NCBI GenBank assembly: GCA_048939995.1
Contig: JBHLOY010000007.1
Span: forward strand, 96,001 to 160,000
Direction: 5' to 3'
Length of the DNA stretch: 64,000 nt
Source of the DNA: Promethearchaeota archaeon
GTDB taxonomy: Archaea; Asgardarchaeota; Lokiarchaeia; Sigyniarchaeales; SOKP01
The notes below the pieces were generated by a model. It had not been told where the DNA came from. It saw only the letters and a list, made by a program, of their open reading frames with translations, and made no database searches. Positions 1-64,000 of the stretch are shown in pieces. The position numbers and the translations under genes are program-made. The number at the start of each line of letters is the position of its first letter. The first letter of the stretch is position 1.

Positions 1-229
1 TAGAATTCTTTCAAATGTTGATATTGGAATAGGAATTACGGGAATCGCGGGGCCTACAGGAGGAACAAAAGAGAAACCTGTTGGATTGGTTTATATTGGC
101 TATTCTACAAAAGAAGAAACAAAAATAGAGAAATATTTTCTTCAAACAGATAGAATTCATTTTAAAGAATTAGTTTTGGAGAAGGTTTTGGAATACTTAG
201 AGAACATTACCTTGGAAGAAAAATTATAG
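1..229 (+). CDS. CinA C-terminal / NMN deamidase (PncC) domain protein, 5'-truncated by window edge
   Basis: Frame 2 reads ...[28 protein letters not shown]...EEKL*, the CinA-C signature (TGIAGP..G...KPVG.VY); stop at 227-229; not in ORF track. Confidence 0.85.
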
Positions 230-251
230 ATGAGTTATAATAACTCTATTT

Positions 252-1433
252 TTAAATTAGTTTTCCTTGTTCCATTATTTGCTTTTTAGTTCCATCCTTA
301 TATTCAACTGTAATGTTTGCTTTTGGATGAGTTACAAAATCCCAATGCATCTGAGATGCAGAAGTTCCTCCAAAAGATATATTAAATCCAAAAGCAAGAT
401 GGACACTCCCAATTATCTTTTCATCAGTAAGTATATATCCAATGGCTTTTGTGATTTCTGGGTTGCAGCCTATTCCAAGTTCTGCTACATTATAGGTCCT
501 AATTTCAGGAACTTCATTTTGTTTATCCAGTTCTTCACATTTTTTAAAAGTATTAACTAAATCTCTTAAATTTATATCAGCAGTTACTTTATCAAGCAAT
601 AATTTTCCCTTTTTGAAAGGGAGCATAACATTTTTAACAATTTTATCACTGATTCGGTCCTTCGTTAGAGGACAAAAAATAGTGCCTTCTCCCTGTGTTT
701 CTTGAGGAGGGAAATATACTTCACCTGCAGGTAAATTTCCACCCAGATCTCCTAAAGCAATTTGTTCATCAGAAAGGATTCCATCATCAAGTATTTTACT
801 TCTATCTTCAATTGATACCCAAAAATCAGTTCCATAATCATCAGAAACATAAACTCTTCTTCCATTTTCGAAAAAACGACCTAAATTTTTCGTTAATTCA
901 CTCATTTTCTCCTGAGGAATACTCATTCCTCCAACAATAAACTTTTCATAAAGTTTATAATCAATATTAAAGAATTTTGCAGCCTCCTTTGATGGCCAAG
1001 CAGCATAACACCACTTTTTACCAGGAGCATACTCTTTTTTAAGACCATATAGTATGTTTCTTAGAGGCAAATTAGCCTTTGCTACAGCATCAACCTTCTC
1101 ACGTGGAGCCCTATTTTTTATGGAAGGGTCCGCTAATGGTTCAATTACGATATAAGCATCAATATTTTCAATCAACTTTTGGTAGTGCATACCTGTTTTT
1201 TCCAAAGTCTCTTTTTTGATGGATTCATCTTGATAGATTTGCTCTGAATAATTGTCGCTTGTATATGAAATAAAGGGGATTGCTTCTTGTCTAAAAAGGC
1301 TCAAACCAATTTCCTCTAGTAAATCTTGAGAATAAAGACCTCCCCTTACAAATACACATTCTCCAGGCTTTTTTATATTAATACTTTTAGTAATGTTTTC
1401 AGCACATATTTTAATTTTCTCCTTTGTAATCAT
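252..1433 (-). CDS. M29-family (thermophilic) aminopeptidase
   Basis: NLPAGEVY, AELGIG, DEKIIGSVHLAFG and HWDFV motifs. Confidence 0.85.
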   Translation of the reverse strand: MITKEKIKICAENITKSINIKKPGECVFVRGGLYSQDLLEEIGLSLFRQEAIPFISYTSDNYSEQIYQDESIKKETLEKTGMHYQKLIENIDAYIVIEPLADPSIKNRAPREKVDAVAKANLPLRNILYGLKKEYAPGKKWCYAAWPSKEAAKFFNIDYKLYEKFIVGGMSIPQEKMSELTKNLGRFFENGRRVYVSDDYGTDFWVSIEDRSKILDDGILSDEQIALGDLGGNLPAGEVYFPPQETQGEGTIFCPLTKDRISDKIVKNVMLPFKKGKLLLDKVTADINLRDLVNTFKKCEELDKQNEVPEIRTYNVAELGIGCNPEITKAIGYILTDEKIIGSVHLAFGFNISFGGTSASQMHWDFVTHPKANITVEYKDGTKKQIMEQGKLI

Positions 1434-1636
1434 AATTCTGTAAAATGGTGTTTATATATTAATTCTTTTTTTTTATTTCAATGGAATAAGTCATTTCTAC
1501 ATAGAGAAAATTTTATTATGAAACAAAAACTAATCAAAGAATTTATTAGATTAGGTTATTATAAATAAAATAGAAAGAAATTACTTTTTAAACTTTTAAT
1601 TTACCCAATATTTCATATATATTTAAAATCTAAATA

Positions 1637-2101
1637 ATGGTAATTCGCGAAGTTGGTTTATTATTCAGAGGATTCACATTAGTTAAAAAGAGTTATCATA
1701 AATCAACTTTTGGAAGAATTGATGTCGATTTAAGAAGTGGTTTACTAACAGCGCTTTTAAATTTCGCAGATACAGCTTTTACTTACAATTCGATAGAATA
1801 TTTTGAAGGAAAGAAATTTGTCATTACATTTACAAACGATACAATTCGGTCAGATGATAGTATTGAACCTGAGCCACTAATCTCTTATGCAATATTAGAT
1901 AAAGAAAAAAAAGTCGAAAAATATATTCATAAAATAATTCAACCCCTCTTATTTAGTATTGCGAATGAGTTTAAAAAAGCTAATGAAGGAAAAAATCTTT
2001 CAGAAGTAACACAATTTAAATATTTTAAAAATATTCTTGATTATACTTTTGGTTCAGACGCAAAAAACATCGATCAAAAACTAAAGGGTCTTTTTTATTA
2101 A
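1637..2101 (+). CDS. Asgard longin-like domain protein
   Basis: N-terminal beta pair followed by 'DLRSGLLTALLNFA' helix and a beta-meander, the pattern of Asgard longin-like proteins. Confidence 0.55.
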   Translation: MVIREVGLLFRGFTLVKKSYHKSTFGRIDVDLRSGLLTALLNFADTAFTYNSIEYFEGKKFVITFTNDTIRSDDSIEPEPLISYAILDKEKKVEKYIHKIIQPLLFSIANEFKKANEGKNLSEVTQFKYFKNILDYTFGSDAKNIDQKLKGLFY

Positions 2102-2111
2102 GAAATAATAA

Positions 2112-3062
2112 TTATTTTAAATTTAATGCTTTTTTTAAATAAAGCAATATCAATGGCAACACAATGGTTGCATCTGACACAATAGTAGAATATTTTGCAC
2201 TTTTACTAACTTTACCCCATGATATCGCCTCTTCTAGTGTTGCTCCACTTAATCCACCAGTTTCTGGGCGATCCATTGTAATTTGTATTGCATAAATTGC
2301 TGATGAGGGGCAAAACTGCAGTGATTGGAAAATAAAGTTCTTTGGAACACCTCCACCAACTATGCAAACTCCCGCATGTTTGGTGTCCCATGCTAAATCA
2401 ACCATTTTTAACATGTCCTTAAAATGATTTAGATTTAAATTACGATGATGAAATCCTAATTGTAATGCTAATCCCGAGTCAGTAAATGCTGGACAGAAGA
2501 TTGGTATTTGCTTTTCAGCACATATTTTTAAGATTGAATTAGGATTGTCAGGTAATTGTTCACCTAAAAATTTTAAGAAATTGCTAACTGGCATGCTGTT
2601 ATCAGGAATCTCTAAACCAGATATAAAATCTTCAATTCCTTCATAAACATTATTTGGTAAAAAAACATCATAAATTCGGTTTAACTTATAGTCGTAAAGC
2701 TTAGCATCATCCAAATTTTGAATATTCATTTCGCCCTGTAAATGATGGAATCCTAGTGTTTCAGCAATATCATGAGTCAAGCTGGCTCCCGTGGTTACGA
2801 AAATATCAATAAATCCGTTTTCTAAAAAATCATGAATTATTCCTTGCATACCTACTGGTATTAGGGCTCCTGCTAATCCGAAAAATTTCGTACAATCATT
2901 ATCTTCAACCATCTCTTTATAAATGTGGCATGCCTTAGCTAATCTTTTAGCATTAAACCCTGTTTCCACTAGTGATTCTATTAGTTCTAAAATATCATCT
3001 GTTCCTTTTAGCTTAAATTGGTTTACTTTTTTCAGTTCATCTTCAAATTTTTTGGTGGGCAT
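2112..3062 (-). CDS. dys: deoxyhypusine synthase
   Basis: TGFNA, CPAFTDS, GGGVPK, GGLSGA and EEAISWGK (catalytic Lys) motifs. Confidence 0.9.
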   Translation of the reverse strand: MPTKKFEDELKKVNQFKLKGTDDILELIESLVETGFNAKRLAKACHIYKEMVEDNDCTKFFGLAGALIPVGMQGIIHDFLENGFIDIFVTTGASLTHDIAETLGFHHLQGEMNIQNLDDAKLYDYKLNRIYDVFLPNNVYEGIEDFISGLEIPDNSMPVSNFLKFLGEQLPDNPNSILKICAEKQIPIFCPAFTDSGLALQLGFHHRNLNLNHFKDMLKMVDLAWDTKHAGVCIVGGGVPKNFIFQSLQFCPSSAIYAIQITMDRPETGGLSGATLEEAISWGKVSKSAKYSTIVSDATIVLPLILLYLKKALNLK

Positions 3063-3066
3063 AATG

Positions 3067-3975
3067 TTAAAAATATAGGTTATTCGAAATAAATGAAATA
3101 AATTCTATAATTAATTTAGCAGCTAAATTACTGGTTAAATTATTTGGAAGATCTAAATTTGGAGCTACCTCAACTAAATCAAATCCGATAACTTTAAATT
3201 CTTTTGCTATTTCTCTTAAAGATTTCCATAATTCTCGATATGATAAGCCTCCAGGAATTGCAAATCCTGTAGCGGGAGCAACTGAAGGATCAAGAACATC
3301 AATATCGATTGAGATATATAGATATTTTATCTTAGAACTCTTAAAAAACTTAATAATTTCCTCTATATATTTATTTAAACCATAATCTTGTAATTTATAA
3401 GCATTTAGATATGTTATCTTTTCTTCATTTACGATCTCAAGCTCCGGGATATCGATATCTCTGGTACCAACAATTAATATATTATTATTATTTACAAAAT
3501 CTAGGTCATAAATTCTATGTGATATAGTGGCATGCGAGTATACTCCTTTATCCCATTGCTCATAGAAATCAAGATGAGCATCAAACATTAAATAACCCAA
3601 TTCACTTTTATCTTCAAATAATTCTCCAACTGCTTTTGCAACAGGAAAAGAGCAAAAATGATCTCCCCCAATCATTACGGGAATAATCTCGCTTTTTTGC
3701 TCATAAATACTTTTAATAAAATTGTTGATATCTTTAAGGTTTTTATCCACTTCTTCTGCATCAATTTTTACGTCTCCTATATCAACAACATCTAATTTTG
3801 GGATTTCATAACCCATCTCTGTAGTTAAGGCTAAATCATTAGTAACCTCACGTATTTTTTCCGGTGCTACTGCTGAATTAGGAGCTTTTATCGATGTAAG
3901 ATAATCCCAAGGAATACCAAATATTATGAACTTGCTTTTAGAATCAATAACCTGTCCAAAATCAAAAAATGTCAT
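3067..3975 (-). CDS. speB: agmatinase / ureohydrolase
   Basis: GGDH, DAHLD, SIDIDVLDP..APATG...PGG, GFDLVEVAP arginase-family metal motifs. Confidence 0.88.
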   Translation of the reverse strand: MTFFDFGQVIDSKSKFIIFGIPWDYLTSIKAPNSAVAPEKIREVTNDLALTTEMGYEIPKLDVVDIGDVKIDAEEVDKNLKDINNFIKSIYEQKSEIIPVMIGGDHFCSFPVAKAVGELFEDKSELGYLMFDAHLDFYEQWDKGVYSHATISHRIYDLDFVNNNNILIVGTRDIDIPELEIVNEEKITYLNAYKLQDYGLNKYIEEIIKFFKSSKIKYLYISIDIDVLDPSVAPATGFAIPGGLSYRELWKSLREIAKEFKVIGFDLVEVAPNLDLPNNLTSNLAAKLIIEFISFISNNLYF

Positions 3976-3996
3976 TTAATCTGTACTCCATTTTAA

Positions 3997-5712
3997 TTAC
4001 ATTTGTTCAAGGGTTTCTATCCCTAAAATTTTTAGTCCACTCTTTATCACAATCTGTACACACTTTATCAAGAATAATCTTGCGCCTTCCAGCTCCTTGT
4101 CTTCAGAAATCACTTGACATGAAGTATAAAATGAATTAAAATATTGACATAATGTAAGTAAATATTGAGCAATTAAATGGATATTGTAAGTTTTTTCTGA
4201 ATCATTGATATATTCGGGAAAATAGGTCAACCACTTTATTAATATCAACTCTTTTTCATGTTTTAATAATTCCCAGTTGATTTTCGAGCTAATATCAAGA
4301 TCAGACTTATTGATGATTGAAGCGATTCTTGCATAACAGTATTGAATATATGGTCCAGTTTCACCTTCAAAAGAAATACTTTCTTCGGGATTGAAGATAA
4401 ATCCTTTTGAGGGACTATATTTTAAGATGTAGAATTTTAAAGCAGCTAATCCGATAGTTTCTGCCCTCTTCTTCTTTTCATCTGTAGGAATAGAGGGGTA
4501 TCTTTTTTCTACTTCTTTAAAAGCGAGTTCTTCGACCTCTTCAATAACATCATCAGCATCAACAATTGTTCCTTCCCTACTCTTCATCTTTCCACTTGGT
4601 AAATCTACCATCCCATAAGATAAGTGAAAATTATCTCCCTTAAATCCTAATTTATCTAATATAGCGAATAACCATTTAAAATGTTGGATTTGCTCATCAG
4701 CAACAACATAAATTGATTTATCATAATTGAAATCTTCTTTCTTCTTATAAGCTAAATATATATCTTGAGTTATGTAAATTGCTGTACCATCACGTCTTAT
4801 TAGTATTTTATCTTCAAGATTATAATCATTTAGTCTTGCTATAATAGCTCCATCGTCAAGTTTTTCAAAAATACCTCTCCTTAATCCATCATTGATGATT
4901 TCTTTACCTCTTAAATAAAGATCAGATTCAAAGTAGATTTTGTCAAATGAAATACCTAACTTCTTATACGTATCATTAAAACCATCAAGAGCCCACTGAT
5001 TCATCTGATTCCATAATTCAACTGTTTCTCTATCACCAGCTTCCCATAGCTTCAACAAATCATAAGCTTCTTTTTCTAATTCTTTTTCGTCTTTTTCTTT
5101 TTCATTATAGAGTACGTAAAAATCTCCCACGAAATGATCACATTTCTTGTTAGGTTTTCTATTTTTGCCCCATTTCTTATATGCTAACATACTCTTGCAG
5201 ATATGAATACCACGATTATTATATAAGTTAACTTGGAATACTTGATGTTCTTTATATTTAAGAAGATTGGAAAGAGATTGCCCTAATAACATATTTCTCA
5301 CATGCCCAAAGTGAAGTGGTTTATTAGTGTTAGGTGAGGGATATTCAATGACAATCTTTAGTCTCTCCTCTTTTTCTATTCCTAATTTTAACCTTAGTCT
5401 ACCAAAATCTTCTTTCAGATTAAATATTTCATCTAGAATATATTTGCCACCTACTTTCATATTTAAATATGGGCCTTTTGCTTCAATTTGTTCTAAGTAT
5501 TGGGGTAATTTGATTTTGTCCTTCAATTCTAAAGCAATCTTGTTTGCATTTTTATCCTTTTCCCATTTAGTTAATACAAAACAAGGAAGGGCGTAGGTAT
5601 AATCAATATCTGGAGGTGGTATTTCAATAATTGATTTAATCTCTTCTATTCTAAGTTGCGGTAAATAGTCATGCAGAAATTCTGCAATTGTACTCTTGTC
5701 AATGGCTATCAT
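3997..5712 (-). CDS. argS: arginyl-tRNA synthetase
   Basis: EYPSPNTNKPLHFGH (HIGH-like), KMKSREG (KMSKS-like), GETGPYIQY, DALR-type C-terminus. Confidence 0.97.
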   Translation of the reverse strand: MIAIDKSTIAEFLHDYLPQLRIEEIKSIIEIPPPDIDYTYALPCFVLTKWEKDKNANKIALELKDKIKLPQYLEQIEAKGPYLNMKVGGKYILDEIFNLKEDFGRLRLKLGIEKEERLKIVIEYPSPNTNKPLHFGHVRNMLLGQSLSNLLKYKEHQVFQVNLYNNRGIHICKSMLAYKKWGKNRKPNKKCDHFVGDFYVLYNEKEKDEKELEKEAYDLLKLWEAGDRETVELWNQMNQWALDGFNDTYKKLGISFDKIYFESDLYLRGKEIINDGLRRGIFEKLDDGAIIARLNDYNLEDKILIRRDGTAIYITQDIYLAYKKKEDFNYDKSIYVVADEQIQHFKWLFAILDKLGFKGDNFHLSYGMVDLPSGKMKSREGTIVDADDVIEEVEELAFKEVEKRYPSIPTDEKKKRAETIGLAALKFYILKYSPSKGFIFNPEESISFEGETGPYIQYCYARIASIINKSDLDISSKINWELLKHEKELILIKWLTYFPEYINDSEKTYNIHLIAQYLLTLCQYFNSFYTSCQVISEDKELEGARLFLIKCVQIVIKSGLKILGIETLEQM

Positions 5713-5828
5713 TTTCAGAGAAGTATTATTTGGTTGTAAATTTTAACTGCTTTATTAAGTATATTTAAGGTAACTCAAAAATTTATGTAATTAATATTCT
5801 TAACATAATAAAATCTAAAAGCACTAGG

Positions 5829-6944
5829 TTAGAATGTTTTCCAAAAATCTGTAGCAGAAAGTGTGGTTTTTACTTTAGAAAATGGACAAATAGAAATACA
5901 ATAACCACAATCACTCGAATTTTCAATCCAAAATTCAAAACATTTTTCCACATTTACATAATATTTCTTAACTCCCGGATTATTAGATATTGTCGGTGGT
6001 TTAAAGAAAGGTTCTACTTCAGTTGAAATTGCTTTAGTTTCACATATATCAGCACATTTAAAACATTGGGAACAGAAATTCCTTACTTTACCTATAAATT
6101 CCAAATTAGGTTTATCAGAAACAAGAGGAATATCAGTAAATATTTTGCAGATTCTTACGCGAGGACCATACTCTGGAGTGATTAATAAACCATGCCTTCC
6201 AATGGCTCCAAGTCCCGCATCAATCGCTAAAGGAATACTGATTGCGGTATCATTACCACATTGAATTGCACGATAGCCTAAATTTCTTATGAACTCACCG
6301 AGACAAGAAATTACAAATGCCATTTTCGAATAAGCTACTGCTGCTGCAGCAGCAGCAGGTTGAGCTGGAGCAGTTGATATAGCATCGTGATCCATCTCAA
6401 TAGCCATAACTATTGCCTTATTTATTCCTTGAGGCAAATTAATAGCATTTTCCAATATATCTTTAGATGATTTTCCTTCCCTAAGTTCTTTCTTTGAATC
6501 TGCTTCACTAGTCATATCAGTTCTTAAAAAGCCAGTCTTATAAACCCATTTTTCATTAATATCTGTAACTCCAACTAATGATGCCCCATAAAATTTGGCA
6601 ACTTTTTTTAGTATTAAAGTAAAATCTTTAGGATCTTTTATTTGATATTTTATTTTCATCCAATCTAAGCCATAACCGATATCATAATCATTTTTCCTTT
6701 GCCAAGCAAAAGCAAATGGAAATCTTTCATAAACAGTCCATCCCGCGGCTACAATCGCAAAATCAACTCGAGAATATCCTTCTTTCTTTGAATTTATGTG
6801 ATTTTCTATATTCTCTTCAAACATTTTACCAAATGTTGATAAACTTTTATCCCAAAGACGGCGGTAAATCATGTGGTTTTTTTCTTCGAAACGACAATAT
6901 ATCTCTTCATTAATCTCATAGGCAACTTCTGAATTTTTTTCCAT
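5829..6944 (-). CDS. reductive dehalogenase (RdhA)-family corrinoid/Fe-S protein, no TAT signal
   Basis: AIDAGLGAIGRHGLLITPEYGPRVR..IFTDIPL; FCxxCxxCxxxC and C..FW....DCGYCISICPF Fe-S motifs; N-terminal RFEEKN..Y.R.WD. Confidence 0.75.
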   Translation of the reverse strand: MEKNSEVAYEINEEIYCRFEEKNHMIYRRLWDKSLSTFGKMFEENIENHINSKKEGYSRVDFAIVAAGWTVYERFPFAFAWQRKNDYDIGYGLDWMKIKYQIKDPKDFTLILKKVAKFYGASLVGVTDINEKWVYKTGFLRTDMTSEADSKKELREGKSSKDILENAINLPQGINKAIVMAIEMDHDAISTAPAQPAAAAAAVAYSKMAFVISCLGEFIRNLGYRAIQCGNDTAISIPLAIDAGLGAIGRHGLLITPEYGPRVRICKIFTDIPLVSDKPNLEFIGKVRNFCSQCFKCADICETKAISTEVEPFFKPPTISNNPGVKKYYVNVEKCFEFWIENSSDCGYCISICPFSKVKTTLSATDFWKTF

Positions 6945-7048
6945 CTCAAATCATAATTTTTCGTGTTAAATATAATTTAAAATTAATAAATAAAAGTTTT
7001 AAAGAGTTGAGGTTAATGTAATGGATACGATTTCACTTGTAAATTATC

Positions 7049-7552
7049 TCAATCGAAGAAGGGGAAAGGGATATAGATCCTTAAAATAAAAAAGATAACT
7101 CTTATGTACAATCCTATTAACCCAGCAACTCCTAGAATTAAACCTATAATCCCCATTGCCTTTGAATCATCCTTAACTATTCCTAGAATGCCCGAAACAA
7201 TTGCTAGGATACATAAAATTATAATCATTACGTTATTAAATATGATTAGAGATGATGTAGAGATCCCAATGATTCTTAAGAATATAATTAGAAAAGTTAA
7301 GCCCAAACCAATTATTCCTGCAACTAGAGCAACAGTACCATACGTTTTTTCAGGTTCAAAATAACCATTAGAAGGTTTAGAAGCTACTATCTTAACTGGT
7401 GGGGGAATTTCTGCTCTGAGTGGTTCAATTTGCATTTCTGGTTGTTTCTGAACTATTGTAGAGATTCGTTCTTCTGATAAACGATACCCACAATTGGAAC
7501 AAACATTCCAAAAAGATTCTACTTTGGTACCACAACTTGGGCAATAGTTCAT
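7049..7552 (-). CDS. zinc-ribbon + 3-TM membrane protein (paralog 1)
   Basis: YCPSCG...CSNCG zinc ribbon then three hydrophobic helices; start placed at ATG 7552 by alignment to the neighbouring paralog. Confidence 0.75.
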   Translation of the reverse strand: MNYCPSCGTKVESFWNVCSNCGYRLSEERISTIVQKQPEMQIEPLRAEIPPPVKIVASKPSNGYFEPEKTYGTVALVAGIIGLGLTFLIIFLRIIGISTSSLIIFNNVMIIILCILAIVSGILGIVKDDSKAMGIIGLILGVAGLIGLYIRVIFFILRIYIPFPFFD

Positions 7553-7668
7553 ATTTATCACTAGAAAATGTACATTTATATTTCTTTTCTAGAAATTATG
7601 AACCTTTTATAAAAAACAATCAAATTAATATTCAAAGTTCAATTGGCTTCAAAAGCTCTTTAACACTG

Positions 7669-8148
7669 TCATGGAGGCGGAATGGGGATAGTAAAGATGC
7701 TATATATATAGAGTTGTGCTCTTATAAAAAGTATAGCAAATACTCCCAAACCCAAAATAAATCCCGTTATCGTCATTCCTTTTGAATCATCTTTGAAAAT
7801 TCCTATAAAACCAAAGATAGCAGCTGTGATTCCCATTGCAATTATAAATACATTATTGACCACTATGGAAACATTATTAAACGTTACTATAGGAATAATT
7901 CTAATGACTAAAGTTAAAATTGATAAACCAAAACCAATAATTCCGAATGTTAAAGCATATGTTCCATATGTTTTTTGAGGTTTAAAATAAGTATAACTCT
8001 CTTTAGGAGGGACAACTTTAAACTCCTGATTCGCAGGTTTTTTCTCTATAATTGGTGAACTAATTTCTTTTGATAAACGATACCCACAATTAGCACAAAC
8101 CTTCCAAAAAGACTCAACTTTGGTCCCACAATTCGGGCAATAATTCAT
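7669..8148 (-). CDS. zinc-ribbon + 3-TM membrane protein (paralog 2)
   Basis: MNYCPNCGTKVESFWKVCANCGYRLS nearly identical to paralog 1; KTYGT and KDDSK motifs shared. Confidence 0.75.
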   Translation of the reverse strand: MNYCPNCGTKVESFWKVCANCGYRLSKEISSPIIEKKPANQEFKVVPPKESYTYFKPQKTYGTYALTFGIIGFGLSILTLVIRIIPIVTFNNVSIVVNNVFIIAMGITAAIFGFIGIFKDDSKGMTITGFILGLGVFAILFIRAQLYIYSIFTIPIPPP

Positions 8149-8209
8149 AAATAGTGATATGCATTTTGTATATATATTTCTTTTCTATAAATTAAAAAAT
8201 AGTATAGAT

Positions 8210-8782
8210 ATGTTAACTAGATGTGAGTGGGTTAGTGATGATATTCTAATGATTGAATATCATGATAAAGAATGGGGCGTTCCTCAACATAATGACAATA
8301 TTCTCTTTGAATTCCTAATTTTAGAAGGAATGCAAGCAGGATTAAGTTGGAGTACAATTCTCAAGAAACGAGAAAACTTTAGAAATGCTTTAGATAATTT
8401 TAGATATAATATGATCTCCAAATATAATGAAGATAAGATTGAGGAACTCCTTCAAGATAAAGGAATTATAAGAAATAGATTAAAAATTCAGTCGATTATC
8501 ACAAATGCTAAAGCTTTTTTAAGGATACAATCTGAATTCAATTCTTTTAATAATTATATATGGAATTTTGTTAATAACAACCCAATACATAACGCATGGA
8601 AAACTTCAGATGAACTCCCTTCACATACTGAACTCTCAGACAAAATAAGTAAAGATCTAAAAAAACGAGGCTTCAAATTTGTTGGTTCAACTATTGTATA
8701 TGCTTTTATGCAAGCTGTTGGTTTAGTAAACGATCATACCATTAATTGTTTTAGATTTACTGAAATAAAAAATAGTTATTGA
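8210..8782 (+). CDS. tag: DNA-3-methyladenine glycosylase I
   Basis: RCEW...YHDKEWGVP, LEGMQAGLSW, IIRNRLKI, FKFVG, GLVNDH...C; start moved to ATG 8210. Confidence 0.93.
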   Translation: MLTRCEWVSDDILMIEYHDKEWGVPQHNDNILFEFLILEGMQAGLSWSTILKKRENFRNALDNFRYNMISKYNEDKIEELLQDKGIIRNRLKIQSIITNAKAFLRIQSEFNSFNNYIWNFVNNNPIHNAWKTSDELPSHTELSDKISKDLKKRGFKFVGSTIVYAFMQAVGLVNDHTINCFRFTEIKNSY

Positions 8783-8997
8783 TATTAATCTCAAATTCGA
8801 TAATTTTTTTAATGGAGATTTCTAATAAATTTTTAAAAGTATAAGATATTAGATAATTTTTAATTTACCATTTAAAGATTTATATATGTGAATAAAATTA
8901 TTTATTATAGAAATCGAATTAAAAATCTCATAAAGTATATTTTTAGTGACTTATAGAAAAACATTATTAGAAGAACATATAAGGGTAAAAAGATAAT

Positions 8998-9525
8998 ATG
9001 TGGGATGCCACATTTAAGATTGTAATATTCGGTGATGCTGGTTGTGGAAAAACTACATTAACTCAGAGATTTTTGACAAGAATGTTTATTTCAGACTCTA
9101 AAATGACAATTGGAGTCGATTTTGAAGTTAAAAGTTTGGAAATTGATGTTAAGAAGGTAAAATTGCAAATCTGGGATTTTGGTGGGGAAGAACGATTTCG
9201 ATTTTTACTTCCTACGTATGTGAGAGGTGCTAAAGGTGGATTATTCATGTATGATATCACAAATTACTCATCAATTGCACATATAGATGATTGGTTATCA
9301 GTTATAAGAAAAGAAATTAAAGCAGAGGATGAGTTCCCCATTATTGTTGTTGGAGGTAAAGCAGATCTAAGTTCTAATCGTGAAGTGACACCCCAAGAAG
9401 GCATTAAAATTGCTAAATCTAGATTTGTAGATGGATTTATTGAATGTTCAAGCAAAACTGGAGAAAATGTTGATGAAACATTTGAAGCTTTAACAAGACT
9501 TATGATAGATAGTTCTCGAATTTAA
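8998..9525 (+). CDS. Rab-like small GTPase
   Basis: GDAGCGKT, TIGVDF, WDFGGEERF, GGKADL, ECSSK; no C-terminal Cys prenylation motif. Confidence 0.92.
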   Translation: MWDATFKIVIFGDAGCGKTTLTQRFLTRMFISDSKMTIGVDFEVKSLEIDVKKVKLQIWDFGGEERFRFLLPTYVRGAKGGLFMYDITNYSSIAHIDDWLSVIRKEIKAEDEFPIIVVGGKADLSSNREVTPQEGIKIAKSRFVDGFIECSSKTGENVDETFEALTRLMIDSSRI

Positions 9526-9541
9526 TGGTATTTTATAGTGT

Positions 9542-10405
9542 TTAATTGATTAATTGTTTCTCTTCTTTTGAATCTAATTCACTTTCAATGTGAGTTCTTT
9601 CAACGGATCTAGCATCTATTCTTCTATTTAATACCATATACTGAAATTCTAAATCTTTCTTATACCTATTTGCGAAACCTACTAGCTGTTTTATCATATT
9701 TATTTCTTGGTCATCAACACTGAAATTAATTCCGCCAAATAGAGGTATCTCTGAGTATTTTTCTTCTAAAATGATTAGAAGTTCATCAGGTAATACATCA
9801 GTTCTCTCTTTTAATGCAATAGCTAAGGCCTCATTTAAATCATCATATTTTTCTTGCTTTCCAAATTGGCATAGAACACATTTATTTACTTTATTTCTAA
9901 GGATAAAGAGTATTATTAAGCCAATTAAATACTTTAAATTAACTAGAACTTCCTTGAAGTTTCCATTACTCATGTATTCTTGTACTACTTTTTCTGCTAT
10001 AGAATAAATGCTTGAGAAATAAATTGCTCTAAAGAAGTAAACTGGATCTACACAAAAAAGTCTAGTAAACCAAAATGGGTTAATATTAATTGGAGGATCC
10101 TCATAGAATTTATAATAAACTAATCTCCCATCTCTTTCTTTACATAAGGTAGATTCTTTTTTAAGCATATTAAGATAAGTGGAGATTGTAGATCTCGCAA
10201 TTTCTTTAAAATATTTTCTGTATTCTAATTCAACTTCTCGAGTTGTTACTTTCTTCTTTCCATCAAGATAGAATTTTAAAATAATCCCCAAGATTCTGTT
10301 TTCATGAAGACGCCCAGTTTTTACCTGCTGTTCTTCTGACTCATCTTCTCTAATATTGTAAAGATCAGAAAGTTCAGGAGCAAACTCCCGAATTAATTTG
10401 TCCAA
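9542..10405 (-). CDS. hypothetical protein with N-terminal winged-helix-like region
   Basis: 'VTTREVE...IARSTISTYLNMLKKE...ERDGRLVYY' resembles a wHTH; the rest is unrecognised. Confidence 0.5.
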   Translation of the reverse strand: MDKLIREFAPELSDLYNIREDESEEQQVKTGRLHENRILGIILKFYLDGKKKVTTREVELEYRKYFKEIARSTISTYLNMLKKESTLCKERDGRLVYYKFYEDPPININPFWFTRLFCVDPVYFFRAIYFSSIYSIAEKVVQEYMSNGNFKEVLVNLKYLIGLIILFILRNKVNKCVLCQFGKQEKYDDLNEALAIALKERTDVLPDELLIILEEKYSEIPLFGGINFSVDDQEINMIKQLVGFANRYKKDLEFQYMVLNRRIDARSVERTHIESELDSKEEKQLIN

Positions 10406-10643
10406 GATAAATATATTTAGCTCAGTAATATTTAAAGATCCTCTTATAATTTAAGTTAAAGATAGATTTTTATATAAAATTATAAAAAAAATGTAAACAT
10501 TTAATAATTGATATTCTAATACACTAGAACTTTTAACTTATTTAATTTATTAAAGATTTATTAAAAAGACTCTCAATTAAATTGCCAAAAATTAATTCAA
10601 TTAAAAGATAAATGAAAATAGAAAAAAAAGATGAATTTAATAT

Positions 10644-12476
10644 TTACTTAGATTCTCCAAACTTGTCTTTATATATAGGATCGTTGATCTGTAAAATCCT
10701 ACGTTGAACTTTACCTAGTACATCCTTAGGGACTTCTTTTATAAACTCAATAATAGCTGGAACCTTCCAATGGGTCATATTTTCCTTAGCCCATCCCTTT
10801 AATTCTTCCTCAGTTATCTTTCCGATATATTCTGGTTTAAGCTCTACCCACGCTTTAGCAATTTCTCCAACTTTACCAGCTGGATCAGGTAACCCTGAAA
10901 CAGCTGCTTCTGAAACAGCTTCATTTTGCATCAACATAGATTCCACTTCCTTGGGAAATACAGAATGACCTGCTACTTTAATTAATTGTTTTTTGCGATC
11001 TCGAATTTCAATAGTCCCATCTGGATTCATGAAACCAATATCACCTGTTAATAACCATAACTTACCATTATATTCTTTAATTGTGTCATCAGTCTCTTCT
11101 GGTCGATTTAAATATTCTAACATCACTTGAGGACCATGAACACAAATTTCTCCAGTATGTTCCTCTCCAAATGTAGTCTCGTTTGGATTTCCTAAACAAA
11201 TGGGACCCGTATTGAAATCTTCTGATGGCCAAATTCCCCATTCTGTACCCGGAAATGGCATTCCAATTGTGCCAATAGGACTGTTTCCAAACAAATTTCC
11301 TGCGCTTACAACTGGAGAAGCTTCTGAAAGTCCGTATCCTTCCACAATTCTACCACCGGTACTCTTTTCAAAAGCATCTCTCACTGGAGCGTGTAAAGGA
11401 CCAGCTCCTGATACGCTTAATTTTAGCTTTCCCATAAGATTGGGAAACTTTTCTAAATGTGGAAAATCAGCAATTCTTTTGAATAAAATCTCTGCCCCAG
11501 CGTATACTAAACCCTCTGGTGCAGGGAGTTCTTCTATATGTTCTAATAGTTCTTCGGTAGGGGGTGGAGTTGGAAATAACATGATCCATCCACCAAAAGC
11601 AATTGTAGTATTCATAACGACTGTATGACCAAAACTATGGAAAAATGGAAGAATGCCTATATTACCAATGCCAGGTTTTTCACCACCTAACCAGTACATA
11701 CACTGCTTTGCATTCGAAACGCAATTAAGATGAGTCAACACAGCAGCTTTAGGCAATCCCGTTGTTCCTCCAGTCATAATATAAGTAGCTGGATGAGTTT
11801 TTACGTCAATATCAACTTTTGGAACATTAGGTTCTGTTTTAAGCAAGTCCATAAATTTGTGTGCTCCGGCTATATTTACTTTTCCCTTGGGAATCATTCC
11901 TAACATTTTACCTAATGTTCTTTTAAAGCCAAGACCCTTTGCTAAATCAGCAAGATTAGTATAGATTATTATTTCTACTTTAGATTTATCTAAGATATCA
12001 CCTATATAAGGTAAATTTTTCTTTATGCGTGATTTACTAGTTTCATCAAAAACGGCATCATATGTAAGTAAAACTTTCGCATTGGTTAATGTTAATTGGT
12101 GCAAAATCTCTAATGGTTTATAAGTTGGATTAACTCCCGTAGCAATGGCTCCAATTCTCACAGCTGCATAATATGCAACAGCATATTGAATGCAATTTCC
12201 CATAAGTATTGCAACAACATCACCTTTTTTTACACCAAGATTATGTAGTGCGGTAGCAAATCGATCAACATAATCATGAAATTCTTTATATGTTACCCAT
12301 GTTTCTAAAAACCAAATAAAATTATCATTGGCATATTTTTGTACTTGTTCGTCTAAAAACTCACTGAGCGTTTTTTCTTCAAAAGAAACATTTTTTGGAA
12401 CGTTAACAGGCCACCATTTTTTAAACCATAGTTTGTTTTCATCGACTTGATATTTATCATCCTTTTTGATTGGCAT
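10644..12476 (-). CDS. long-chain acyl-CoA synthetase (AMP-binding)
   Basis: YIMTGGTTGLPK, EGYGLSE, GPQVMLEY, TGDIG, DRKKQLI adenylate-forming motifs. Confidence 0.9.
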   Translation of the reverse strand: MPIKKDDKYQVDENKLWFKKWWPVNVPKNVSFEEKTLSEFLDEQVQKYANDNFIWFLETWVTYKEFHDYVDRFATALHNLGVKKGDVVAILMGNCIQYAVAYYAAVRIGAIATGVNPTYKPLEILHQLTLTNAKVLLTYDAVFDETSKSRIKKNLPYIGDILDKSKVEIIIYTNLADLAKGLGFKRTLGKMLGMIPKGKVNIAGAHKFMDLLKTEPNVPKVDIDVKTHPATYIMTGGTTGLPKAAVLTHLNCVSNAKQCMYWLGGEKPGIGNIGILPFFHSFGHTVVMNTTIAFGGWIMLFPTPPPTEELLEHIEELPAPEGLVYAGAEILFKRIADFPHLEKFPNLMGKLKLSVSGAGPLHAPVRDAFEKSTGGRIVEGYGLSEASPVVSAGNLFGNSPIGTIGMPFPGTEWGIWPSEDFNTGPICLGNPNETTFGEEHTGEICVHGPQVMLEYLNRPEETDDTIKEYNGKLWLLTGDIGFMNPDGTIEIRDRKKQLIKVAGHSVFPKEVESMLMQNEAVSEAAVSGLPDPAGKVGEIAKAWVELKPEYIGKITEEELKGWAKENMTHWKVPAIIEFIKEVPKDVLGKVQRRILQINDPIYKDKFGESK

Positions 12477-12665
12477 TTTCTTTCAACTTACTTTTTAAAA
12501 TTGCAATTGATTTAATGCATCATCCTATTATTACTTTCGGTGTTTCCCCAATTAGATTTAATCAAAATTATAATTATGGATTTTTTCTTCAATCACTCTT
12601 AGTAAACTAACCGTTTTACATTAAGAAAGATTGTTTAAAAAATAAAAAAAAAGATTAAATTAAAT

Positions 12666-14807
12666 TTAAAATCTAGCGTCTTTACGCCTTTTGATTAATA
12701 TAGTTGCTACACCAATTAATCCAACACCTGCAACTAATAGAATTATGGCCCAGAATCCTTGTGCTTCAAAAATCATATATACTGAGAAAGTAGGGTCATG
12801 CCATATCCCTGTACCATCCTCAAATTCGGGAAAACATACTGCATAGAACATAACGTTGTAAGAAATATTTAACTTAATGTCAGCTGCGAACATCTCCACT
12901 TCTCCAGGGGTACCTTCATAAGTTTCATGTGCATTTAATTCCGCCTCAAAAAGCGCGATGGGTAAAATTGCTGTGCTCGCGTTCGCATGCGTTCTGGAAC
13001 TTTCTGAACCATGTTCATAATAGGGTCCAGCAATATCTACAAAATCTAGTTTCCCAGCAATACTTGCACCAAGATAATTACCAATGCTCAATTTGTGTTC
13101 TACGTCTTCATAATCCTGTGAAGGATCTAATATTTCATCACCTTCACCAGTAAGGGTATCAACTGTCAAGTGGAAATGCAGAACTGTGGAAACATATAAA
13201 ATTGCGAGATCTAATCCATCGATCTCGTTATTTGCACCATAGGTTTCGGGATCATTCCAGGGAGCAAATAATTGATCCACTTTAAGAGCTCCATGTAAAA
13301 CAGGTACCGTCCCTCCCCCAGATGAGGGTAATTCAATTTCTTTTGGTTCAAATGTAAAACCAAAATGTACATAAGCTAGATCTTCCGGTTGAGATCCTAA
13401 ATATGAATCTAAATCGACTCCAACTGGAACAGGTCTTATCTGTGCTTGATTCAAAGTTAATCCCCATGAGAACTTATTGGTACCCGTAATGTGTGGTTTT
13501 TCGAAAGTAAAGCTACCAACAGAGCCAAGCATTATTCGATGTGTAATTTCATTAGTACGAGGTACAAATACTTCTTCACCATCAACCAAAATGGGTGTAT
13601 TTGTTCCAGATTGATTAACCCTTACATATTCAGAGGAGATCTTACCATCGGGAATTTCAGGACCAGGCCCATCAGGATCAAGATCCTCATACAAGAAAGC
13701 ACCAGCTAAATGATGTGTGAATAAAAAGAATTCAATATCTAATCCTTGAAAAATATCTGCAGGATTAATTGAACCAGAACCCCCACCACTCAATAAACTT
13801 AATGCTTCAGCAACATTAATATGAATTTCAAAATTTTTAATCCATAATTGAATAACATCAAATGTAAATGAAGTAAAAACGGTCTCAGCAAGAGCAATCT
13901 CATCTGTTTCAGTTAATAACCATTCCATATAACTATCTTTTTTTGTTTGAGCTGTCGCATTCCAAGTATCTAAAACAAGATCTCCATTAACTACTCCACT
14001 AAGAGTATTCATTGGAACATCTGTAATTGGTCCGCCAATTGCCCAATCATTACCTGTGACTCTCATAGTTTTGGTTATACTAAAGTTAGCATATGGGGTA
14101 ATCTCTAACTTTTGCCATGTTATAGGATTGAGAATAAATAATTCTTCTCCAGTAAATATATCATTGATATGAATTAAAAACCAAGTTATTAATTCAACGC
14201 CTTCTCGAATCAAATCCTCAGGTATTCCTCCAGGACTTCCTTCATATGTAAAGAGGGATCGGAAAAAATTAAGTATTCGTGTAAGGGCATTAATAAAAGA
14301 TCCATCATTATCCCAGATAACCAGTGTTATGCCTACTCCAACAGTGTAATTAAATATATATGATCCAGTTTTAGCTACTTCACAATAGGCATAACCAAGA
14401 TCATTGGCTGCAAGTTCAGGAGTAGCTTCATAATAGGAATAAGGTACCATATAATATTCAGTTTCAGTTGCATCTCTTATACCCTCAGTAGAGTCTTCGA
14501 TTGATGCACTGATAGTATAAACATTAGGTAGTATCTGACTACTTTCAAATTCAGTAAAAAGTTGTAATAACATCATTTCAAAAACAGTACCTATTAATCT
14601 ACCCCCGTAACCCATACCCCCAAATATTGAACCAAAACCTTGTTGAAATAAACGAATTAGACTTTCTCCATCTTGGTTATAATCAATACCATCATCAAAA
14701 GTATTAGAAGATCCAGCAACCATGACAGGTGTTGCGACTAATGATGCGAGAAACAATGTAATAACCATTAAGGCTTTTCCATTTAATTTTTTCATATTCT
14801 CACACAT
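12666..14807 (-). CDS. large secreted/surface protein with signal peptide and C-terminal TM anchor
   Basis: N-terminal KKLNGK + hydrophobic signal; acidic beta-rich body; IWHDP, TM helix, then basic KRRK tail. Confidence 0.65.
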   Translation of the reverse strand: MCENMKKLNGKALMVITLFLASLVATPVMVAGSSNTFDDGIDYNQDGESLIRLFQQGFGSIFGGMGYGGRLIGTVFEMMLLQLFTEFESSQILPNVYTISASIEDSTEGIRDATETEYYMVPYSYYEATPELAANDLGYAYCEVAKTGSYIFNYTVGVGITLVIWDNDGSFINALTRILNFFRSLFTYEGSPGGIPEDLIREGVELITWFLIHINDIFTGEELFILNPITWQKLEITPYANFSITKTMRVTGNDWAIGGPITDVPMNTLSGVVNGDLVLDTWNATAQTKKDSYMEWLLTETDEIALAETVFTSFTFDVIQLWIKNFEIHINVAEALSLLSGGGSGSINPADIFQGLDIEFFLFTHHLAGAFLYEDLDPDGPGPEIPDGKISSEYVRVNQSGTNTPILVDGEEVFVPRTNEITHRIMLGSVGSFTFEKPHITGTNKFSWGLTLNQAQIRPVPVGVDLDSYLGSQPEDLAYVHFGFTFEPKEIELPSSGGGTVPVLHGALKVDQLFAPWNDPETYGANNEIDGLDLAILYVSTVLHFHLTVDTLTGEGDEILDPSQDYEDVEHKLSIGNYLGASIAGKLDFVDIAGPYYEHGSESSRTHANASTAILPIALFEAELNAHETYEGTPGEVEMFAADIKLNISYNVMFYAVCFPEFEDGTGIWHDPTFSVYMIFEAQGFWAIILLVAGVGLIGVATILIKRRKDARF

Positions 14808-15095
14808 TAGTAATTTTAATAGATAAATTGATTCTTAAAATAATAATTAAATTTGTGATTTTTAATGATTTATATTCTAATTGAATAGAAAATTAAAAGT
14901 TTAAAATTGGATTGATTAAATATTGAGAAATCTATGACTTATAATATTGTCAGTTAACTTATTGAACTTGAATAATAAAAGATTCTGATAGAATGGCTTA
15001 AATCAAAAATTGAAGTTATAATATCTTGATTACCGTTATAAGTTATAATTTAGTCAAAATTTAGAAGAAAATTAATGATTTTATCTCAAATTGAT

Positions 15096-16106
15096 CTAAT
15101 CTTCAATTCGGTAAAAGGTATAAAATAGGACAAAAATATATAAAATTGCAGATACGAGTAAACTCACGATTCGTATAAATTCTGAAAACTCAGTATCAGC
15201 AGTAAATACTACATTTGAGCCAATAAAAACTGCTGCTACGAAATAACCAAACAAATGGCTTTTGAAACCCTTATATTTAGACTTTCCACGAATATAATTA
15301 ACAATTGATATGAATATGATTATAACAAAACCCGCGATGTAAAATACTTGAATGACTGGATTTTCGCTCCAATCTAACCATAAAAAAAATCCAAATAGAA
15401 TAACTTCTAAAATTCTAACACCCCAAAATTGCTTTTTTTCAGTTGTATCAACAAAGATCTGTTCATATTCACTTATTCCAGAATTTGAAAATAAAATTAT
15501 TAAGGAACCAATAGCTAAGGCTGTGAATAAAGAGTATGATATATCAAAAAGATAAGGAAGGATTGGGACCCAAATAATATTCCATAAAAATAATGGTAAA
15601 TCCAAATATTCAGGTATAATACTGATAGTACAGAATAGGGGGATTAAAGAAGCAAAAACCATAACAAACTTTGTAATAAAAGATACTCTAGTATCTTCTT
15701 CCCAACTCTCTTTTCTGAATGTAGTTAAACGCCAAGCAAATGATGCAAAACTCAAAATTGACACCACTGGTGTAATTGTAGGAAATACAAAAATAAATAA
15801 AATATATACAGCATTAATTCCATAAAAAAATTTTAATCTTGAAGGGACTACACTTATTCTATCATCAAAAGAATCTATAGTATTAGCAAATCGACTAGCA
15901 AATAATATTAGGAAAAATAACCAAGAAATACTAAAAACTAATGGACAAACTAATCTTACCATCCAGAATGTAAAAGTTGGATCATTAGAATACCATATAC
16001 CAAAATCTACAAAAGCGTAAATAAAGAAAATACTCAATGGAACTAAAATAATAGCTAAGAGTACAATTAAGCGAGAAACTATAACCCCTTTAACTTGTTT
16101 TGACAT
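15096..16106 (-). CDS. polytopic membrane protein of unknown function
   Basis: 336 aa, about 9-10 hydrophobic segments. Confidence 0.65.
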   Translation of the reverse strand: MSKQVKGVIVSRLIVLLAIILVPLSIFFIYAFVDFGIWYSNDPTFTFWMVRLVCPLVFSISWLFFLILFASRFANTIDSFDDRISVVPSRLKFFYGINAVYILFIFVFPTITPVVSILSFASFAWRLTTFRKESWEEDTRVSFITKFVMVFASLIPLFCTISIIPEYLDLPLFLWNIIWVPILPYLFDISYSLFTALAIGSLIILFSNSGISEYEQIFVDTTEKKQFWGVRILEVILFGFFLWLDWSENPVIQVFYIAGFVIIIFISIVNYIRGKSKYKGFKSHLFGYFVAAVFIGSNVVFTADTEFSEFIRIVSLLVSAILYIFVLFYTFYRIED

Positions 16107-16215
16107 AGCTTAATTTCAACGAACATTTGATTAAGATAGATATAATAGTTTACTAATATAAAATATGCTTTTTAAAAATAAAAAATGGATAAAAATTATT
16201 GAAATTAGATTTATA

Positions 16216-16968
16216 TCAGCGATTAATTTTAGCTCCACAATTTGTACAAAAATCAACCCCGAGTGGAATTTTGGTTCCACAATTTGTACAGACGGCTGAA
16301 CCTTTATCTAATATAGGTTCTCCTGAATCTTTTTCTTTTACTTCTTTTTTCTTAACTTTTTTCTTTTTTCCTGCTGGTTTGTATCTTAAACTACCTATAA
16401 ATGCTCCAAATACAGAACCAATCAAACTTCCTTCTAGAATTGCTGTAAAAACAGCTAAGAGATAAGGCAGATCAGTTAAACCCATCGATAAACCATCTAA
16501 TACTCCTGCAACAAGTGACCCCAGCCCAGGTGAAATAGCACCAAGGATTAAAGGTATAACAAAGTAAATTACAAAAGTTACAATAATAAACCCAATACCA
16601 ATTGCTAAACTAGTATGGAGTGCTTTTTTGGGAGTTTTCGAAGAAATCGCACTAGCAACTAAACAAGCCAAAATCCATGGAAGAATTAATGAAATAAGCA
16701 AAAAAACATCATTTGGACGATAGTAAAGGGCCCAGTGAATTGGGAAGAATAAGACCATAAAAAGTCCTAAAAATATACTTACAAAAATTGCTAAAAATCC
16801 CCCTCCTGGTAAAAAACCACTTAACATTCCAAGTGCGTCATTTAAATCCTCAATTAATCCTCCAGTAACACTACTCGTCAAATCTAATAAACTAAAAGAG
16901 ACCCAAGAAAAGAGAGCTAATAAAATCATGCCTACTATTCCGCTCCATACAACTCGACCGAATCCCAT
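16216..16968 (-). CDS. membrane protein with C-terminal zinc ribbon
   Basis: Multiple TM helices, Lys-rich linker, CTNCG...FCTNCG. Confidence 0.7.
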   Translation of the reverse strand: MGFGRVVWSGIVGMILLALFSWVSFSLLDLTSSVTGGLIEDLNDALGMLSGFLPGGGFLAIFVSIFLGLFMVLFFPIHWALYYRPNDVFLLISLILPWILACLVASAISSKTPKKALHTSLAIGIGFIIVTFVIYFVIPLILGAISPGLGSLVAGVLDGLSMGLTDLPYLLAVFTAILEGSLIGSVFGAFIGSLRYKPAGKKKKVKKKEVKEKDSGEPILDKGSAVCTNCGTKIPLGVDFCTNCGAKINR

Positions 16969-17143
16969 ATTAATTTCCTCAATAAAAGGTGTTAAAGTTG
17001 AATTGAAAATATTTGATATTCTCTTACTAAATCAAACACGATTTTTATATTTATAATTTTGTTATAGTCCAATTTTTGAGATATGAAATATTAAGATATT
17101 TGAATTTAATTAAACTAGTCCATAAAAATTGAAAAAATAGAAT

Positions 17144-17836
17144 TTACTTAATGTTTATTATTGCTCCCTTCTCCATTTGCACTACTTTATTCGCATATGA
17201 TGACAGTGAGCCTCGATGAGTAACAACTATAACGGTTGTTTCCATATCTTTATTAATCTGTTTTAATAAATCCATTACATCTTTCTCACTCTGGGGATCA
17301 AGGTTTCCTGTGGGCTCATCTGCAAGTATTACTCTTGGGCGATGGACGATCGCTCTTGCTAGACCACACCTCTGCTTCTCTCCACCTGACATTTGTACAG
17401 GGTAGTGATCTTTCCTTTCGAGTAAATTTACATCCCTTAAAGCAGCAATAGCTCGGTTTTCAATTTCTTTTTCGCGCAGCACAGTTGGCCATAAAAGAGC
17501 CATGATGTTTTCTATAGCTGTAAGAGTAGGAACCAAGTTAAAATCTTGAAAAACAAATCCAATTTTTTGTCTTCTAATTTTACTTAGCCTATCTTCAGTT
17601 GCACGAGCGATATTTTCTCCATCAAAAATAATTCTCCCACTATCTGGAAGGTCCAAACCAGAAATGACGTTTAAAAGTGTAGATTTTCCACAACCCGTCG
17701 GTCCTTGCACAATCACAAATTCACCTGATTTAATCGTTATATTGATATCTGCTAAAGCACGAATAATTGCTCCAGCTCTTCGATATTCTTTATTTACATC
17801 AATAGCCTCAATCATAGTATCTTTATCTACTGGAAT
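17144..17836 (-). CDS. ABC transporter ATPase, LolD/MacB family (start ATG 17815 or in-frame ATT 17836)
   Basis: GPTGCGKS, GFVFQDFNL, MSGGEKQR, LADEPTGNLD, VTH; GAGGTGA lies 6 nt before the in-frame ATT. Confidence 0.9.
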   Translation of the reverse strand: MPVDKDTMIEAIDVNKEYRRAGAIIRALADINITIKSGEFVIVQGPTGCGKSTLLNVISGLDLPDSGRIIFDGENIARATEDRLSKIRRQKIGFVFQDFNLVPTLTAIENIMALLWPTVLREKEIENRAIAALRDVNLLERKDHYPVQMSGGEKQRCGLARAIVHRPRVILADEPTGNLDPQSEKDVMDLLKQINKDMETTVIVVTHRGSLSSYANKVVQMEKGAIINIK

Positions 17837-17850
17837 TTTCTCTCACCTCT

Positions 17851-18411
17851 TTATTCACCCACCCTTTTTAGTGCTATTATAGGTCGCACTTTTAAAACCT
17901 TTCTATTTGCTAATAAAATAGCAACGATTTGAAAGAACAGAAAAATAATAAATGTTACCACAACTGGCAATAAACTCACTAGTGGTAATTGTGCAATATT
18001 ATATGTACTTCCATATACTTCTGCTACCCATGCTTCCCAATATCCAACTATAGCAGCATAATGAAATAAGACTTCAATAACTAAAATAAATCCAAGAATT
18101 GTTGTAAATAAAATAAATCCAGAAACAAGGGAATTAATATCTCTATTAGTCCAACCTATACATTTCAGCGTCGCAATAGTCTTAGAATTTCTTCTAACGA
18201 TAATCCAAGCATAGAGGAGTGATAAAAATATTCCAATTCCTAAAGCTATGAAAAATGACACAGAAGCAACTCCTAGACCCTCACCAATTATTAATTCCAC
18301 CGAAAAACTTGTCCAGAAGATTAAAATTGTATACATTAAACAAAACACAGTAAATTGCCTTTTTTCACGTAATACCATTACAACTGCTTTTTTAAATAAT
18401 CTAAATGCCAA
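17851..18411 (-). CDS. minimal FtsX/MacB-type ABC permease
   Basis: RRNSKTIATLKCIGW...I and RKVLKVRPIIALK are FtsX-domain motifs; 4 TM; no large extracellular domain. Confidence 0.75.
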   Translation of the reverse strand: MAFRLFKKAVVMVLREKRQFTVFCLMYTILIFWTSFSVELIIGEGLGVASVSFFIALGIGIFLSLLYAWIIVRRNSKTIATLKCIGWTNRDINSLVSGFILFTTILGFILVIEVLFHYAAIVGYWEAWVAEVYGSTYNIAQLPLVSLLPVVVTFIIFLFFQIVAILLANRKVLKVRPIIALKRVGE

Positions 18412-18499
18412 TTAATTCACCGATTTGCAAAAATTAATTTTTTATATGAATTGTTTGTATAGTTATATAATAAAATGACAATAAAAGTTTTAGGAAAAA

Positions 18500-18904
18500 A
18501 TGTCATCAGAAATACAATCAATTATTAATGATCTCTTAAATGAAGAACAAAGTGTATTTGGGGTAGCAGTTGTTAGTAAATCCGGAACTTTAATTACTCA
18601 GACAGAGAATTGGGATATATCTCAGGATCTTGCTAGAATAAATGAATTGCTTCAAACTAAGTTAGAGTTGGGCCAAAAAGGAATGTCAAGTATTTCAATT
18701 CAAGGAATAAAGTATATGATTGTTGAAAATACAGAGGAACGTAAAATTGGAACTAATATAACAGGAAAAGGGCATATAATTATAGCTCCTGTGCCAGTTG
18801 GGGGTACAGGTGCGTTAATCTGCTATATAAACCCGCAAGTAGGACCAAGAGATGCTTTATTTGTAGTACAGTCTTATGCTTTAAAACTCCAAAATTTAGT
18901 TTAA
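18500..18904 (+). CDS. Asgard (Loki-type) profilin
   Basis: ITQTENW, SISIQGIKYMIVENTEERKIGTNITGKGH, PVGGTGALI, NPQVGPRD closely match Lokiarchaeal profilin as I recall it. Confidence 0.92.
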   Translation: MSSEIQSIINDLLNEEQSVFGVAVVSKSGTLITQTENWDISQDLARINELLQTKLELGQKGMSSISIQGIKYMIVENTEERKIGTNITGKGHIIIAPVPVGGTGALICYINPQVGPRDALFVVQSYALKLQNLV

Positions 18905-18991
18905 ATTCTTCTTAACTTTTTTATTATTGCATTTAATATTATTACCTAAAAAAATGTAAATGAATAAAATTGTTAAAAAGGCCATATAAAC

Positions 18992-19357
18992 ATGTTTTTA
19001 CAGATAGCTTTTATAAGTTTGCTTTCAGATTATGGACCAATACTAATTTATATGAGTTTCGATATCGTTATCCTCATTTTTGCAATCTTCATCTACAAGA
19101 AAAATTCATATAAATATGGATTATATTTAATGATTTCCTCTATAATTTCTCTAATATCAAATGTAATTTTAATTGCAATTAATTATCCTTATTTGGCATA
19201 TAATCTATCAGTAGTTTATGGGTTTTCTTCCTATATGGTTGGTTTTGTGCTGTCTATTGTAGGACTTATATTTCTGGCTTTAGGGGTTTCTAGTAAGATT
19301 CTATTATTTTTAGGAATTTACCAGATATATAAAACTCATAAACCAAATAGAGAATAA
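18992..19357 (+). CDS. small membrane protein
   Basis: 121 aa, 3 hydrophobic helices. Confidence 0.55.
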   Translation: MFLQIAFISLLSDYGPILIYMSFDIVILIFAIFIYKKNSYKYGLYLMISSIISLISNVILIAINYPYLAYNLSVVYGFSSYMVGFVLSIVGLIFLALGVSSKILLFLGIYQIYKTHKPNRE

Positions 19358-19369
19358 TAACGATACTTT

Positions 19370-20476
19370 TTATTCAGTACTGATACTCTCCCAATAATTA
19401 CTCAACAAATCCTTCAAAGATTTTTTAATTTTGAAAATTTCCTCTCGTTTTGACGCTTTAAAAAGATAAATTCTCTCAAAATCAGCTGGCTCATATTTAT
19501 CTTTTAAAAGGGCTTTTAATACAGCTTGAATGCAATAAGGCAGCCCGATTGGGCTATATCCCCCTTCTAAAACAAAAGCTATTCTACCTTCACAAATTCT
19601 TTCAGAAATCTGCAAAATTTTCTCAGTGAATTTGTAATAAGCCTTACTGGTCAAAAGGCAATTACCAATAGGGTCAGCAAAATACATATCAAATCCTGCA
19701 GCAACGATTATAAGGTCTGGTTTGAAATCACTCAATAGTATATCAATTAAATCAAAAAATATGTAAAAATCTTCATCTATTATTCCTTCAGGAACAGGAA
19801 AGTTAATATTTTTTCCTATCCCCTTTCCATGGCCTAGCTCATCTATAAATCCTAAATCTGCTTGTGAAAAATCGTATTCATGAATTGAAAAGTAGAGTAT
19901 TTTGGGATCTTCATAAAAATATTGCGCGAGACCATCTCCAAAATGATTATCAATATCAACTATCGCAATTTTCTTTCTATAATTTAATTTATTTCTTAGA
20001 TATAGGATTGAGGTAGCAATATTATTAAAAATACATAATCCCGTGGCTTTTTCTCTAAACGCATGATGTCCCGGGGGTCTTATTAGAGCAAATGTATGAT
20101 TAACTTGCTTTTCAAGCACACTTTTAAGTGCTTGAATTGTCCCTCCAACTGCTTTCTTAGCTAATTCGAAAGTATCTTGTGTAATAAACACTTCTTCGTC
20201 GAGCAAACCACCTCCCATTTTTGAGAGACGCTTAACTGCTTCAATATGATATGAGGAATGAGCTAATGAGAGAACATGTTCATCAATAGATATTGGTTCT
20301 AGCTTACAGACACGGTCATCATGAAAAAATCCTTTTTTATTCAAAAATTCCATGACATACTTAATTCTTAAGGGATTTTCAAAAGAAATAAAAATCGGTT
20401 TTGGATAAATTGGAATATGTTTTAATGTAAAATCATCATCAATTACTATCCCTAACTTTTTATTCATATTCATCAT
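19370..20476 (-). CDS. histone deacetylase family (Zn-dependent) protein
   Basis: RPPGHHA, GLCIFNN, DIDNHFGDG, SIHE, AGFD...DP, LEGGY. Confidence 0.92.
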   Translation of the reverse strand: MMNMNKKLGIVIDDDFTLKHIPIYPKPIFISFENPLRIKYVMEFLNKKGFFHDDRVCKLEPISIDEHVLSLAHSSYHIEAVKRLSKMGGGLLDEEVFITQDTFELAKKAVGGTIQALKSVLEKQVNHTFALIRPPGHHAFREKATGLCIFNNIATSILYLRNKLNYRKKIAIVDIDNHFGDGLAQYFYEDPKILYFSIHEYDFSQADLGFIDELGHGKGIGKNINFPVPEGIIDEDFYIFFDLIDILLSDFKPDLIIVAAGFDMYFADPIGNCLLTSKAYYKFTEKILQISERICEGRIAFVLEGGYSPIGLPYCIQAVLKALLKDKYEPADFERIYLFKASKREEIFKIKKSLKDLLSNYWESISTE

Positions 20477-20578
20477 ATTAATTTTTTGATTTAAAAAATA
20501 CCTAGAATAATATATTTGAAATTGCTTAAATTAATTTAAAAATAATTTAATTTTAATTAAAAAACCTGAGTATCAAAG

Positions 20579-22822
20579 ATGACAGTCCTCGAAGTTGCTT
20601 TAACTATTTTATTAAACATTATTCCTATTATCGTTATAATTATCCCCTACTTCTTTATTAAAAAAAGAGTAATAGGAAAACTGTATGGACGAATCCTACT
20701 TGGAATTATTGTGTTTTATATAGTTTACTGGGTGTTACCTATAATATTTCAATTAGATAAAGCTCCAATAGAGCTTACACTTGAATCCGGAGAAGATGGA
20801 AACACGGCTTTAGGAGTTGGTTACATTATTAGTCACTTCCTCTCATTACTGTCCCTATTTGCTTCATACCCTCTGGTAACCCTTCCTTTCATATTCATTG
20901 TGGCACCTTTTATCTCTATTATAATGGTGTGGAATAAATTAAGGAAAGAGAAGACGTCGATCAAAGAATCTCTTTCTGGATTGACGTATCATCTAACAGA
21001 AGGACCATATAAGCAGATAAAAAATGAATTAATTAAAGGTGATTGGAGTAGAGAGAAAGAAATATTAAAACTACTCATTGTTTTGCTCCCAATTTCACTA
21101 TTTCTCCTCCAACTAATTCTTCGGATAACCAATCTTGAAACAGTTTCTTTAACTGATGGAGAAACGGCCCTTGGATGGTTCTTGGAAATTTTATTTGTAT
21201 ATCTTGCTACTTTTATATTTAGTATTGAACTACTGCTTAGCTCTCAAATTGCCTTAAAGGGGAGATACTTTGGAGAATCTATACGCACTCAAACCTACAA
21301 AAGCCTCTATACTGTCGGTGCTCCTATTTCTGTATTGGCAATTCTATTATTTGTAGTTGAAGGCATTCAAGCGGGGGATATAACATTTATCTTCATTACT
21401 ATTTACTTCTTCGCTTATTTTATTATGGCTTCCGTTATATTCGTTTTATTTCTAAAAATCTTTGAACCTATCTCCATCCTAGTCTTTATCAAAATAATTG
21501 ACTGGTGGAAAAAAAGGAAACAACAAAAGAGAGTGGCTGATACTAAAAATTGGTACTACGGAATTGTTTTCGCGTGTTTAGCTTTTTTCATATACTTTTT
21601 CATTAATTATCTACTGTTTCGTACCCTCTATACTTTTATCTTTCCTAATGGTGAAGATATATGGAACTCTGCTAATTTTAATTCACCAACTCACTCTTTA
21701 GGTTATTCTCTTGGATTTGATCTCATGAATGTATTTTCCTTTATCACATTGATAATAGCTTCTCTTCTCATAGCCGTGTTCTTTATGGTTTATAGTTTGA
21801 AATATATACGAAGTATCTCTACAGCAGTGTTAACTTATATGCCAATTATTATAGGCCTCTCAATATTATTTTTTGTTCTCCCTGGAAGTCCAAATGCATT
21901 AATTAATTTTGGACCAGATACATACTGGATCACAGGACAGAGTAGCTATACTAACATTTTTGGGTTTATCTTCTTTACTCTAAGAACAGCTGGTTTAGAG
22001 GCAAATCTAGGTCCTGTTTTGGGAATTTTAGCAGTCCCATACATATTTACTCGTTACATTTTTAATATAATTGTCTGGGGTTTGATCATATATTATCTAC
22101 GAAAAGAATTTAAAGCTAAGAACGTAAAACTCGATGAAAAACATTTGGAGAAACTTGTATTCTCTTCCATTTCTGATTATATCACTATTGATGATTATAA
22201 AAGAGGAGAAATTCAATATTTAATAACTAAGAATGAAGATATCAGCCAAGAAACCATAAATTCAGAGCGAGAGGAAGTTCAAAATTTAGTTAATTCTCTC
22301 GCTGAAGATAAACTTCTGAAAGAAATTATTCCGTTTGAAGAACAAGAGAAACAGAGGTTTTATTTTACTCTAAAGTATCTTTTTAATAATAATTACGTGG
22401 ATATTTTAAGACCTGAGTTTAGTTATGTCTTTGAGAGAGTTGAGAAACAAGGATTATACATAATTTATGATGATGGGAGAGGTATCTTTGACTATAGCTT
22501 CGTAAGGGAAGTTTTTCACGATCCTGGATTGATTTCTGGGATGATTTCAGCTATTACATCATTTATTAAGGAGACAACTAAATCACAAGACTTATTAAAA
22601 ACAATTGATCACGGAGATATTACGATATTAATTGAATATGGAAAACGCATATTTGGAGTGTTATTCATTAAAGGAAAACAGACAGCAGAAGTTCGCACCA
22701 AATTAAAAGCATTTGTTGAAAAATTTGAGTCAAAATATCAAACTATTTTAGAAGACTGGAGCGGTGCATTGGTACATTTTAAAGAAGATCATTCCATGGT
22801 AGAAGAAATCTTTCAAGAATAA
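20579..22822 (+). CDS. polytopic membrane protein with C-terminal longin-like domain
   Basis: About 12 TM segments, then GLYIIYDDGRGIF...DPGLISGMISAITSFIKET...TIDHGDITILIEYG. Confidence 0.7.
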   Translation: MTVLEVALTILLNIIPIIVIIIPYFFIKKRVIGKLYGRILLGIIVFYIVYWVLPIIFQLDKAPIELTLESGEDGNTALGVGYIISHFLSLLSLFASYPLVTLPFIFIVAPFISIIMVWNKLRKEKTSIKESLSGLTYHLTEGPYKQIKNELIKGDWSREKEILKLLIVLLPISLFLLQLILRITNLETVSLTDGETALGWFLEILFVYLATFIFSIELLLSSQIALKGRYFGESIRTQTYKSLYTVGAPISVLAILLFVVEGIQAGDITFIFITIYFFAYFIMASVIFVLFLKIFEPISILVFIKIIDWWKKRKQQKRVADTKNWYYGIVFACLAFFIYFFINYLLFRTLYTFIFPNGEDIWNSANFNSPTHSLGYSLGFDLMNVFSFITLIIASLLIAVFFMVYSLKYIRSISTAVLTYMPIIIGLSILFFVLPGSPNALINFGPDTYWITGQSSYTNIFGFIFFTLRTAGLEANLGPVLGILAVPYIFTRYIFNIIVWGLIIYYLRKEFKAKNVKLDEKHLEKLVFSSISDYITIDDYKRGEIQYLITKNEDISQETINSEREEVQNLVNSLAEDKLLKEIIPFEEQEKQRFYFTLKYLFNNNYVDILRPEFSYVFERVEKQGLYIIYDDGRGIFDYSFVREVFHDPGLISGMISAITSFIKETTKSQDLLKTIDHGDITILIEYGKRIFGVLFIKGKQTAEVRTKLKAFVEKFESKYQTILEDWSGALVHFKEDHSMVEEIFQE

Positions 22823-22849
22823 TCTAATATTTTTTATTCTTTTTTATAG

Positions 22850-23647
22850 TTATTCTGGTATAGTAGCTACAGCGCGTACCCAACCAGCACTAGCTCTAGC
22901 AATTTTAATAGGAAAACAATAGATCGTCGCACCCACTGGCGGAACTTTATCTAAATTTATCATCTTTTCCATTTGAAAATATCCTCTTTCAATACCCGCA
23001 TAATGACCCTCCCAAATCAATGATTTGTTAGGAGATTTTTCCTTAATCGATTTTTTCCATTTAGTGGCAGTAATTGTAAATGGAGCATCCCATGACCATG
23101 CATCAATGCCAACCACATGAACCCCCTGCCTAATAATATGTAATGTTGCCTCTTTTCCAATCCCATGACTAATATACTCCTTTGTTCCATAATAATTTGG
23201 AGCATTCGTATGCACACATACAATATCTCCCTCTTTTAATTTATGTCCAATTAAATCTAACTTCTGATCAATATCTCCTGGATTCAACACATAACCTTCT
23301 TCATAATTGGTGCAATTCAGCACTATGAGGGGACCAATACCCCATTCTAATGGAAATTCATCAATTGTATGTGCTTTTTTCTCTATATCTTCTTTATCTT
23401 GAATAGGAGCATAATGCCAAGGCGCATCCATATGTGTTCCAGAATGAGTCCCTAAAGTAATGGTTTCTGTAGCCCAACCTTTTCCATCTGGTAAATGATC
23501 TTCTGGTTTTAATTTTGGGAATATAAATCCCATTTCTTCTGCACCTCTCTCATGATTCCTATATTCGATGTGAGGTTGAGTCAAGGGAGGATCAAATATC
23601 AATTCGTCGGGATTAATTATGGGAATGCTTAGATCAATAAATTTCAT
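22850..23647 (-). CDS. cyclase / kynurenine formamidase family metallohydrolase
   Basis: IDLS, HSGTHMDAPWH, VGID, PIKI...AGWVRAVA. Confidence 0.88.
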   Translation of the reverse strand: MKFIDLSIPIINPDELIFDPPLTQPHIEYRNHERGAEEMGFIFPKLKPEDHLPDGKGWATETITLGTHSGTHMDAPWHYAPIQDKEDIEKKAHTIDEFPLEWGIGPLIVLNCTNYEEGYVLNPGDIDQKLDLIGHKLKEGDIVCVHTNAPNYYGTKEYISHGIGKEATLHIIRQGVHVVGIDAWSWDAPFTITATKWKKSIKEKSPNKSLIWEGHYAGIERGYFQMEKMINLDKVPPVGATIYCFPIKIARASAGWVRAVATIPE

Positions 23648-23735
23648 AATAAACCCTTATTTCGAATCTATTTTAATATTTGGGTTAATAAAAATTAAGC
23701 TTGAAAATCCTTTTGAAATAAAGAAATAAAAGTAG

Positions 23736-24359
23736 CTACAATAAAAGAGGAAGGCAAGTCGTAAAACCGGTTAAAATACCAAGAAAAAAGCCAACTATTA
23801 AATTTATGATTGCGGCTTTAATATAGAACTTATTATAACTTACAATTAACCATATGCTTACTAATATCTCTAATAATGAAAGAAATGACCCCAAAGCTAT
23901 AGCATAAAAAATTAAATGCTCAACAGATGTTAGACTGCTGATCTCGACAACACTGTTTGTGCTCCATGGATTAAATAACCCGAGTGAATTGATATAAATA
24001 AAAATATATCTATCGGGTATTGGATCAAGCACCCAAATTAAAAAATAGGTGAGTAGAGTTGACAAAATTCCTATCCCAAAGATGATATAAAAAGTGCCCA
24101 AAATTACATGGGAAAATCTCACTACTACTTTCTCATCCATACTGTTCTGATATGTATTTAATCCATATTTAGCGTAGTTTTTCTTAAACCTGAACAGAAC
24201 TAAAACACCTAGGATTATCAAGATAAAGGATAATATATACTTAAAAAAGACAAACATAATAGAAAGGATATTAGTAATCCAATCGAAGCCCCAATCGAGA
24301 TCTTGAGAAATTTGAATAGAATCTAAGGCAAAGCAAATTGTTTTTAATAACAAGCTCAT
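23736..24359 (-). CDS. membrane protein of unknown function
   Basis: 4 hydrophobic helices, DPIPDR motif. Confidence 0.6.
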   Translation of the reverse strand: MSLLLKTICFALDSIQISQDLDWGFDWITNILSIMFVFFKYILSFILIILGVLVLFRFKKNYAKYGLNTYQNSMDEKVVVRFSHVILGTFYIIFGIGILSTLLTYFLIWVLDPIPDRYIFIYINSLGLFNPWSTNSVVEISSLTSVEHLIFYAIALGSFLSLLEILVSIWLIVSYNKFYIKAAIINLIVGFFLGILTGFTTCLPLLL

Positions 24360-24507
24360 CCATCATTAATTAAAAAGAATCTATTTAAAGTCAAATATTG
24401 ATAACATATCAAACTGAAGCAAATGTTTAAATAAGAATCTAAATCAAACATAGATTAAAGACAATCGCATGGTTTAATTATTAAAAAAACTAAATTATAG
24501 TAAAAAA

Positions 24508-24771
24508 TTGAGATTAAATAAAAAGATATTATACAGGCCTAGATGTGAGAGCTGTGGAAATCGACTCTATCGAAGTTTTCGTTCTTTTAGGCATCCTTTT
24601 TGTGGGTCTTTTTGGGGGACAGTTCCCTCACATTGTCCAAAATGTGGAAAAGAAGTAAATCTAGATCAAAAAAGTCAGTTGATAGAACACGAAGGACTAG
24701 TATGTTTGTTAATATGTAGTGTATTTGTCATATTTGTAGTAGTTTTGTTGCTAATTGTTCTCTCTTTATAA
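24508..24771 (+). CDS. small zinc-finger protein with C-terminal TM helix
   Basis: CESC...CPKC followed by a terminal hydrophobic helix; TTG start. Confidence 0.55.
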   Translation: MRLNKKILYRPRCESCGNRLYRSFRSFRHPFCGSFWGTVPSHCPKCGKEVNLDQKSQLIEHEGLVCLLICSVFVIFVVVLLLIVLSL

Positions 24772-24814
24772 ATTTCTAGTTATCATTTAATTTTTCCATC
24801 AATAGCAAATTACT

Positions 24815-25405
24815 TCAAATTTTCCTGCATACTAACTCTCCTTTTCCAATGGGTACAATTATGGCATCTACTCGGTTATCAGCCAGAGCTTGATCTAGCA
24901 TGGGCTTTAGGCTTTCATAATGGTTGATTGCATTATCTGCAACTAAGATGCCACCTTTGACTAGATTAGGAATTATAAGATCATAACACTCTCCGTAGAT
25001 TTCTTTCTCGGCATCTAAAAAACAAAATGATATATTTTTATAATTAGGGATATTTTCAAGTGCATCACCTTCGATTAATTCGATTGTATCAACTAAATTG
25101 GTTAATTCAAAGGTTTCCCGAGCTAATTTTGCTTTTTCTTCCAGAATCTCAAACGTTACTAACTTCCTTCCAAGAATTCGACATGCTAATGATATCCATA
25201 ATGCGGAATATCCTCCACTGGTACCAATTTCTAAAAATACACCCTCAGGAGCACTGGCTGCTAAAATAGAAATAAACTTACCGGTTTCAGGAGGGATTTG
25301 CCGAAGTCTTTCCATTCTTGGCGTTCCATCTAGGCGATCTTGAGTATCTATATCTTCTAAATACTTCATTCTCTCTTTTATTACTGTAGGGATATTATAA
25401 AACAT
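24815..25405 (-). CDS. SAM-dependent O-methyltransferase (COMT/Methyltransf_3-like)
   Basis: [29 protein letters not shown]. Confidence 0.88.
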
Positions 25406-25578
25406 CGCTATTTCATATGTACCATCTAATAAAGATTTTCCGACCCTATTTTCCTTTGCTCATAAAACGAAATGAAGTTAAATCTTAATCGTTACATGTG
25501 ATTTAAACTAAAATGTTTGCTTAAACTTAATATACAATAATCTAGAAAAAATAAAGTTAAAAAAATAAAATTAATTGC

Positions 25579-27270
25579 TTAGTAATCCATATCTGGCATA
25601 CCGCCCATGCCACCCATACCTGGATAGCCTCCACCCATACCAGGCGGCATCCCTCCTGGCGGCATTCCACCAGGCGGACCAGCAGTTTTAGCCGAGGCTA
25701 TCACATCATCGATGCGCAAGATCATGGAAGCAGCTTCGGTTGAGCTTTTAATAGCTTGAATTTTTACAACGGTAGGTTCAACGACGCCTACCTTCATCAT
25801 GTCATCGATAACTTCTCCGGAGTCAAGATCATGTCCGGCGAAATTATGTCCTGCTTGATGAGCGGCTCGTAGTTTCATGAGAACTTCGATTTGGTCTAAT
25901 CCTGCGTTTTCAGCGAGGGTTTTTGGTACGATGTCTAAACAATCAGCAAACACTTCTACTGCTAGTTGCTCTCGGCCTCCTAAAGTTTGAGCATATTTGC
26001 GTAATTGGATTGAGGTTTCTATTTCTGGAGCTCCACCGCCTCCAACGATTTTTTGATCTTCAACGATATCTCTAGTCACACATAAAGCATCATGAATAGC
26101 TCTTTCTCCTTCATCGACGACTAGTTCAGTTCCTCCTCTAATTAATATTACGACTGATTTTGGATCTTTACAATCTTCGATAAAAATCCAGCTGTCATTC
26201 ATAACTTTGCGTTCTTCGACTAGGCCAGCATAACCTAATTTCTGTGGTGTGATATCATCTAGATTAGTAAAAATCATGCCCCCAGTTGCCTTTGAGAGTT
26301 TTTCAATATCTGATTTCTTAACTCTTCTTACCGATAAGATACCTGCCTTAGTTAAAAAGTGTTGGGCCATATCATCGATTCCTTTTTGACAAATTAGAAC
26401 ATTTGCGCCTGAGTTTTTAATCTTCTCAGCCATCTTTCTTAACATATGTTCTTCTTCATCTAAGAATTGTTGGATTTGCTCTGGACTCGTAATTTGGAGT
26501 TTAGTATCGAATTCAGTTTTTTCAATTTCCACTGCACTTTGTAATAAAAGAATTTTGGCATCTTTAACGCTCTTTGGCATTCCTGGACTTACAACTTCCT
26601 TATCCAATATGATTCCTTTAATTAATATCGTTTCATCAATGCTCTCTCCTTCTTTCTTTTGAATCTGAACTTTCTCAATGTCGGCTTTCCATTTTCCATT
26701 TTGGTCTCTTTCAGCAACAGATTTGATTGCTTCAATACATAATTCAGCAAGCATTTCCTTCGATTCAGATACAATTTTACTCGACATACAAGTCATGGCA
26801 GCATTCTTTAGACCCTCATAATCATCAATTCCACTTTTAATGGACATCTTTTCTAAAATTTCAATTGCCTTGTCAGCTGCTTTTCGAAAACCTTCGGTTA
26901 TTACTGTAGGATGAATTTTCTGTTGCAGAAGCTTCTCAGCACGCTTTAATAATTCTCCAGCAAGGATTACGCTGGTAGTTGTACCATCACCTACTTCAGA
27001 ATCTTGAGTTTTGGCAACTTCTACCATCATTTTCGCTGCAGGGTGCTGTACATCGATCTCTTTCAAAATTGTAGCTCCGTCATTTGTAATTACTACGTCA
27101 CCAAATTGATCTACTAGCATCTTATCCATGCCCATCGGGCCTAATGAGGTTCTTACAGCTTCAGCAATTACTTTCGCTGCTGCGATGTTATTTTCCATTG
27201 CATCCTTTCCGCGCTGGCGTTCAGTTCCCTCTTTTAAAATAATTACAGGTTGACCTCCTAATTGTGCCAT
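25579..27270 (-). CDS. ths: thermosome (group II chaperonin) subunit
   Basis: [38 protein letters not shown]-repeat tail. Confidence 0.97.
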
Positions 27271-27417
27271 ATTAAATTTTCACCATATTTCTTTTTTATA
27301 AATTTGTTATCTATATAATGATCTCTAAGTCATAAAATTAAAAAAGTTTACGAAAATAAATAATAGGCAAAATGAAGCTTAATAAAGTAGATTTTAAGAT
27401 TTAGTAAATTAATATTC

Positions 27418-27582
27418 TTATTTTACTAAATCTCTCTTTTTCAATCGGAGGTCTTTTGCTCTGCATCTTCGGCACTTTTTTGCCCTGATTGGGTTGAGAG
27501 CTCCACAATGTCTGCATACGGATTTTTCAAGCAGATGGAATCGGGCGATTTTTCTTTTGTAAGGGTCGTCGATGGGCGCCAT
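27418..27582 (-). CDS. rpl40e: 50S ribosomal protein eL40 (missed by ORF track, 54 aa)
   Basis: Hand translation MAPIDDPYKRKIARFHLLEKSVCRHCGALNPIRAKKCRRCRAKDLRLKKRDLVK*, with the eL40 CxxC..N.....CRRC zinc finger. Confidence 0.92.
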   Translation of the reverse strand: MAPIDDPYKRKIARFHLLEKSVCRHCGALNPIRAKKCRRCRAKDLRLKKRDLVK

Positions 27583-27784
27583 AATAATCTCTGCGAGTTA
27601 CTTTTATTTATTTTTATTATAGATTTTATAAACTAATTTGTTGTATTGTAAATAACTTAAAAGATAAATGGAAAAATAGTTTTAAGAATTAAAATTTTTG
27701 TATCTTAATGAAAAAATTAAAATTTCATAATTAATAGTATAGATTAATTGAATTCTAAGTGTTTTAATTATTGGATGGGATAGT

Positions 27785-27979
27785 ATGCCAAAGGAAATAA
27801 ATTCCAGTGATCAATTTATAGAATTAGCTGAGTTTGCAATTCATTGTAGAGTGAAGAGAATTAAGGATGTTGTGAAATTAAAGCTTAGGACTAAGAAATA
27901 TCTTTATACTTATAAAACAGATCCTAATACAGCAGATAGACTTTTGGCCAACCTAAAGTGCGACATTATCGAACTTTAA
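27785..27979 (+). CDS. rpl38e: 50S ribosomal protein eL38
   Basis: MPKEI...F...A...RVKR....VKLKLRTKKYLYT. Confidence 0.9.
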   Translation: MPKEINSSDQFIELAEFAIHCRVKRIKDVVKLKLRTKKYLYTYKTDPNTADRLLANLKCDIIEL

Positions 27980-27991
27980 AATAATAAATTA

Positions 27992-28531
27992 TTGAATCAA
28001 ATAAAAATTAGTAATAACATAATGAAAAATCTTCCAGCGTGCCAAACATGTGTAATTTCAGGCTTTTTATGTAATAGTTGCGAACAAAAGCTCGATGCTG
28101 GTGAGCTAACTGAGTTTGAATTAGATTTAGCAAAAAATCTCTTAGAGTTGGAAGAAAAGGAAAACTTTAGCTTTTTAAAAGATATTTCGTTCTATAAAGC
28201 AATAGATTTTGAAGATGTAGTTATAATTGTTATAGACAAGAAAGATAAGGTTAAAATTTCAGAAGATATAATTACTTGGATCAAGGAAACTTATGAAATT
28301 GACGAGCTAATCTTTATAGAAAAGACTCGAAACCCTCGGCCTGTTATTGAAGCACTTACCGCTCCAAGTAAATTAATATCCTTAAATGAAATTTTTTTAG
28401 CAACAGGTGATATTGAATTTAAAGCAGTATTTAACCTAAGAGACCAAGAAAGAATCTTATTTACCAAAGATGAATTAGAAGAGTTAGTTTTAGAGTTAAC
28501 GGGGCAAACTATTCGAATAGAATTTGAATAA
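27992..28531 (+). CDS. archaeal NusA-like protein (CxxC-x-CxxC N-terminus)
   Basis: LPACQTCVISGFLCNSCE N-terminus; position upstream of pth2-truD; true start may be ATG 28022. Confidence 0.65.
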   Translation: MNQIKISNNIMKNLPACQTCVISGFLCNSCEQKLDAGELTEFELDLAKNLLELEEKENFSFLKDISFYKAIDFEDVVIIVIDKKDKVKISEDIITWIKETYEIDELIFIEKTRNPRPVIEALTAPSKLISLNEIFLATGDIEFKAVFNLRDQERILFTKDELEELVLELTGQTIRIEFE

Positions 28532-28565
28532 GTAGTATATTTTTAAGGATATTATAACCTATAGG

Positions 28566-28928
28566 GTGAATTTTGTGGAAAAATACAAACAGGTTATTTT
28601 AATAAGAACAGATTTAAAAATGGGAACTGGTAAAAAATGTGTTCAATCATGCCATGCTTCTGTTTCAGCTGCAGATTTAGTTCGAACAACTAATAAACCT
28701 TTATGGAAAATGTGGATTAACTCGGGTCAGAAAAAAGTAGTATTAAAAGTTAACTTGGAAACACTAGATGAGATAGTTAAAGGACTAAGAAAGACCAAAA
28801 TTCCTTACTTTCTCGTTAAAGATGCAGGTTTAACACAATTACCACCAGGAACAACTACAGCATTAGGAATTGGACCCGTTATATCAAAGGATATTGATGC
28901 TATAACTAAAGATTTAAAGTTACTCTAA
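28566..28928 (+). CDS. pth2: peptidyl-tRNA hydrolase Pth2
   Basis: [10 protein letters not shown]...[30 protein letters not shown]. Confidence 0.95.
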
Positions 28929-28960
28929 CTTAATACAATTAAGAAAGTAGATGTGATTAA

Positions 28961-30328
28961 TTGACAATAGCATTTAAAAACAATGATGAAAAAGAGGTTG
29001 AACGGTTTGTATCTATAAATATATACTCTACTCCACACATTAATGGAATTAAAGGGGTTTATAAAAATACATCTAAAGATTTTATTGTCAAGGAAATTGA
29101 TGAAAAAGGTAATATACTTCGGCTAAAGCAAGATAATACCCGGGTCTCATTTTCAGAAGACTCGAAAGATAGATTTACGACTTTTAATCTTATCAAAATA
29201 AACAAGGAAACTTTTGAAGCGATTGAACTCATAAGTAATGCGCTAAATATACCAGTTGATATGATTTTTTATTCAGGATTAAAAGATAAATGTTCAGTAA
29301 GTGTTCAGAGACTATCGATAAAAGGAAATTATATTGATAGGTTAAGAAAGTTAAAAATCAGAGATATTTTTATAAAAAATATACATCCCTCAAGAAGATC
29401 GGTAAAACTAGGAAGTCATTGGGGTAATCACTTTATAATTGTAATTAGAAATATTGAAAATGATAATAACCCCTTAAAAAGAATCCAAAAAATCTTTAAA
29501 ATACTCCAAAATCAAGGATTTCCCAACTATTTTGGGTTGCAGAGGTTTGGTACTTTTAGACCAAACTCTCATCTTATTGGAAAATATTTATTAGAACAAA
29601 AGTATAAAGAAGCTTTTGATGAGTATGTAATCAACTCATATTCTACAGAGGTAGATTTCTCGCAAAAAATTCGTACCGAGTTACGTAAAACTGGTGATTT
29701 TGTTAAGGCTTTTAATAATTTTCCTGCTAGTTTAAACTACGAAAAGATGATGATTAAATATTTAATTGAAAATCAAGAAGATTATAAGGGAGCAATAAAC
29801 CAATTACCCATTTATTTGAAGAAATTACTAATTAGTTCTTTTCAATCTTATCTATTTAATAGAATGTTATCCTTGAGGGTTAAAAAAGGATATTCTCTAT
29901 TTAAACCTATTAAAGGGGATGTAATTTGCATTTTAGATGATGTTAATGGACATTATACCCAAATTGTTTATAAATATGGAGCAAATTATGATAAACATCT
30001 AAATGAAGCCTTGAGGTTAAATCGAGCAGCAATAGTAATCCCATTAATTGGATATGATACGAATCTAAACGATTTCCCACTAATGAACGAGTTAGTTAAA
30101 GAAATATATAGAATGGAGAATATAGATGTGGATATATTTAATAATGAACTACTAAAAGAATATGAATTTAAAGGAACTTTTCGGCCGATGATTACTAAAC
30201 CGAATAGTTTGAAACTTTTAGAATTTGCTAAAGATGAATTATTTCAAGAGAAGATGAAATTAAAATTAGAATTTTCACTCCAACGGGGATCTTATGCAAC
30301 TATGTTATTAAGGGAATTAATGAAATAA
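28961..30328 (+). CDS. truD: tRNA pseudouridine(13) synthase TruD
   Basis: DFIVKEI, SGLKDK, GNHF, FPNYFGLQRFG, QSYLFN, FSLQRGSYAT. Confidence 0.95.
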   Translation: MTIAFKNNDEKEVERFVSINIYSTPHINGIKGVYKNTSKDFIVKEIDEKGNILRLKQDNTRVSFSEDSKDRFTTFNLIKINKETFEAIELISNALNIPVDMIFYSGLKDKCSVSVQRLSIKGNYIDRLRKLKIRDIFIKNIHPSRRSVKLGSHWGNHFIIVIRNIENDNNPLKRIQKIFKILQNQGFPNYFGLQRFGTFRPNSHLIGKYLLEQKYKEAFDEYVINSYSTEVDFSQKIRTELRKTGDFVKAFNNFPASLNYEKMMIKYLIENQEDYKGAINQLPIYLKKLLISSFQSYLFNRMLSLRVKKGYSLFKPIKGDVICILDDVNGHYTQIVYKYGANYDKHLNEALRLNRAAIVIPLIGYDTNLNDFPLMNELVKEIYRMENIDVDIFNNELLKEYEFKGTFRPMITKPNSLKLLEFAKDELFQEKMKLKLEFSLQRGSYATMLLRELMK

Positions 30329-30329
30329 T

Positions 30330-31862
30330 TCACTTAATATCTAAAATATAATCTTGATTACTCTCTTGTCCAAAAATATTAATTACTTTTACTTGGATTT
30401 GATATTTCGTTGAATTTTCGTAAGAATAAGGTGTTGTAACTAAATTAATTTCCCTATTTTTTGGTGTTTTGTAGGAATACCAGTCATTTTTAAAACTATT
30501 ATCATTATGATTAAAATCTACAGCCCAATAATCAATTAAATCATGAAATGAAGTTATTTTTTCCTTAATCCTCTTAGATAGCAGTTCTAGATATGGTAAA
30601 TGATAGTTTTTCAATTTTATACTGACTTTTTTATGATCAATGGAGATGTCTATATCGAAACTAGGAGCTTGTTTTATTTTAGAGTTAGTTTTAAACTCAT
30701 TCTTCAAAAAATTTCTAGGGAGGAAATTATTAGGGTCTTCATTATTCAAATATATTAATTCAAAAGGTTGATAAGATTTATCATAATTCCTATTCCAACT
30801 AAATAGGTCATTACTTTTTGAAATGTCAAGTAATCTCTTTCTTGTAATATGAATTGCGTGATTAGCTAAATCACAACCTATCCACCGTCGACCAAGTTTT
30901 TCTGCTACTATAAGAGTTGTACCAGTTCCACAGAAAAAGTCTGCTACAAGTCCATTTTCATTTGAAGAGGATAGTATAATTCGTTTCAACAATCTTTCAG
31001 GCTTTTGAGTCGAAAAGCCTTGATATTCTGTTGTATTGGCTCTAACATAGGGAATATCATTCCACACATCTCTGGGAAAAATACCATCTTCTTTAACATA
31101 CACTTTTCGTGATAGTTTTTTCCCATCATGACTTCCGCCTCTATAATAAAATAATCCTTTCTCGTCTTTTTTCAAAGCATTCTTAACGCGATCTGAGTAT
31201 TCCATATAAATATTAGGGTCATCATTAAAGATGTAATCTTCTGATTTGGTGTAAAACAGAACCGTATCGTAAGATCTAATAAAAAATCTTCTAGTTTGCG
31301 CTGAAGCTGCTGGATATGACCATATAATTTCATTTCTAAAATTTTCATTTCCAAAGATTTCATCCAAAATTATTTTTATATAATGGCTTACGTGCCAATC
31401 TAAATGGACATAAATACTTCCACTCTCTGAGAGTAATTGTTTCATCAAGTTCAATCTAACATATAAAAAATTTAAATAGGACTCTAAACCTTCTCTCCAT
31501 GTATCTGAGTAGGCTTTAGTAGATTCATTAAAACTATTCCCACCAAAATATATTTTATAAGAAAAATTTCCTCCAGTAGCAAATGGAGGGTCAATATAGA
31601 TAAGATTAATTTTGCTAGAAAAATCTTTTAGCAAAATTCTCATAATTTGTTCATTTTCTCCGCAAATTAGAAGATTATTCCAAGTTAATCGATCATTTCT
31701 TTCCTTAAAATTATGATTATACCTATCAAGAGTAGCAGAATTATGAGACTTGATTTCTCGGAAAGAATCCTTATAATTGCTATTCAAACTCGATAAATTG
31801 ATTAATCCTTTTTTACCTTTCCATATTAAATTTGGCATAGTTAATCCCTTATAAGATAACAA
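30330..31862 (-). CDS. N6-adenine/N4-cytosine DNA methyltransferase (beta class, Mod-like)
   Basis: IYIDPPF, GSIYVHLDWH, FRNEIIW, TQKPERLL, DFFCGTGTT, IDYWAVDF; probable start at ATG 31838. Confidence 0.88.
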   Translation of the reverse strand: MLSYKGLTMPNLIWKGKKGLINLSSLNSNYKDSFREIKSHNSATLDRYNHNFKERNDRLTWNNLLICGENEQIMRILLKDFSSKINLIYIDPPFATGGNFSYKIYFGGNSFNESTKAYSDTWREGLESYLNFLYVRLNLMKQLLSESGSIYVHLDWHVSHYIKIILDEIFGNENFRNEIIWSYPAASAQTRRFFIRSYDTVLFYTKSEDYIFNDDPNIYMEYSDRVKNALKKDEKGLFYYRGGSHDGKKLSRKVYVKEDGIFPRDVWNDIPYVRANTTEYQGFSTQKPERLLKRIILSSSNENGLVADFFCGTGTTLIVAEKLGRRWIGCDLANHAIHITRKRLLDISKSNDLFSWNRNYDKSYQPFELIYLNNEDPNNFLPRNFLKNEFKTNSKIKQAPSFDIDISIDHKKVSIKLKNYHLPYLELLSKRIKEKITSFHDLIDYWAVDFNHNDNSFKNDWYSYKTPKNREINLVTTPYSYENSTKYQIQVKVINIFGQESNQDYILDIK

Positions 31863-31926
31863 AAAATTTATTATTAATTTCCTTTACAAATTTAATTTAG
31901 ATTATAATTATGTAAAAATAGAAGAA

Positions 31927-33249
31927 ATGACATTGGATGAATTAGGAGATTGGAGGAAAACCCATTATACTAAGGATATTACTCCAAAACTAGCAGATAA
32001 AGAAGTTATTATAGGAGGATGGGTAAGAAATTTCCGAGATCTTGGGGGCTTAAAATTCATAAATCTCCAAGACAAATATGGGGAACGTCAAATTACTCTC
32101 AAAAAAGGAGTGATCTCTGACAAGTTATTTGAAAAAGCAAAATTAAGTTATCAGTATTGCATAATGGTAAAAGGAATTGTTAAAAAGTTTAAAAATGCTC
32201 CTGGGGGAATAGAAATTATCCCCAATGAATTAAAGATATTAAATATAACACCTGAAAAACTCCCCATTGATATGACTGGTGAAACAAATTCAGAATTAGA
32301 TCTTAGGTTAAATAATCGCGCTTTAGATTTAAGATCCTTGAGAAATCAAGCAATTTTCGATATAAGGGGTGAAGTAATAAGATCTAGCAGAATCTTTTTG
32401 CTTGAAAGAGACTTTACAGAAATTACTACTCCCAAAATAATAGGATCCGCTACTGAAGGCGGTACAGAATTGTTCCCAATTATGTATTTTGATAAAGAAG
32501 CATTTTTGACACAATCTGCTCAATTATATAAAGAACAATTAAGTGGAGCATATGAGAGAGTCTTTGAAATTAGTCCTTGCTTTCGAGCAGAAAAAAGTCG
32601 TACTAAAAGACACATTTGTGAGATTTATACATTAGATGTGGAAATGGCTTTTGTAGATATGTATGATGTCCTTAATACTTTGGAAGAATTAGTTCATAAC
32701 GTAATCATGAATCTCAGGAAAAATAAAATGGCTGCTTTGAAATTCCTCAAAATGGACAATAACACTATTATTCCAGAGATACCCCTCCCAAGATACACTT
32801 ATGATGAAATTTTAGACCTACTACACGAAAAGTTCGCAATTACTATAGAATGGGGGGAAGATATTTCAACTGAAGCATACCGTAAATTGGGAGAAGAGAT
32901 AGAAGGATACTATTATATAACTCATTGGCCAATGTCGATAAAACCATTTTATATTATGCCATCAAAAAACACTAAATATAGTGAATCATTCGATTTACAA
33001 ATGGGATGGCTTGAATTAACCTCTGGAGGAACTAGAGTACATAATAAAGAAAGACTTGTTTCAGCACTTGAGGAAAAAGGATTAAATCCTCTTTCATTTG
33101 AAACACATCTAAATACTTTTGGTTTTGGGATGCCTCCCCATGCTGGCTTTGGATTGGGGATAGCACGGTGGGTAACTTACTTATGTGGTTTAGATGATAT
33201 AAGAGAAGCGGTAATGTATCCAAGAACTCCAGATCGTTTGAACCCTTAA
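31927..33249 (+). CDS. aspS: aspartyl-tRNA synthetase (archaeal type)
   Basis: OB-fold GWV...[34 protein letters not shown]. Confidence 0.95.
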
Positions 33250-33280
33250 TTTATTTTTAACCACAAACTACTAATTAATT

Positions 33281-34198
33281 ATGGATGAAGATTGGAAAAA
33301 ATCCTATATTAAAGCTGGTAAGGCTGTAATTGCTGCAAAGAAATTAGCTCAAAAGATTGTAAAACCTGGGTTGTTGTTTTTGGACTTAGCAACTAAATGT
33401 GAAGATGAAATTTTAAACCAGGGATGTAAATTAGCCTTTCCTATAAATATTTCCTTAAATGAAATCGCAGCTCATTATAGTCCTACCATTGACGATGAAA
33501 AGATTATACCTGCTAAAGGATTGTTGAAGATTGATTTAGGGGCTCATTATGAAGGTTATATTGCGGATTCTGCTTTTACCATTAATATTAATAATGATAA
33601 AGTTCTTAAAAATTACATTGATGCTGCTGTTGAAAGCCTTGAAGCAGCAATTGCTAAATTTAAACCAGGAACTAAGCTATATGAATTAGGAGAAGTCATC
33701 GCTGATAAGATCATAAATCATGGATTAAGACCAATTGTTAATCTTGGGGGTCATGAATTAAAGAGATATAATTTGCATGCTGGCCCATTTATACCAAATT
33801 TTCGAGACACTAGTCATAATCAAATATTAAAAATAGGTGATTCTTACGCGTGCGAGCCATTTGCGACATCTGGAGTGGGCAAAGTTATGAATGGAAATGA
33901 ATCTTATATATATAGATTTGTTAGAAAAGCCAAAAAAGATATGTCTTATAAAGATTTAGATATTATGAAAAAGATTGAGAATATTACGCAACGTCTTCCT
34001 TTTTCTCCTCGATTGTTAGAAAAAAATGGAATTGAAAAACAAGAAATTAATAACATCATTAATAAATTCTTACGAAAAAAAATTCTTGATAATTATCCCA
34101 TATTGATAGAAAGATCAGGTGAACCTGTAGCCCAACAAGAACATACAATTATTATAGATATGGATGGAAATCCAATTGTCATCACACGAGAAGAGTAA
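33281..34198 (+). CDS. map: methionine aminopeptidase type II
   Basis: AFPINIS.NEIAAHYSP, KIDLGAH..GYIADSAFT, NLGGH...LHAG, EPFATSG, QQEHT. Confidence 0.95.
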   Translation: MDEDWKKSYIKAGKAVIAAKKLAQKIVKPGLLFLDLATKCEDEILNQGCKLAFPINISLNEIAAHYSPTIDDEKIIPAKGLLKIDLGAHYEGYIADSAFTININNDKVLKNYIDAAVESLEAAIAKFKPGTKLYELGEVIADKIINHGLRPIVNLGGHELKRYNLHAGPFIPNFRDTSHNQILKIGDSYACEPFATSGVGKVMNGNESYIYRFVRKAKKDMSYKDLDIMKKIENITQRLPFSPRLLEKNGIEKQEINNIINKFLRKKILDNYPILIERSGEPVAQQEHTIIIDMDGNPIVITREE

Positions 34199-35039
34199 AG
34201 AAAAAGAGTTAATTCCTGTTATTTTATGTGCAGGAGAGGGAACTAGGTATGGAAAACTTACTCAAAATTTACCTAAACCTCTAATCCAGTTGAAATTATT
34301 AAACAATGAGTCGATACTCTCTTATTTAATTAAAAATCTTTTATCTTTACATCTCAAAAAAGTTGTTATAATTACTGGGTATTTAAATGAAAAAATTGAA
34401 TTTTCTGTGAATTTAATGAAAAAGGACTCAAATAACAAAGGTAAATTAGTTCTGATTCATTCTGGAAAACAATACAAGAAAGGCCCTCTCTTTTCCTTAC
34501 TTTCCATAGTTCAAAATAAAGAAATATATGCAAAAAATAATATATTTATTATTTTTCCCGGAGATACTATTTTCGAAATACAATTACTGAAAGAAGTCTT
34601 CGATTTTATTTATAAAAGGATAACAGTTTTTACCAAACCTTGTATTTTTTTCCAAGAAATTTATCATTTAAATGACTATTTAAAAATTGATAAATCTAAT
34701 CCTAAACTTGTATCTATAATAGAATCTGAAGATTCTAAGAGTGGAAGAATAGTTAAAGAAATTAAAAAGATTGATTTGAATTTAATTTCAAAAGGGTCTC
34801 TCATAAATTTGGCTGTCCCTATTCTAGTTTTTAATTTTAAATTTATAAAGATTTTGCATAAACTTTCTGAGAGTAATCCCGTAGGAGAAATAAGAGAAAC
34901 TTTGAATATTTACTTAAAGCAAAATCAAAGGATTATTTCTAAAAAATTAAATTCGAAATATAAGTTTTATGATATTGATACGTCTGAAGACTTAAATTAT
35001 TTTAATCAGATCAAAAAAAAAGAAAAAGGTGGACAATAG
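34164..35039 (+). CDS. nucleotidyltransferase (NTP_transferase family), divergent
   Basis: ILCAGEGTRYG.LT...PKPL, PGD, DIDT.EDL; overlaps the map 3' end; its tail KKKEKGGQ* is the antisense of the candidate ncRNA terminator and 3' end. Confidence 0.75.
   Translation: MEIQLSSHEKSKEKELIPVILCAGEGTRYGKLTQNLPKPLIQLKLLNNESILSYLIKNLLSLHLKKVVIITGYLNEKIEFSVNLMKKDSNNKGKLVLIHSGKQYKKGPLFSLLSIVQNKEIYAKNNIFIIFPGDTIFEIQLLKEVFDFIYKRITVFTKPCIFFQEIYHLNDYLKIDKSNPKLVSIIESEDSKSGRIVKEIKKIDLNLISKGSLINLAVPILVFNFKFIKILHKLSESNPVGEIRETLNIYLKQNQRIISKKLNSKYKFYDIDTSEDLNYFNQIKKKEKGGQ
35013..35027 (-). terminator. oligo-U terminator for the candidate ncRNA
   Basis: Minus strand TTTTTCTTTTTTTTT immediately after ...ACTATTGTCCACC. 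Confidence 0.6.
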
Positions 35040-35474
35040 TAGCTCCGATAACCTCCGAAGAAATGTTTCAAAGGAATCAAGAATTCCTATGAATTCTCTC
35101 CTGGATCAAAGCTTCTATTGGGAAAACAGAACTTTTTAAAAGAGCATTTTTGTTTTGTTGTCTCGAGTATCAAAAAAACCACTCAACACCACAAGAACTC
35201 ATTTAATAATTGCTCCTCAGATTAATTTATTCTCTCAACGTAAAAACTCATAATTGCTCCAGAGTATTAATTATTACAATTTACGAGTGTTTGTATAAAA
35301 ACCTTAAGGAATGAATGTAATTCAAATATTAAACAACTGGATTCAATGTCTTCATTAAATCCTTTTGTACCAAAAAAAAAATCATTGTTGTTGTTTTACT
35401 TACTAGGTGGTCACAACTTTTTCAGTAGAGGGACCGTATTAATTGTATCTAAATCCAATGCAATACTATTGTCC
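35028..35474 (-). ncRNA. candidate ~445-nt structured non-coding RNA of unknown class
   Basis: No ORF of 60 aa or more; 12-bp terminal complementarity (35030-35041 / 35464-35475); several internal helices with G-U pairs on the minus strand; TATA box ending 24 nt upstream; U-tract downstream; ~31% GC by hand count, visibly above the other spacers. Confidence 0.65.
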
Positions 35475-35497
35475 AATAAATTAAATGGTGAATTGAC

Positions 35498-35512
35498 TAT
35501 TTAAATCTTTTT
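35498..35512 (-). promoter_or_regulatory. archaeal BRE + TATA promoter
   Basis: Minus strand AAAAAGA-TTTAAATA; TATA occupies -31..-24 relative to G35474. Confidence 0.65.
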
Positions 35513-35587
35513 ATTAACATAAATTATGAACTATACATATGCAATTAAGAAAATTTGAAATATCAAAATTGATTTTATAAATAAATC

Positions 35588-35983
35588 ATGTCTGATAGTG
35601 GAGAAATCCCAATTAAAATTGATCTATTTGGAATTGGTACTTTAGAGGCACATATTAATAGATATTTTGCTCCTTTATCTGCTGATGCGATTTTAGATAA
35701 ATTACCTCTTAATCTAAGAGGAAGATTTAGTTTTGGATCAAAAAAACATTGGATACTTCCGGGGGTAGAAATATTTAAAGGAACGAATCCAAAATCTAAA
35801 AATGAAGTAGACAAGGGTGATATAATTTATAATCCAAAAGCAGATGAATTAATAATGGTCATAGAAACGTCTTTAATGCCGAATAAAGTAAATTTGATCG
35901 GAAAAATATTCAGCAATCTTGATCTTCTATTAAAAGCTAGGAATGGATTAAACACGAAAATCTATAAGGCTTCTAGAAAATAA
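35588..35983 (+). CDS. cyclophilin-like fold protein (DUF369/TM1367-like)
   Basis: RYFAPLSADAILDKLP, EVDKGDIIYNP..D.L, KVNLIGKI. Confidence 0.7.
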   Translation: MSDSGEIPIKIDLFGIGTLEAHINRYFAPLSADAILDKLPLNLRGRFSFGSKKHWILPGVEIFKGTNPKSKNEVDKGDIIYNPKADELIMVIETSLMPNKVNLIGKIFSNLDLLLKARNGLNTKIYKASRK

Positions 35984-35997
35984 CGGAAATAAATATT

Positions 35998-36816
35998 ATG
36001 TTAGTATCAAAAAAGTTAACGATTGTATTCATTATTTTTTATTTGGCCACAATTATATACCTTTTATTATTTCTAACGGTTCCAGTAATACAAGAAGCAA
36101 TTATTCAATCAAGAAGAAATATATACCTAATAACAGAAGGATCAAACTATATCTTAGCATTATTAATTTCGTTCTTTATTTGCTTAATTGGAAATGCTAG
36201 TGTAGGATTCCCTATACCCTATCCCTTTATTCTTTTATCTTTTTCGAATTCTATCTATTCAAATTTTGAAACTTTAGGTTTAACCATTGGAGGAATCTTA
36301 ACTAATGGATATTTTTGGTTAGAGATATTGGGTATTGCAATTGTAGGAGGATTAGGTAGTGCTCTAGGAGAACTAGTTAGTCTTTTAATTGGAAAAGGAG
36401 CAAAGAAGATTGCTAAGAAAAGTACAAGTAAAACTTTGAAAAATGTTCAAGGTTTTGGTAAAATAATTTTAGAACATCCCAAAACCATGTATTTATATAT
36501 ATTTATTGCTGCAGCATTACCCATTCCTGATGATCCCTTATGGATTGCTTTAGGTATGTCAGAAAAGCGTATAAATTTTCATAAATGTCTAATTTCAGCA
36601 TGGATGGGGAAGAATATAACCACTTTATTCTATGCATTCCTACCTATATTAGTTCTATTTGGTGTAAATGCAACTGGTATAGAAATAGGAGATCTTTCAA
36701 GTGCAATAATAGAGGTTGTACTTCTATTAATTACTTTAACCTTAATGTATTTTATTATGACGTTCGATTGGACTAAACTTCTTGAAAAAAATAAGGAACG
36801 TAAACTGAAAACTTAA
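35998..36816 (+). CDS. DedA/VTT (SNARE-associated) family membrane protein
   Basis: GNASVGFPIPY, GGLGSALGELVS..IG.G, AALPIPDD......G. Confidence 0.75.
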   Translation: MLVSKKLTIVFIIFYLATIIYLLLFLTVPVIQEAIIQSRRNIYLITEGSNYILALLISFFICLIGNASVGFPIPYPFILLSFSNSIYSNFETLGLTIGGILTNGYFWLEILGIAIVGGLGSALGELVSLLIGKGAKKIAKKSTSKTLKNVQGFGKIILEHPKTMYLYIFIAAALPIPDDPLWIALGMSEKRINFHKCLISAWMGKNITTLFYAFLPILVLFGVNATGIEIGDLSSAIIEVVLLLITLTLMYFIMTFDWTKLLEKNKERKLKT

Positions 36817-36822
36817 TATTTG

Positions 36823-36987
36823 TTATTTATTGTTATTTAAGCAGTTTTTACAAACAAAAATTACTTTTTCCTTTTTTTTTGAATTCTCATCATAATAAAT
36901 TCTTTTATATATGAAATTCTTGCAAACTTCACAAATCGCAGAAGTTCTGGTTTCTCCTAATAATGGACCTAATTTATCAAATGACAT
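36823..36987 (-). CDS. small CxxC-CxxC zinc-finger protein (54 aa, missed by ORF track)
   Basis: MSFDKLGPLLGETRTSAICEVCKNFIYKRIYYDENSKKKEKVIFVCKNCLNNNK*; starts 7 nt after the Alba-like stop. Confidence 0.7.
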   Translation of the reverse strand: MSFDKLGPLLGETRTSAICEVCKNFIYKRIYYDENSKKKEKVIFVCKNCLNNNK

Positions 36988-36994
36988 TATAAAA

Positions 36995-37312
36995 CTATAG
37001 ATTTAATTTTGAAAGAGTTATTTCAATGTTGGAAATTATATCTTTTTTTTGCTGAGGTTTTTGTCTATTTTTATATCTATGTTGTTTATGATTATAATAC
37101 GGGCGACTTCCTAATGATATATTGGCAATTTCTATATTTGGGTACATTCTATGTTTCAAAATTTCAGCCACTTCAACTGCGGTTGAGATTTCATTCCCCT
37201 CTCCTTTTATCATTAAAGATTTGGTTCCTCCTGAAAAAGCAAAAATAGCATTTTTAATTGTTTTATCTTTATCAGAGCGATTTTTTATTATTAGTGTAGT
37301 ATCATTAGCCAT
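36995..37312 (-). CDS. divergent Alba-family nucleic-acid-binding protein
   Basis: LMIKGEGNEISTAVEVAEILKHR and ISNIEITL match Alba IKARG.AIS.AVDVAE and VSTIEI.L. Confidence 0.75.
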   Translation of the reverse strand: MANDTTLIIKNRSDKDKTIKNAIFAFSGGTKSLMIKGEGNEISTAVEVAEILKHRMYPNIEIANISLGSRPYYNHKQHRYKNRQKPQQKKDIISNIEITLSKLNL

Positions 37313-37434
37313 AGAAGAACCTTCTCAATAAAATAAATAGGAATGATTAAAAAGAAGTCTAATTAGTTATTATTTACCAATAAATATAAAATTTGTTCAA
37401 ATTATTTATGTGATTTATTCTCAAAATAAAATTC

Positions 37435-38628
37435 TTAGTTTAGTTTAAATTCTGAGCGCTTATTTAAATCATCCAAAATGGTTTGATATTCAAAACTTCT
37501 GGATTCAAAATGTTCAATTATTTTTCGCTCATCTGTATCAAGATACTCAAAATATGGAGAGATTATTTCTATCCGTTTAGTGAATTCTTCAATAATTTTG
37601 TTATACCAGTCATTTGGTTTTGATAATAAGGCTTGAATTTTTTTCTTGAATTTTTTTTTAAGCTTAGAATTATCATTTTTAATTTCAAGTAAAGAAGTCT
37701 CATATTCTTTAATCTGATTTTCTATTTTCTCTCTGAATTTTGGAATTCTATAGCTTTTCTTAAAAAATTCTGGATCCCATTCATATAAATATCTTTCATC
37801 TTCTTCAGCCTCCTCTTCATTGTTAGTGACTTTAATATCAGTTTTGGGTACTAAAATTAAACCATAATTTCTTTGTAGTTGAGCTAAATACTTTTTACGT
37901 AATATCTCATCGATATAAGTTAATTCTTTTAATACTTTCTCTATCTTTTCACCTAAGTCAATAATTATAGACTCTACTTTCTTAACCATCTCTTTTTCAT
38001 TATATTCATAGTTCAACACTGTAAAATCATACGTGGAAAACATACCTTGATCTGGATTTAAAATTCTTAATGCGGCCACACCGGGAAAAAAGTCGGGTGA
38101 TTTTAATTCACAGTGATCGAAAATTAAACCTACAGCAAAAGGATTTGGAATTTGATAGCCCAGTTGGGTTAAACAATCTATTGGACTAAAAAAAAATTTA
38201 AAGCCGGGATGGGAATGCCACCAACCGATTATAAAATCGTTTTTTTTGTCTTGTATAGATTTTTCAAATATTGATTCATCTATCTGCGCCATATCAACAT
38301 ATTGTTTATTCTCATATTTAACCCCTGCTCGATCACCAACTACCATCGGAATGGCATCCTTAATGATAACTTGTTTATTATCTTCAATAGATCCGATTAA
38401 AATTCCATAAACTTCACGCCAATTTTTTGTTGATAAGTTATTATTAGCATACCTTATTGCATAACCGACCATTCTTCGATATGCATTTAACTTTAATAAT
38501 ACAGGAGTTTTAGCCGGATTAATTCCGTATCTTTCTATTAATTTAGCAGTCGCGGACAATTCTGTCAGATTTTTAGAATTTATTAAGTCATTGTCTTCTT
38601 TATCGGGTTTTCCTTGTTTGAGGTTCAT
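37435..38628 (-). CDS. MPN+/JAMM metalloprotease (Rpn11/CSN5-like) with long helical C-terminus
   Basis: REVYGILIG ... IIGWWHSHPGFKFFFSPID..TQ, an intact JAMM motif. Confidence 0.85.
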   Translation of the reverse strand: MNLKQGKPDKEDNDLINSKNLTELSATAKLIERYGINPAKTPVLLKLNAYRRMVGYAIRYANNNLSTKNWREVYGILIGSIEDNKQVIIKDAIPMVVGDRAGVKYENKQYVDMAQIDESIFEKSIQDKKNDFIIGWWHSHPGFKFFFSPIDCLTQLGYQIPNPFAVGLIFDHCELKSPDFFPGVAALRILNPDQGMFSTYDFTVLNYEYNEKEMVKKVESIIIDLGEKIEKVLKELTYIDEILRKKYLAQLQRNYGLILVPKTDIKVTNNEEEAEEDERYLYEWDPEFFKKSYRIPKFREKIENQIKEYETSLLEIKNDNSKLKKKFKKKIQALLSKPNDWYNKIIEEFTKRIEIISPYFEYLDTDERKIIEHFESRSFEYQTILDDLNKRSEFKLN

Positions 38629-38732
38629 TTTTTAACCATGAAATAATTTTTTAACAAATTAATTATAGTTTAAAGATTTTTATTCTTTTATATAGTTTCA
38701 AATTTATTCTCCAGTCTAATTTGACTTAAGTA

Positions 38733-39275
38733 ATGAAAGTTATAGGATTTTGTGGCCTTCCAGGATCAGGTAAATCAACAGCCTTAAAAGCAATTCAAGA
38801 TTTGGGTATAATCATTAATATGGGTGATATTGTACGGGATGAGGCAGAAAGGAGAAATCTCCACCCAAATGATCAGAATCTTGGTGAAATAGCTAAAGAA
38901 TTAAGAGAAAAGCATGGTAAAAATATAATTGCTAAAAAATGTGTACAATTAATAAAAAGTATGAAAGCTGAAGTAGTTTTTGTTGATGGTATTAGATCAG
39001 CATATGAAATTGATGTGTTTAGGAAGCATTGGAAGTTTCCAGTGATTGAAATTGCTACTAAAAACGCAATAAGATATAAAAGAATTTTAGGGCGATCAAG
39101 AAGTGATGATCCAATAGCTCTATCTAACATAATTGAGAGAGATGATAGAGAGATTGAATTTGGCATCAAAGAAGTATTATCACTAGCTGATTATAAAATT
39201 GTAAACAACTCTACAAAAGAGAAACTAAATAGAAAGACTAGAAAACTACTATTGAAAGTCCTAAAAAATTATTAA
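38733..39275 (+). CDS. archaeal P-loop kinase (UPF0200 / dephospho-CoA kinase-like)
   Basis: GLPGSGKS, MGDIVR, VDGIRS..E, R.R.DD, RD.RE..FG. Confidence 0.75.
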   Translation: MKVIGFCGLPGSGKSTALKAIQDLGIIINMGDIVRDEAERRNLHPNDQNLGEIAKELREKHGKNIIAKKCVQLIKSMKAEVVFVDGIRSAYEIDVFRKHWKFPVIEIATKNAIRYKRILGRSRSDDPIALSNIIERDDREIEFGIKEVLSLADYKIVNNSTKEKLNRKTRKLLLKVLKNY

Positions 39276-40183
39276 CTGATTAAATGCTTAGATATTACTT
39301 TTGCTAACGAAACTTTTGCTAATTCATTGTCGATTGAATCAGTACCAATTATATCATCGGCCCCAGCTTTTAAAATCCTAAACTTCGCTTGTTGGAGCAT
39401 TAAAGCATGAGTTGCTGCTGCATAAATTTTATGTGCTCCACTCTTTTTTAGTATTTTAATTGCTTCTGCCATCGTCCCCCCCGTAGAAATAATGTCATCA
39501 GCAATAACAACGTCTTTATTATTTAAATCAAATTGACCCGTCATTGTAATACTTCCTGTTTTAAGATCTCTCTCTTTCTCAAAATATTCTACTGGGATAT
39601 CATCGCCGAAATGCTTTGCAAAAGCTTTAGATCTTTCTATTGCCCCTTTATCAGGAGATATCACCACAATATCCTTAGCTTTTAATGATTTTATGTAGTC
39701 AGCTAAGATTTCCATTGAATTAATATTTATCACTTTGCAAGAAAAGTTTCTCAAAATCTCGGGATTATGTATATCTACAGTATAAAATTCATCAATATCA
39801 AATGAATTCAAAATTTTTACAAGTATCTCACCAAATGGACATTCTCCTATTCTAAATGCCTTATCTTGGCGAGCGTATGCTAGATAAGGGACTACAACGA
39901 TAATCTTCTTAGGTTTCATTAACTTAATCGAGTTAATTATCATAAAAAGTTCAAATAATCTTTTATTTTGATCAGCACTTGAGCTAGGTCCTGTGGAGTG
40001 AACTATTATGACTTCATTATCTTCAATTATCTTCTTATCTTCAATGTTTACTCGTAAATAATTTTCACCATCGGGAAAGTTTTTAAATTCTGTGTTTATT
40101 GCTGGAATTCCTAATTCATTCGCAATTTTTACTCCAAGAATTTGGCTTCCAGGGCCCACAATCAATACTTTTTCCATATCCAT
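39272..40183 (-). CDS. prs: ribose-phosphate pyrophosphokinase
   Basis: FPDGE, PYLAYARQDK, VDIH, SPDKGA, DDIISTGGT, ATHA. Confidence 0.95.
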   Translation of the reverse strand: MDMEKVLIVGPGSQILGVKIANELGIPAINTEFKNFPDGENYLRVNIEDKKIIEDNEVIIVHSTGPSSSADQNKRLFELFMIINSIKLMKPKKIIVVVPYLAYARQDKAFRIGECPFGEILVKILNSFDIDEFYTVDIHNPEILRNFSCKVININSMEILADYIKSLKAKDIVVISPDKGAIERSKAFAKHFGDDIPVEYFEKERDLKTGSITMTGQFDLNNKDVVIADDIISTGGTMAEAIKILKKSGAHKIYAAATHALMLQQAKFRILKAGADDIIGTDSIDNELAKVSLAKVISKHLIS

Positions 40184-40225
40184 CTCTCCTAAAAAATAAA
40201 TTATTATTTTAAATAATCTCTCTTT

Positions 40226-40945
40226 TTATAAATTCTTTATAAACTTAAGACTGTATTGAAATAATTCTTCTCTATGACCTTTAAAAGAATGACCTCCGTC
40301 ATTAAATATGAGAACGTTATTATCATCCAAACCCAATTGATTCTTTATCTGATAAAGATTTTCAAACGGAATCCTATTATCATCTTTACAGTGAGCAATT
40401 AGAATCCTATCATTATTATTATCTTTTTTTATTAAGAAATATTTTGGACTAATTTTTTTTATAATATCATCTGAAAATTTAACATTAGTCGTATCATAGT
40501 CATATCGCGTACAGAGTGTAATTAGCTTCTTTACACGTTCATCTATAAAACCATAAGTCAAAATTATAGCTCCTCCTAAACTTCTGCCAAAAAGTATAAT
40601 CTTCTCATCTAAAAGTCTTTTAGATTGATTTTTAATAAGCCAATCAATTACAACTCCTATATCCTTAAAAATATCTACAACTAATCTATACCACGATTTA
40701 TGTCCTGTTTGTTTCTTAGTTTCTCCATGTGCTCTGTAATCATAAGATAGAACATAATAACCTGCTTCCGCAAATTTTTCACTATAATATCTTACAAAAT
40801 AACTTTCCCGATGATCTAATAATCCTGCTAGGTTAATTACAAAAGGCGCTTGATGATCTTTTTCTCTATAATAGATAGAACCTTTTAAATTGATATTATC
40901 TGAGACTAAAGGTATATCTACATTTTCAACCATTAAATTTTTCAT
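40226..40945 (-). CDS. alpha/beta-hydrolase
   Basis: DYRAHGE, GRSLGG nucleophile elbow, D..IP, GGHSF. Confidence 0.85.
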   Translation of the reverse strand: MKNLMVENVDIPLVSDNINLKGSIYYREKDHQAPFVINLAGLLDHRESYFVRYYSEKFAEAGYYVLSYDYRAHGETKKQTGHKSWYRLVVDIFKDIGVVIDWLIKNQSKRLLDEKIILFGRSLGGAIILTYGFIDERVKKLITLCTRYDYDTTNVKFSDDIIKKISPKYFLIKKDNNNDRILIAHCKDDNRIPFENLYQIKNQLGLDDNNVLIFNDGGHSFKGHREELFQYSLKFIKNL

Positions 40946-40956
40946 GAAAATTGTAC

Positions 40957-41400
40957 CTACCTTGAATCTCTATATTTTAAAATTAATTCTTTTAGAATAT
41001 TTATGATTAAATCAGCATGTTTTTTATGATCCTCTGATAAACCATGTAATGCTTTATCTATGTCGTCAACAGTTAGACTATTTGAATATTCTAATGTTTT
41101 GCCTTCTATTAATAATGTAATTTGACTAGCAACAGCTACAGTGACTCCGCAACCATCAGTAATAAAATTAGCCTTTATAATTTTTTCACCCTCTATCCAT
41201 AGAAAGAATTCTACTAGATTTTTATGTTGGTCGAGACCCGAATGAGAAATTGTAACATTATTATTGAGAGGTCTACCCCAATTAGGAGGATCATGGCACA
41301 ACTTGACGATATATTCATTAAAATCTTCTATCTCTTTTTGCATTATTTCTTTTTGAAGTTTATCAACAAAATCGTCAAAATCCTTGTTATTATCAGTCAT
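40957..41400 (-). CDS. IscU/NifU-N-like scaffold homolog, degenerate
   Basis: FITDGCG...AVAS.....IEGKT and L.GL...H fit the IscU fold; first and third Cys ligands are absent. Confidence 0.65.
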   Translation of the reverse strand: MTDNNKDFDDFVDKLQKEIMQKEIEDFNEYIVKLCHDPPNWGRPLNNNVTISHSGLDQHKNLVEFFLWIEGEKIIKANFITDGCGVTVAVASQITLLIEGKTLEYSNSLTVDDIDKALHGLSEDHKKHADLIINILKELILKYRDSR

Positions 41401-41401
41401 T

Positions 41402-41686
41402 TTATTCTTTATTAATAGTATGTTTTAATACATGGTTTGTTAAATTTTTCAATCTTTCAGTTTCATCCGGTAATTTATAGTATTTGTCTAAAACATCGAG
41501 AATATTCTCACTTAACTTATTATGTTCTTCAATACAGCTACTTTTTTCCAAAAAGTCTTGACCATATCGTTGAGCTGCAACGTTTTCAGTTACTTTGATT
41601 AATTCAGTCGCAATTATACTATTTATATAAATAAGATCTGATAGCATATTCTTTATATATAGAAGTAATTTAATCTGATCAGACAT
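41402..41686 (-). CDS. hypothetical helical protein
   Basis: 94-aa ORF tightly coupled (1-nt gap) to the IscU-like gene. Confidence 0.6.
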   Translation of the reverse strand: MSDQIKLLLYIKNMLSDLIYINSIIATELIKVTENVAAQRYGQDFLEKSSCIEEHNKLSENILDVLDKYYKLPDETERLKNLTNHVLKHTINKE

Positions 41687-41761
41687 AATAACTAAAATAA
41701 ATTGCTTATTTAATCTTTTTTTATAACAAGCAATACAAAAAAGTTCTTTTTATAGAAAGTT

Positions 41762-42235
41762 ATGGATTACAAAAATTTTCATGATGGGCTTTTGTCATTA
41801 TCACTTGTTTTATTCCTTTTCTCATTTACATTTTTGATTGTTTCGGTTATTTTGAAACCTTATATTGCCTTAGAACCTTCTGAAAGGGATTTTATTATTA
41901 TTATAACAAGTGTTAATATGATTTTCAGTTTATATTATATAGTAGAAGCTTTACGATTGAATAAAATATTTAAATTAGATATTAAATATATAATTAAATT
42001 TGCGAAACGAATTGGTATAATTTCATTACTCTATATTCCAAATCTATTTCTACTTGTCTTGTTATTGTTTAGCGATTTGCATAATTTACAGATATTGATG
42101 ACAACTCTTACAATATTTATAGGAACCTTATTATTAGGTGTTATATTCAAAGAAGTTTATGATCTCATCTTTAAGGATGAGACAGAAAGGAAATTTGAGT
42201 TAGAAAAAAACCGAAAATTATATTTTCACATATAA
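41762..42235 (+). CDS. 4-TM membrane protein
   Basis: Four hydrophobic segments. Confidence 0.6.
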   Translation: MDYKNFHDGLLSLSLVLFLFSFTFLIVSVILKPYIALEPSERDFIIIITSVNMIFSLYYIVEALRLNKIFKLDIKYIIKFAKRIGIISLLYIPNLFLLVLLLFSDLHNLQILMTTLTIFIGTLLLGVIFKEVYDLIFKDETERKFELEKNRKLYFHI

Positions 42236-42238
42236 AAG

Positions 42239-43492
42239 TTATTGTTTTGTTAATTTTTCAATTGCAGTATCAATCATCTTAAGTTTAATAGAATACTTCT
42301 CCATTATTTCAGCAAACTTCTCTACATCAATTTCATTATTTTCTCTTAAAGATTTCAATTCATTTATAGTCCTGAGTATTCCTGCCTTTTTATCATTTAA
42401 TTTCTCTCTTTTGCTATAAGGAATTTTTTGTTCCAACTTCTTCTTTTGGAAAGATTTAAATCTCTTTATATTTAAATCCTTAGGTACAAATTTAGTTAAA
42501 TATATAACATTTTTAGGAACAAATGGTGCTAAATTTTCAGGAATAATCACAATAGGTTCAGGATCTTGAATTTTTTTGATCTCATCATAATGTAATGTTT
42601 CCACTTCATTACTTTTGATCTGATCCTCTACAATCGATAAATTCAATTTTATGGCTTCTTGGTCATCATCAGATAAATGGGTTAAATTTTTAATCATATC
42701 TTCCCAAATCTCTTTGGCTTTGAGATAGTAAAAATTAGCTTTTTGCTGTAATTTATTGACTTTTTCTTTATTAATAGATGTTATCGATGATTCTAATGAT
42801 GCAAGCGCCTTTAAATGGCATGCTCGCCCCATATCAAAATGAAATTGCGCTCTCAATTGATACTTCTTTTTTTCGTCATGCTTCTTTAAATAAAAAACTC
42901 TTTTAGATAATGCGCTTAACCCTGCATAAAGTTTTGAAGCAAAATATATGTTATTTTTATTTTCTTCCCGCAAAGCAGCTATACTTTGTGCTAATATGCG
43001 AGTTTCTTCTGAATTTAACTCAAGGTTTTCTGAATTTAGAGATGTGCCCTGTTCTGATTGTTGAGTTACTGCTGTACTAAAATAAGCTGCTGTTTTATAA
43101 TACTTACTACTTTCAGCCATTGCAACAATAGCATTTTCCCAATCTTGTTCTTCTTCAAACTTTTCTGATAATTGAGAATAAGCTCTTGATAAGACCCATA
43201 ATACACGGGCACACTCAAACATTATATCTCTTATTTCAATTTCACGATTATTTTCAAGAGGATCTAAAAAGGAGGAAGTTATATCTAACTTTTTTAATAT
43301 TTCATACTGATTTTGGTTCTGATAATTAATGTTTAATATTTTAGTATATTCCAAGATAAGGTTTAAATCATCTAAACTAAAATGTTCTTCCTCTTTTTCT
43401 AAAGCGTCTTCTAACTTTTTGATTTTAAAATGCAAATAACGAATTCTTTGCATTAAGTCATCTGTAAAAACAACAGACATTTTCTTTTTCAA
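42239..43492 (-). CDS. hypothetical alpha-helical (TPR-like) protein
   Basis: A/Y-periodic helices (YYKTAAYF, ANFYYLKAKEIW); no recognised family. Confidence 0.55.
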   Translation of the reverse strand: MKKKMSVVFTDDLMQRIRYLHFKIKKLEDALEKEEEHFSLDDLNLILEYTKILNINYQNQNQYEILKKLDITSSFLDPLENNREIEIRDIMFECARVLWVLSRAYSQLSEKFEEEQDWENAIVAMAESSKYYKTAAYFSTAVTQQSEQGTSLNSENLELNSEETRILAQSIAALREENKNNIYFASKLYAGLSALSKRVFYLKKHDEKKKYQLRAQFHFDMGRACHLKALASLESSITSINKEKVNKLQQKANFYYLKAKEIWEDMIKNLTHLSDDDQEAIKLNLSIVEDQIKSNEVETLHYDEIKKIQDPEPIVIIPENLAPFVPKNVIYLTKFVPKDLNIKRFKSFQKKKLEQKIPYSKREKLNDKKAGILRTINELKSLRENNEIDVEKFAEIMEKYSIKLKMIDTAIEKLTKQ

Positions 43493-43614
43493 TAGGTTTT
43501 TGTTAAATTTAAGTTAATTAAAATATTAAATCATCATTTTAAAACTAATCTATAAAAATGTTTTAATTTCAATTAGATCTATAAAATTCTGAATACAAAA
43601 TATCTAAAATTATC

Positions 43615-44910
43615 ATGACGAAAGACCGAATTTTTATCTTAGAATTTGTTACTGGTGGAGGATTTAATCAAGTTGAGATTCCAGATTCGCTTTTTGCTGA
43701 AGGTTATGGCATGTTAAGGTCTGTTATAGAAGATTTTAAAGATCTGGGTTTTGAAATCGAGACAATTATTGATTTTCGCTTAACCTTATTGTCAAAATAT
43801 CTAAAAGCAGACTTTATAAACGTTATTCAAAAATCTGATAACTTTTTTAAGAAGTTTAAAGATTGTGTTAAAAAAAATAAATTTTGTTTTATCATTGCTC
43901 CTGAGTTTTCAAATATCCTTTATAAGTTAACAAAAATAGCATTTGACAATAATAAAACAGTGTTAAGTGTTAATTTAAGCGGAATTAAATTAGGAAGCTC
44001 CAAATTAAAAACTTATTACTTCTTTCAAGAGAATAAGATTAACACTCCTACAACATTTTTAATTCCCTATAAACAAGATAATTTTGATATTAATTTCATA
44101 ATTAAAAAATTTAGACAATTTAACACCCCAATTATAATAAAACCCGAAGATGGAGTTGGAGCAGAAGATATTTATTATTTCAATGCTGAAAAAAAAATAT
44201 TAGAACTTTTCAGTAAAAAATCCCATCTAATAGATCAATCACGAACTTATATATTACAAAAATATGTCCAAGGAAAAGATTTAAGTGTTTCCTTAATTGG
44301 CCACAAAAATCCTCCAATGATAATTAGTATTAATACTCAAGATGTCGATATAAAAAATCTTGGTAAAGAATCACATTATTTTGGGGGATATACCCCTGTT
44401 GAGAATTGGGTCGATCTAAAGATTAATTTAGAGAAATATATTGAAAAATTTAAGCAATTTGATGGGTATTTCGGTTTAGATTTTATCCAACAAGAAAATG
44501 GAAGACTAAATTTTATAGAAATTAATCCAAGATTAACTACCTCATATATAGGTATAAGAAATATAATTAAAGAAAACCTTATGTCGGTTCTTTTGAATAT
44601 TAGAGAGAATAAATTTGATTTAGATGAAATTCCACTTCAATATTTTTCAAAATTTGGGCATTTAACTCTAAAATACAAAGGAAAAGTACCTTATGAGGAA
44701 ATAAATAAGAAGATAATCCCTCAAATATTAAAAGATGTTCCAGAAATAGTTACACCCCCAATAAAGCTTAAAATTATTCAACAAGATTGTTATTCTTGTT
44801 TTATTGCTACTAAAACAAAAGATCCTCTCGCTTCTAACATAAGGATTAAGAGGATTTTACAAATACTAAAAGAAAAAGACTTTATTGTTAAATCGTCAAA
44901 GCTAATATAA
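43615..44910 (+). CDS. ATP-grasp ligase, MfnD (tyramine-glutamate ligase)-like
   Basis: EFVTGGG, EGYGML, IIAPE, IIKPEDGVG, SINTQ, YFGG, GYFGLD, IEINPRLTTSY. Confidence 0.75.
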   Translation: MTKDRIFILEFVTGGGFNQVEIPDSLFAEGYGMLRSVIEDFKDLGFEIETIIDFRLTLLSKYLKADFINVIQKSDNFFKKFKDCVKKNKFCFIIAPEFSNILYKLTKIAFDNNKTVLSVNLSGIKLGSSKLKTYYFFQENKINTPTTFLIPYKQDNFDINFIIKKFRQFNTPIIIKPEDGVGAEDIYYFNAEKKILELFSKKSHLIDQSRTYILQKYVQGKDLSVSLIGHKNPPMIISINTQDVDIKNLGKESHYFGGYTPVENWVDLKINLEKYIEKFKQFDGYFGLDFIQQENGRLNFIEINPRLTTSYIGIRNIIKENLMSVLLNIRENKFDLDEIPLQYFSKFGHLTLKYKGKVPYEEINKKIIPQILKDVPEIVTPPIKLKIIQQDCYSCFIATKTKDPLASNIRIKRILQILKEKDFIVKSSKLI

Positions 44911-45784
44911 ATGAGAAAGCTCCATAATGAATTAATAATGAAATAATAAGAGCACTTTCAATCTTAAGATGCTTATTTATGATTAAATTATATGTCAAAA
45001 GCCATAATGACCAAACTTGAAATATTATCATTAGTATATTATCTATAATGCTTACTGCTGAAATTATTAGAACATCTAAAACCTTGAAAAGATAATGAAT
45101 TGATAAGTATATTATATTGGGATAAAAATTAAGACTAAAAGTTAATAAAAATTTAATAGTATTCTCCTTTCTCTTATAAATAAGGCGACAGATAATCTCA
45201 TTGATAAAATAATAAAATAAAAAGTTTAAAATAAAAACAGTCCCAAAAAGAACCTGCAAAGCTAAATTACTAGCTTGAACTAATTGGCTTATATCAAAAA
45301 AGAATAAAAATATAGGAAAGAAATTATTCAAATTACTAAATGTAATACCCAGACTCAAAATACAAACAGAGAGGATAACAGAATAGATTCTATATCCGCC
45401 CTCATAATTTATAAACCTTTTTGGTGTTAAAAACATTAGACTCTTTAGAATCGGAGAGTTAAATTCTCTTGATGAAAAATCTGGGGCAATTATGTTTTCA
45501 ATATTATTCTTTAAAGACTCGTAAGCATGTTCTCCTAATTCGGTTAAATAATATTTTTTATCGTTACCTTGCTCAATAAGTTGAGATAAAGCCTCTAAAT
45601 GATGGTAAATCGTACCAGTACTTACTTTCAGTTCCTTTTTAAGCTGAGTAAAGGAAGAAAATTCACTTTCCCCAATGATCTTAATAATTCTTCGTCTAAG
45701 ATCATGTCCTAAAGCATAATAAAAATTGGATTCTAAATCTCCAGATTTATTTTTATCAATATCTTCTTCTTTTTTTCCTAAAAT
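44888..45784 (-). CDS. ArsR-like winged-HTH fused to a multi-TM membrane domain (probable ATT start)
   Basis: Frame is open 116 codons upstream of the track's ATG 45436 and encodes ALGHDLRRRIIKII...SFTQLKKELKVSTGTIYHHLEAL...YYLTELG; that stretch has no in-frame ATG/GTG/TTG. Confidence 0.7.
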   Translation of the reverse strand: MLGKKEEDIDKNKSGDLESNFYYALGHDLRRRIIKIIGESEFSSFTQLKKELKVSTGTIYHHLEALSQLIEQGNDKKYYLTELGEHAYESLKNNIENIIAPDFSSREFNSPILKSLMFLTPKRFINYEGGYRIYSVILSVCILSLGITFSNLNNFFPIFLFFFDISQLVQASNLALQVLFGTVFILNFLFYYFINEIICRLIYKRKENTIKFLLTFSLNFYPNIIYLSIHYLFKVLDVLIISAVSIIDNILMIIFQVWSLWLLTYNLIINKHLKIESALIISLLIHYGAFSFILALTI

Positions 45785-45786
45785 TT

Positions 45787-46209
45787 CTAACTCCCTTCTA
45801 TAGATTTTTCTCGAGTTAACAGAACATTTAAGTTATGGAAAAAGATTAAAATAGCTCCAATAATCGATATATAAAACCCAATACCAGCATTAAGAATATA
45901 AATAATCTCCTGTGGTATTAATTCAAAAATAAAAACAAGAAAAAATGCAAATCCAATGAAATTGATTATGATCGAATTGATTCTATAGTCTCTTTTAATA
46001 TAAATTAGTAATGTTCCTACTAAGCAGATAGATCCACTAACAAGAGGGAATAAATATAAAAAAGCATTTCCTAACTCAACACTAGTGGTTATAATAAAAA
46101 TCTCTATTAAAGAATAACCAGAGAACCATGATAAGAACTGGGAAATAATTAGGAGTATTGATCCTATTAATCCTAGTAAACGATAATCAATATTAAAATT
46201 AAATTTCAT
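45787..46209 (-). CDS. 4-TM membrane protein
   Basis: SQFLSW...GIGFY motifs, four helices; GAGGA upstream. Confidence 0.6.
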   Translation of the reverse strand: MKFNFNIDYRLLGLIGSILLIISQFLSWFSGYSLIEIFIITTSVELGNAFLYLFPLVSGSICLVGTLLIYIKRDYRINSIIINFIGFAFFLVFIFELIPQEIIYILNAGIGFYISIIGAILIFFHNLNVLLTREKSIEGS

Positions 46210-46345
46210 ATTTAATCCTCAAATTATGATTTTTCCATCTGAACATTCAATTAGTATAAAATCATATATTTAATATTTATTCTCAATTTTAACTTCACTT
46301 ATAGTCGAATTGCTAGGATTGTTGATATTATTATTGGTTTTTTAA

Positions 46346-46362
46346 GCTGATAAGTTATCAGC
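46346..46362. promoter_or_regulatory. perfect palindrome, candidate operator
   Basis: GCTGATAA-G-TTATCAGC in the spacer between divergent genes. Confidence 0.45.
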
Positions 46363-46476
46363 ACTCTCTTAATTTAATCTCAAAGATATAAACATTCAAA
46401 TAATATAAAATTAAATATTAATATTAAATCATCTTTTCAATTTCAAGAACAAATTTATAGATTTATTTGAATAATT

Positions 46477-47805
46477 ATGTCATCTGAAGAAGAATGGTTG
46501 GATATGGATTCAATTCCTCTTTTTGATTACCTAAAAAAGGAAGTACCTGTTGATGATCTAAAAGATGTTGCTTCCCCTAGAAGAATAAAAAGTATAGATT
46601 TTGTTAAAGGCTTAGCAATTATATTCGTAATACTTGCACATACTGCGTCATCTTGGCTGGATTATCAGTGGATCTATCTTTATGGGATAATGTATGCTTT
46701 ACTTGACATTCTTGGACCTTCTTTATTTGTTTTCCTTTCAGCTCTTAGTGTAATTTTTAGTGTAAGAAGAAAAGAAGGAGTTTTACCAAATAAAGTCATT
46801 AGAAATGGGATCATAATGCGGGGAGTCGTTATTATGGTAATAGGAATATTATTTAATATCCCATCAGTTTTCATTTTGGGAGGAGGTATACTCAATATCT
46901 GGAATTGGAATATCTTAGTATTTATTGGCTTTTCTCAAATCGTCTCACTTTACGCATTTAAGTTAGGCAAGACAACGAGAGCGATAATTGGTACATTTAT
47001 TATCTTTACTTCAGATGCAATCAGACAATTTCTTTTCGATGGAGAACAAGCTGGAAATATATTTATAACTATAATTCGTTATATTGTTGTCTCTCCAAAT
47101 CCTATGACGCCATTAATTCCATTCTTATCTATTTGTTTTTTATCAACAATTTTTGGTGAGTATCTTTATGATGCAATGATAGATGGAACCAAACAAGCAT
47201 ATACAGTTCTTTTTAGAATATTTCTCTTTTGGGGGATTACACTCATCCTTATTGGTATTGTTTATCCATTTATTATAGGAACTCCGCTTCAAACACCCTC
47301 TACTTTATCAAATATTGATTATCCTCATTTAGATTTGCTAGCAACCGCAAATTCTCAAACTTTTACAGATTTTAGATTCTCAGGAATGCCTGATTTTCTA
47401 ATTAGAGGTAGATCATCAAATATGTGTTATAATTTAGGTTGGGCGTTATTTTTAATAGCAATTTGCTTCTACTTAATCGATATCAAAGGAAAAAGTAATA
47501 GTTTTACTGGTATGTTAATCTATTATGGCAAGGTTTCTCTAAGTTTGTTTCTTGTACATTATACATTTATAAGTTTATTTTATAGATCCCTTAATCTTCT
47601 ACTCTTTATTTTCATATGGTTAGCATTCACAGGATTAATGGGGTTCTTAATGTATATGTGGATTGAGTTTGCTAAGGGAGTGGGAAGTCCAGAATATCTT
47701 ATCGTTCAGATTGGCAGAATCGGACAAAAAACAACATATGAAATTAAAAAAGAAACTCATCTTATCGCAGAGAAAATTAAGAAGGAGCATTCTAAAGAAT
47801 CTTAA
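46477..47805 (+). CDS. DUF1624/HGSNAT-like membrane acyltransferase
   Basis: RIKSIDFVKGLAIIFVILAH, P.LFVFLS, NILVFIG, GKVSLSLFLVH. Confidence 0.75.
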   Translation: MSSEEEWLDMDSIPLFDYLKKEVPVDDLKDVASPRRIKSIDFVKGLAIIFVILAHTASSWLDYQWIYLYGIMYALLDILGPSLFVFLSALSVIFSVRRKEGVLPNKVIRNGIIMRGVVIMVIGILFNIPSVFILGGGILNIWNWNILVFIGFSQIVSLYAFKLGKTTRAIIGTFIIFTSDAIRQFLFDGEQAGNIFITIIRYIVVSPNPMTPLIPFLSICFLSTIFGEYLYDAMIDGTKQAYTVLFRIFLFWGITLILIGIVYPFIIGTPLQTPSTLSNIDYPHLDLLATANSQTFTDFRFSGMPDFLIRGRSSNMCYNLGWALFLIAICFYLIDIKGKSNSFTGMLIYYGKVSLSLFLVHYTFISLFYRSLNLLLFIFIWLAFTGLMGFLMYMWIEFAKGVGSPEYLIVQIGRIGQKTTYEIKKETHLIAEKIKKEHSKES

Positions 47806-47955
47806 AAAAATCAAGTTTGATGCTTAACTATATATCTAGACTCTCCCACCTTTATCTATTGCTAAACATATAAATACCTTAAATATAATATATCAAATAT
47901 ACAAAAGCAGATTTGAAATTTTAAATTAGTCTATTTTTACATCCATACTTAAAAT

Positions 47956-48492
47956 GTGTTGAATAAAATGCAAAAAACTACGTATAAGTTTAAAATAACT
48001 CTTTTTGGGGCAGGTGGCGTGGGTAAAACCTCGCTTTTAATTAGGTATATAAAGGATTACTTTAATCCAGATTTAAAGCAAACGATAGGTTCTAATTTTT
48101 TAATAAAAGATGTTGAAATTGGAGATACAAACATTAGATTACTTCTTTGGGATATAGGAGGTCAAGAACAATTCCAAAAACTCCGTAGCATTTATTTTAA
48201 AGGTAGTAACGGAGCATTTGGCGTTTTTGATGTTACAAGCCAACCTTCCTTATTGAAGCTACCAGGTTGGATAAGTAGCATTAAAAAATCAGTTAAAAAA
48301 TCGATTCCTATGATAATTGTTGGCAATAAGACAGATTTAGAACGACAAGTAGAGAGAGAAGAAGCAGAAGACTTAGCACAAAGGCTTAATTGTTGTGATT
48401 ATATTGAAACTTCTGCGAAAACTGGGGAAAATGTAGAGGAGGCATTTATAAAGCTAGCCCAAGCATGCTTAAACAGCACATTAGAGGAATAA
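47956..48492 (+). CDS. Rab-like small GTPase
   Basis: GAGGVGKT, TIGSNF, WDIGGQEQF, GNKTDL, ETSAK. Confidence 0.92.
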   Translation: MLNKMQKTTYKFKITLFGAGGVGKTSLLIRYIKDYFNPDLKQTIGSNFLIKDVEIGDTNIRLLLWDIGGQEQFQKLRSIYFKGSNGAFGVFDVTSQPSLLKLPGWISSIKKSVKKSIPMIIVGNKTDLERQVEREEAEDLAQRLNCCDYIETSAKTGENVEEAFIKLAQACLNSTLEE

Positions 48493-48498
48493 CCATAA

Positions 48499-49122
48499 TT
48501 ATTTGAATTTAATGTCATTAGCTAAAAAGTCTTCTTTAAGTTTCTCAATATCATTAAATTTGATGGCATTTATTTTAAGAGCTTTAGCTGCTTTTACGTT
48601 ATTTAGGCCATCATCGATAAATAATATTTCCTCTGGTTTACATTTGGCTTTTTTGATAGCCAATTTAAAAATTGCTGGATCAGGTTTAGTTAAATGAATT
48701 TCATGAGATAAGATGAAATCATCAAATAAATTCCAAATATCCCAATTTTGCTTTTTTAAATATTTCCAATGGCTGACATTAATATTTGACAAGCACATCA
48801 ATTTCACGTTATTGGATTCTTTAATGGATTTAATTAATTCTAATATCTCCAAATTAATATCTGCAATTATACTATTAAATGCTTCATAGAAGGCTTTTTG
48901 GTTTAATGAACAAACTTGAAGTAATTCACAAGCAAGTTGATAAAATTCTTCTTTAGTAATTTTACCTTGATGAAATGTATCAGATTGCCGAAAAAATTCC
49001 ATCATAATAGGAGTATTGGGCTTATTTAACGGAGATGGTGTAATTACTTCATTAAAAAAACGACTAAAATCTAGCTCAACAATAACTCCTCCTAGATCAA
49101 AGATAATGCATTTAACAACCAT
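48499..49122 (-). CDS. HAD-superfamily phosphatase (YihX-like)
   Basis: FDLGGV, LSN, KPDPAIF, FIDD...NV.AA. Confidence 0.88.
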   Translation of the reverse strand: MVVKCIIFDLGGVIVELDFSRFFNEVITPSPLNKPNTPIMMEFFRQSDTFHQGKITKEEFYQLACELLQVCSLNQKAFYEAFNSIIADINLEILELIKSIKESNNVKLMCLSNINVSHWKYLKKQNWDIWNLFDDFILSHEIHLTKPDPAIFKLAIKKAKCKPEEILFIDDGLNNVKAAKALKINAIKFNDIEKLKEDFLANDIKFK

Positions 49123-49150
49123 AAACGAAATTACTCCCGTTACCCAAACA

Positions 49151-51208
49151 TTACTTTCTAAAATATATTCTTGTTGAAAACCTTCGATATGGTTTAGGAA
49201 GTTTATATTTCGGAAAACCTTTATTTTCCTCTTCTAGTATTTCAAGTAATTTACTTAATTTAATATCATTAATTTGTTCTGAAGTAGCTTTCTTTTGGCC
49301 AAATGGTTTTCCAATTAACCTTTTTCTAATCGATATTGTTTGATTTTCTTGCTCCTTGCTTCCTAAAACAACTATATACGGAATCCACTCCATTTCCGCC
49401 TGTCGAATCTTTTTACCTACAGTTTCTTCGCGGTCATCAAAATCACAACGAAAACTTTCTTTATTTAATAGTTCCAAAACTTTTTCAGCATATTCATTTT
49501 GGTCATCGCTTACCGTGATTACCCGAACCTGAATTGGGGATAACCATGTTTTAAAACCGGGAACTTTTTTATCTTTATTTCTAATTGCTGCTTCAATTAA
49601 ACCCCATAAAATTCTTTCTATGCCCCCTGTTGGAGAATTGTGTAAGATGATGGGATGTATAATAGTGCCATCAATATCCACAGAGATGCCATATTTCTGT
49701 CTTTGCTTTCCATCAGAATCAATCATATAGTCTAAAGAACTTTCAACATCTATCTGATTCGTAGCTAATGTGGCACTTTTGTTTTCAGCAGAGAGAACAT
49801 TTCTTTCAAGCTTTAACACATAGTAATAATATCTCTCTTCCCATAATTCTAATAATATAGGTGATTCTTCATTTTTTACCAATTCTATAATCCAATCCTT
49901 ATTCTTTTTATAAAATTCTTTAGTTGCTCTGAAAATTACGTATGACTTAACTCCTAAGTCTTTTTCCAGATTTTTTATTAGAAAATATTGCTTCTTAAAC
50001 TCCTCAATAGCAGAACTAAGATCTAGGCACATTGTATGTAAATCTGGCATTACAAAGGCACGCAACCTTCTTAATCCTGTTAATTCTCCTTCTAATTCTC
50101 TTCTAAACGCATATTGCTCCCATTCATAAGCTCTTAATGGAAAATATTGTTTTTTTAAATTCATAGAAGAGAACAAGTCAAATAATAGAAAATCTGATGC
50201 GTATCGTAACAAATATCTATCACTTCCCGATTCAAGCCAATAGCTTCTTGCGGGGAATCTTGCAGTTTGAGCAGTCAGTTTTTTATTTTTAACTGTATAC
50301 ATGATTGGTGTATCAATAAGTATTGCGCCATAATCAATTAATCTATCCTCAACAAAATTTTTAAGAATGTTCTTCATTATAACTCCTTTCGTGTACCATC
50401 TCAAGTTTCCAGCGTCAGTATTTGGGTCAAAATCTACTAATTCAAACTCTTTCATTACTTTTATATGAGCAGGTTCTATAGACTTATCTACTCGTCTTGA
50501 TCCCAATTCTGAATTAAGAAAAATAATGAAGTCTTGATCTTTTACTTCTTTTAAAGGAATTACATTTTTATTGAGGTCATACTTAATATCTAGTTCTTTT
50601 CCCGTGGTATTAATAACTTTGAACTCAGAATTTTTTACTTTTTCTTCTGGTTGTATAGCTAATTTTACATCTCTATACATCTCTGCTACTTCATGACCAA
50701 TACAATTCACCGTAAATGATTTGTACCATCCAAAAGGAGAAGATTTTGCTTCAATACCTTTTTCTTCTAGAAATTTAACAATTTTAGGACAGACTTCCAT
50801 TGCATTTTGTTCATGACTGAGAAATTTACTTAAGTGTGCCCATGGATAAACTAATACTTTATCTACTTGATACAAATTTCTCTCTTTAACTAATTCAAGG
50901 AATTTTCTTAATTTTCCTTTAATTTCACCTTTCTCAATCTTTTTATTATATTCTCTGATTTCTTCGTTCTTTTCTCGAAATTTTTCTGGGAAGTTTGTTA
51001 TTTGAAGTATAGCCTCTTCAATTACCTCAGCGCCTTGCTTAGCAATTAAGTCAGTGTCATAAGTATCTTGATCCTCAACTGAAACATAAGCAACAAGAAT
51101 TAAACCTTCCATTTTTATTTCTTCTTCTGGAAATTCCTGAGGCTCACTTGTAGCAGGCTTATTTTTAACAACTTCTACCCCATCAGAATGGATTAATAAA
51201 ATTTTCAT
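49151..51208 (-). CDS. thrS: threonyl-tRNA synthetase, archaeal type with N-terminal editing domain
   Basis: MKILLIHSD, YPWAHLS, PFGWYK.F...C.GH, FRRE..GEL.GL.RLRAF.MPD.H, anticodon domain with GKKIR. Confidence 0.93.
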   Translation of the reverse strand: MKILLIHSDGVEVVKNKPATSEPQEFPEEEIKMEGLILVAYVSVEDQDTYDTDLIAKQGAEVIEEAILQITNFPEKFREKNEEIREYNKKIEKGEIKGKLRKFLELVKERNLYQVDKVLVYPWAHLSKFLSHEQNAMEVCPKIVKFLEEKGIEAKSSPFGWYKSFTVNCIGHEVAEMYRDVKLAIQPEEKVKNSEFKVINTTGKELDIKYDLNKNVIPLKEVKDQDFIIFLNSELGSRRVDKSIEPAHIKVMKEFELVDFDPNTDAGNLRWYTKGVIMKNILKNFVEDRLIDYGAILIDTPIMYTVKNKKLTAQTARFPARSYWLESGSDRYLLRYASDFLLFDLFSSMNLKKQYFPLRAYEWEQYAFRRELEGELTGLRRLRAFVMPDLHTMCLDLSSAIEEFKKQYFLIKNLEKDLGVKSYVIFRATKEFYKKNKDWIIELVKNEESPILLELWEERYYYYVLKLERNVLSAENKSATLATNQIDVESSLDYMIDSDGKQRQKYGISVDIDGTIIHPIILHNSPTGGIERILWGLIEAAIRNKDKKVPGFKTWLSPIQVRVITVSDDQNEYAEKVLELLNKESFRCDFDDREETVGKKIRQAEMEWIPYIVVLGSKEQENQTISIRKRLIGKPFGQKKATSEQINDIKLSKLLEILEEENKGFPKYKLPKPYRRFSTRIYFRK

Positions 51209-51334
51209 AGTAATATTGATTTTTTGTTCAGTTATGAATTATCTAATAACAAATTCTAAATATTTTTCTAGCTTTTGATAATTAACTATATTTAAAATTC
51301 AAATTAATTATTACTAAAATAATTACCTATAAGA

Positions 51335-51952
51335 ATGAATCTTAGAAATATTTTTTCAGAACTTATAGAAGCATTAGATAATTTAGATCAAAATAGAGAA
51401 GAAATACTAAAATTATCTCGTATTCTTATCCGTGATTGTAGCATTGCAATTAAACATATTCACAGAAAAGAATATGAACAATATCATGAGAAATTAAATA
51501 GTGCTAAAAATGTTCATGAAAAGCTGATTTCACTTGTTAATAAAAGCCCTGGGTTTTTTTTTAAATATTTGAGAACTCCTGAACAAGAATATACAGAAGC
51601 AGTTTGCTTTTATTCAATCATCTCAAATAAAGAAATGCCAAAACCAAGTGAGTTAAATGTTGATCCATTGAATTTTGCTTTTGGTTTAGCTGATGTCGTC
51701 GGAGAGTTAAGAAGATATGCTTTAGATAACATAAGAAATTCACAAGTCAAAGATTTAAATTACGTATTAGAAAGCATGGATGACATTTATACACAATTAT
51801 TCGCTGTAGATTATCCCTCTGGACTAACTCAAGATTTGAGGCAAAAAACTGATAGAGCAAGAAGTATTATTGAAAAAACTAGAGGGGATATTTCAATCTC
51901 TCTGCAAATGAATGATTTAAAGACATGTATAGAAAAGAATGCTAAAAAGTAA
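51335..51952 (+). CDS. translin/TRAX (C3PO) family protein
   Basis: RE.ILKLSR, QEYTEA, GLADVVGELRR, LRQKTD.AR. Confidence 0.85.
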   Translation: MNLRNIFSELIEALDNLDQNREEILKLSRILIRDCSIAIKHIHRKEYEQYHEKLNSAKNVHEKLISLVNKSPGFFFKYLRTPEQEYTEAVCFYSIISNKEMPKPSELNVDPLNFAFGLADVVGELRRYALDNIRNSQVKDLNYVLESMDDIYTQLFAVDYPSGLTQDLRQKTDRARSIIEKTRGDISISLQMNDLKTCIEKNAKK

Positions 51953-53534
51953 AACATACGCAAAAAAGATCGAAATGCCATTTGATACTAAAAAAATAAA
52001 ACAAGATAGTAAAATTGATTACGAGAAAGCATGGTTAGATACAAAAAGTCTCCTTCAGCTGACAGGGAACTATTTCAATTTAGAGAAAAAAGGAAAGAGC
52101 CACTTAATTTCAGACTTTATATTTGATGCTCGAGATAAGATGATCTCCTTAGGTTTTGAAGAATTGATATTACCTATGTTTGTTGATGAACATGAGGTAT
52201 ACAAACAATACGGTCCAGAAGCAGCATTGATACTTGACAGATTATTCTATTTAGCAGGATTACCTCGCCCAGATATTGGTATTTCAAAAGAAAAAATTAA
52301 TCTGTTGAAAAAATTTATTCCGCATTTTCATAATATTGATGAATTAAAGAATATATTTAGAGAATATAAAAAAGGAGAAATAGAAGCAGACAATTTAATT
52401 GAAGCTTTCATAGAAAGATTAGAACTTAAAGAAACTGAAGCTACAACAATTATTGATAACGTTTTTCTTGAATTGAAGAATTTAAAGCCAATACCAACTA
52501 ACACAACTCTTAAAAGCCATACAACGGCCTTATGGTTTATCGTATTGAAGGAACTTTATAAAAAAAAGAATCTACCACTTCAATATTTTTCAATTAGTCC
52601 TAAATTTCGACGTGAACAAAGAATAGATGCTACTCATCTTTATTGTTCAAATACTATATCTTTAGTTATCATGGCAGAAGAAATTTCTTTGGAAGACTGT
52701 CAAACTATTACATCTACTATATGCGAGAAAATTGGATTTAAAAGTAATAAATTAAAAATTAAGAAAGCAACGTCCAAATATTATGCTCCTCAAACAGAAT
52801 TTGAAATCTTTATTAAGCATCCTAAAACTGAAGAATGGTTAGAAATTGGAGATGGAGGACTTTATTCACCAGTAAGCTTAGCCCAATATAATTTAGAATA
52901 TCCCGTATTTAATGTTGGTTTTGGAGTAGAGAGAATATGTATGATAAAGAGTGAAATTGACGATATAAGAAAATTAGTATATCCTTATTTTTATGAAGAC
53001 ATAACATTTACAGACGAAGAAATTAGTGGAGGAATATCGTATAAATTCATTCCTGTTACTGAGGAGGGTATTGAAATTAAAAATGCGATTATTCAAAATG
53101 TACTGACAAATAAGGATGTAGAATCTCCAATTGAAATTAAAGTATGGGAAGGTATGATAAAAGGGAAAAAGTTAGAAGTAAAATTGTGGGAGAATGATCA
53201 GGGTGTTAAACTGGTTGGACCTGCAGCCTTAAATAAGGTGTGGGTTAAAGATGGAAATATTTTTGGGCTGGATTACACAAAGAAAATAGAAAATGGGATA
53301 GACAGTGGAAAAACTTATTTAGAAGGAATCGCTTCTCAAGTAGCTTACAATATTGAAACATTGTTGGATCAAAATCAAATTTCCTATGAATATAGACTTA
53401 AAATCTGTTATCGTGCTTCAGAGGTGAATTTGGTAATAAATGATAAAATATTAGAATATATTCATTCTAAACAAAAGAAAATTGACATTAGGGGACCTGT
53501 GTTTATTGGTCTTTCTTTTAATGTAATTAATTAG
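51939..53534 (+). CDS. sepS: O-phosphoseryl-tRNA(Cys) synthetase (SepRS)
   Basis: YKQYGPEA..ILDRLFYLAGLPRPDIG, TLKSH, FRREQR.DATHL, SKYYAP.TEFE, YSPVSL..Y, PVFNVGFGVER, GPAA.N, IDIRGPVF. Confidence 0.9.
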   Translation: MLKSKTYAKKIEMPFDTKKIKQDSKIDYEKAWLDTKSLLQLTGNYFNLEKKGKSHLISDFIFDARDKMISLGFEELILPMFVDEHEVYKQYGPEAALILDRLFYLAGLPRPDIGISKEKINLLKKFIPHFHNIDELKNIFREYKKGEIEADNLIEAFIERLELKETEATTIIDNVFLELKNLKPIPTNTTLKSHTTALWFIVLKELYKKKNLPLQYFSISPKFRREQRIDATHLYCSNTISLVIMAEEISLEDCQTITSTICEKIGFKSNKLKIKKATSKYYAPQTEFEIFIKHPKTEEWLEIGDGGLYSPVSLAQYNLEYPVFNVGFGVERICMIKSEIDDIRKLVYPYFYEDITFTDEEISGGISYKFIPVTEEGIEIKNAIIQNVLTNKDVESPIEIKVWEGMIKGKKLEVKLWENDQGVKLVGPAALNKVWVKDGNIFGLDYTKKIENGIDSGKTYLEGIASQVAYNIETLLDQNQISYEYRLKICYRASEVNLVINDKILEYIHSKQKKIDIRGPVFIGLSFNVIN

Positions 53535-53538
53535 AATT

Positions 53539-54000
53539 TTGAGGGATCTGGGTAAATTGAAAAAAAAAATATTAGTAGCTGGGACATTTGATATAGTTCA
53601 TCCGGGACATATATTCTTAATTAATGAAGCTGCAAAGATGGGAGATGTATATGTAATTGTCGCCACAGATAAAAACCGAAAATTATATTCTGGGGAAACT
53701 CCAATGATCCCTGAGCAACAGAGATTAGAAGTTGTAAAGAGTATAAAAAATGTAAAAGAAGCAAGATTAGGGCGGCATGATAATGATACACTTAAAACGG
53801 TAGAAGAAATTAATCCTGATATCATATTACTCGGACCAGATCAAAAATATAACATTTCAATACTTAAAAGCGGTTTGAAAAAAAAAGGTTTAAATCATAT
53901 ACAAGTTCAAAGACTAGAGAAATATTATGATAAATATACATTACATTCTTCTAGATTAATAAAAAGAAAAATTTATGATTCTTTTAAAAGAGAGAGATAA
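53539..54000 (+). CDS. ribL: FAD synthase (archaeal cytidylyltransferase family)
   Basis: GTFDIVHPGH, PDIILLGPDQ, HSSRLIK; adjacent to riboflavin kinase. Confidence 0.85.
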   Translation: MRDLGKLKKKILVAGTFDIVHPGHIFLINEAAKMGDVYVIVATDKNRKLYSGETPMIPEQQRLEVVKSIKNVKEARLGRHDNDTLKTVEEINPDIILLGPDQKYNISILKSGLKKKGLNHIQVQRLEKYYDKYTLHSSRLIKRKIYDSFKRER

Positions 54001-54002
54001 TT

Positions 54003-54719
54003 GTGTTAATTATGGAAAACACTGAAGATATTAAACCTGAAAATTATGCAAATTGGTTCGCTCTGTTTAAACTGTGCCAAATTACAAGAAATAGAAATTC
54101 ATTAAATTTAAGTAGTGTAGAATTTGGAGAAATATTAGGTTTGAGTCAACAAACTGGAAGCAGAAGAATTAAAGATTTAGAAGATTTAGGCTGGATTAAA
54201 AGAAGGATTGAAGGTAAAACACAAAAGATATCTATCACAAAAAAAGGAGCAAATGTAATGCTTAATGTTTATAAAAATCTAAAAGAACTACTAGAATCTA
54301 TATTAATTGTAGGTGAAGTAACTGAAGGAATGCATGAGGGGGGATATTATGTTTCAATTAAAGGTTATTTTGATCAATTTAAGAGTAAATTAGGATTTGA
54401 GCCTTATAAAGGAACTCTTAATCTAAAATTGAGCGATACAGATATATCAATTTTGAGAGAAAAGTTGAATAATATTAATCCAGTCATTATTGATGGATTT
54501 AAGGATCAGAATCGGGAATATGGATCAGTAAAATGCTACGATGTATATATTTATAGGTTCGATGATAAAAATAATAGACGGAAAGCAGCTATATTGGATA
54601 TAAAAAGAACCCATCATAAACAAAACATAATAGAAATTCTAGCTAGACCTTATTTAAGAGATTATTTTAATCTAAAAGATGGGGATAAAATAATCATTGA
54701 AGTGACAAAGAATCATTGA
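54003..54719 (+). CDS. ribK: CTP-dependent riboflavin kinase with N-terminal HTH (RbkR)
   Basis: SQQTGSRR HTH; G.HEGGYY, LGFEPYKGTLN, RTHH...IEI....LR. Confidence 0.9.
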   Translation: MLIMENTEDIKPENYANWFALFKLCQITRNRNSLNLSSVEFGEILGLSQQTGSRRIKDLEDLGWIKRRIEGKTQKISITKKGANVMLNVYKNLKELLESILIVGEVTEGMHEGGYYVSIKGYFDQFKSKLGFEPYKGTLNLKLSDTDISILREKLNNINPVIIDGFKDQNREYGSVKCYDVYIYRFDDKNNRRKAAILDIKRTHHKQNIIEILARPYLRDYFNLKDGDKIIIEVTKNH

Positions 54720-54723
54720 TTGT

Positions 54724-55347
54724 CTATTCGGATAGGTCATGATTTTTAATCGCTTTATAAATTTTGAAAAATCTAAAAATAGCTGTCATTAAAACTAAGA
54801 TCATGAAGATAAATAGGAATTCATTAAAAAATTGGATAAAAGATGCTAATAACATAGTTATAAATAGATAGAATAATCTTTCTGATCTTGCCATTAACCC
54901 AAAGTCAAAATCTCCTTTTATAATTACTTCACCTCTCGCTCGTAAATAGCTTATCATGAGAGTTGCCATAAAAGAGATAATTAATATTATTTTAACATCA
55001 ATAATATTCCATAGAGTATTCTCCCAAGAATAAAAGATAAGAGCAAGGAAAATAATAAATTCACTTATTCTATCCATAACTGAATCAAAAAACCCACCAA
55101 AAGTAGAACTTTTATTGATTAATCTAGCTATAGTTCCATCAATTCCATCAAATAACCCAGTTAAAAAAATAAAGATTGAAAATAACAATAAACTAGATAA
55201 AAGTACTAATAAGAAAAAACTCATTATTGAAAAAATCAGCATGATACAAGTAGCGAGATTAGGACTAACTCCTATCCTAATTAAACCTTTTGCCATTAGT
55301 TTAATTAAAGGATGGAAAATTCTGCGTAGTCTAAATTTTGAGGACAT
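54724..55347 (-). CDS. CDP-alcohol phosphatidyltransferase (archaetidylinositol-phosphate synthase-like)
   Basis: SPN..T, DGIDGTIAR....S.FGGFFDSVMDR, SYLRARGE, G...RSER. Confidence 0.9.
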   Translation of the reverse strand: MSSKFRLRRIFHPLIKLMAKGLIRIGVSPNLATCIMLIFSIMSFFLLVLLSSLLLFSIFIFLTGLFDGIDGTIARLINKSSTFGGFFDSVMDRISEFIIFLALIFYSWENTLWNIIDVKIILIISFMATLMISYLRARGEVIIKGDFDFGLMARSERLFYLFITMLLASFIQFFNEFLFIFMILVLMTAIFRFFKIYKAIKNHDLSE

Positions 55348-55493
55348 AATTAATAAATTTAGGGTTTATACACTTAATCTTATAAAATTACCTATTTTTC
55401 GTTAAGTTCATTTTTATATTATATTTAATTATAACAATAATATATTTTTTTTAATTTTAAAATCAAATTAAATATGGGAAAGTGTGAAGTTAA

Positions 55494-55799
55494 TTGAAAT
55501 TAAGATTGATCTTCAAATCACTAACGAAGAAAAACAAAGAAGTATCAATAAAGTTTAATATCGCTCCAAGTAAACATATAGGTTTTATTAATTTTATTAA
55601 TTTGGCTTTAAATCAAGATTTACCCATCACTATCTCCTTTGAAAAAATAAGCAAAACAGGACAAAAAGAAGAGAGTAAGATTGCCGGGGTATTTAAATTT
55701 CAGGGTAAAGATACATTAACTTTACAGCAATTAAGTGAAGAAATCAGTGAAGAAGAGCGTAAACGTAAAAAACAACATCAAAAGCGAATACAGAAGTAA
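55494..55799 (+). CDS. hypothetical basic protein
   Basis: 101-aa ORF filling the gap, with a charged C-terminal helix. Confidence 0.55.
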   Translation: MKLRLIFKSLTKKNKEVSIKFNIAPSKHIGFINFINLALNQDLPITISFEKISKTGQKEESKIAGVFKFQGKDTLTLQQLSEEISEEERKRKKQHQKRIQK

Positions 55800-55812
55800 G
55801 AGTCTAACTTTT

Positions 55813-56580
55813 TCATGATAAACTTATAAATCCTAACTTTATAAGGTTTTTACATATATTATAAACTTGGTTGTGTTCTAAATTTAATCTTTTTGTAATT
55901 ATTTGGATTGATTTTTTTCCATCTATTTCAGAATATACATTACATGCAGTAGCACCTGTTAAATAATACTTAGGATTAACTTTGTTAGAGCTTGTAAATT
56001 TAGGAATCTTTTGGCAATATTCTGGTAAATCTTCAGTATGCTCAATTTCTGTCTGCATCGCTAGTAAGCGTGATTCTTCATTGATCTTTTCCTCGACAGT
56101 TTTGAAAAGTTCAGTGACTTTTTCTTTAAACTCTTGTTCTTTTTCTTCTTGTTCTTCAGTAATATAGATATTTAATACATTCTCAAATGATTTAAAGCTA
56201 TTAATCTTCCCATTCCAATTGAGAATTTGATTAATATTATACTTATTTAAAAATGAAGATGAAATTTTTCTTAAAACTCTTTGAACGTTCACCGCTTTAG
56301 AATTTTCGTCATAGGTTGCGAGATATATTAAGTTTGGAATACTCGAATCCTTTAAAAAAGAAAGCTTAAGATCATTATTAGATAATTTTAATTCACTTAT
56401 CGTACCAAGATCTTCAAATGAATCAGAAAATGAATTTAATGCCGTAAAAAATCCAGAAACCATGATTAAGTTGTCAGTTTGAGAAAAAACATTTCTGGTT
56501 CTGGTAGGATTAGAAGAAATGGAATAACTCTTATTAAAGAGAGGTAAACCATCTTTTATAATTATAACGTCTCTAATCAT
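55813..56580 (-). CDS. longin-like domain fused to a C-terminal winged helix
   Basis: IRDVIIIKDGLPLF...MVSGFFTALNSFS; C-terminal IDGKKSIQII...L......NICKNLIKLGFI. Confidence 0.6.
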   Translation of the reverse strand: MIRDVIIIKDGLPLFNKSYSISSNPTRTRNVFSQTDNLIMVSGFFTALNSFSDSFEDLGTISELKLSNNDLKLSFLKDSSIPNLIYLATYDENSKAVNVQRVLRKISSSFLNKYNINQILNWNGKINSFKSFENVLNIYITEEQEEKEQEFKEKVTELFKTVEEKINEESRLLAMQTEIEHTEDLPEYCQKIPKFTSSNKVNPKYYLTGATACNVYSEIDGKKSIQIITKRLNLEHNQVYNICKNLIKLGFISLS

Positions 56581-56732
56581 TTGGCAATCAATAAGTTATT
56601 TATTGGCGATTATAAAAACCTAATAGTGATCCTCAATATATATCTCAATAGAATCTAAGTACCCAAAAAGAAAAAAAAATGTAATATCTAAATAACATCT
56701 AAATAAAGTACAATTTAAGGATAAAATATTAC

Positions 56733-57488
56733 TTGAATAATCAAATGAAAGCCATAATATTATGTGCTGGCTATGGAAAAAGATTACAACCATTTACTTA
56801 TACCTATCAAAAAACTATGCTCCCTTTACATGGGAAACCATTATTAGAATATATAATAGAAGGTCTTACTTACAGTGGTTTTAAAGATATAGTATTAGTT
56901 GTAGGCTTCAAGAAGGAGCAGATTATTGATTATTTCCAAAAAGGCAGAAAATGGGGTATTAATATTGAGTATGTTATCCAAAATGACATAAATGGCACAG
57001 GAGGAGCTTTATTAATATGTGAAAGCGTGATTAAAAATCATCATTTTTTTATAACTTGGGGTGATATCTTAGTTCCTTATCGAATTTATAAAGAAGTATT
57101 AGAGATATTCAATAAGGAAAATCAAAATTTTATTCTTGTGGCAAATTATGCTAAAGATCCTTATAAAGGAGCTGCTATTTATTATAGAGAAGACTATTGT
57201 ATGAAAATAGTTGAAAAACCACCCAAAGGGATATCAATATCTAATTATAATAACTGTGGAGTCTTTATTTTATCAACAGAAATATTTAAAATCTTAAGGA
57301 TGCTAAAATATTCTAATAGAGGAGAAATAGAGCTTCCTCAAGCTATAAATAAAGGAATTCTTGAAAGGCAGTGGAAGGTCCGCTTATTAAAGATGAGTAA
57401 GAAGCAATTTAGAGGTGATTTTGGGGATAAAGAAGAATATGAAACCCTCAAAAAAGATTCAAATTGGCTTAAGTTACTTATAAGTTGA
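56733..57488 (+). CDS. sugar-phosphate nucleotidyltransferase (RmlA/GlmU-like)
   Basis: KAIILCAGYGKRLQP.T...QK, Q....GTG, WGD, VEKP, RGEIEL. Confidence 0.88.
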   Translation: MNNQMKAIILCAGYGKRLQPFTYTYQKTMLPLHGKPLLEYIIEGLTYSGFKDIVLVVGFKKEQIIDYFQKGRKWGINIEYVIQNDINGTGGALLICESVIKNHHFFITWGDILVPYRIYKEVLEIFNKENQNFILVANYAKDPYKGAAIYYREDYCMKIVEKPPKGISISNYNNCGVFILSTEIFKILRMLKYSNRGEIELPQAINKGILERQWKVRLLKMSKKQFRGDFGDKEEYETLKKDSNWLKLLIS

Positions 57489-57519
57489 AATGGCCTTCAT
57501 CAAGAAAGAAGAAGAATTT

Positions 57520-57948
57520 TTAAAATTCTGTATCAATAAACAAATCATCAAATTTGTATCCTAAGAATTCGGCTAAATTCTCTAAAAATGGTCTAGTAAA
57601 ATTTACTGACAAAAAGTTTTCATCGATATCACCCATACGAAATAATGTGTCAAGACCTATATTATGTTTATTAGCAAAATCCTCAATTTCTTGATAAGAC
57701 CTTTTGATCTTAACTTTTTTTATCTCATCTTTCACTATGGGCTCTTGAAAAAATATTTCGGCAATTGGTTTTTTCAACACCTCTGCAATCTTAAAAGAGA
57801 TTGTGAGAGATGGGTTATATTTACCCTTCTCCAAAAAATAAATGGTTTGGCGAGAAACTCCAATTTTTGATGCCAACTCTTGCTGAGTTAGTTTGAGTTC
57901 TTCCCTAATTTCTTTTATTCTTGCCTTAATTTTAGTTTTATATCTCAG
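57520..57948 (-). CDS. XRE/Cro HTH transcriptional regulator (probable CTG start)
   Basis: Upstream extension RIKEIREELKLTQQELASKIGVSRQTIYFLEKGKYNPSL completes the HTH; GGTGAG lies 6 nt before CTG 57948. Confidence 0.8.
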   Translation of the reverse strand: MRYKTKIKARIKEIREELKLTQQELASKIGVSRQTIYFLEKGKYNPSLTISFKIAEVLKKPIAEIFFQEPIVKDEIKKVKIKRSYQEIEDFANKHNIGLDTLFRMGDIDENFLSVNFTRPFLENLAEFLGYKFDDLFIDTEF

Positions 57949-58010
57949 AGTGTTCTCACCAATTCAATTGAATTTAACTGATCCCTTGAAAGAACTATTA
58001 TTGTTTAGTG

Positions 58011-58835
58011 CTACAATAATTCGAATAAATCTTCTATCTTACATTTCAATGCTTCAGCAATTCTATAGGCTAATAATAGGCTGGGATTATATCTTCCCTC
58101 TTCTAAGTAATTTATTGTTTCAATTGGGACTCCAACTTTATCTGCTAATTGAGATGCTGATATTTTTGCTTTTTCTCTTAATTGTGGAATCGAAGTCTTT
58201 AATTTCTCTCCTTCTCGCATCTTAGAAAGAATATAGCTGATGAAATTATCAAATGCTAATTCCTCAGGTTTGAAAATTTTATCCTCTAATCCACTTGGAA
58301 CAGTTGAAATTTTTGAAATCATTTCTTTAATCTTATTTTCAATTATATGCGGATCCTTTAATCCAGGAATATATCCTTCAGGACCAACTCCCCTACGTGT
58401 CGTACCTGAACTAACAGCACTATGACCAGCAGTTTCAATCTTGACAGTATAAGTATTAAACACTCTATCAAAGATTCCTGTAGTAATGTTAATGTTTTGG
58501 ATTCTTTTATAGGGAATTGTTGCTCTAGTTTTAGTGAACACTCCGTGATTAATTACGATGCTATCTTTTTGTACTTTATAAGTAAAGCTTTTAACGTATG
58601 CTGAAAAGTACCAGGCAGATATCAATGCTATTGTTATATAAGGTATCACTACGAATAATACAATCGCAATAATGAATAACTCAAAAGGAAAAGTTGGATC
58701 GTAAAGACGTAATAAGATTAATAATAATGTAATAAAACACGCCCAAAAAAATAAAATCAAATTATTTTTTAAAACCTGCTTTCTAACATATTCTCTGGAA
58801 ATTGTGCCTACATATACAAATTCTTCCTCACTCAT
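58011..58835 (-). CDS. 2-TM + bacterial PH (bPH_2) domain + C-terminal XRE HTH fusion
   Basis: GVFTK...IPYKRIQNI...GIFDR......IETAG = bPH_2; LREKAKISASQLADKVGV..ETI..LE.GRYNPSLLLA..IA = XRE HTH. Confidence 0.8.
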   Translation of the reverse strand: MSEEEFVYVGTISREYVRKQVLKNNLILFFWACFITLLLILLRLYDPTFPFELFIIAIVLFVVIPYITIALISAWYFSAYVKSFTYKVQKDSIVINHGVFTKTRATIPYKRIQNINITTGIFDRVFNTYTVKIETAGHSAVSSGTTRRGVGPEGYIPGLKDPHIIENKIKEMISKISTVPSGLEDKIFKPEELAFDNFISYILSKMREGEKLKTSIPQLREKAKISASQLADKVGVPIETINYLEEGRYNPSLLLAYRIAEALKCKIEDLFELL

Positions 58836-58869
58836 TAAATTCCTCTCTTTTTATTTAGTTATACTAGTT

Positions 58870-58882
58870 AATTTACTAGTCA
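58870..58882 (-). promoter_or_regulatory. candidate operator copy 1 (TGACTAGTAAATT)
   Basis: 13-bp motif with ACTAGT core, repeated inverted at 59059-59071. Confidence 0.45.
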
Positions 58883-59058
58883 AACTATTATTATATTAAT
58901 AGTAATGCGGAAATTTATAACTTACTATTATTGCTAATTATTGCTTTCAAGCTTTACTAAGCCATTACTTGAAAGGAATGCAATATGTTATATTTAATTA
59001 TATTTAATTATGTATCAAATAAGGATTCCTTTTAAATCACAGCAACATTTAAATATGA

Positions 59059-59071
59059 TGACTAGTAAATT
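59059..59071 (+). promoter_or_regulatory. candidate operator copy 2 (TGACTAGTAAATT)
   Basis: Directly downstream of TTTAAATA (59048-59055). Confidence 0.45.
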
Positions 59072-59152
59072 TAACATGGGTATGAGAAAGATGCATTAGT
59101 CATGCCTAATAAATAAAATAAAATATAGAAAATCAAGAGTGAGATTATAAGA

Positions 59153-59383
59153 TTGTTGAAGGATGAATCCCAGGTAATCGAAAGGATTTATGGAGTCAAC
59201 GTTTTTAATGAAAAAAATGAATATGTTCCAGATAAGTCAAATAAAGCAAAACATATGATCAACGAGATATATGTTAATAATTCTATCTCTGCAAAAGCCA
59301 AGAAAAGAATTTTTATTGGACTTCAGTTACTGATTATTGCTGCTCATATTGCATTCTTTATCCTGAGAATGTTTCATATTTAA
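59153..59383 (+). CDS. small tail-anchored membrane protein
   Basis: 76 aa, basic stretch then a terminal TM helix. Confidence 0.5.
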   Translation: MLKDESQVIERIYGVNVFNEKNEYVPDKSNKAKHMINEIYVNNSISAKAKKRIFIGLQLLIIAAHIAFFILRMFHI

Positions 59384-59408
59384 ACCAAACTCTTGAGGAG
59401 ATAAACAC

Positions 59409-59570
59409 ATGGAAGAAAATTTAATAGAAGAGAAGGTAATAAAGGAATCTAAAATAGTTATCTCAAAAAAAAATAATCGCGCAAAAAAAGTATTGATAGT
59501 CATATTAAAGTTACTTATATTATTTGCTTTTCCTGTCACAGTGGCGATAATTGACCATTTTGTATTTTAA
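59409..59570 (+). CDS. small tail-anchored membrane protein (53 aa, missed by ORF track)
   Basis: GAGGAG SD; MEENLIEEKVIKESKIVISKKNNRAKKVLIVILKLLILFAFPVTVAIIDHFVF*. Confidence 0.55.
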   Translation: MEENLIEEKVIKESKIVISKKNNRAKKVLIVILKLLILFAFPVTVAIIDHFVF

Positions 59571-59787
59571 AGTACCCTTATGATACCTGAAGAGAATTGG
59601 GAATTATGGAAGGATAACATTAGTTCTATACATAATTAAATTTAGCGTTATTCTCAATCTTTAGAAGTCTAATTTGGATTTGGAGTAATAGAGATCAAAC
59701 GAAATAAACAAGATTAATTTAAAATTCAATCAATAACTAAAGTATTATAGTTAATCTAATTCAATTGAAAGAGTAATTTAAATAGTA

Positions 59788-60843
59788 ATGCAATCTATAG
59801 GCCAAAAAGTCAACGAACGAGTTGTAACATTTGGAGAAATACTTCTACGACTTTCTCCTCCGTATTTCCAGCGCTTTATTCAAACTCGTTCGTTTGATGC
59901 TATTTATGGAGGATCCGAGGCGAATGTAGCAGTTTCTTTAGCTAATTTTGGTATACCTGTCGAGTATATAACACGAGTACCTAAAAATGAAATTGGAGAT
60001 GCTTGTCTTTACTATCTAAGGCAATTTGGTGTGCTCACAGACAAAATTGTTAGAGGAGGGACCAGATTAGGTATATACTTTCTTGAAACAGGAGCATCTG
60101 TTCGTTCTAGCAAAGTAATATATGATCGTGAAAATTCTGCTTTCGCAACCTCTCATCCTAAAATGTTTGATTGGGATAATTTATTTGAAAATGTAGGTTG
60201 GTTTAATTGGACTGGAATCACTCCAGCTATATCTCAAAATTTAACAGAAATCTGTTTGAAAGCAGTGAAAGTTGCTAAATCTAAAAATATTACAATCTCT
60301 TGCGATCTAAATTATAGGGATAAATTATGGAATTATGGAAAAAAAGCTTCAGAAGTCATGCCTGAATTATTAAATTATTGTGATATTTTGATTTGCAACG
60401 AAGAAGATGCTGATAAAGTATTACATATTAAAGCACCTAACACAAACATTTCTTCAGGCCAACTAAATCCTGAAAACTATAAACAAGTTGCACATGATAT
60501 AATAACTAGGTTCCCAAACTTAAGTTATGTGGCAATAACTTTAAGAGGATCCCTCTCTGCCAGCCATAATACATGGGCAGGAATATTATACAATAAGAAA
60601 GAAATGTTTATAAGCCCACATTATGACATTACTCATATAATTGATAGAGTGGGGGGTGGAGATTCATTTGTCGCTGGCCTAATTTATGGTCTTTTAACTT
60701 TTGGTAATGATCTGCAGAAAGTATTGAATTTTGCTGTTGCAGCCTCATGTTTAAAACATACTATTTTTGGTGATTTTAATTTAGTATCGATTGATGAGGT
60801 AGAGAAGATTATGAAAGATATATCTGGTCGTATTACAAGATAA
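59788..60843 (+). CDS. kdgK: 2-keto-3-deoxygluconate kinase (PfkB family)
   Basis: FGEILLRLSP, GGSEANVA, TGITPA, DLNYR.KLW, NEED, DRVGGGDSF. Confidence 0.85.
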   Translation: MQSIGQKVNERVVTFGEILLRLSPPYFQRFIQTRSFDAIYGGSEANVAVSLANFGIPVEYITRVPKNEIGDACLYYLRQFGVLTDKIVRGGTRLGIYFLETGASVRSSKVIYDRENSAFATSHPKMFDWDNLFENVGWFNWTGITPAISQNLTEICLKAVKVAKSKNITISCDLNYRDKLWNYGKKASEVMPELLNYCDILICNEEDADKVLHIKAPNTNISSGQLNPENYKQVAHDIITRFPNLSYVAITLRGSLSASHNTWAGILYNKKEMFISPHYDITHIIDRVGGGDSFVAGLIYGLLTFGNDLQKVLNFAVAASCLKHTIFGDFNLVSIDEVEKIMKDISGRITR

Positions 60844-60857
60844 TTAAAAAAAAGAGA

Positions 60858-61664
60858 ATGAATAAGATGTATATCTCAAATAATTTAATAATAACAGTTA
60901 CCACGGCAAATTCATGGATCTATCCTGAATTGAAAAATTGGGCGCAAACAACTGATAAATTAATAGAAGATATTGTAAAATGCTATGAAACTGGAGCAGC
61001 AATTGCTCATGTTCATTTACCTAGAGGAGAAGAGATTGACACTGTAAAAAAAATCAGGGAAAAATGCGATATCATCATCCAAGCAGGAATGTCGAGTTAT
61101 CCTATAGAAGAAAGAGCTCCAGATTTTCATGCTAAACCAGACATGCTCTCAGTTATATCAAATCATCATGCAGAACATTTTCCAGAAGCAAATGTAGACG
61201 TTATACATGATATTTATGAATTAGAGCAATATTGTATTTCTTGTGAGAAATTTGGGATAAAAATTGAATGGGAAGTATGGCATACTGGTTCCTACTGGAA
61301 TTTAAATTATTTAATTGAAAAAAGTTTATTAAATCCACCCTATGTACTGACCTTGTTTTTCAATTGGCCAGGAGGAACATGGTCTCCACCAACAGCTGAT
61401 GAATATTATCACAGAATAAAATATATGCCCCATGATTCTGTGCATACTATTAGCGTTATGGGAAACGAGCAAAGTAAAATAGCTGTGTTAGCTATTCAAA
61501 ATGGAGGAAACGTACGTGTTGGAACTGAAGATTATCCATTCATTAAAGAAGGAATACCAGCTAAGAATAATTCTGAACTAGTTCATCGTATGGTTAAAAT
61601 AGGAAAAGAGTTAGAACGTGAAGTGGCTGATCCCTCTGAAGCAAGAAAGTTATTAGGAATATAA
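60858..61664 (+). CDS. beta-keto acid cleavage enzyme (BKACE/Kce, DUF849)
   Basis: LIITV, GAAIAHVH, E.EVW..G, GGNVRVGTED, N.ELV, A.PSEAR.LLG. Confidence 0.85.
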   Translation: MNKMYISNNLIITVTTANSWIYPELKNWAQTTDKLIEDIVKCYETGAAIAHVHLPRGEEIDTVKKIREKCDIIIQAGMSSYPIEERAPDFHAKPDMLSVISNHHAEHFPEANVDVIHDIYELEQYCISCEKFGIKIEWEVWHTGSYWNLNYLIEKSLLNPPYVLTLFFNWPGGTWSPPTADEYYHRIKYMPHDSVHTISVMGNEQSKIAVLAIQNGGNVRVGTEDYPFIKEGIPAKNNSELVHRMVKIGKELEREVADPSEARKLLGI

Positions 61665-61675
61665 GTAATGAAAAA

Positions 61676-62434
61676 GTGTTTTTTATGAAATTGAAGGATA
61701 AAGTAGCAATTATCACAGGAGCGGGGGCTGGTATAGGTGAAGCAACCGCTATGTTATTCGCAAAAGAAGGAGCAAAACTATGCTGTAATTCACTCTCAAA
61801 CACTGCTTTTAAAGTAGTAGAAAAAATCAAAAAATCTGGGGGAGATGCTATCTTTGTGCAAGCAGATGTTTCTAAGGAGAAGGATGCCAAAAAAATTGTG
61901 GATAACACTCTAAATCAGTATGGAAAAATCGATATTTTATTTAATAATGCAGGAATTGTTCTAGGAGGAAGTATAGATACTATAAGTACTGAGGATTGGG
62001 ATAAAACAATGGCTGTAAATGTCCGTGGGATCTATTTAGTATCAAAATATGCAGTTCCATACTTGAAACAAGTTAAAGGTGTAATAATTAATAATTCATC
62101 ATCTATAGCTTTTAAAGGATTTCCTAATCGAGCAGCTTATACTGCATCAAAGGGAGCTGTATTATCTATGACAAGGGCAATGGCTGCTGATTATATTGAG
62201 GATGGAGTTCGAGTAAATGCAATTTGCCCTGGTACAACAGATACACCATCTCTATCTGAAAGAATAAAAAGTAGGGGTGGTGATTATAATGATATCAGAC
62301 AACAGTATATCGATCGTCAACCTATGAAGCGCTTAGGAAAGCCTGAGGAAATTGCTGAAGGGGTTTTATTTCTTGCTCTAAATGAATTTTGTACAGGAGT
62401 AAGCCTTATAATTGATGGTGGAATGACAATGTAA
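61676..62434 (+). CDS. short-chain dehydrogenase/reductase
   Basis: TGAGAGIG, NNAG, YTASK, NAICPGTTDTP. Confidence 0.92.
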   Translation: MFFMKLKDKVAIITGAGAGIGEATAMLFAKEGAKLCCNSLSNTAFKVVEKIKKSGGDAIFVQADVSKEKDAKKIVDNTLNQYGKIDILFNNAGIVLGGSIDTISTEDWDKTMAVNVRGIYLVSKYAVPYLKQVKGVIINNSSSIAFKGFPNRAAYTASKGAVLSMTRAMAADYIEDGVRVNAICPGTTDTPSLSERIKSRGGDYNDIRQQYIDRQPMKRLGKPEEIAEGVLFLALNEFCTGVSLIIDGGMTM

Positions 62435-62441
62435 TGTTAAA

Positions 62442-63221
62442 TTATCTTGTTGTCCAACCCCCATCAATCCTCAAGTCAGCGCCAGTAATGTAGGAGGATT
62501 CATCGGTTGCTAAAAACAATATTCCTGTAGCTATTTCTTCTGGAGTTGCCCAACGTCCTAAAACTCCTTCTGCTTCGAATTCCTTCTTTACAGCCTCATA
62601 TGATAATCCTCTATCCTTAGCTTGTTTTGCGACATCACTCTGTAACATAGGTGTATCAGTAGCTCCCGGACTTACACTATTCACTCTCACATTATAAGGT
62701 GCTAAATCTAGTGCTAAAGCTCTTGTGTATCCCAAAACTGCCGCCTTCGTGGAACAATAATTTGCGTGAGCAACTTGTCCAATATGAGCCGCTACTGATG
62801 CTAAAGTAATTATCGATCCAGATTTTTGTTTCTTAAAATAAGGGACGGCATATTTACAGGTATAATGGGTACCCTTAATATTTACATCAATGAGGAGGCT
62901 ATAATCATCATCTGGAAAACTCTCCACCGGTCCGACTCTTACAACGCCAGCATTTACAACTAAAACGTCGATTCTGCCAAATTTTTCAATTGTCGTATCT
63001 ATCATGCTTTTAACTTCTAATGGATTTCTCACGTCTACAACCGAAACTTTGGTTTTCTCCTTAACTTTGTTATTAATTAACATACAGGTTTCATTCAATC
63101 CCATTTCATCAATATCTGAAAGTATTTGAATTGCACCTTCTTTTGCGAATAGAATAGCTGTTGCACGTCCAATACCCGAGGCAGCTCCAGTAATTATAAC
63201 AATTTTATCTTTCAATCTCAT
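62442..63221 (-). CDS. short-chain dehydrogenase/reductase
   Basis: TGAASGIG, NAG, YCSTK, SPGATDTPM, DGG. Confidence 0.92.
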   Translation of the reverse strand: MRLKDKIVIITGAASGIGRATAILFAKEGAIQILSDIDEMGLNETCMLINNKVKEKTKVSVVDVRNPLEVKSMIDTTIEKFGRIDVLVVNAGVVRVGPVESFPDDDYSLLIDVNIKGTHYTCKYAVPYFKKQKSGSIITLASVAAHIGQVAHANYCSTKAAVLGYTRALALDLAPYNVRVNSVSPGATDTPMLQSDVAKQAKDRGLSYEAVKKEFEAEGVLGRWATPEEIATGILFLATDESSYITGADLRIDGGWTTR

Positions 63222-63229
63222 AATTTTTA

Positions 63230-64000
63230 TTAACCTCCTTTTACTACTATTCGCTTATCTAAATTAGATAAGCTTTCTGTCCCATTTTCAGTAATACGAT
63301 AACAATCTTCAATTCCTACTAATCCTTGACCTGGTACATTAAGCCAGACTTCAAGATCAAGAACCATATTTTTTTCAAATTGGATATCCATTGCACCAGT
63401 TGGACCAAATAAATGTGCTTCTTCACATTCTAATCCGATACTATGTCCTGTTATTAGATAAAATCCTCTTTTAGTTAAGGATTTTAAAAAGCTCTTAGCC
63501 TCTTCTCGAAATTCTTTAGCATTGATGCCTGGTTTTATGTTGTCAGCACAATACTCTTGAACTTGGATCATATAATCCATTGCTTCCTTAGCTTTTTGGG
63601 GGATTTCTCCGATGACAACTCCCCTACTGACATCTGAAATATACCCTTCCCATACAGCTCCAAAGTCAAACCGGATTATATTATTTTTTCTAACTGGGGT
63701 TCCTAAACCTGGAGCTTCTGGATCTGAAGGTCCAATGCTCATAGTTAAGTGATCCCACCCCCAAGCTCCTTCTTCAACAATTGTTTTTCGTGCAATTTGT
63801 AATAATTTCGTATCAGGAATATCTAATTCAGTCGCATCAATACAAGCTAATATAGCTTTTTCAGCAACTTGTGTAGATTTTTTAATTCGTCGAATTTCCT
63901 CTTCAGTTTTAATTAATCGCATATCTATAAACGCACTATCTCCATTCACGAAATCAGCGTTAGGGAATTCTTTTTTTAGAGCCTCAGATTGATACCTTGG
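63230..64000 (-). CDS. M24 (Xaa-Pro) peptidase-family protein, 5'-truncated by window edge
   Basis: RLIKT.EEI, DFG....GYISDVSR, GHSIGL, LE, GIED; frame is open to position 64000. Confidence 0.82.
   Translation of the reverse strand, partial: PRYQSEALKKEFPNADFVNGDSAFIDMRLIKTEEEIRRIKKSTQVAEKAILACIDATELDIPDTKLLQIARKTIVEEGAWGWDHLTMSIGPSDPEAPGLGTPVRKNNIIRFDFGAVWEGYISDVSRGVVIGEIPQKAKEAMDYMIQVQEYCADNIKPGINAKEFREEAKSFLKSLTKRGFYLITGHSIGLECEEAHLFGPTGAMDIQFEKNMVLDLEVWLNVPGQGLVGIEDCYRITENGTESLSNLDKRIVVKGG

Follow-up and report, generated by a model that had tools for sequence, protein, structure and literature searches.

Organization and conservation of the predicted gene

What is carried by the gap between the genes for an NTP-transferase and a cyclophilin-like protein in this SOKP01 genome? 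An initial annotation of the window (the whole 64,000-nt stretch of DNA analyzed) had placed there a stand-alone minus-strand transcription unit for a large, structured non-coding RNA. Re-reading the sequence gave the same unit, with a purine run and TATA box (35512-35498), a first base at G35474, an ACC end (35030-35028) and a U5-C-U9 tract (35027-35013). We consider that the element is very likely a functional RNA gene; its layout, closing helix, motif conservation, non-coding nature and independence from the neighboring genes all come out of the comparison of homologues described below.

The BRE-like purine run (35506-35512, minus strand) has counterparts in comparable runs 5' of the homologues, and the first T of the TATA box (35498-35505, minus strand) lies 31 nt from G35474; this distance was 30-32 nt in 84 of 84 homologues when searched in a window of 29-33 nt. 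The predicted non-coding RNA is 447 nt long (35028-35474, minus strand) and ends at a predicted U-tract terminator (35013-35027, minus strand), also found in the homologues, though there a U-tract served to select them as well. Among the 3528 TATA+G starts of the genome, that of this element was the sole one to combine a closing helix of 11 perfect pairs with a U-tract at a distance of 250-700 nt, so the layout is not attributable to chance. All 35 metagenome matches to the element were contigs of at least 1 kb, none of them discrete and RNA-sized.

Two compositional claims had to be adjusted. The GC content, earlier put at ~31% and described as higher than in other spacers, is 31.5% and does exceed that of the other gaps in the window (22%), but merely equals the genome mean (30.5%); it is far under the values of the RNase P RNA (42%) and SRP RNA (46%) of the same genome. 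As to its being the largest gene-free gap in the window, two ORF-poor gaps, 27271-27991 and 58836-59787, look bigger at a 90-aa threshold; the former contains short ORFs and, by eye, the latter appears to. Two short ORFs at 27418-27582 (minus strand) and 27785-27979 (plus strand) resemble, by eye, ribosomal proteins L40e and L38e.

BLAST matches were obtained in 35 of 36 genomes of the same genus, and homologues were collected by synteny, patterns and two covariance models (a 5' model and a 3' model), yielding 125 distinct full-length sequences of 343-632 nt (median ~486 nt, median identity 53%). Each of the 13 genera examined in one Lokiarchaeia family, that of the SOKP01 record, contributed to this set, with carriage in one of these genera shown for only one of six genomes. 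The element is essentially single-copy and syntenic, without a paralogue in the genome, its usual site being between the convergent NTP-transferase gene and the divergent cyclophilin-like gene. The records that carry a name are for the most part Promethearchaeota/Lokiarchaeia MAGs, the SOKP01 assembly being one of them. Some records labelled as other taxa have the same flanks at 63-70% protein identity, and judging by these are probably mislabelled. Loci L292 and L296 of genome G306 hold two different copies of the element with a flanking gene within one MAG, which is probably a mixed bin.

Outside the family, nothing real was found in sister families, two closed genomes included, within the limited sensitivity of the models. 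With the 3' model, no match was obtained in 24 other Lokiarchaeia genomes; with the 5' model there were four in 19 genomes outside the family, all of them weak and lacking promoter and closing helix, and a pattern search of 233 other Asgard genomes gave eleven matches, located in open frames and again lacking both. The 3' model, however, missed five genera of the element's own family and the 5' model recovered a held-out genus only at E 0.08; distant homologues may thus exist, and the result outside the family is to be read as "not found" rather than "absent". As far as detected, the predicted RNA family is limited to one Lokiarchaeia family.

Closing helix and internal structure

The ends of the unit had been described as perfectly complementary over 12 bp. 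Eleven of these pairs lie inside the proposed transcript and form a helix that we call P1 (5' strand 35464-35474, 3' strand 35031-35041, both minus strand), while the 12th would use the U at position -1. The 5' strand was 98% paired among homologues, and of 1125 cells in total 1075 were Watson-Crick and 18 G-U (97%). The covariation check on syntenic homologues suggested earlier turned out favorably for this helix: compensatory double changes of at least seven kinds were seen in deep lineages, at positions 1, 2, 4 (three kinds), 6 (two kinds) and 10. Phylogeny was the dominant signal in the mutual information of the whole alignment, from which P1 pair 10 alone stood out. We regard P1 as the best-supported structural element of the predicted RNA.

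The departures of P1 from Watson-Crick pairing favor G-U on the minus strand, G-U against A-C being 18 vs 5, and the minus strand folded better in 24 of 30 homologues, in agreement with the orientation first proposed. The 448-nt fold has a z of -3.0; without the end helix the mean z was -0.5 over 30 homologues, the interior being barely more stable than shuffles, and to call the RNA highly structured would thus be an overstatement.

Several internal helices read by eye did not hold among 85 homologues. The one at 35460-35451/35362-35353 reached 71% pairing without compensatory changes and faces competition from a stronger local hairpin (35362-35339); UUCUGUU/AAUAGAA was 49% paired; CUUCG/CGGAG was 59% paired and is replaced by 35113-35105/35049-35041, which reached 94%. 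The helices read at 35288-35197 sit in a part of variable length among relatives. A central helix region (35253-35315, minus strand), degenerate in the SOKP01 genome, showed co-change of AGUGC with GCACU (p=0.007 before correction, in one of 12 tests) and folds of its own in subgroups; its 3' strand contains the first copy of a repeated GGAGCAA.

Two hairpins were better conserved. The first (35159-35197, minus strand) has a conserved UGUY/GACA helix, 92% paired without compensation, and a second U-rich loop (35178-35172), and is lost in deep lineages; the second is a long 3' hairpin stacked on P1 (35041-35113, minus strand), with a basal helix 94% paired and upper helices 83-86% paired, and is present in most lineages. 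Both were ~90% paired overall (89% for the 3' helices), far above slid controls; their co-variation was not above that of shuffles, and the conservation of the internal helices is one of sequence. Two further structural readings were rejected: a T-loop in the 3' motif, which pairs, with compensation, in deep lineages; and a likeness to group II domain 5 or U6, suggested by an AGC at the base of a hairpin and a word resembling ACAGAGA, which are incorrectly spaced and do not persist in deep lineages.

Conserved signals and proposed role

Within this loose body, few short signals stand out. Of 121 homologues, 115 have the core of the GCAUUGG motif (35455-35461, minus strand), which lies 3' of the first P1 strand at a variable spacing. 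A YYRR motif is the pairing partner of UUGG in 124 of 132 cells; in one genus GCAUUGG is buried in a 10-bp helix. As it is nearly invariant yet its intramolecular partner varies by lineage, a constraint beyond folding is indicated. Three shortened homologues (L043, L047 and L085, 352-386 nt) have lost the 5' GCAUUGG domain and kept the 3' domain with an extended closing helix; as read from their sequences, these are natural deletion variants.

The second signal is an internal U-tract, U10 in this genome (35372-35381, minus strand), unpaired in all models and a candidate Sm-ring site or attenuator. It is conserved near nt 95-110, 101 of 121 homologues having a run of U6 or longer within nt 70-140 vs 7 of 121 with a run of A6 or longer. 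The stretch 5' of the tract pairs with the 5' motif in 18 of 58 homologues and with sequence 3' of the tract in 23 of 58, either way leaving the tract unpaired; the two coincide in just 8 of 58, hence there is no conserved switch. A conserved conformational switch, around the U-tract or around the 3' strand, was likewise unsupported by the pairing tests.

An unpaired U-tract beside helices is a feature of the Sm/SmAP type, U-rich RNA being a ligand of archaeal SmAP rings (PMC12817955). Matches to Lsm number 4 in the genome; families without the RNA have Lsm genes to the same extent, so that co-occurrence offers no argument. Our preferred reading, held tentatively and short of calling it probable, is that the element encodes a stand-alone housekeeping-type non-coding RNA whose role is that of a flexible scaffold for proteins, with Sm-like (SmAP/Lsm) rings bound to it. 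The RNA would be read from its own TATA promoter to the U-tract terminator; its two ends would pair and the 3' hairpin stack on the end helix, leaving the ends fixed and protected. The fast-evolving loose body would then carry the few short signals, that is GCAUUGG, the unpaired U-tract by a helix and, in most lineages, the second U-rich loop; the U-tracts would most likely be loaded with Sm-like rings, which the RNA would collect or titrate along with other RNA-binding proteins. Fixed ends and short signals on a loose body of variable length seem more in keeping with a protein scaffold than with a ribozyme or a guide, and a range of 343-632 nt at such low median identity is as would be seen for a linker-rich scaffold. 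The gene layout comes from comparison; transcription, SmAP binding and the scaffold role are what we only infer.

Sm/Lsm-bound RNAs such as eukaryotic snRNAs and archaeal SmAP-bound sRNAs (PMC12817955) share with the element the unpaired U-tract by helices, with Lsm proteins encoded in the genome; the element differs in being much longer and end-paired and in lacking an snRNA motif at the correct spacing. Its SmAP site is a candidate one. Against the scaffold and Sm reading speak the lack of RNA-sized metagenome matches, the internal helices that do not co-vary above shuffles and the three homologues that have lost GCAUUGG; U-tracts are also terminator signals in archaea, and the Lokiarchaeal aCPSF1 acts on U-tracts (PMC8716108). 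Hence the main rival, which we consider unlikely: the internal tract would be a terminator, the main product an ~100-nt small RNA, and the 450-nt form a regulated read-through or precursor under aCPSF1 attenuation. The internal tract is indeed as long as the final terminator, and in many lineages it stands directly 3' of the helix closing the 5' domain, the UUGG/YYRR pairing already mentioned. The compensated closing helix, however, speaks for selection on the full-length RNA, and in the 23 of 58 homologues noted above the tract lies in the loop of a hairpin that depends on sequence further downstream.

The near invariance of GCAUUGG despite its changing partners would also suit pairing in trans, for instance with the NCCA end of tRNA after the logic of T-boxes or of L15 of RNase P, the RNA then being a sensor or decoy in translation. 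We take the UGG(U/A) of the motif to resemble T-box and L15 pairing; no conserved target was found, however, in 16S or 23S rRNA, RNase P RNA or SRP RNA, and the motif is closed in the 10-bp helix of one genus and missing from three homologues, which makes this explanation rather improbable.

Flanking genes and coding potential

The NTP-transferase gene (34164-35039, plus strand, PF00483) is convergent with the element and the cyclophilin-like (DUF369) gene (35588-35983, plus strand, a weak PF04126 match) divergent from it, neither being part of the RNA. At locus L250 the NTP-transferase gene is replaced by another gene, and in genome G291 the cyclophilin-like gene is 9 kb away; the element stays in both cases and is thus independent of both neighbors. 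The last codons and stop of the NTP-transferase gene here (35031-35039) coincide with P1 sequence, and in most homologues the overlap with the convergent stop is 9-25 nt. Relatives use another frame or stop earlier, so coding constraint does not account for the 3' motif and the P1 3' strand. Coding potential, raised as a question by the initial annotation, was not seen on the sense strand either: the longest sense ORF was under 30 aa in 77 of 89 homologues, and these ORFs are not conserved and are broken by frame-breaking indels. Shine-Dalgarno-led micro-ORFs at the repeated GGAGCAA were discarded, the motif being a helix strand and the ORFs not conserved.

Could the element be a domesticated miniature transposon, another DNA-level element, or a cis-antisense or terminator device for the convergent NTP-transferase gene? 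Its terminal inverted repeat, the overlap with the convergent stop and the weakly folded interior might suggest so. We judge this improbable, given one copy in one place per genome, no paralogue, the one-strand G-U bias, the fixed promoter spacing and its persistence without either neighbor; moreover, phage records and viral contigs gave no match to the element. A MITE was rejected specifically on one copy per genome, fixed synteny and the lack of a target duplication.

The element had been thought to lie among translation genes, and no link to these was found. Between truD and aspS there is an N6/N4 DNA methyltransferase gene (30330-31862, minus strand), a similar-sized gene occupying the same place in G291. 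On the other side, an Alba-family gene (36995-37312, minus strand) encodes a basic Asn/Gln/Lys-rich insertion near the C-terminus, and a 397-aa JAB/MPN-domain protein with a long helical C-terminal part is encoded at 37435-38628 (minus strand). Of 27 genomes of the family, 26 have a close Alba homologue, in most cases at a distance of 1.5 kb from the RNA, whereas the matches in sister families were weak only; the Alba-family protein is a candidate partner of the RNA.

Comparison with known RNA classes

The Rfam check proposed earlier (cmscan, Rfam 15) gave a best E of 1.6 or worse over the element and no match over the element at ten homologue loci. The initial annotation could not find the hallmarks of RNase P RNA, SRP RNA or tmRNA, and alignments, separate genes and an SmpB search agree with it: the genome has its own RNase P RNA gene (RF00373, at C7, 126.5 bits) and SRP RNA gene (70.9 bits). 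Of the description as a novel or highly divergent large RNA, the first part can therefore be kept, a stand-alone non-coding RNA gene of unknown class following from synteny, single copy, the conserved promoter and terminator, P1 compensation, neighbor independence and the lack of an Rfam match; a divergent known RNA is unsupported, as the genome encodes its RNase P and SRP RNAs at other sites.

RNase P and RNase MRP RNA (RF00373) resemble the element in the end-pairing closing helix and similar size. We take a short 3' motif to resemble the 3' strand of P4 in RNase P/MRP; the element nevertheless has neither conserved regions I-V nor the P4 pseudoknot, and the candidate P4-like helix is nested, without the bulged U, with no P2 crossing and no CR-I motif. 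Archaeal SRP RNA (RF01857) likewise has a closing helix, and a short helix enclosing two 5' hairpins occurs in some lineages of the element; helix 8 and Alu sequence similarity are lacking, however, and a profile of 10 SRP RNAs of the family matched 0 of 121 elements. All 25 SRP RNAs found in the family score under the Rfam cut-off, and the family SRP RNAs (L002, L267-L280, first 70 nt) show an Alu domain with an enlarged second hairpin.

tmRNA and Y RNA share with the element an end helix with a large variable insert and, for Y RNA, a U-rich tail. They differ in that the element has no T-arm, tag frame or conserved ACC end, the latter varying to AUC, ACU and UCU; with ARAGORN the genome yielded no tmRNA, and even when the threshold was relaxed strongly just 2 of 84 elements were called. 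Neither SmpB (PF01668) nor Ro60/TROVE (PF05731) was detected in 5 genomes, and Y RNA was rejected for want of this Ro60 partner. A degenerate paralogue of one of these RNP RNAs (RNase P/MRP, SRP, tmRNA or Y RNA) is very improbable on this evidence, even with the end helix, the size and an Alba gene (Rpp25/Rpp20 family) nearby in most of the family.

Other classes were set aside more directly. A box C/D or H/ACA rRNA guide was rejected because the 23S matches of one genome are not kept in another, as by chance, and the tandem GA is absent in the SOKP01 group. A tRNA origin was also considered, as 2 sister-family genomes have, close to the NTP-transferase gene, a tRNA-Arg(CCU) whose first four bases are similar; it is 370 nt away across an apparent short reading frame, it is absent there in 8 other loci scanned, and the SOKP01 genome seems to keep its own copy elsewhere, so we treat the similarity as coincidence. 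In sister-family DNA, a tandem array with a unit of ~20 nt follows the NTP-transferase gene on its 3' side (L259:2270-2570). At L256:1227-2331 the tRNA-Arg of two relatives is missing and ~1 kb of other DNA is found instead, possibly an integration site. The large RNAs OLE, ROOL and GOLLD, discovered by comparison (bioRxiv 10.1101/2024.12.08.627333) are comparable in being several hundred nt long, lineage-restricted and of unknown function; the element, in contrast, is archaeal, has no Rfam match and far less co-variation, and is AU-rich and weakly folded in its interior.

Significance

We know of few large non-coding RNAs in archaea beyond rRNA, RNase P RNA and SRP RNA, and our literature search found none of such kind described for Asgard archaea. 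The predicted gene very probably represents an uncatalogued large non-coding RNA family, outside every family tested. Its maintenance as a single copy across a whole family while the neighbors rearrange points to long-term selection; its mechanism may prove ordinary. It is a long shot that the element represents an essential, Sm-ring-assembled large RNP of Asgard archaea, with homologues in other Asgard lineages too diverged to be recognized, that would be a prokaryotic counterpart of the eukaryotic scaffold RNAs with their snRNA-, 7SK- or telomerase-RNA-like architecture. Should the RNA be an Sm-bound scaffold, it would bear on the origin of eukaryotic RNP architecture.
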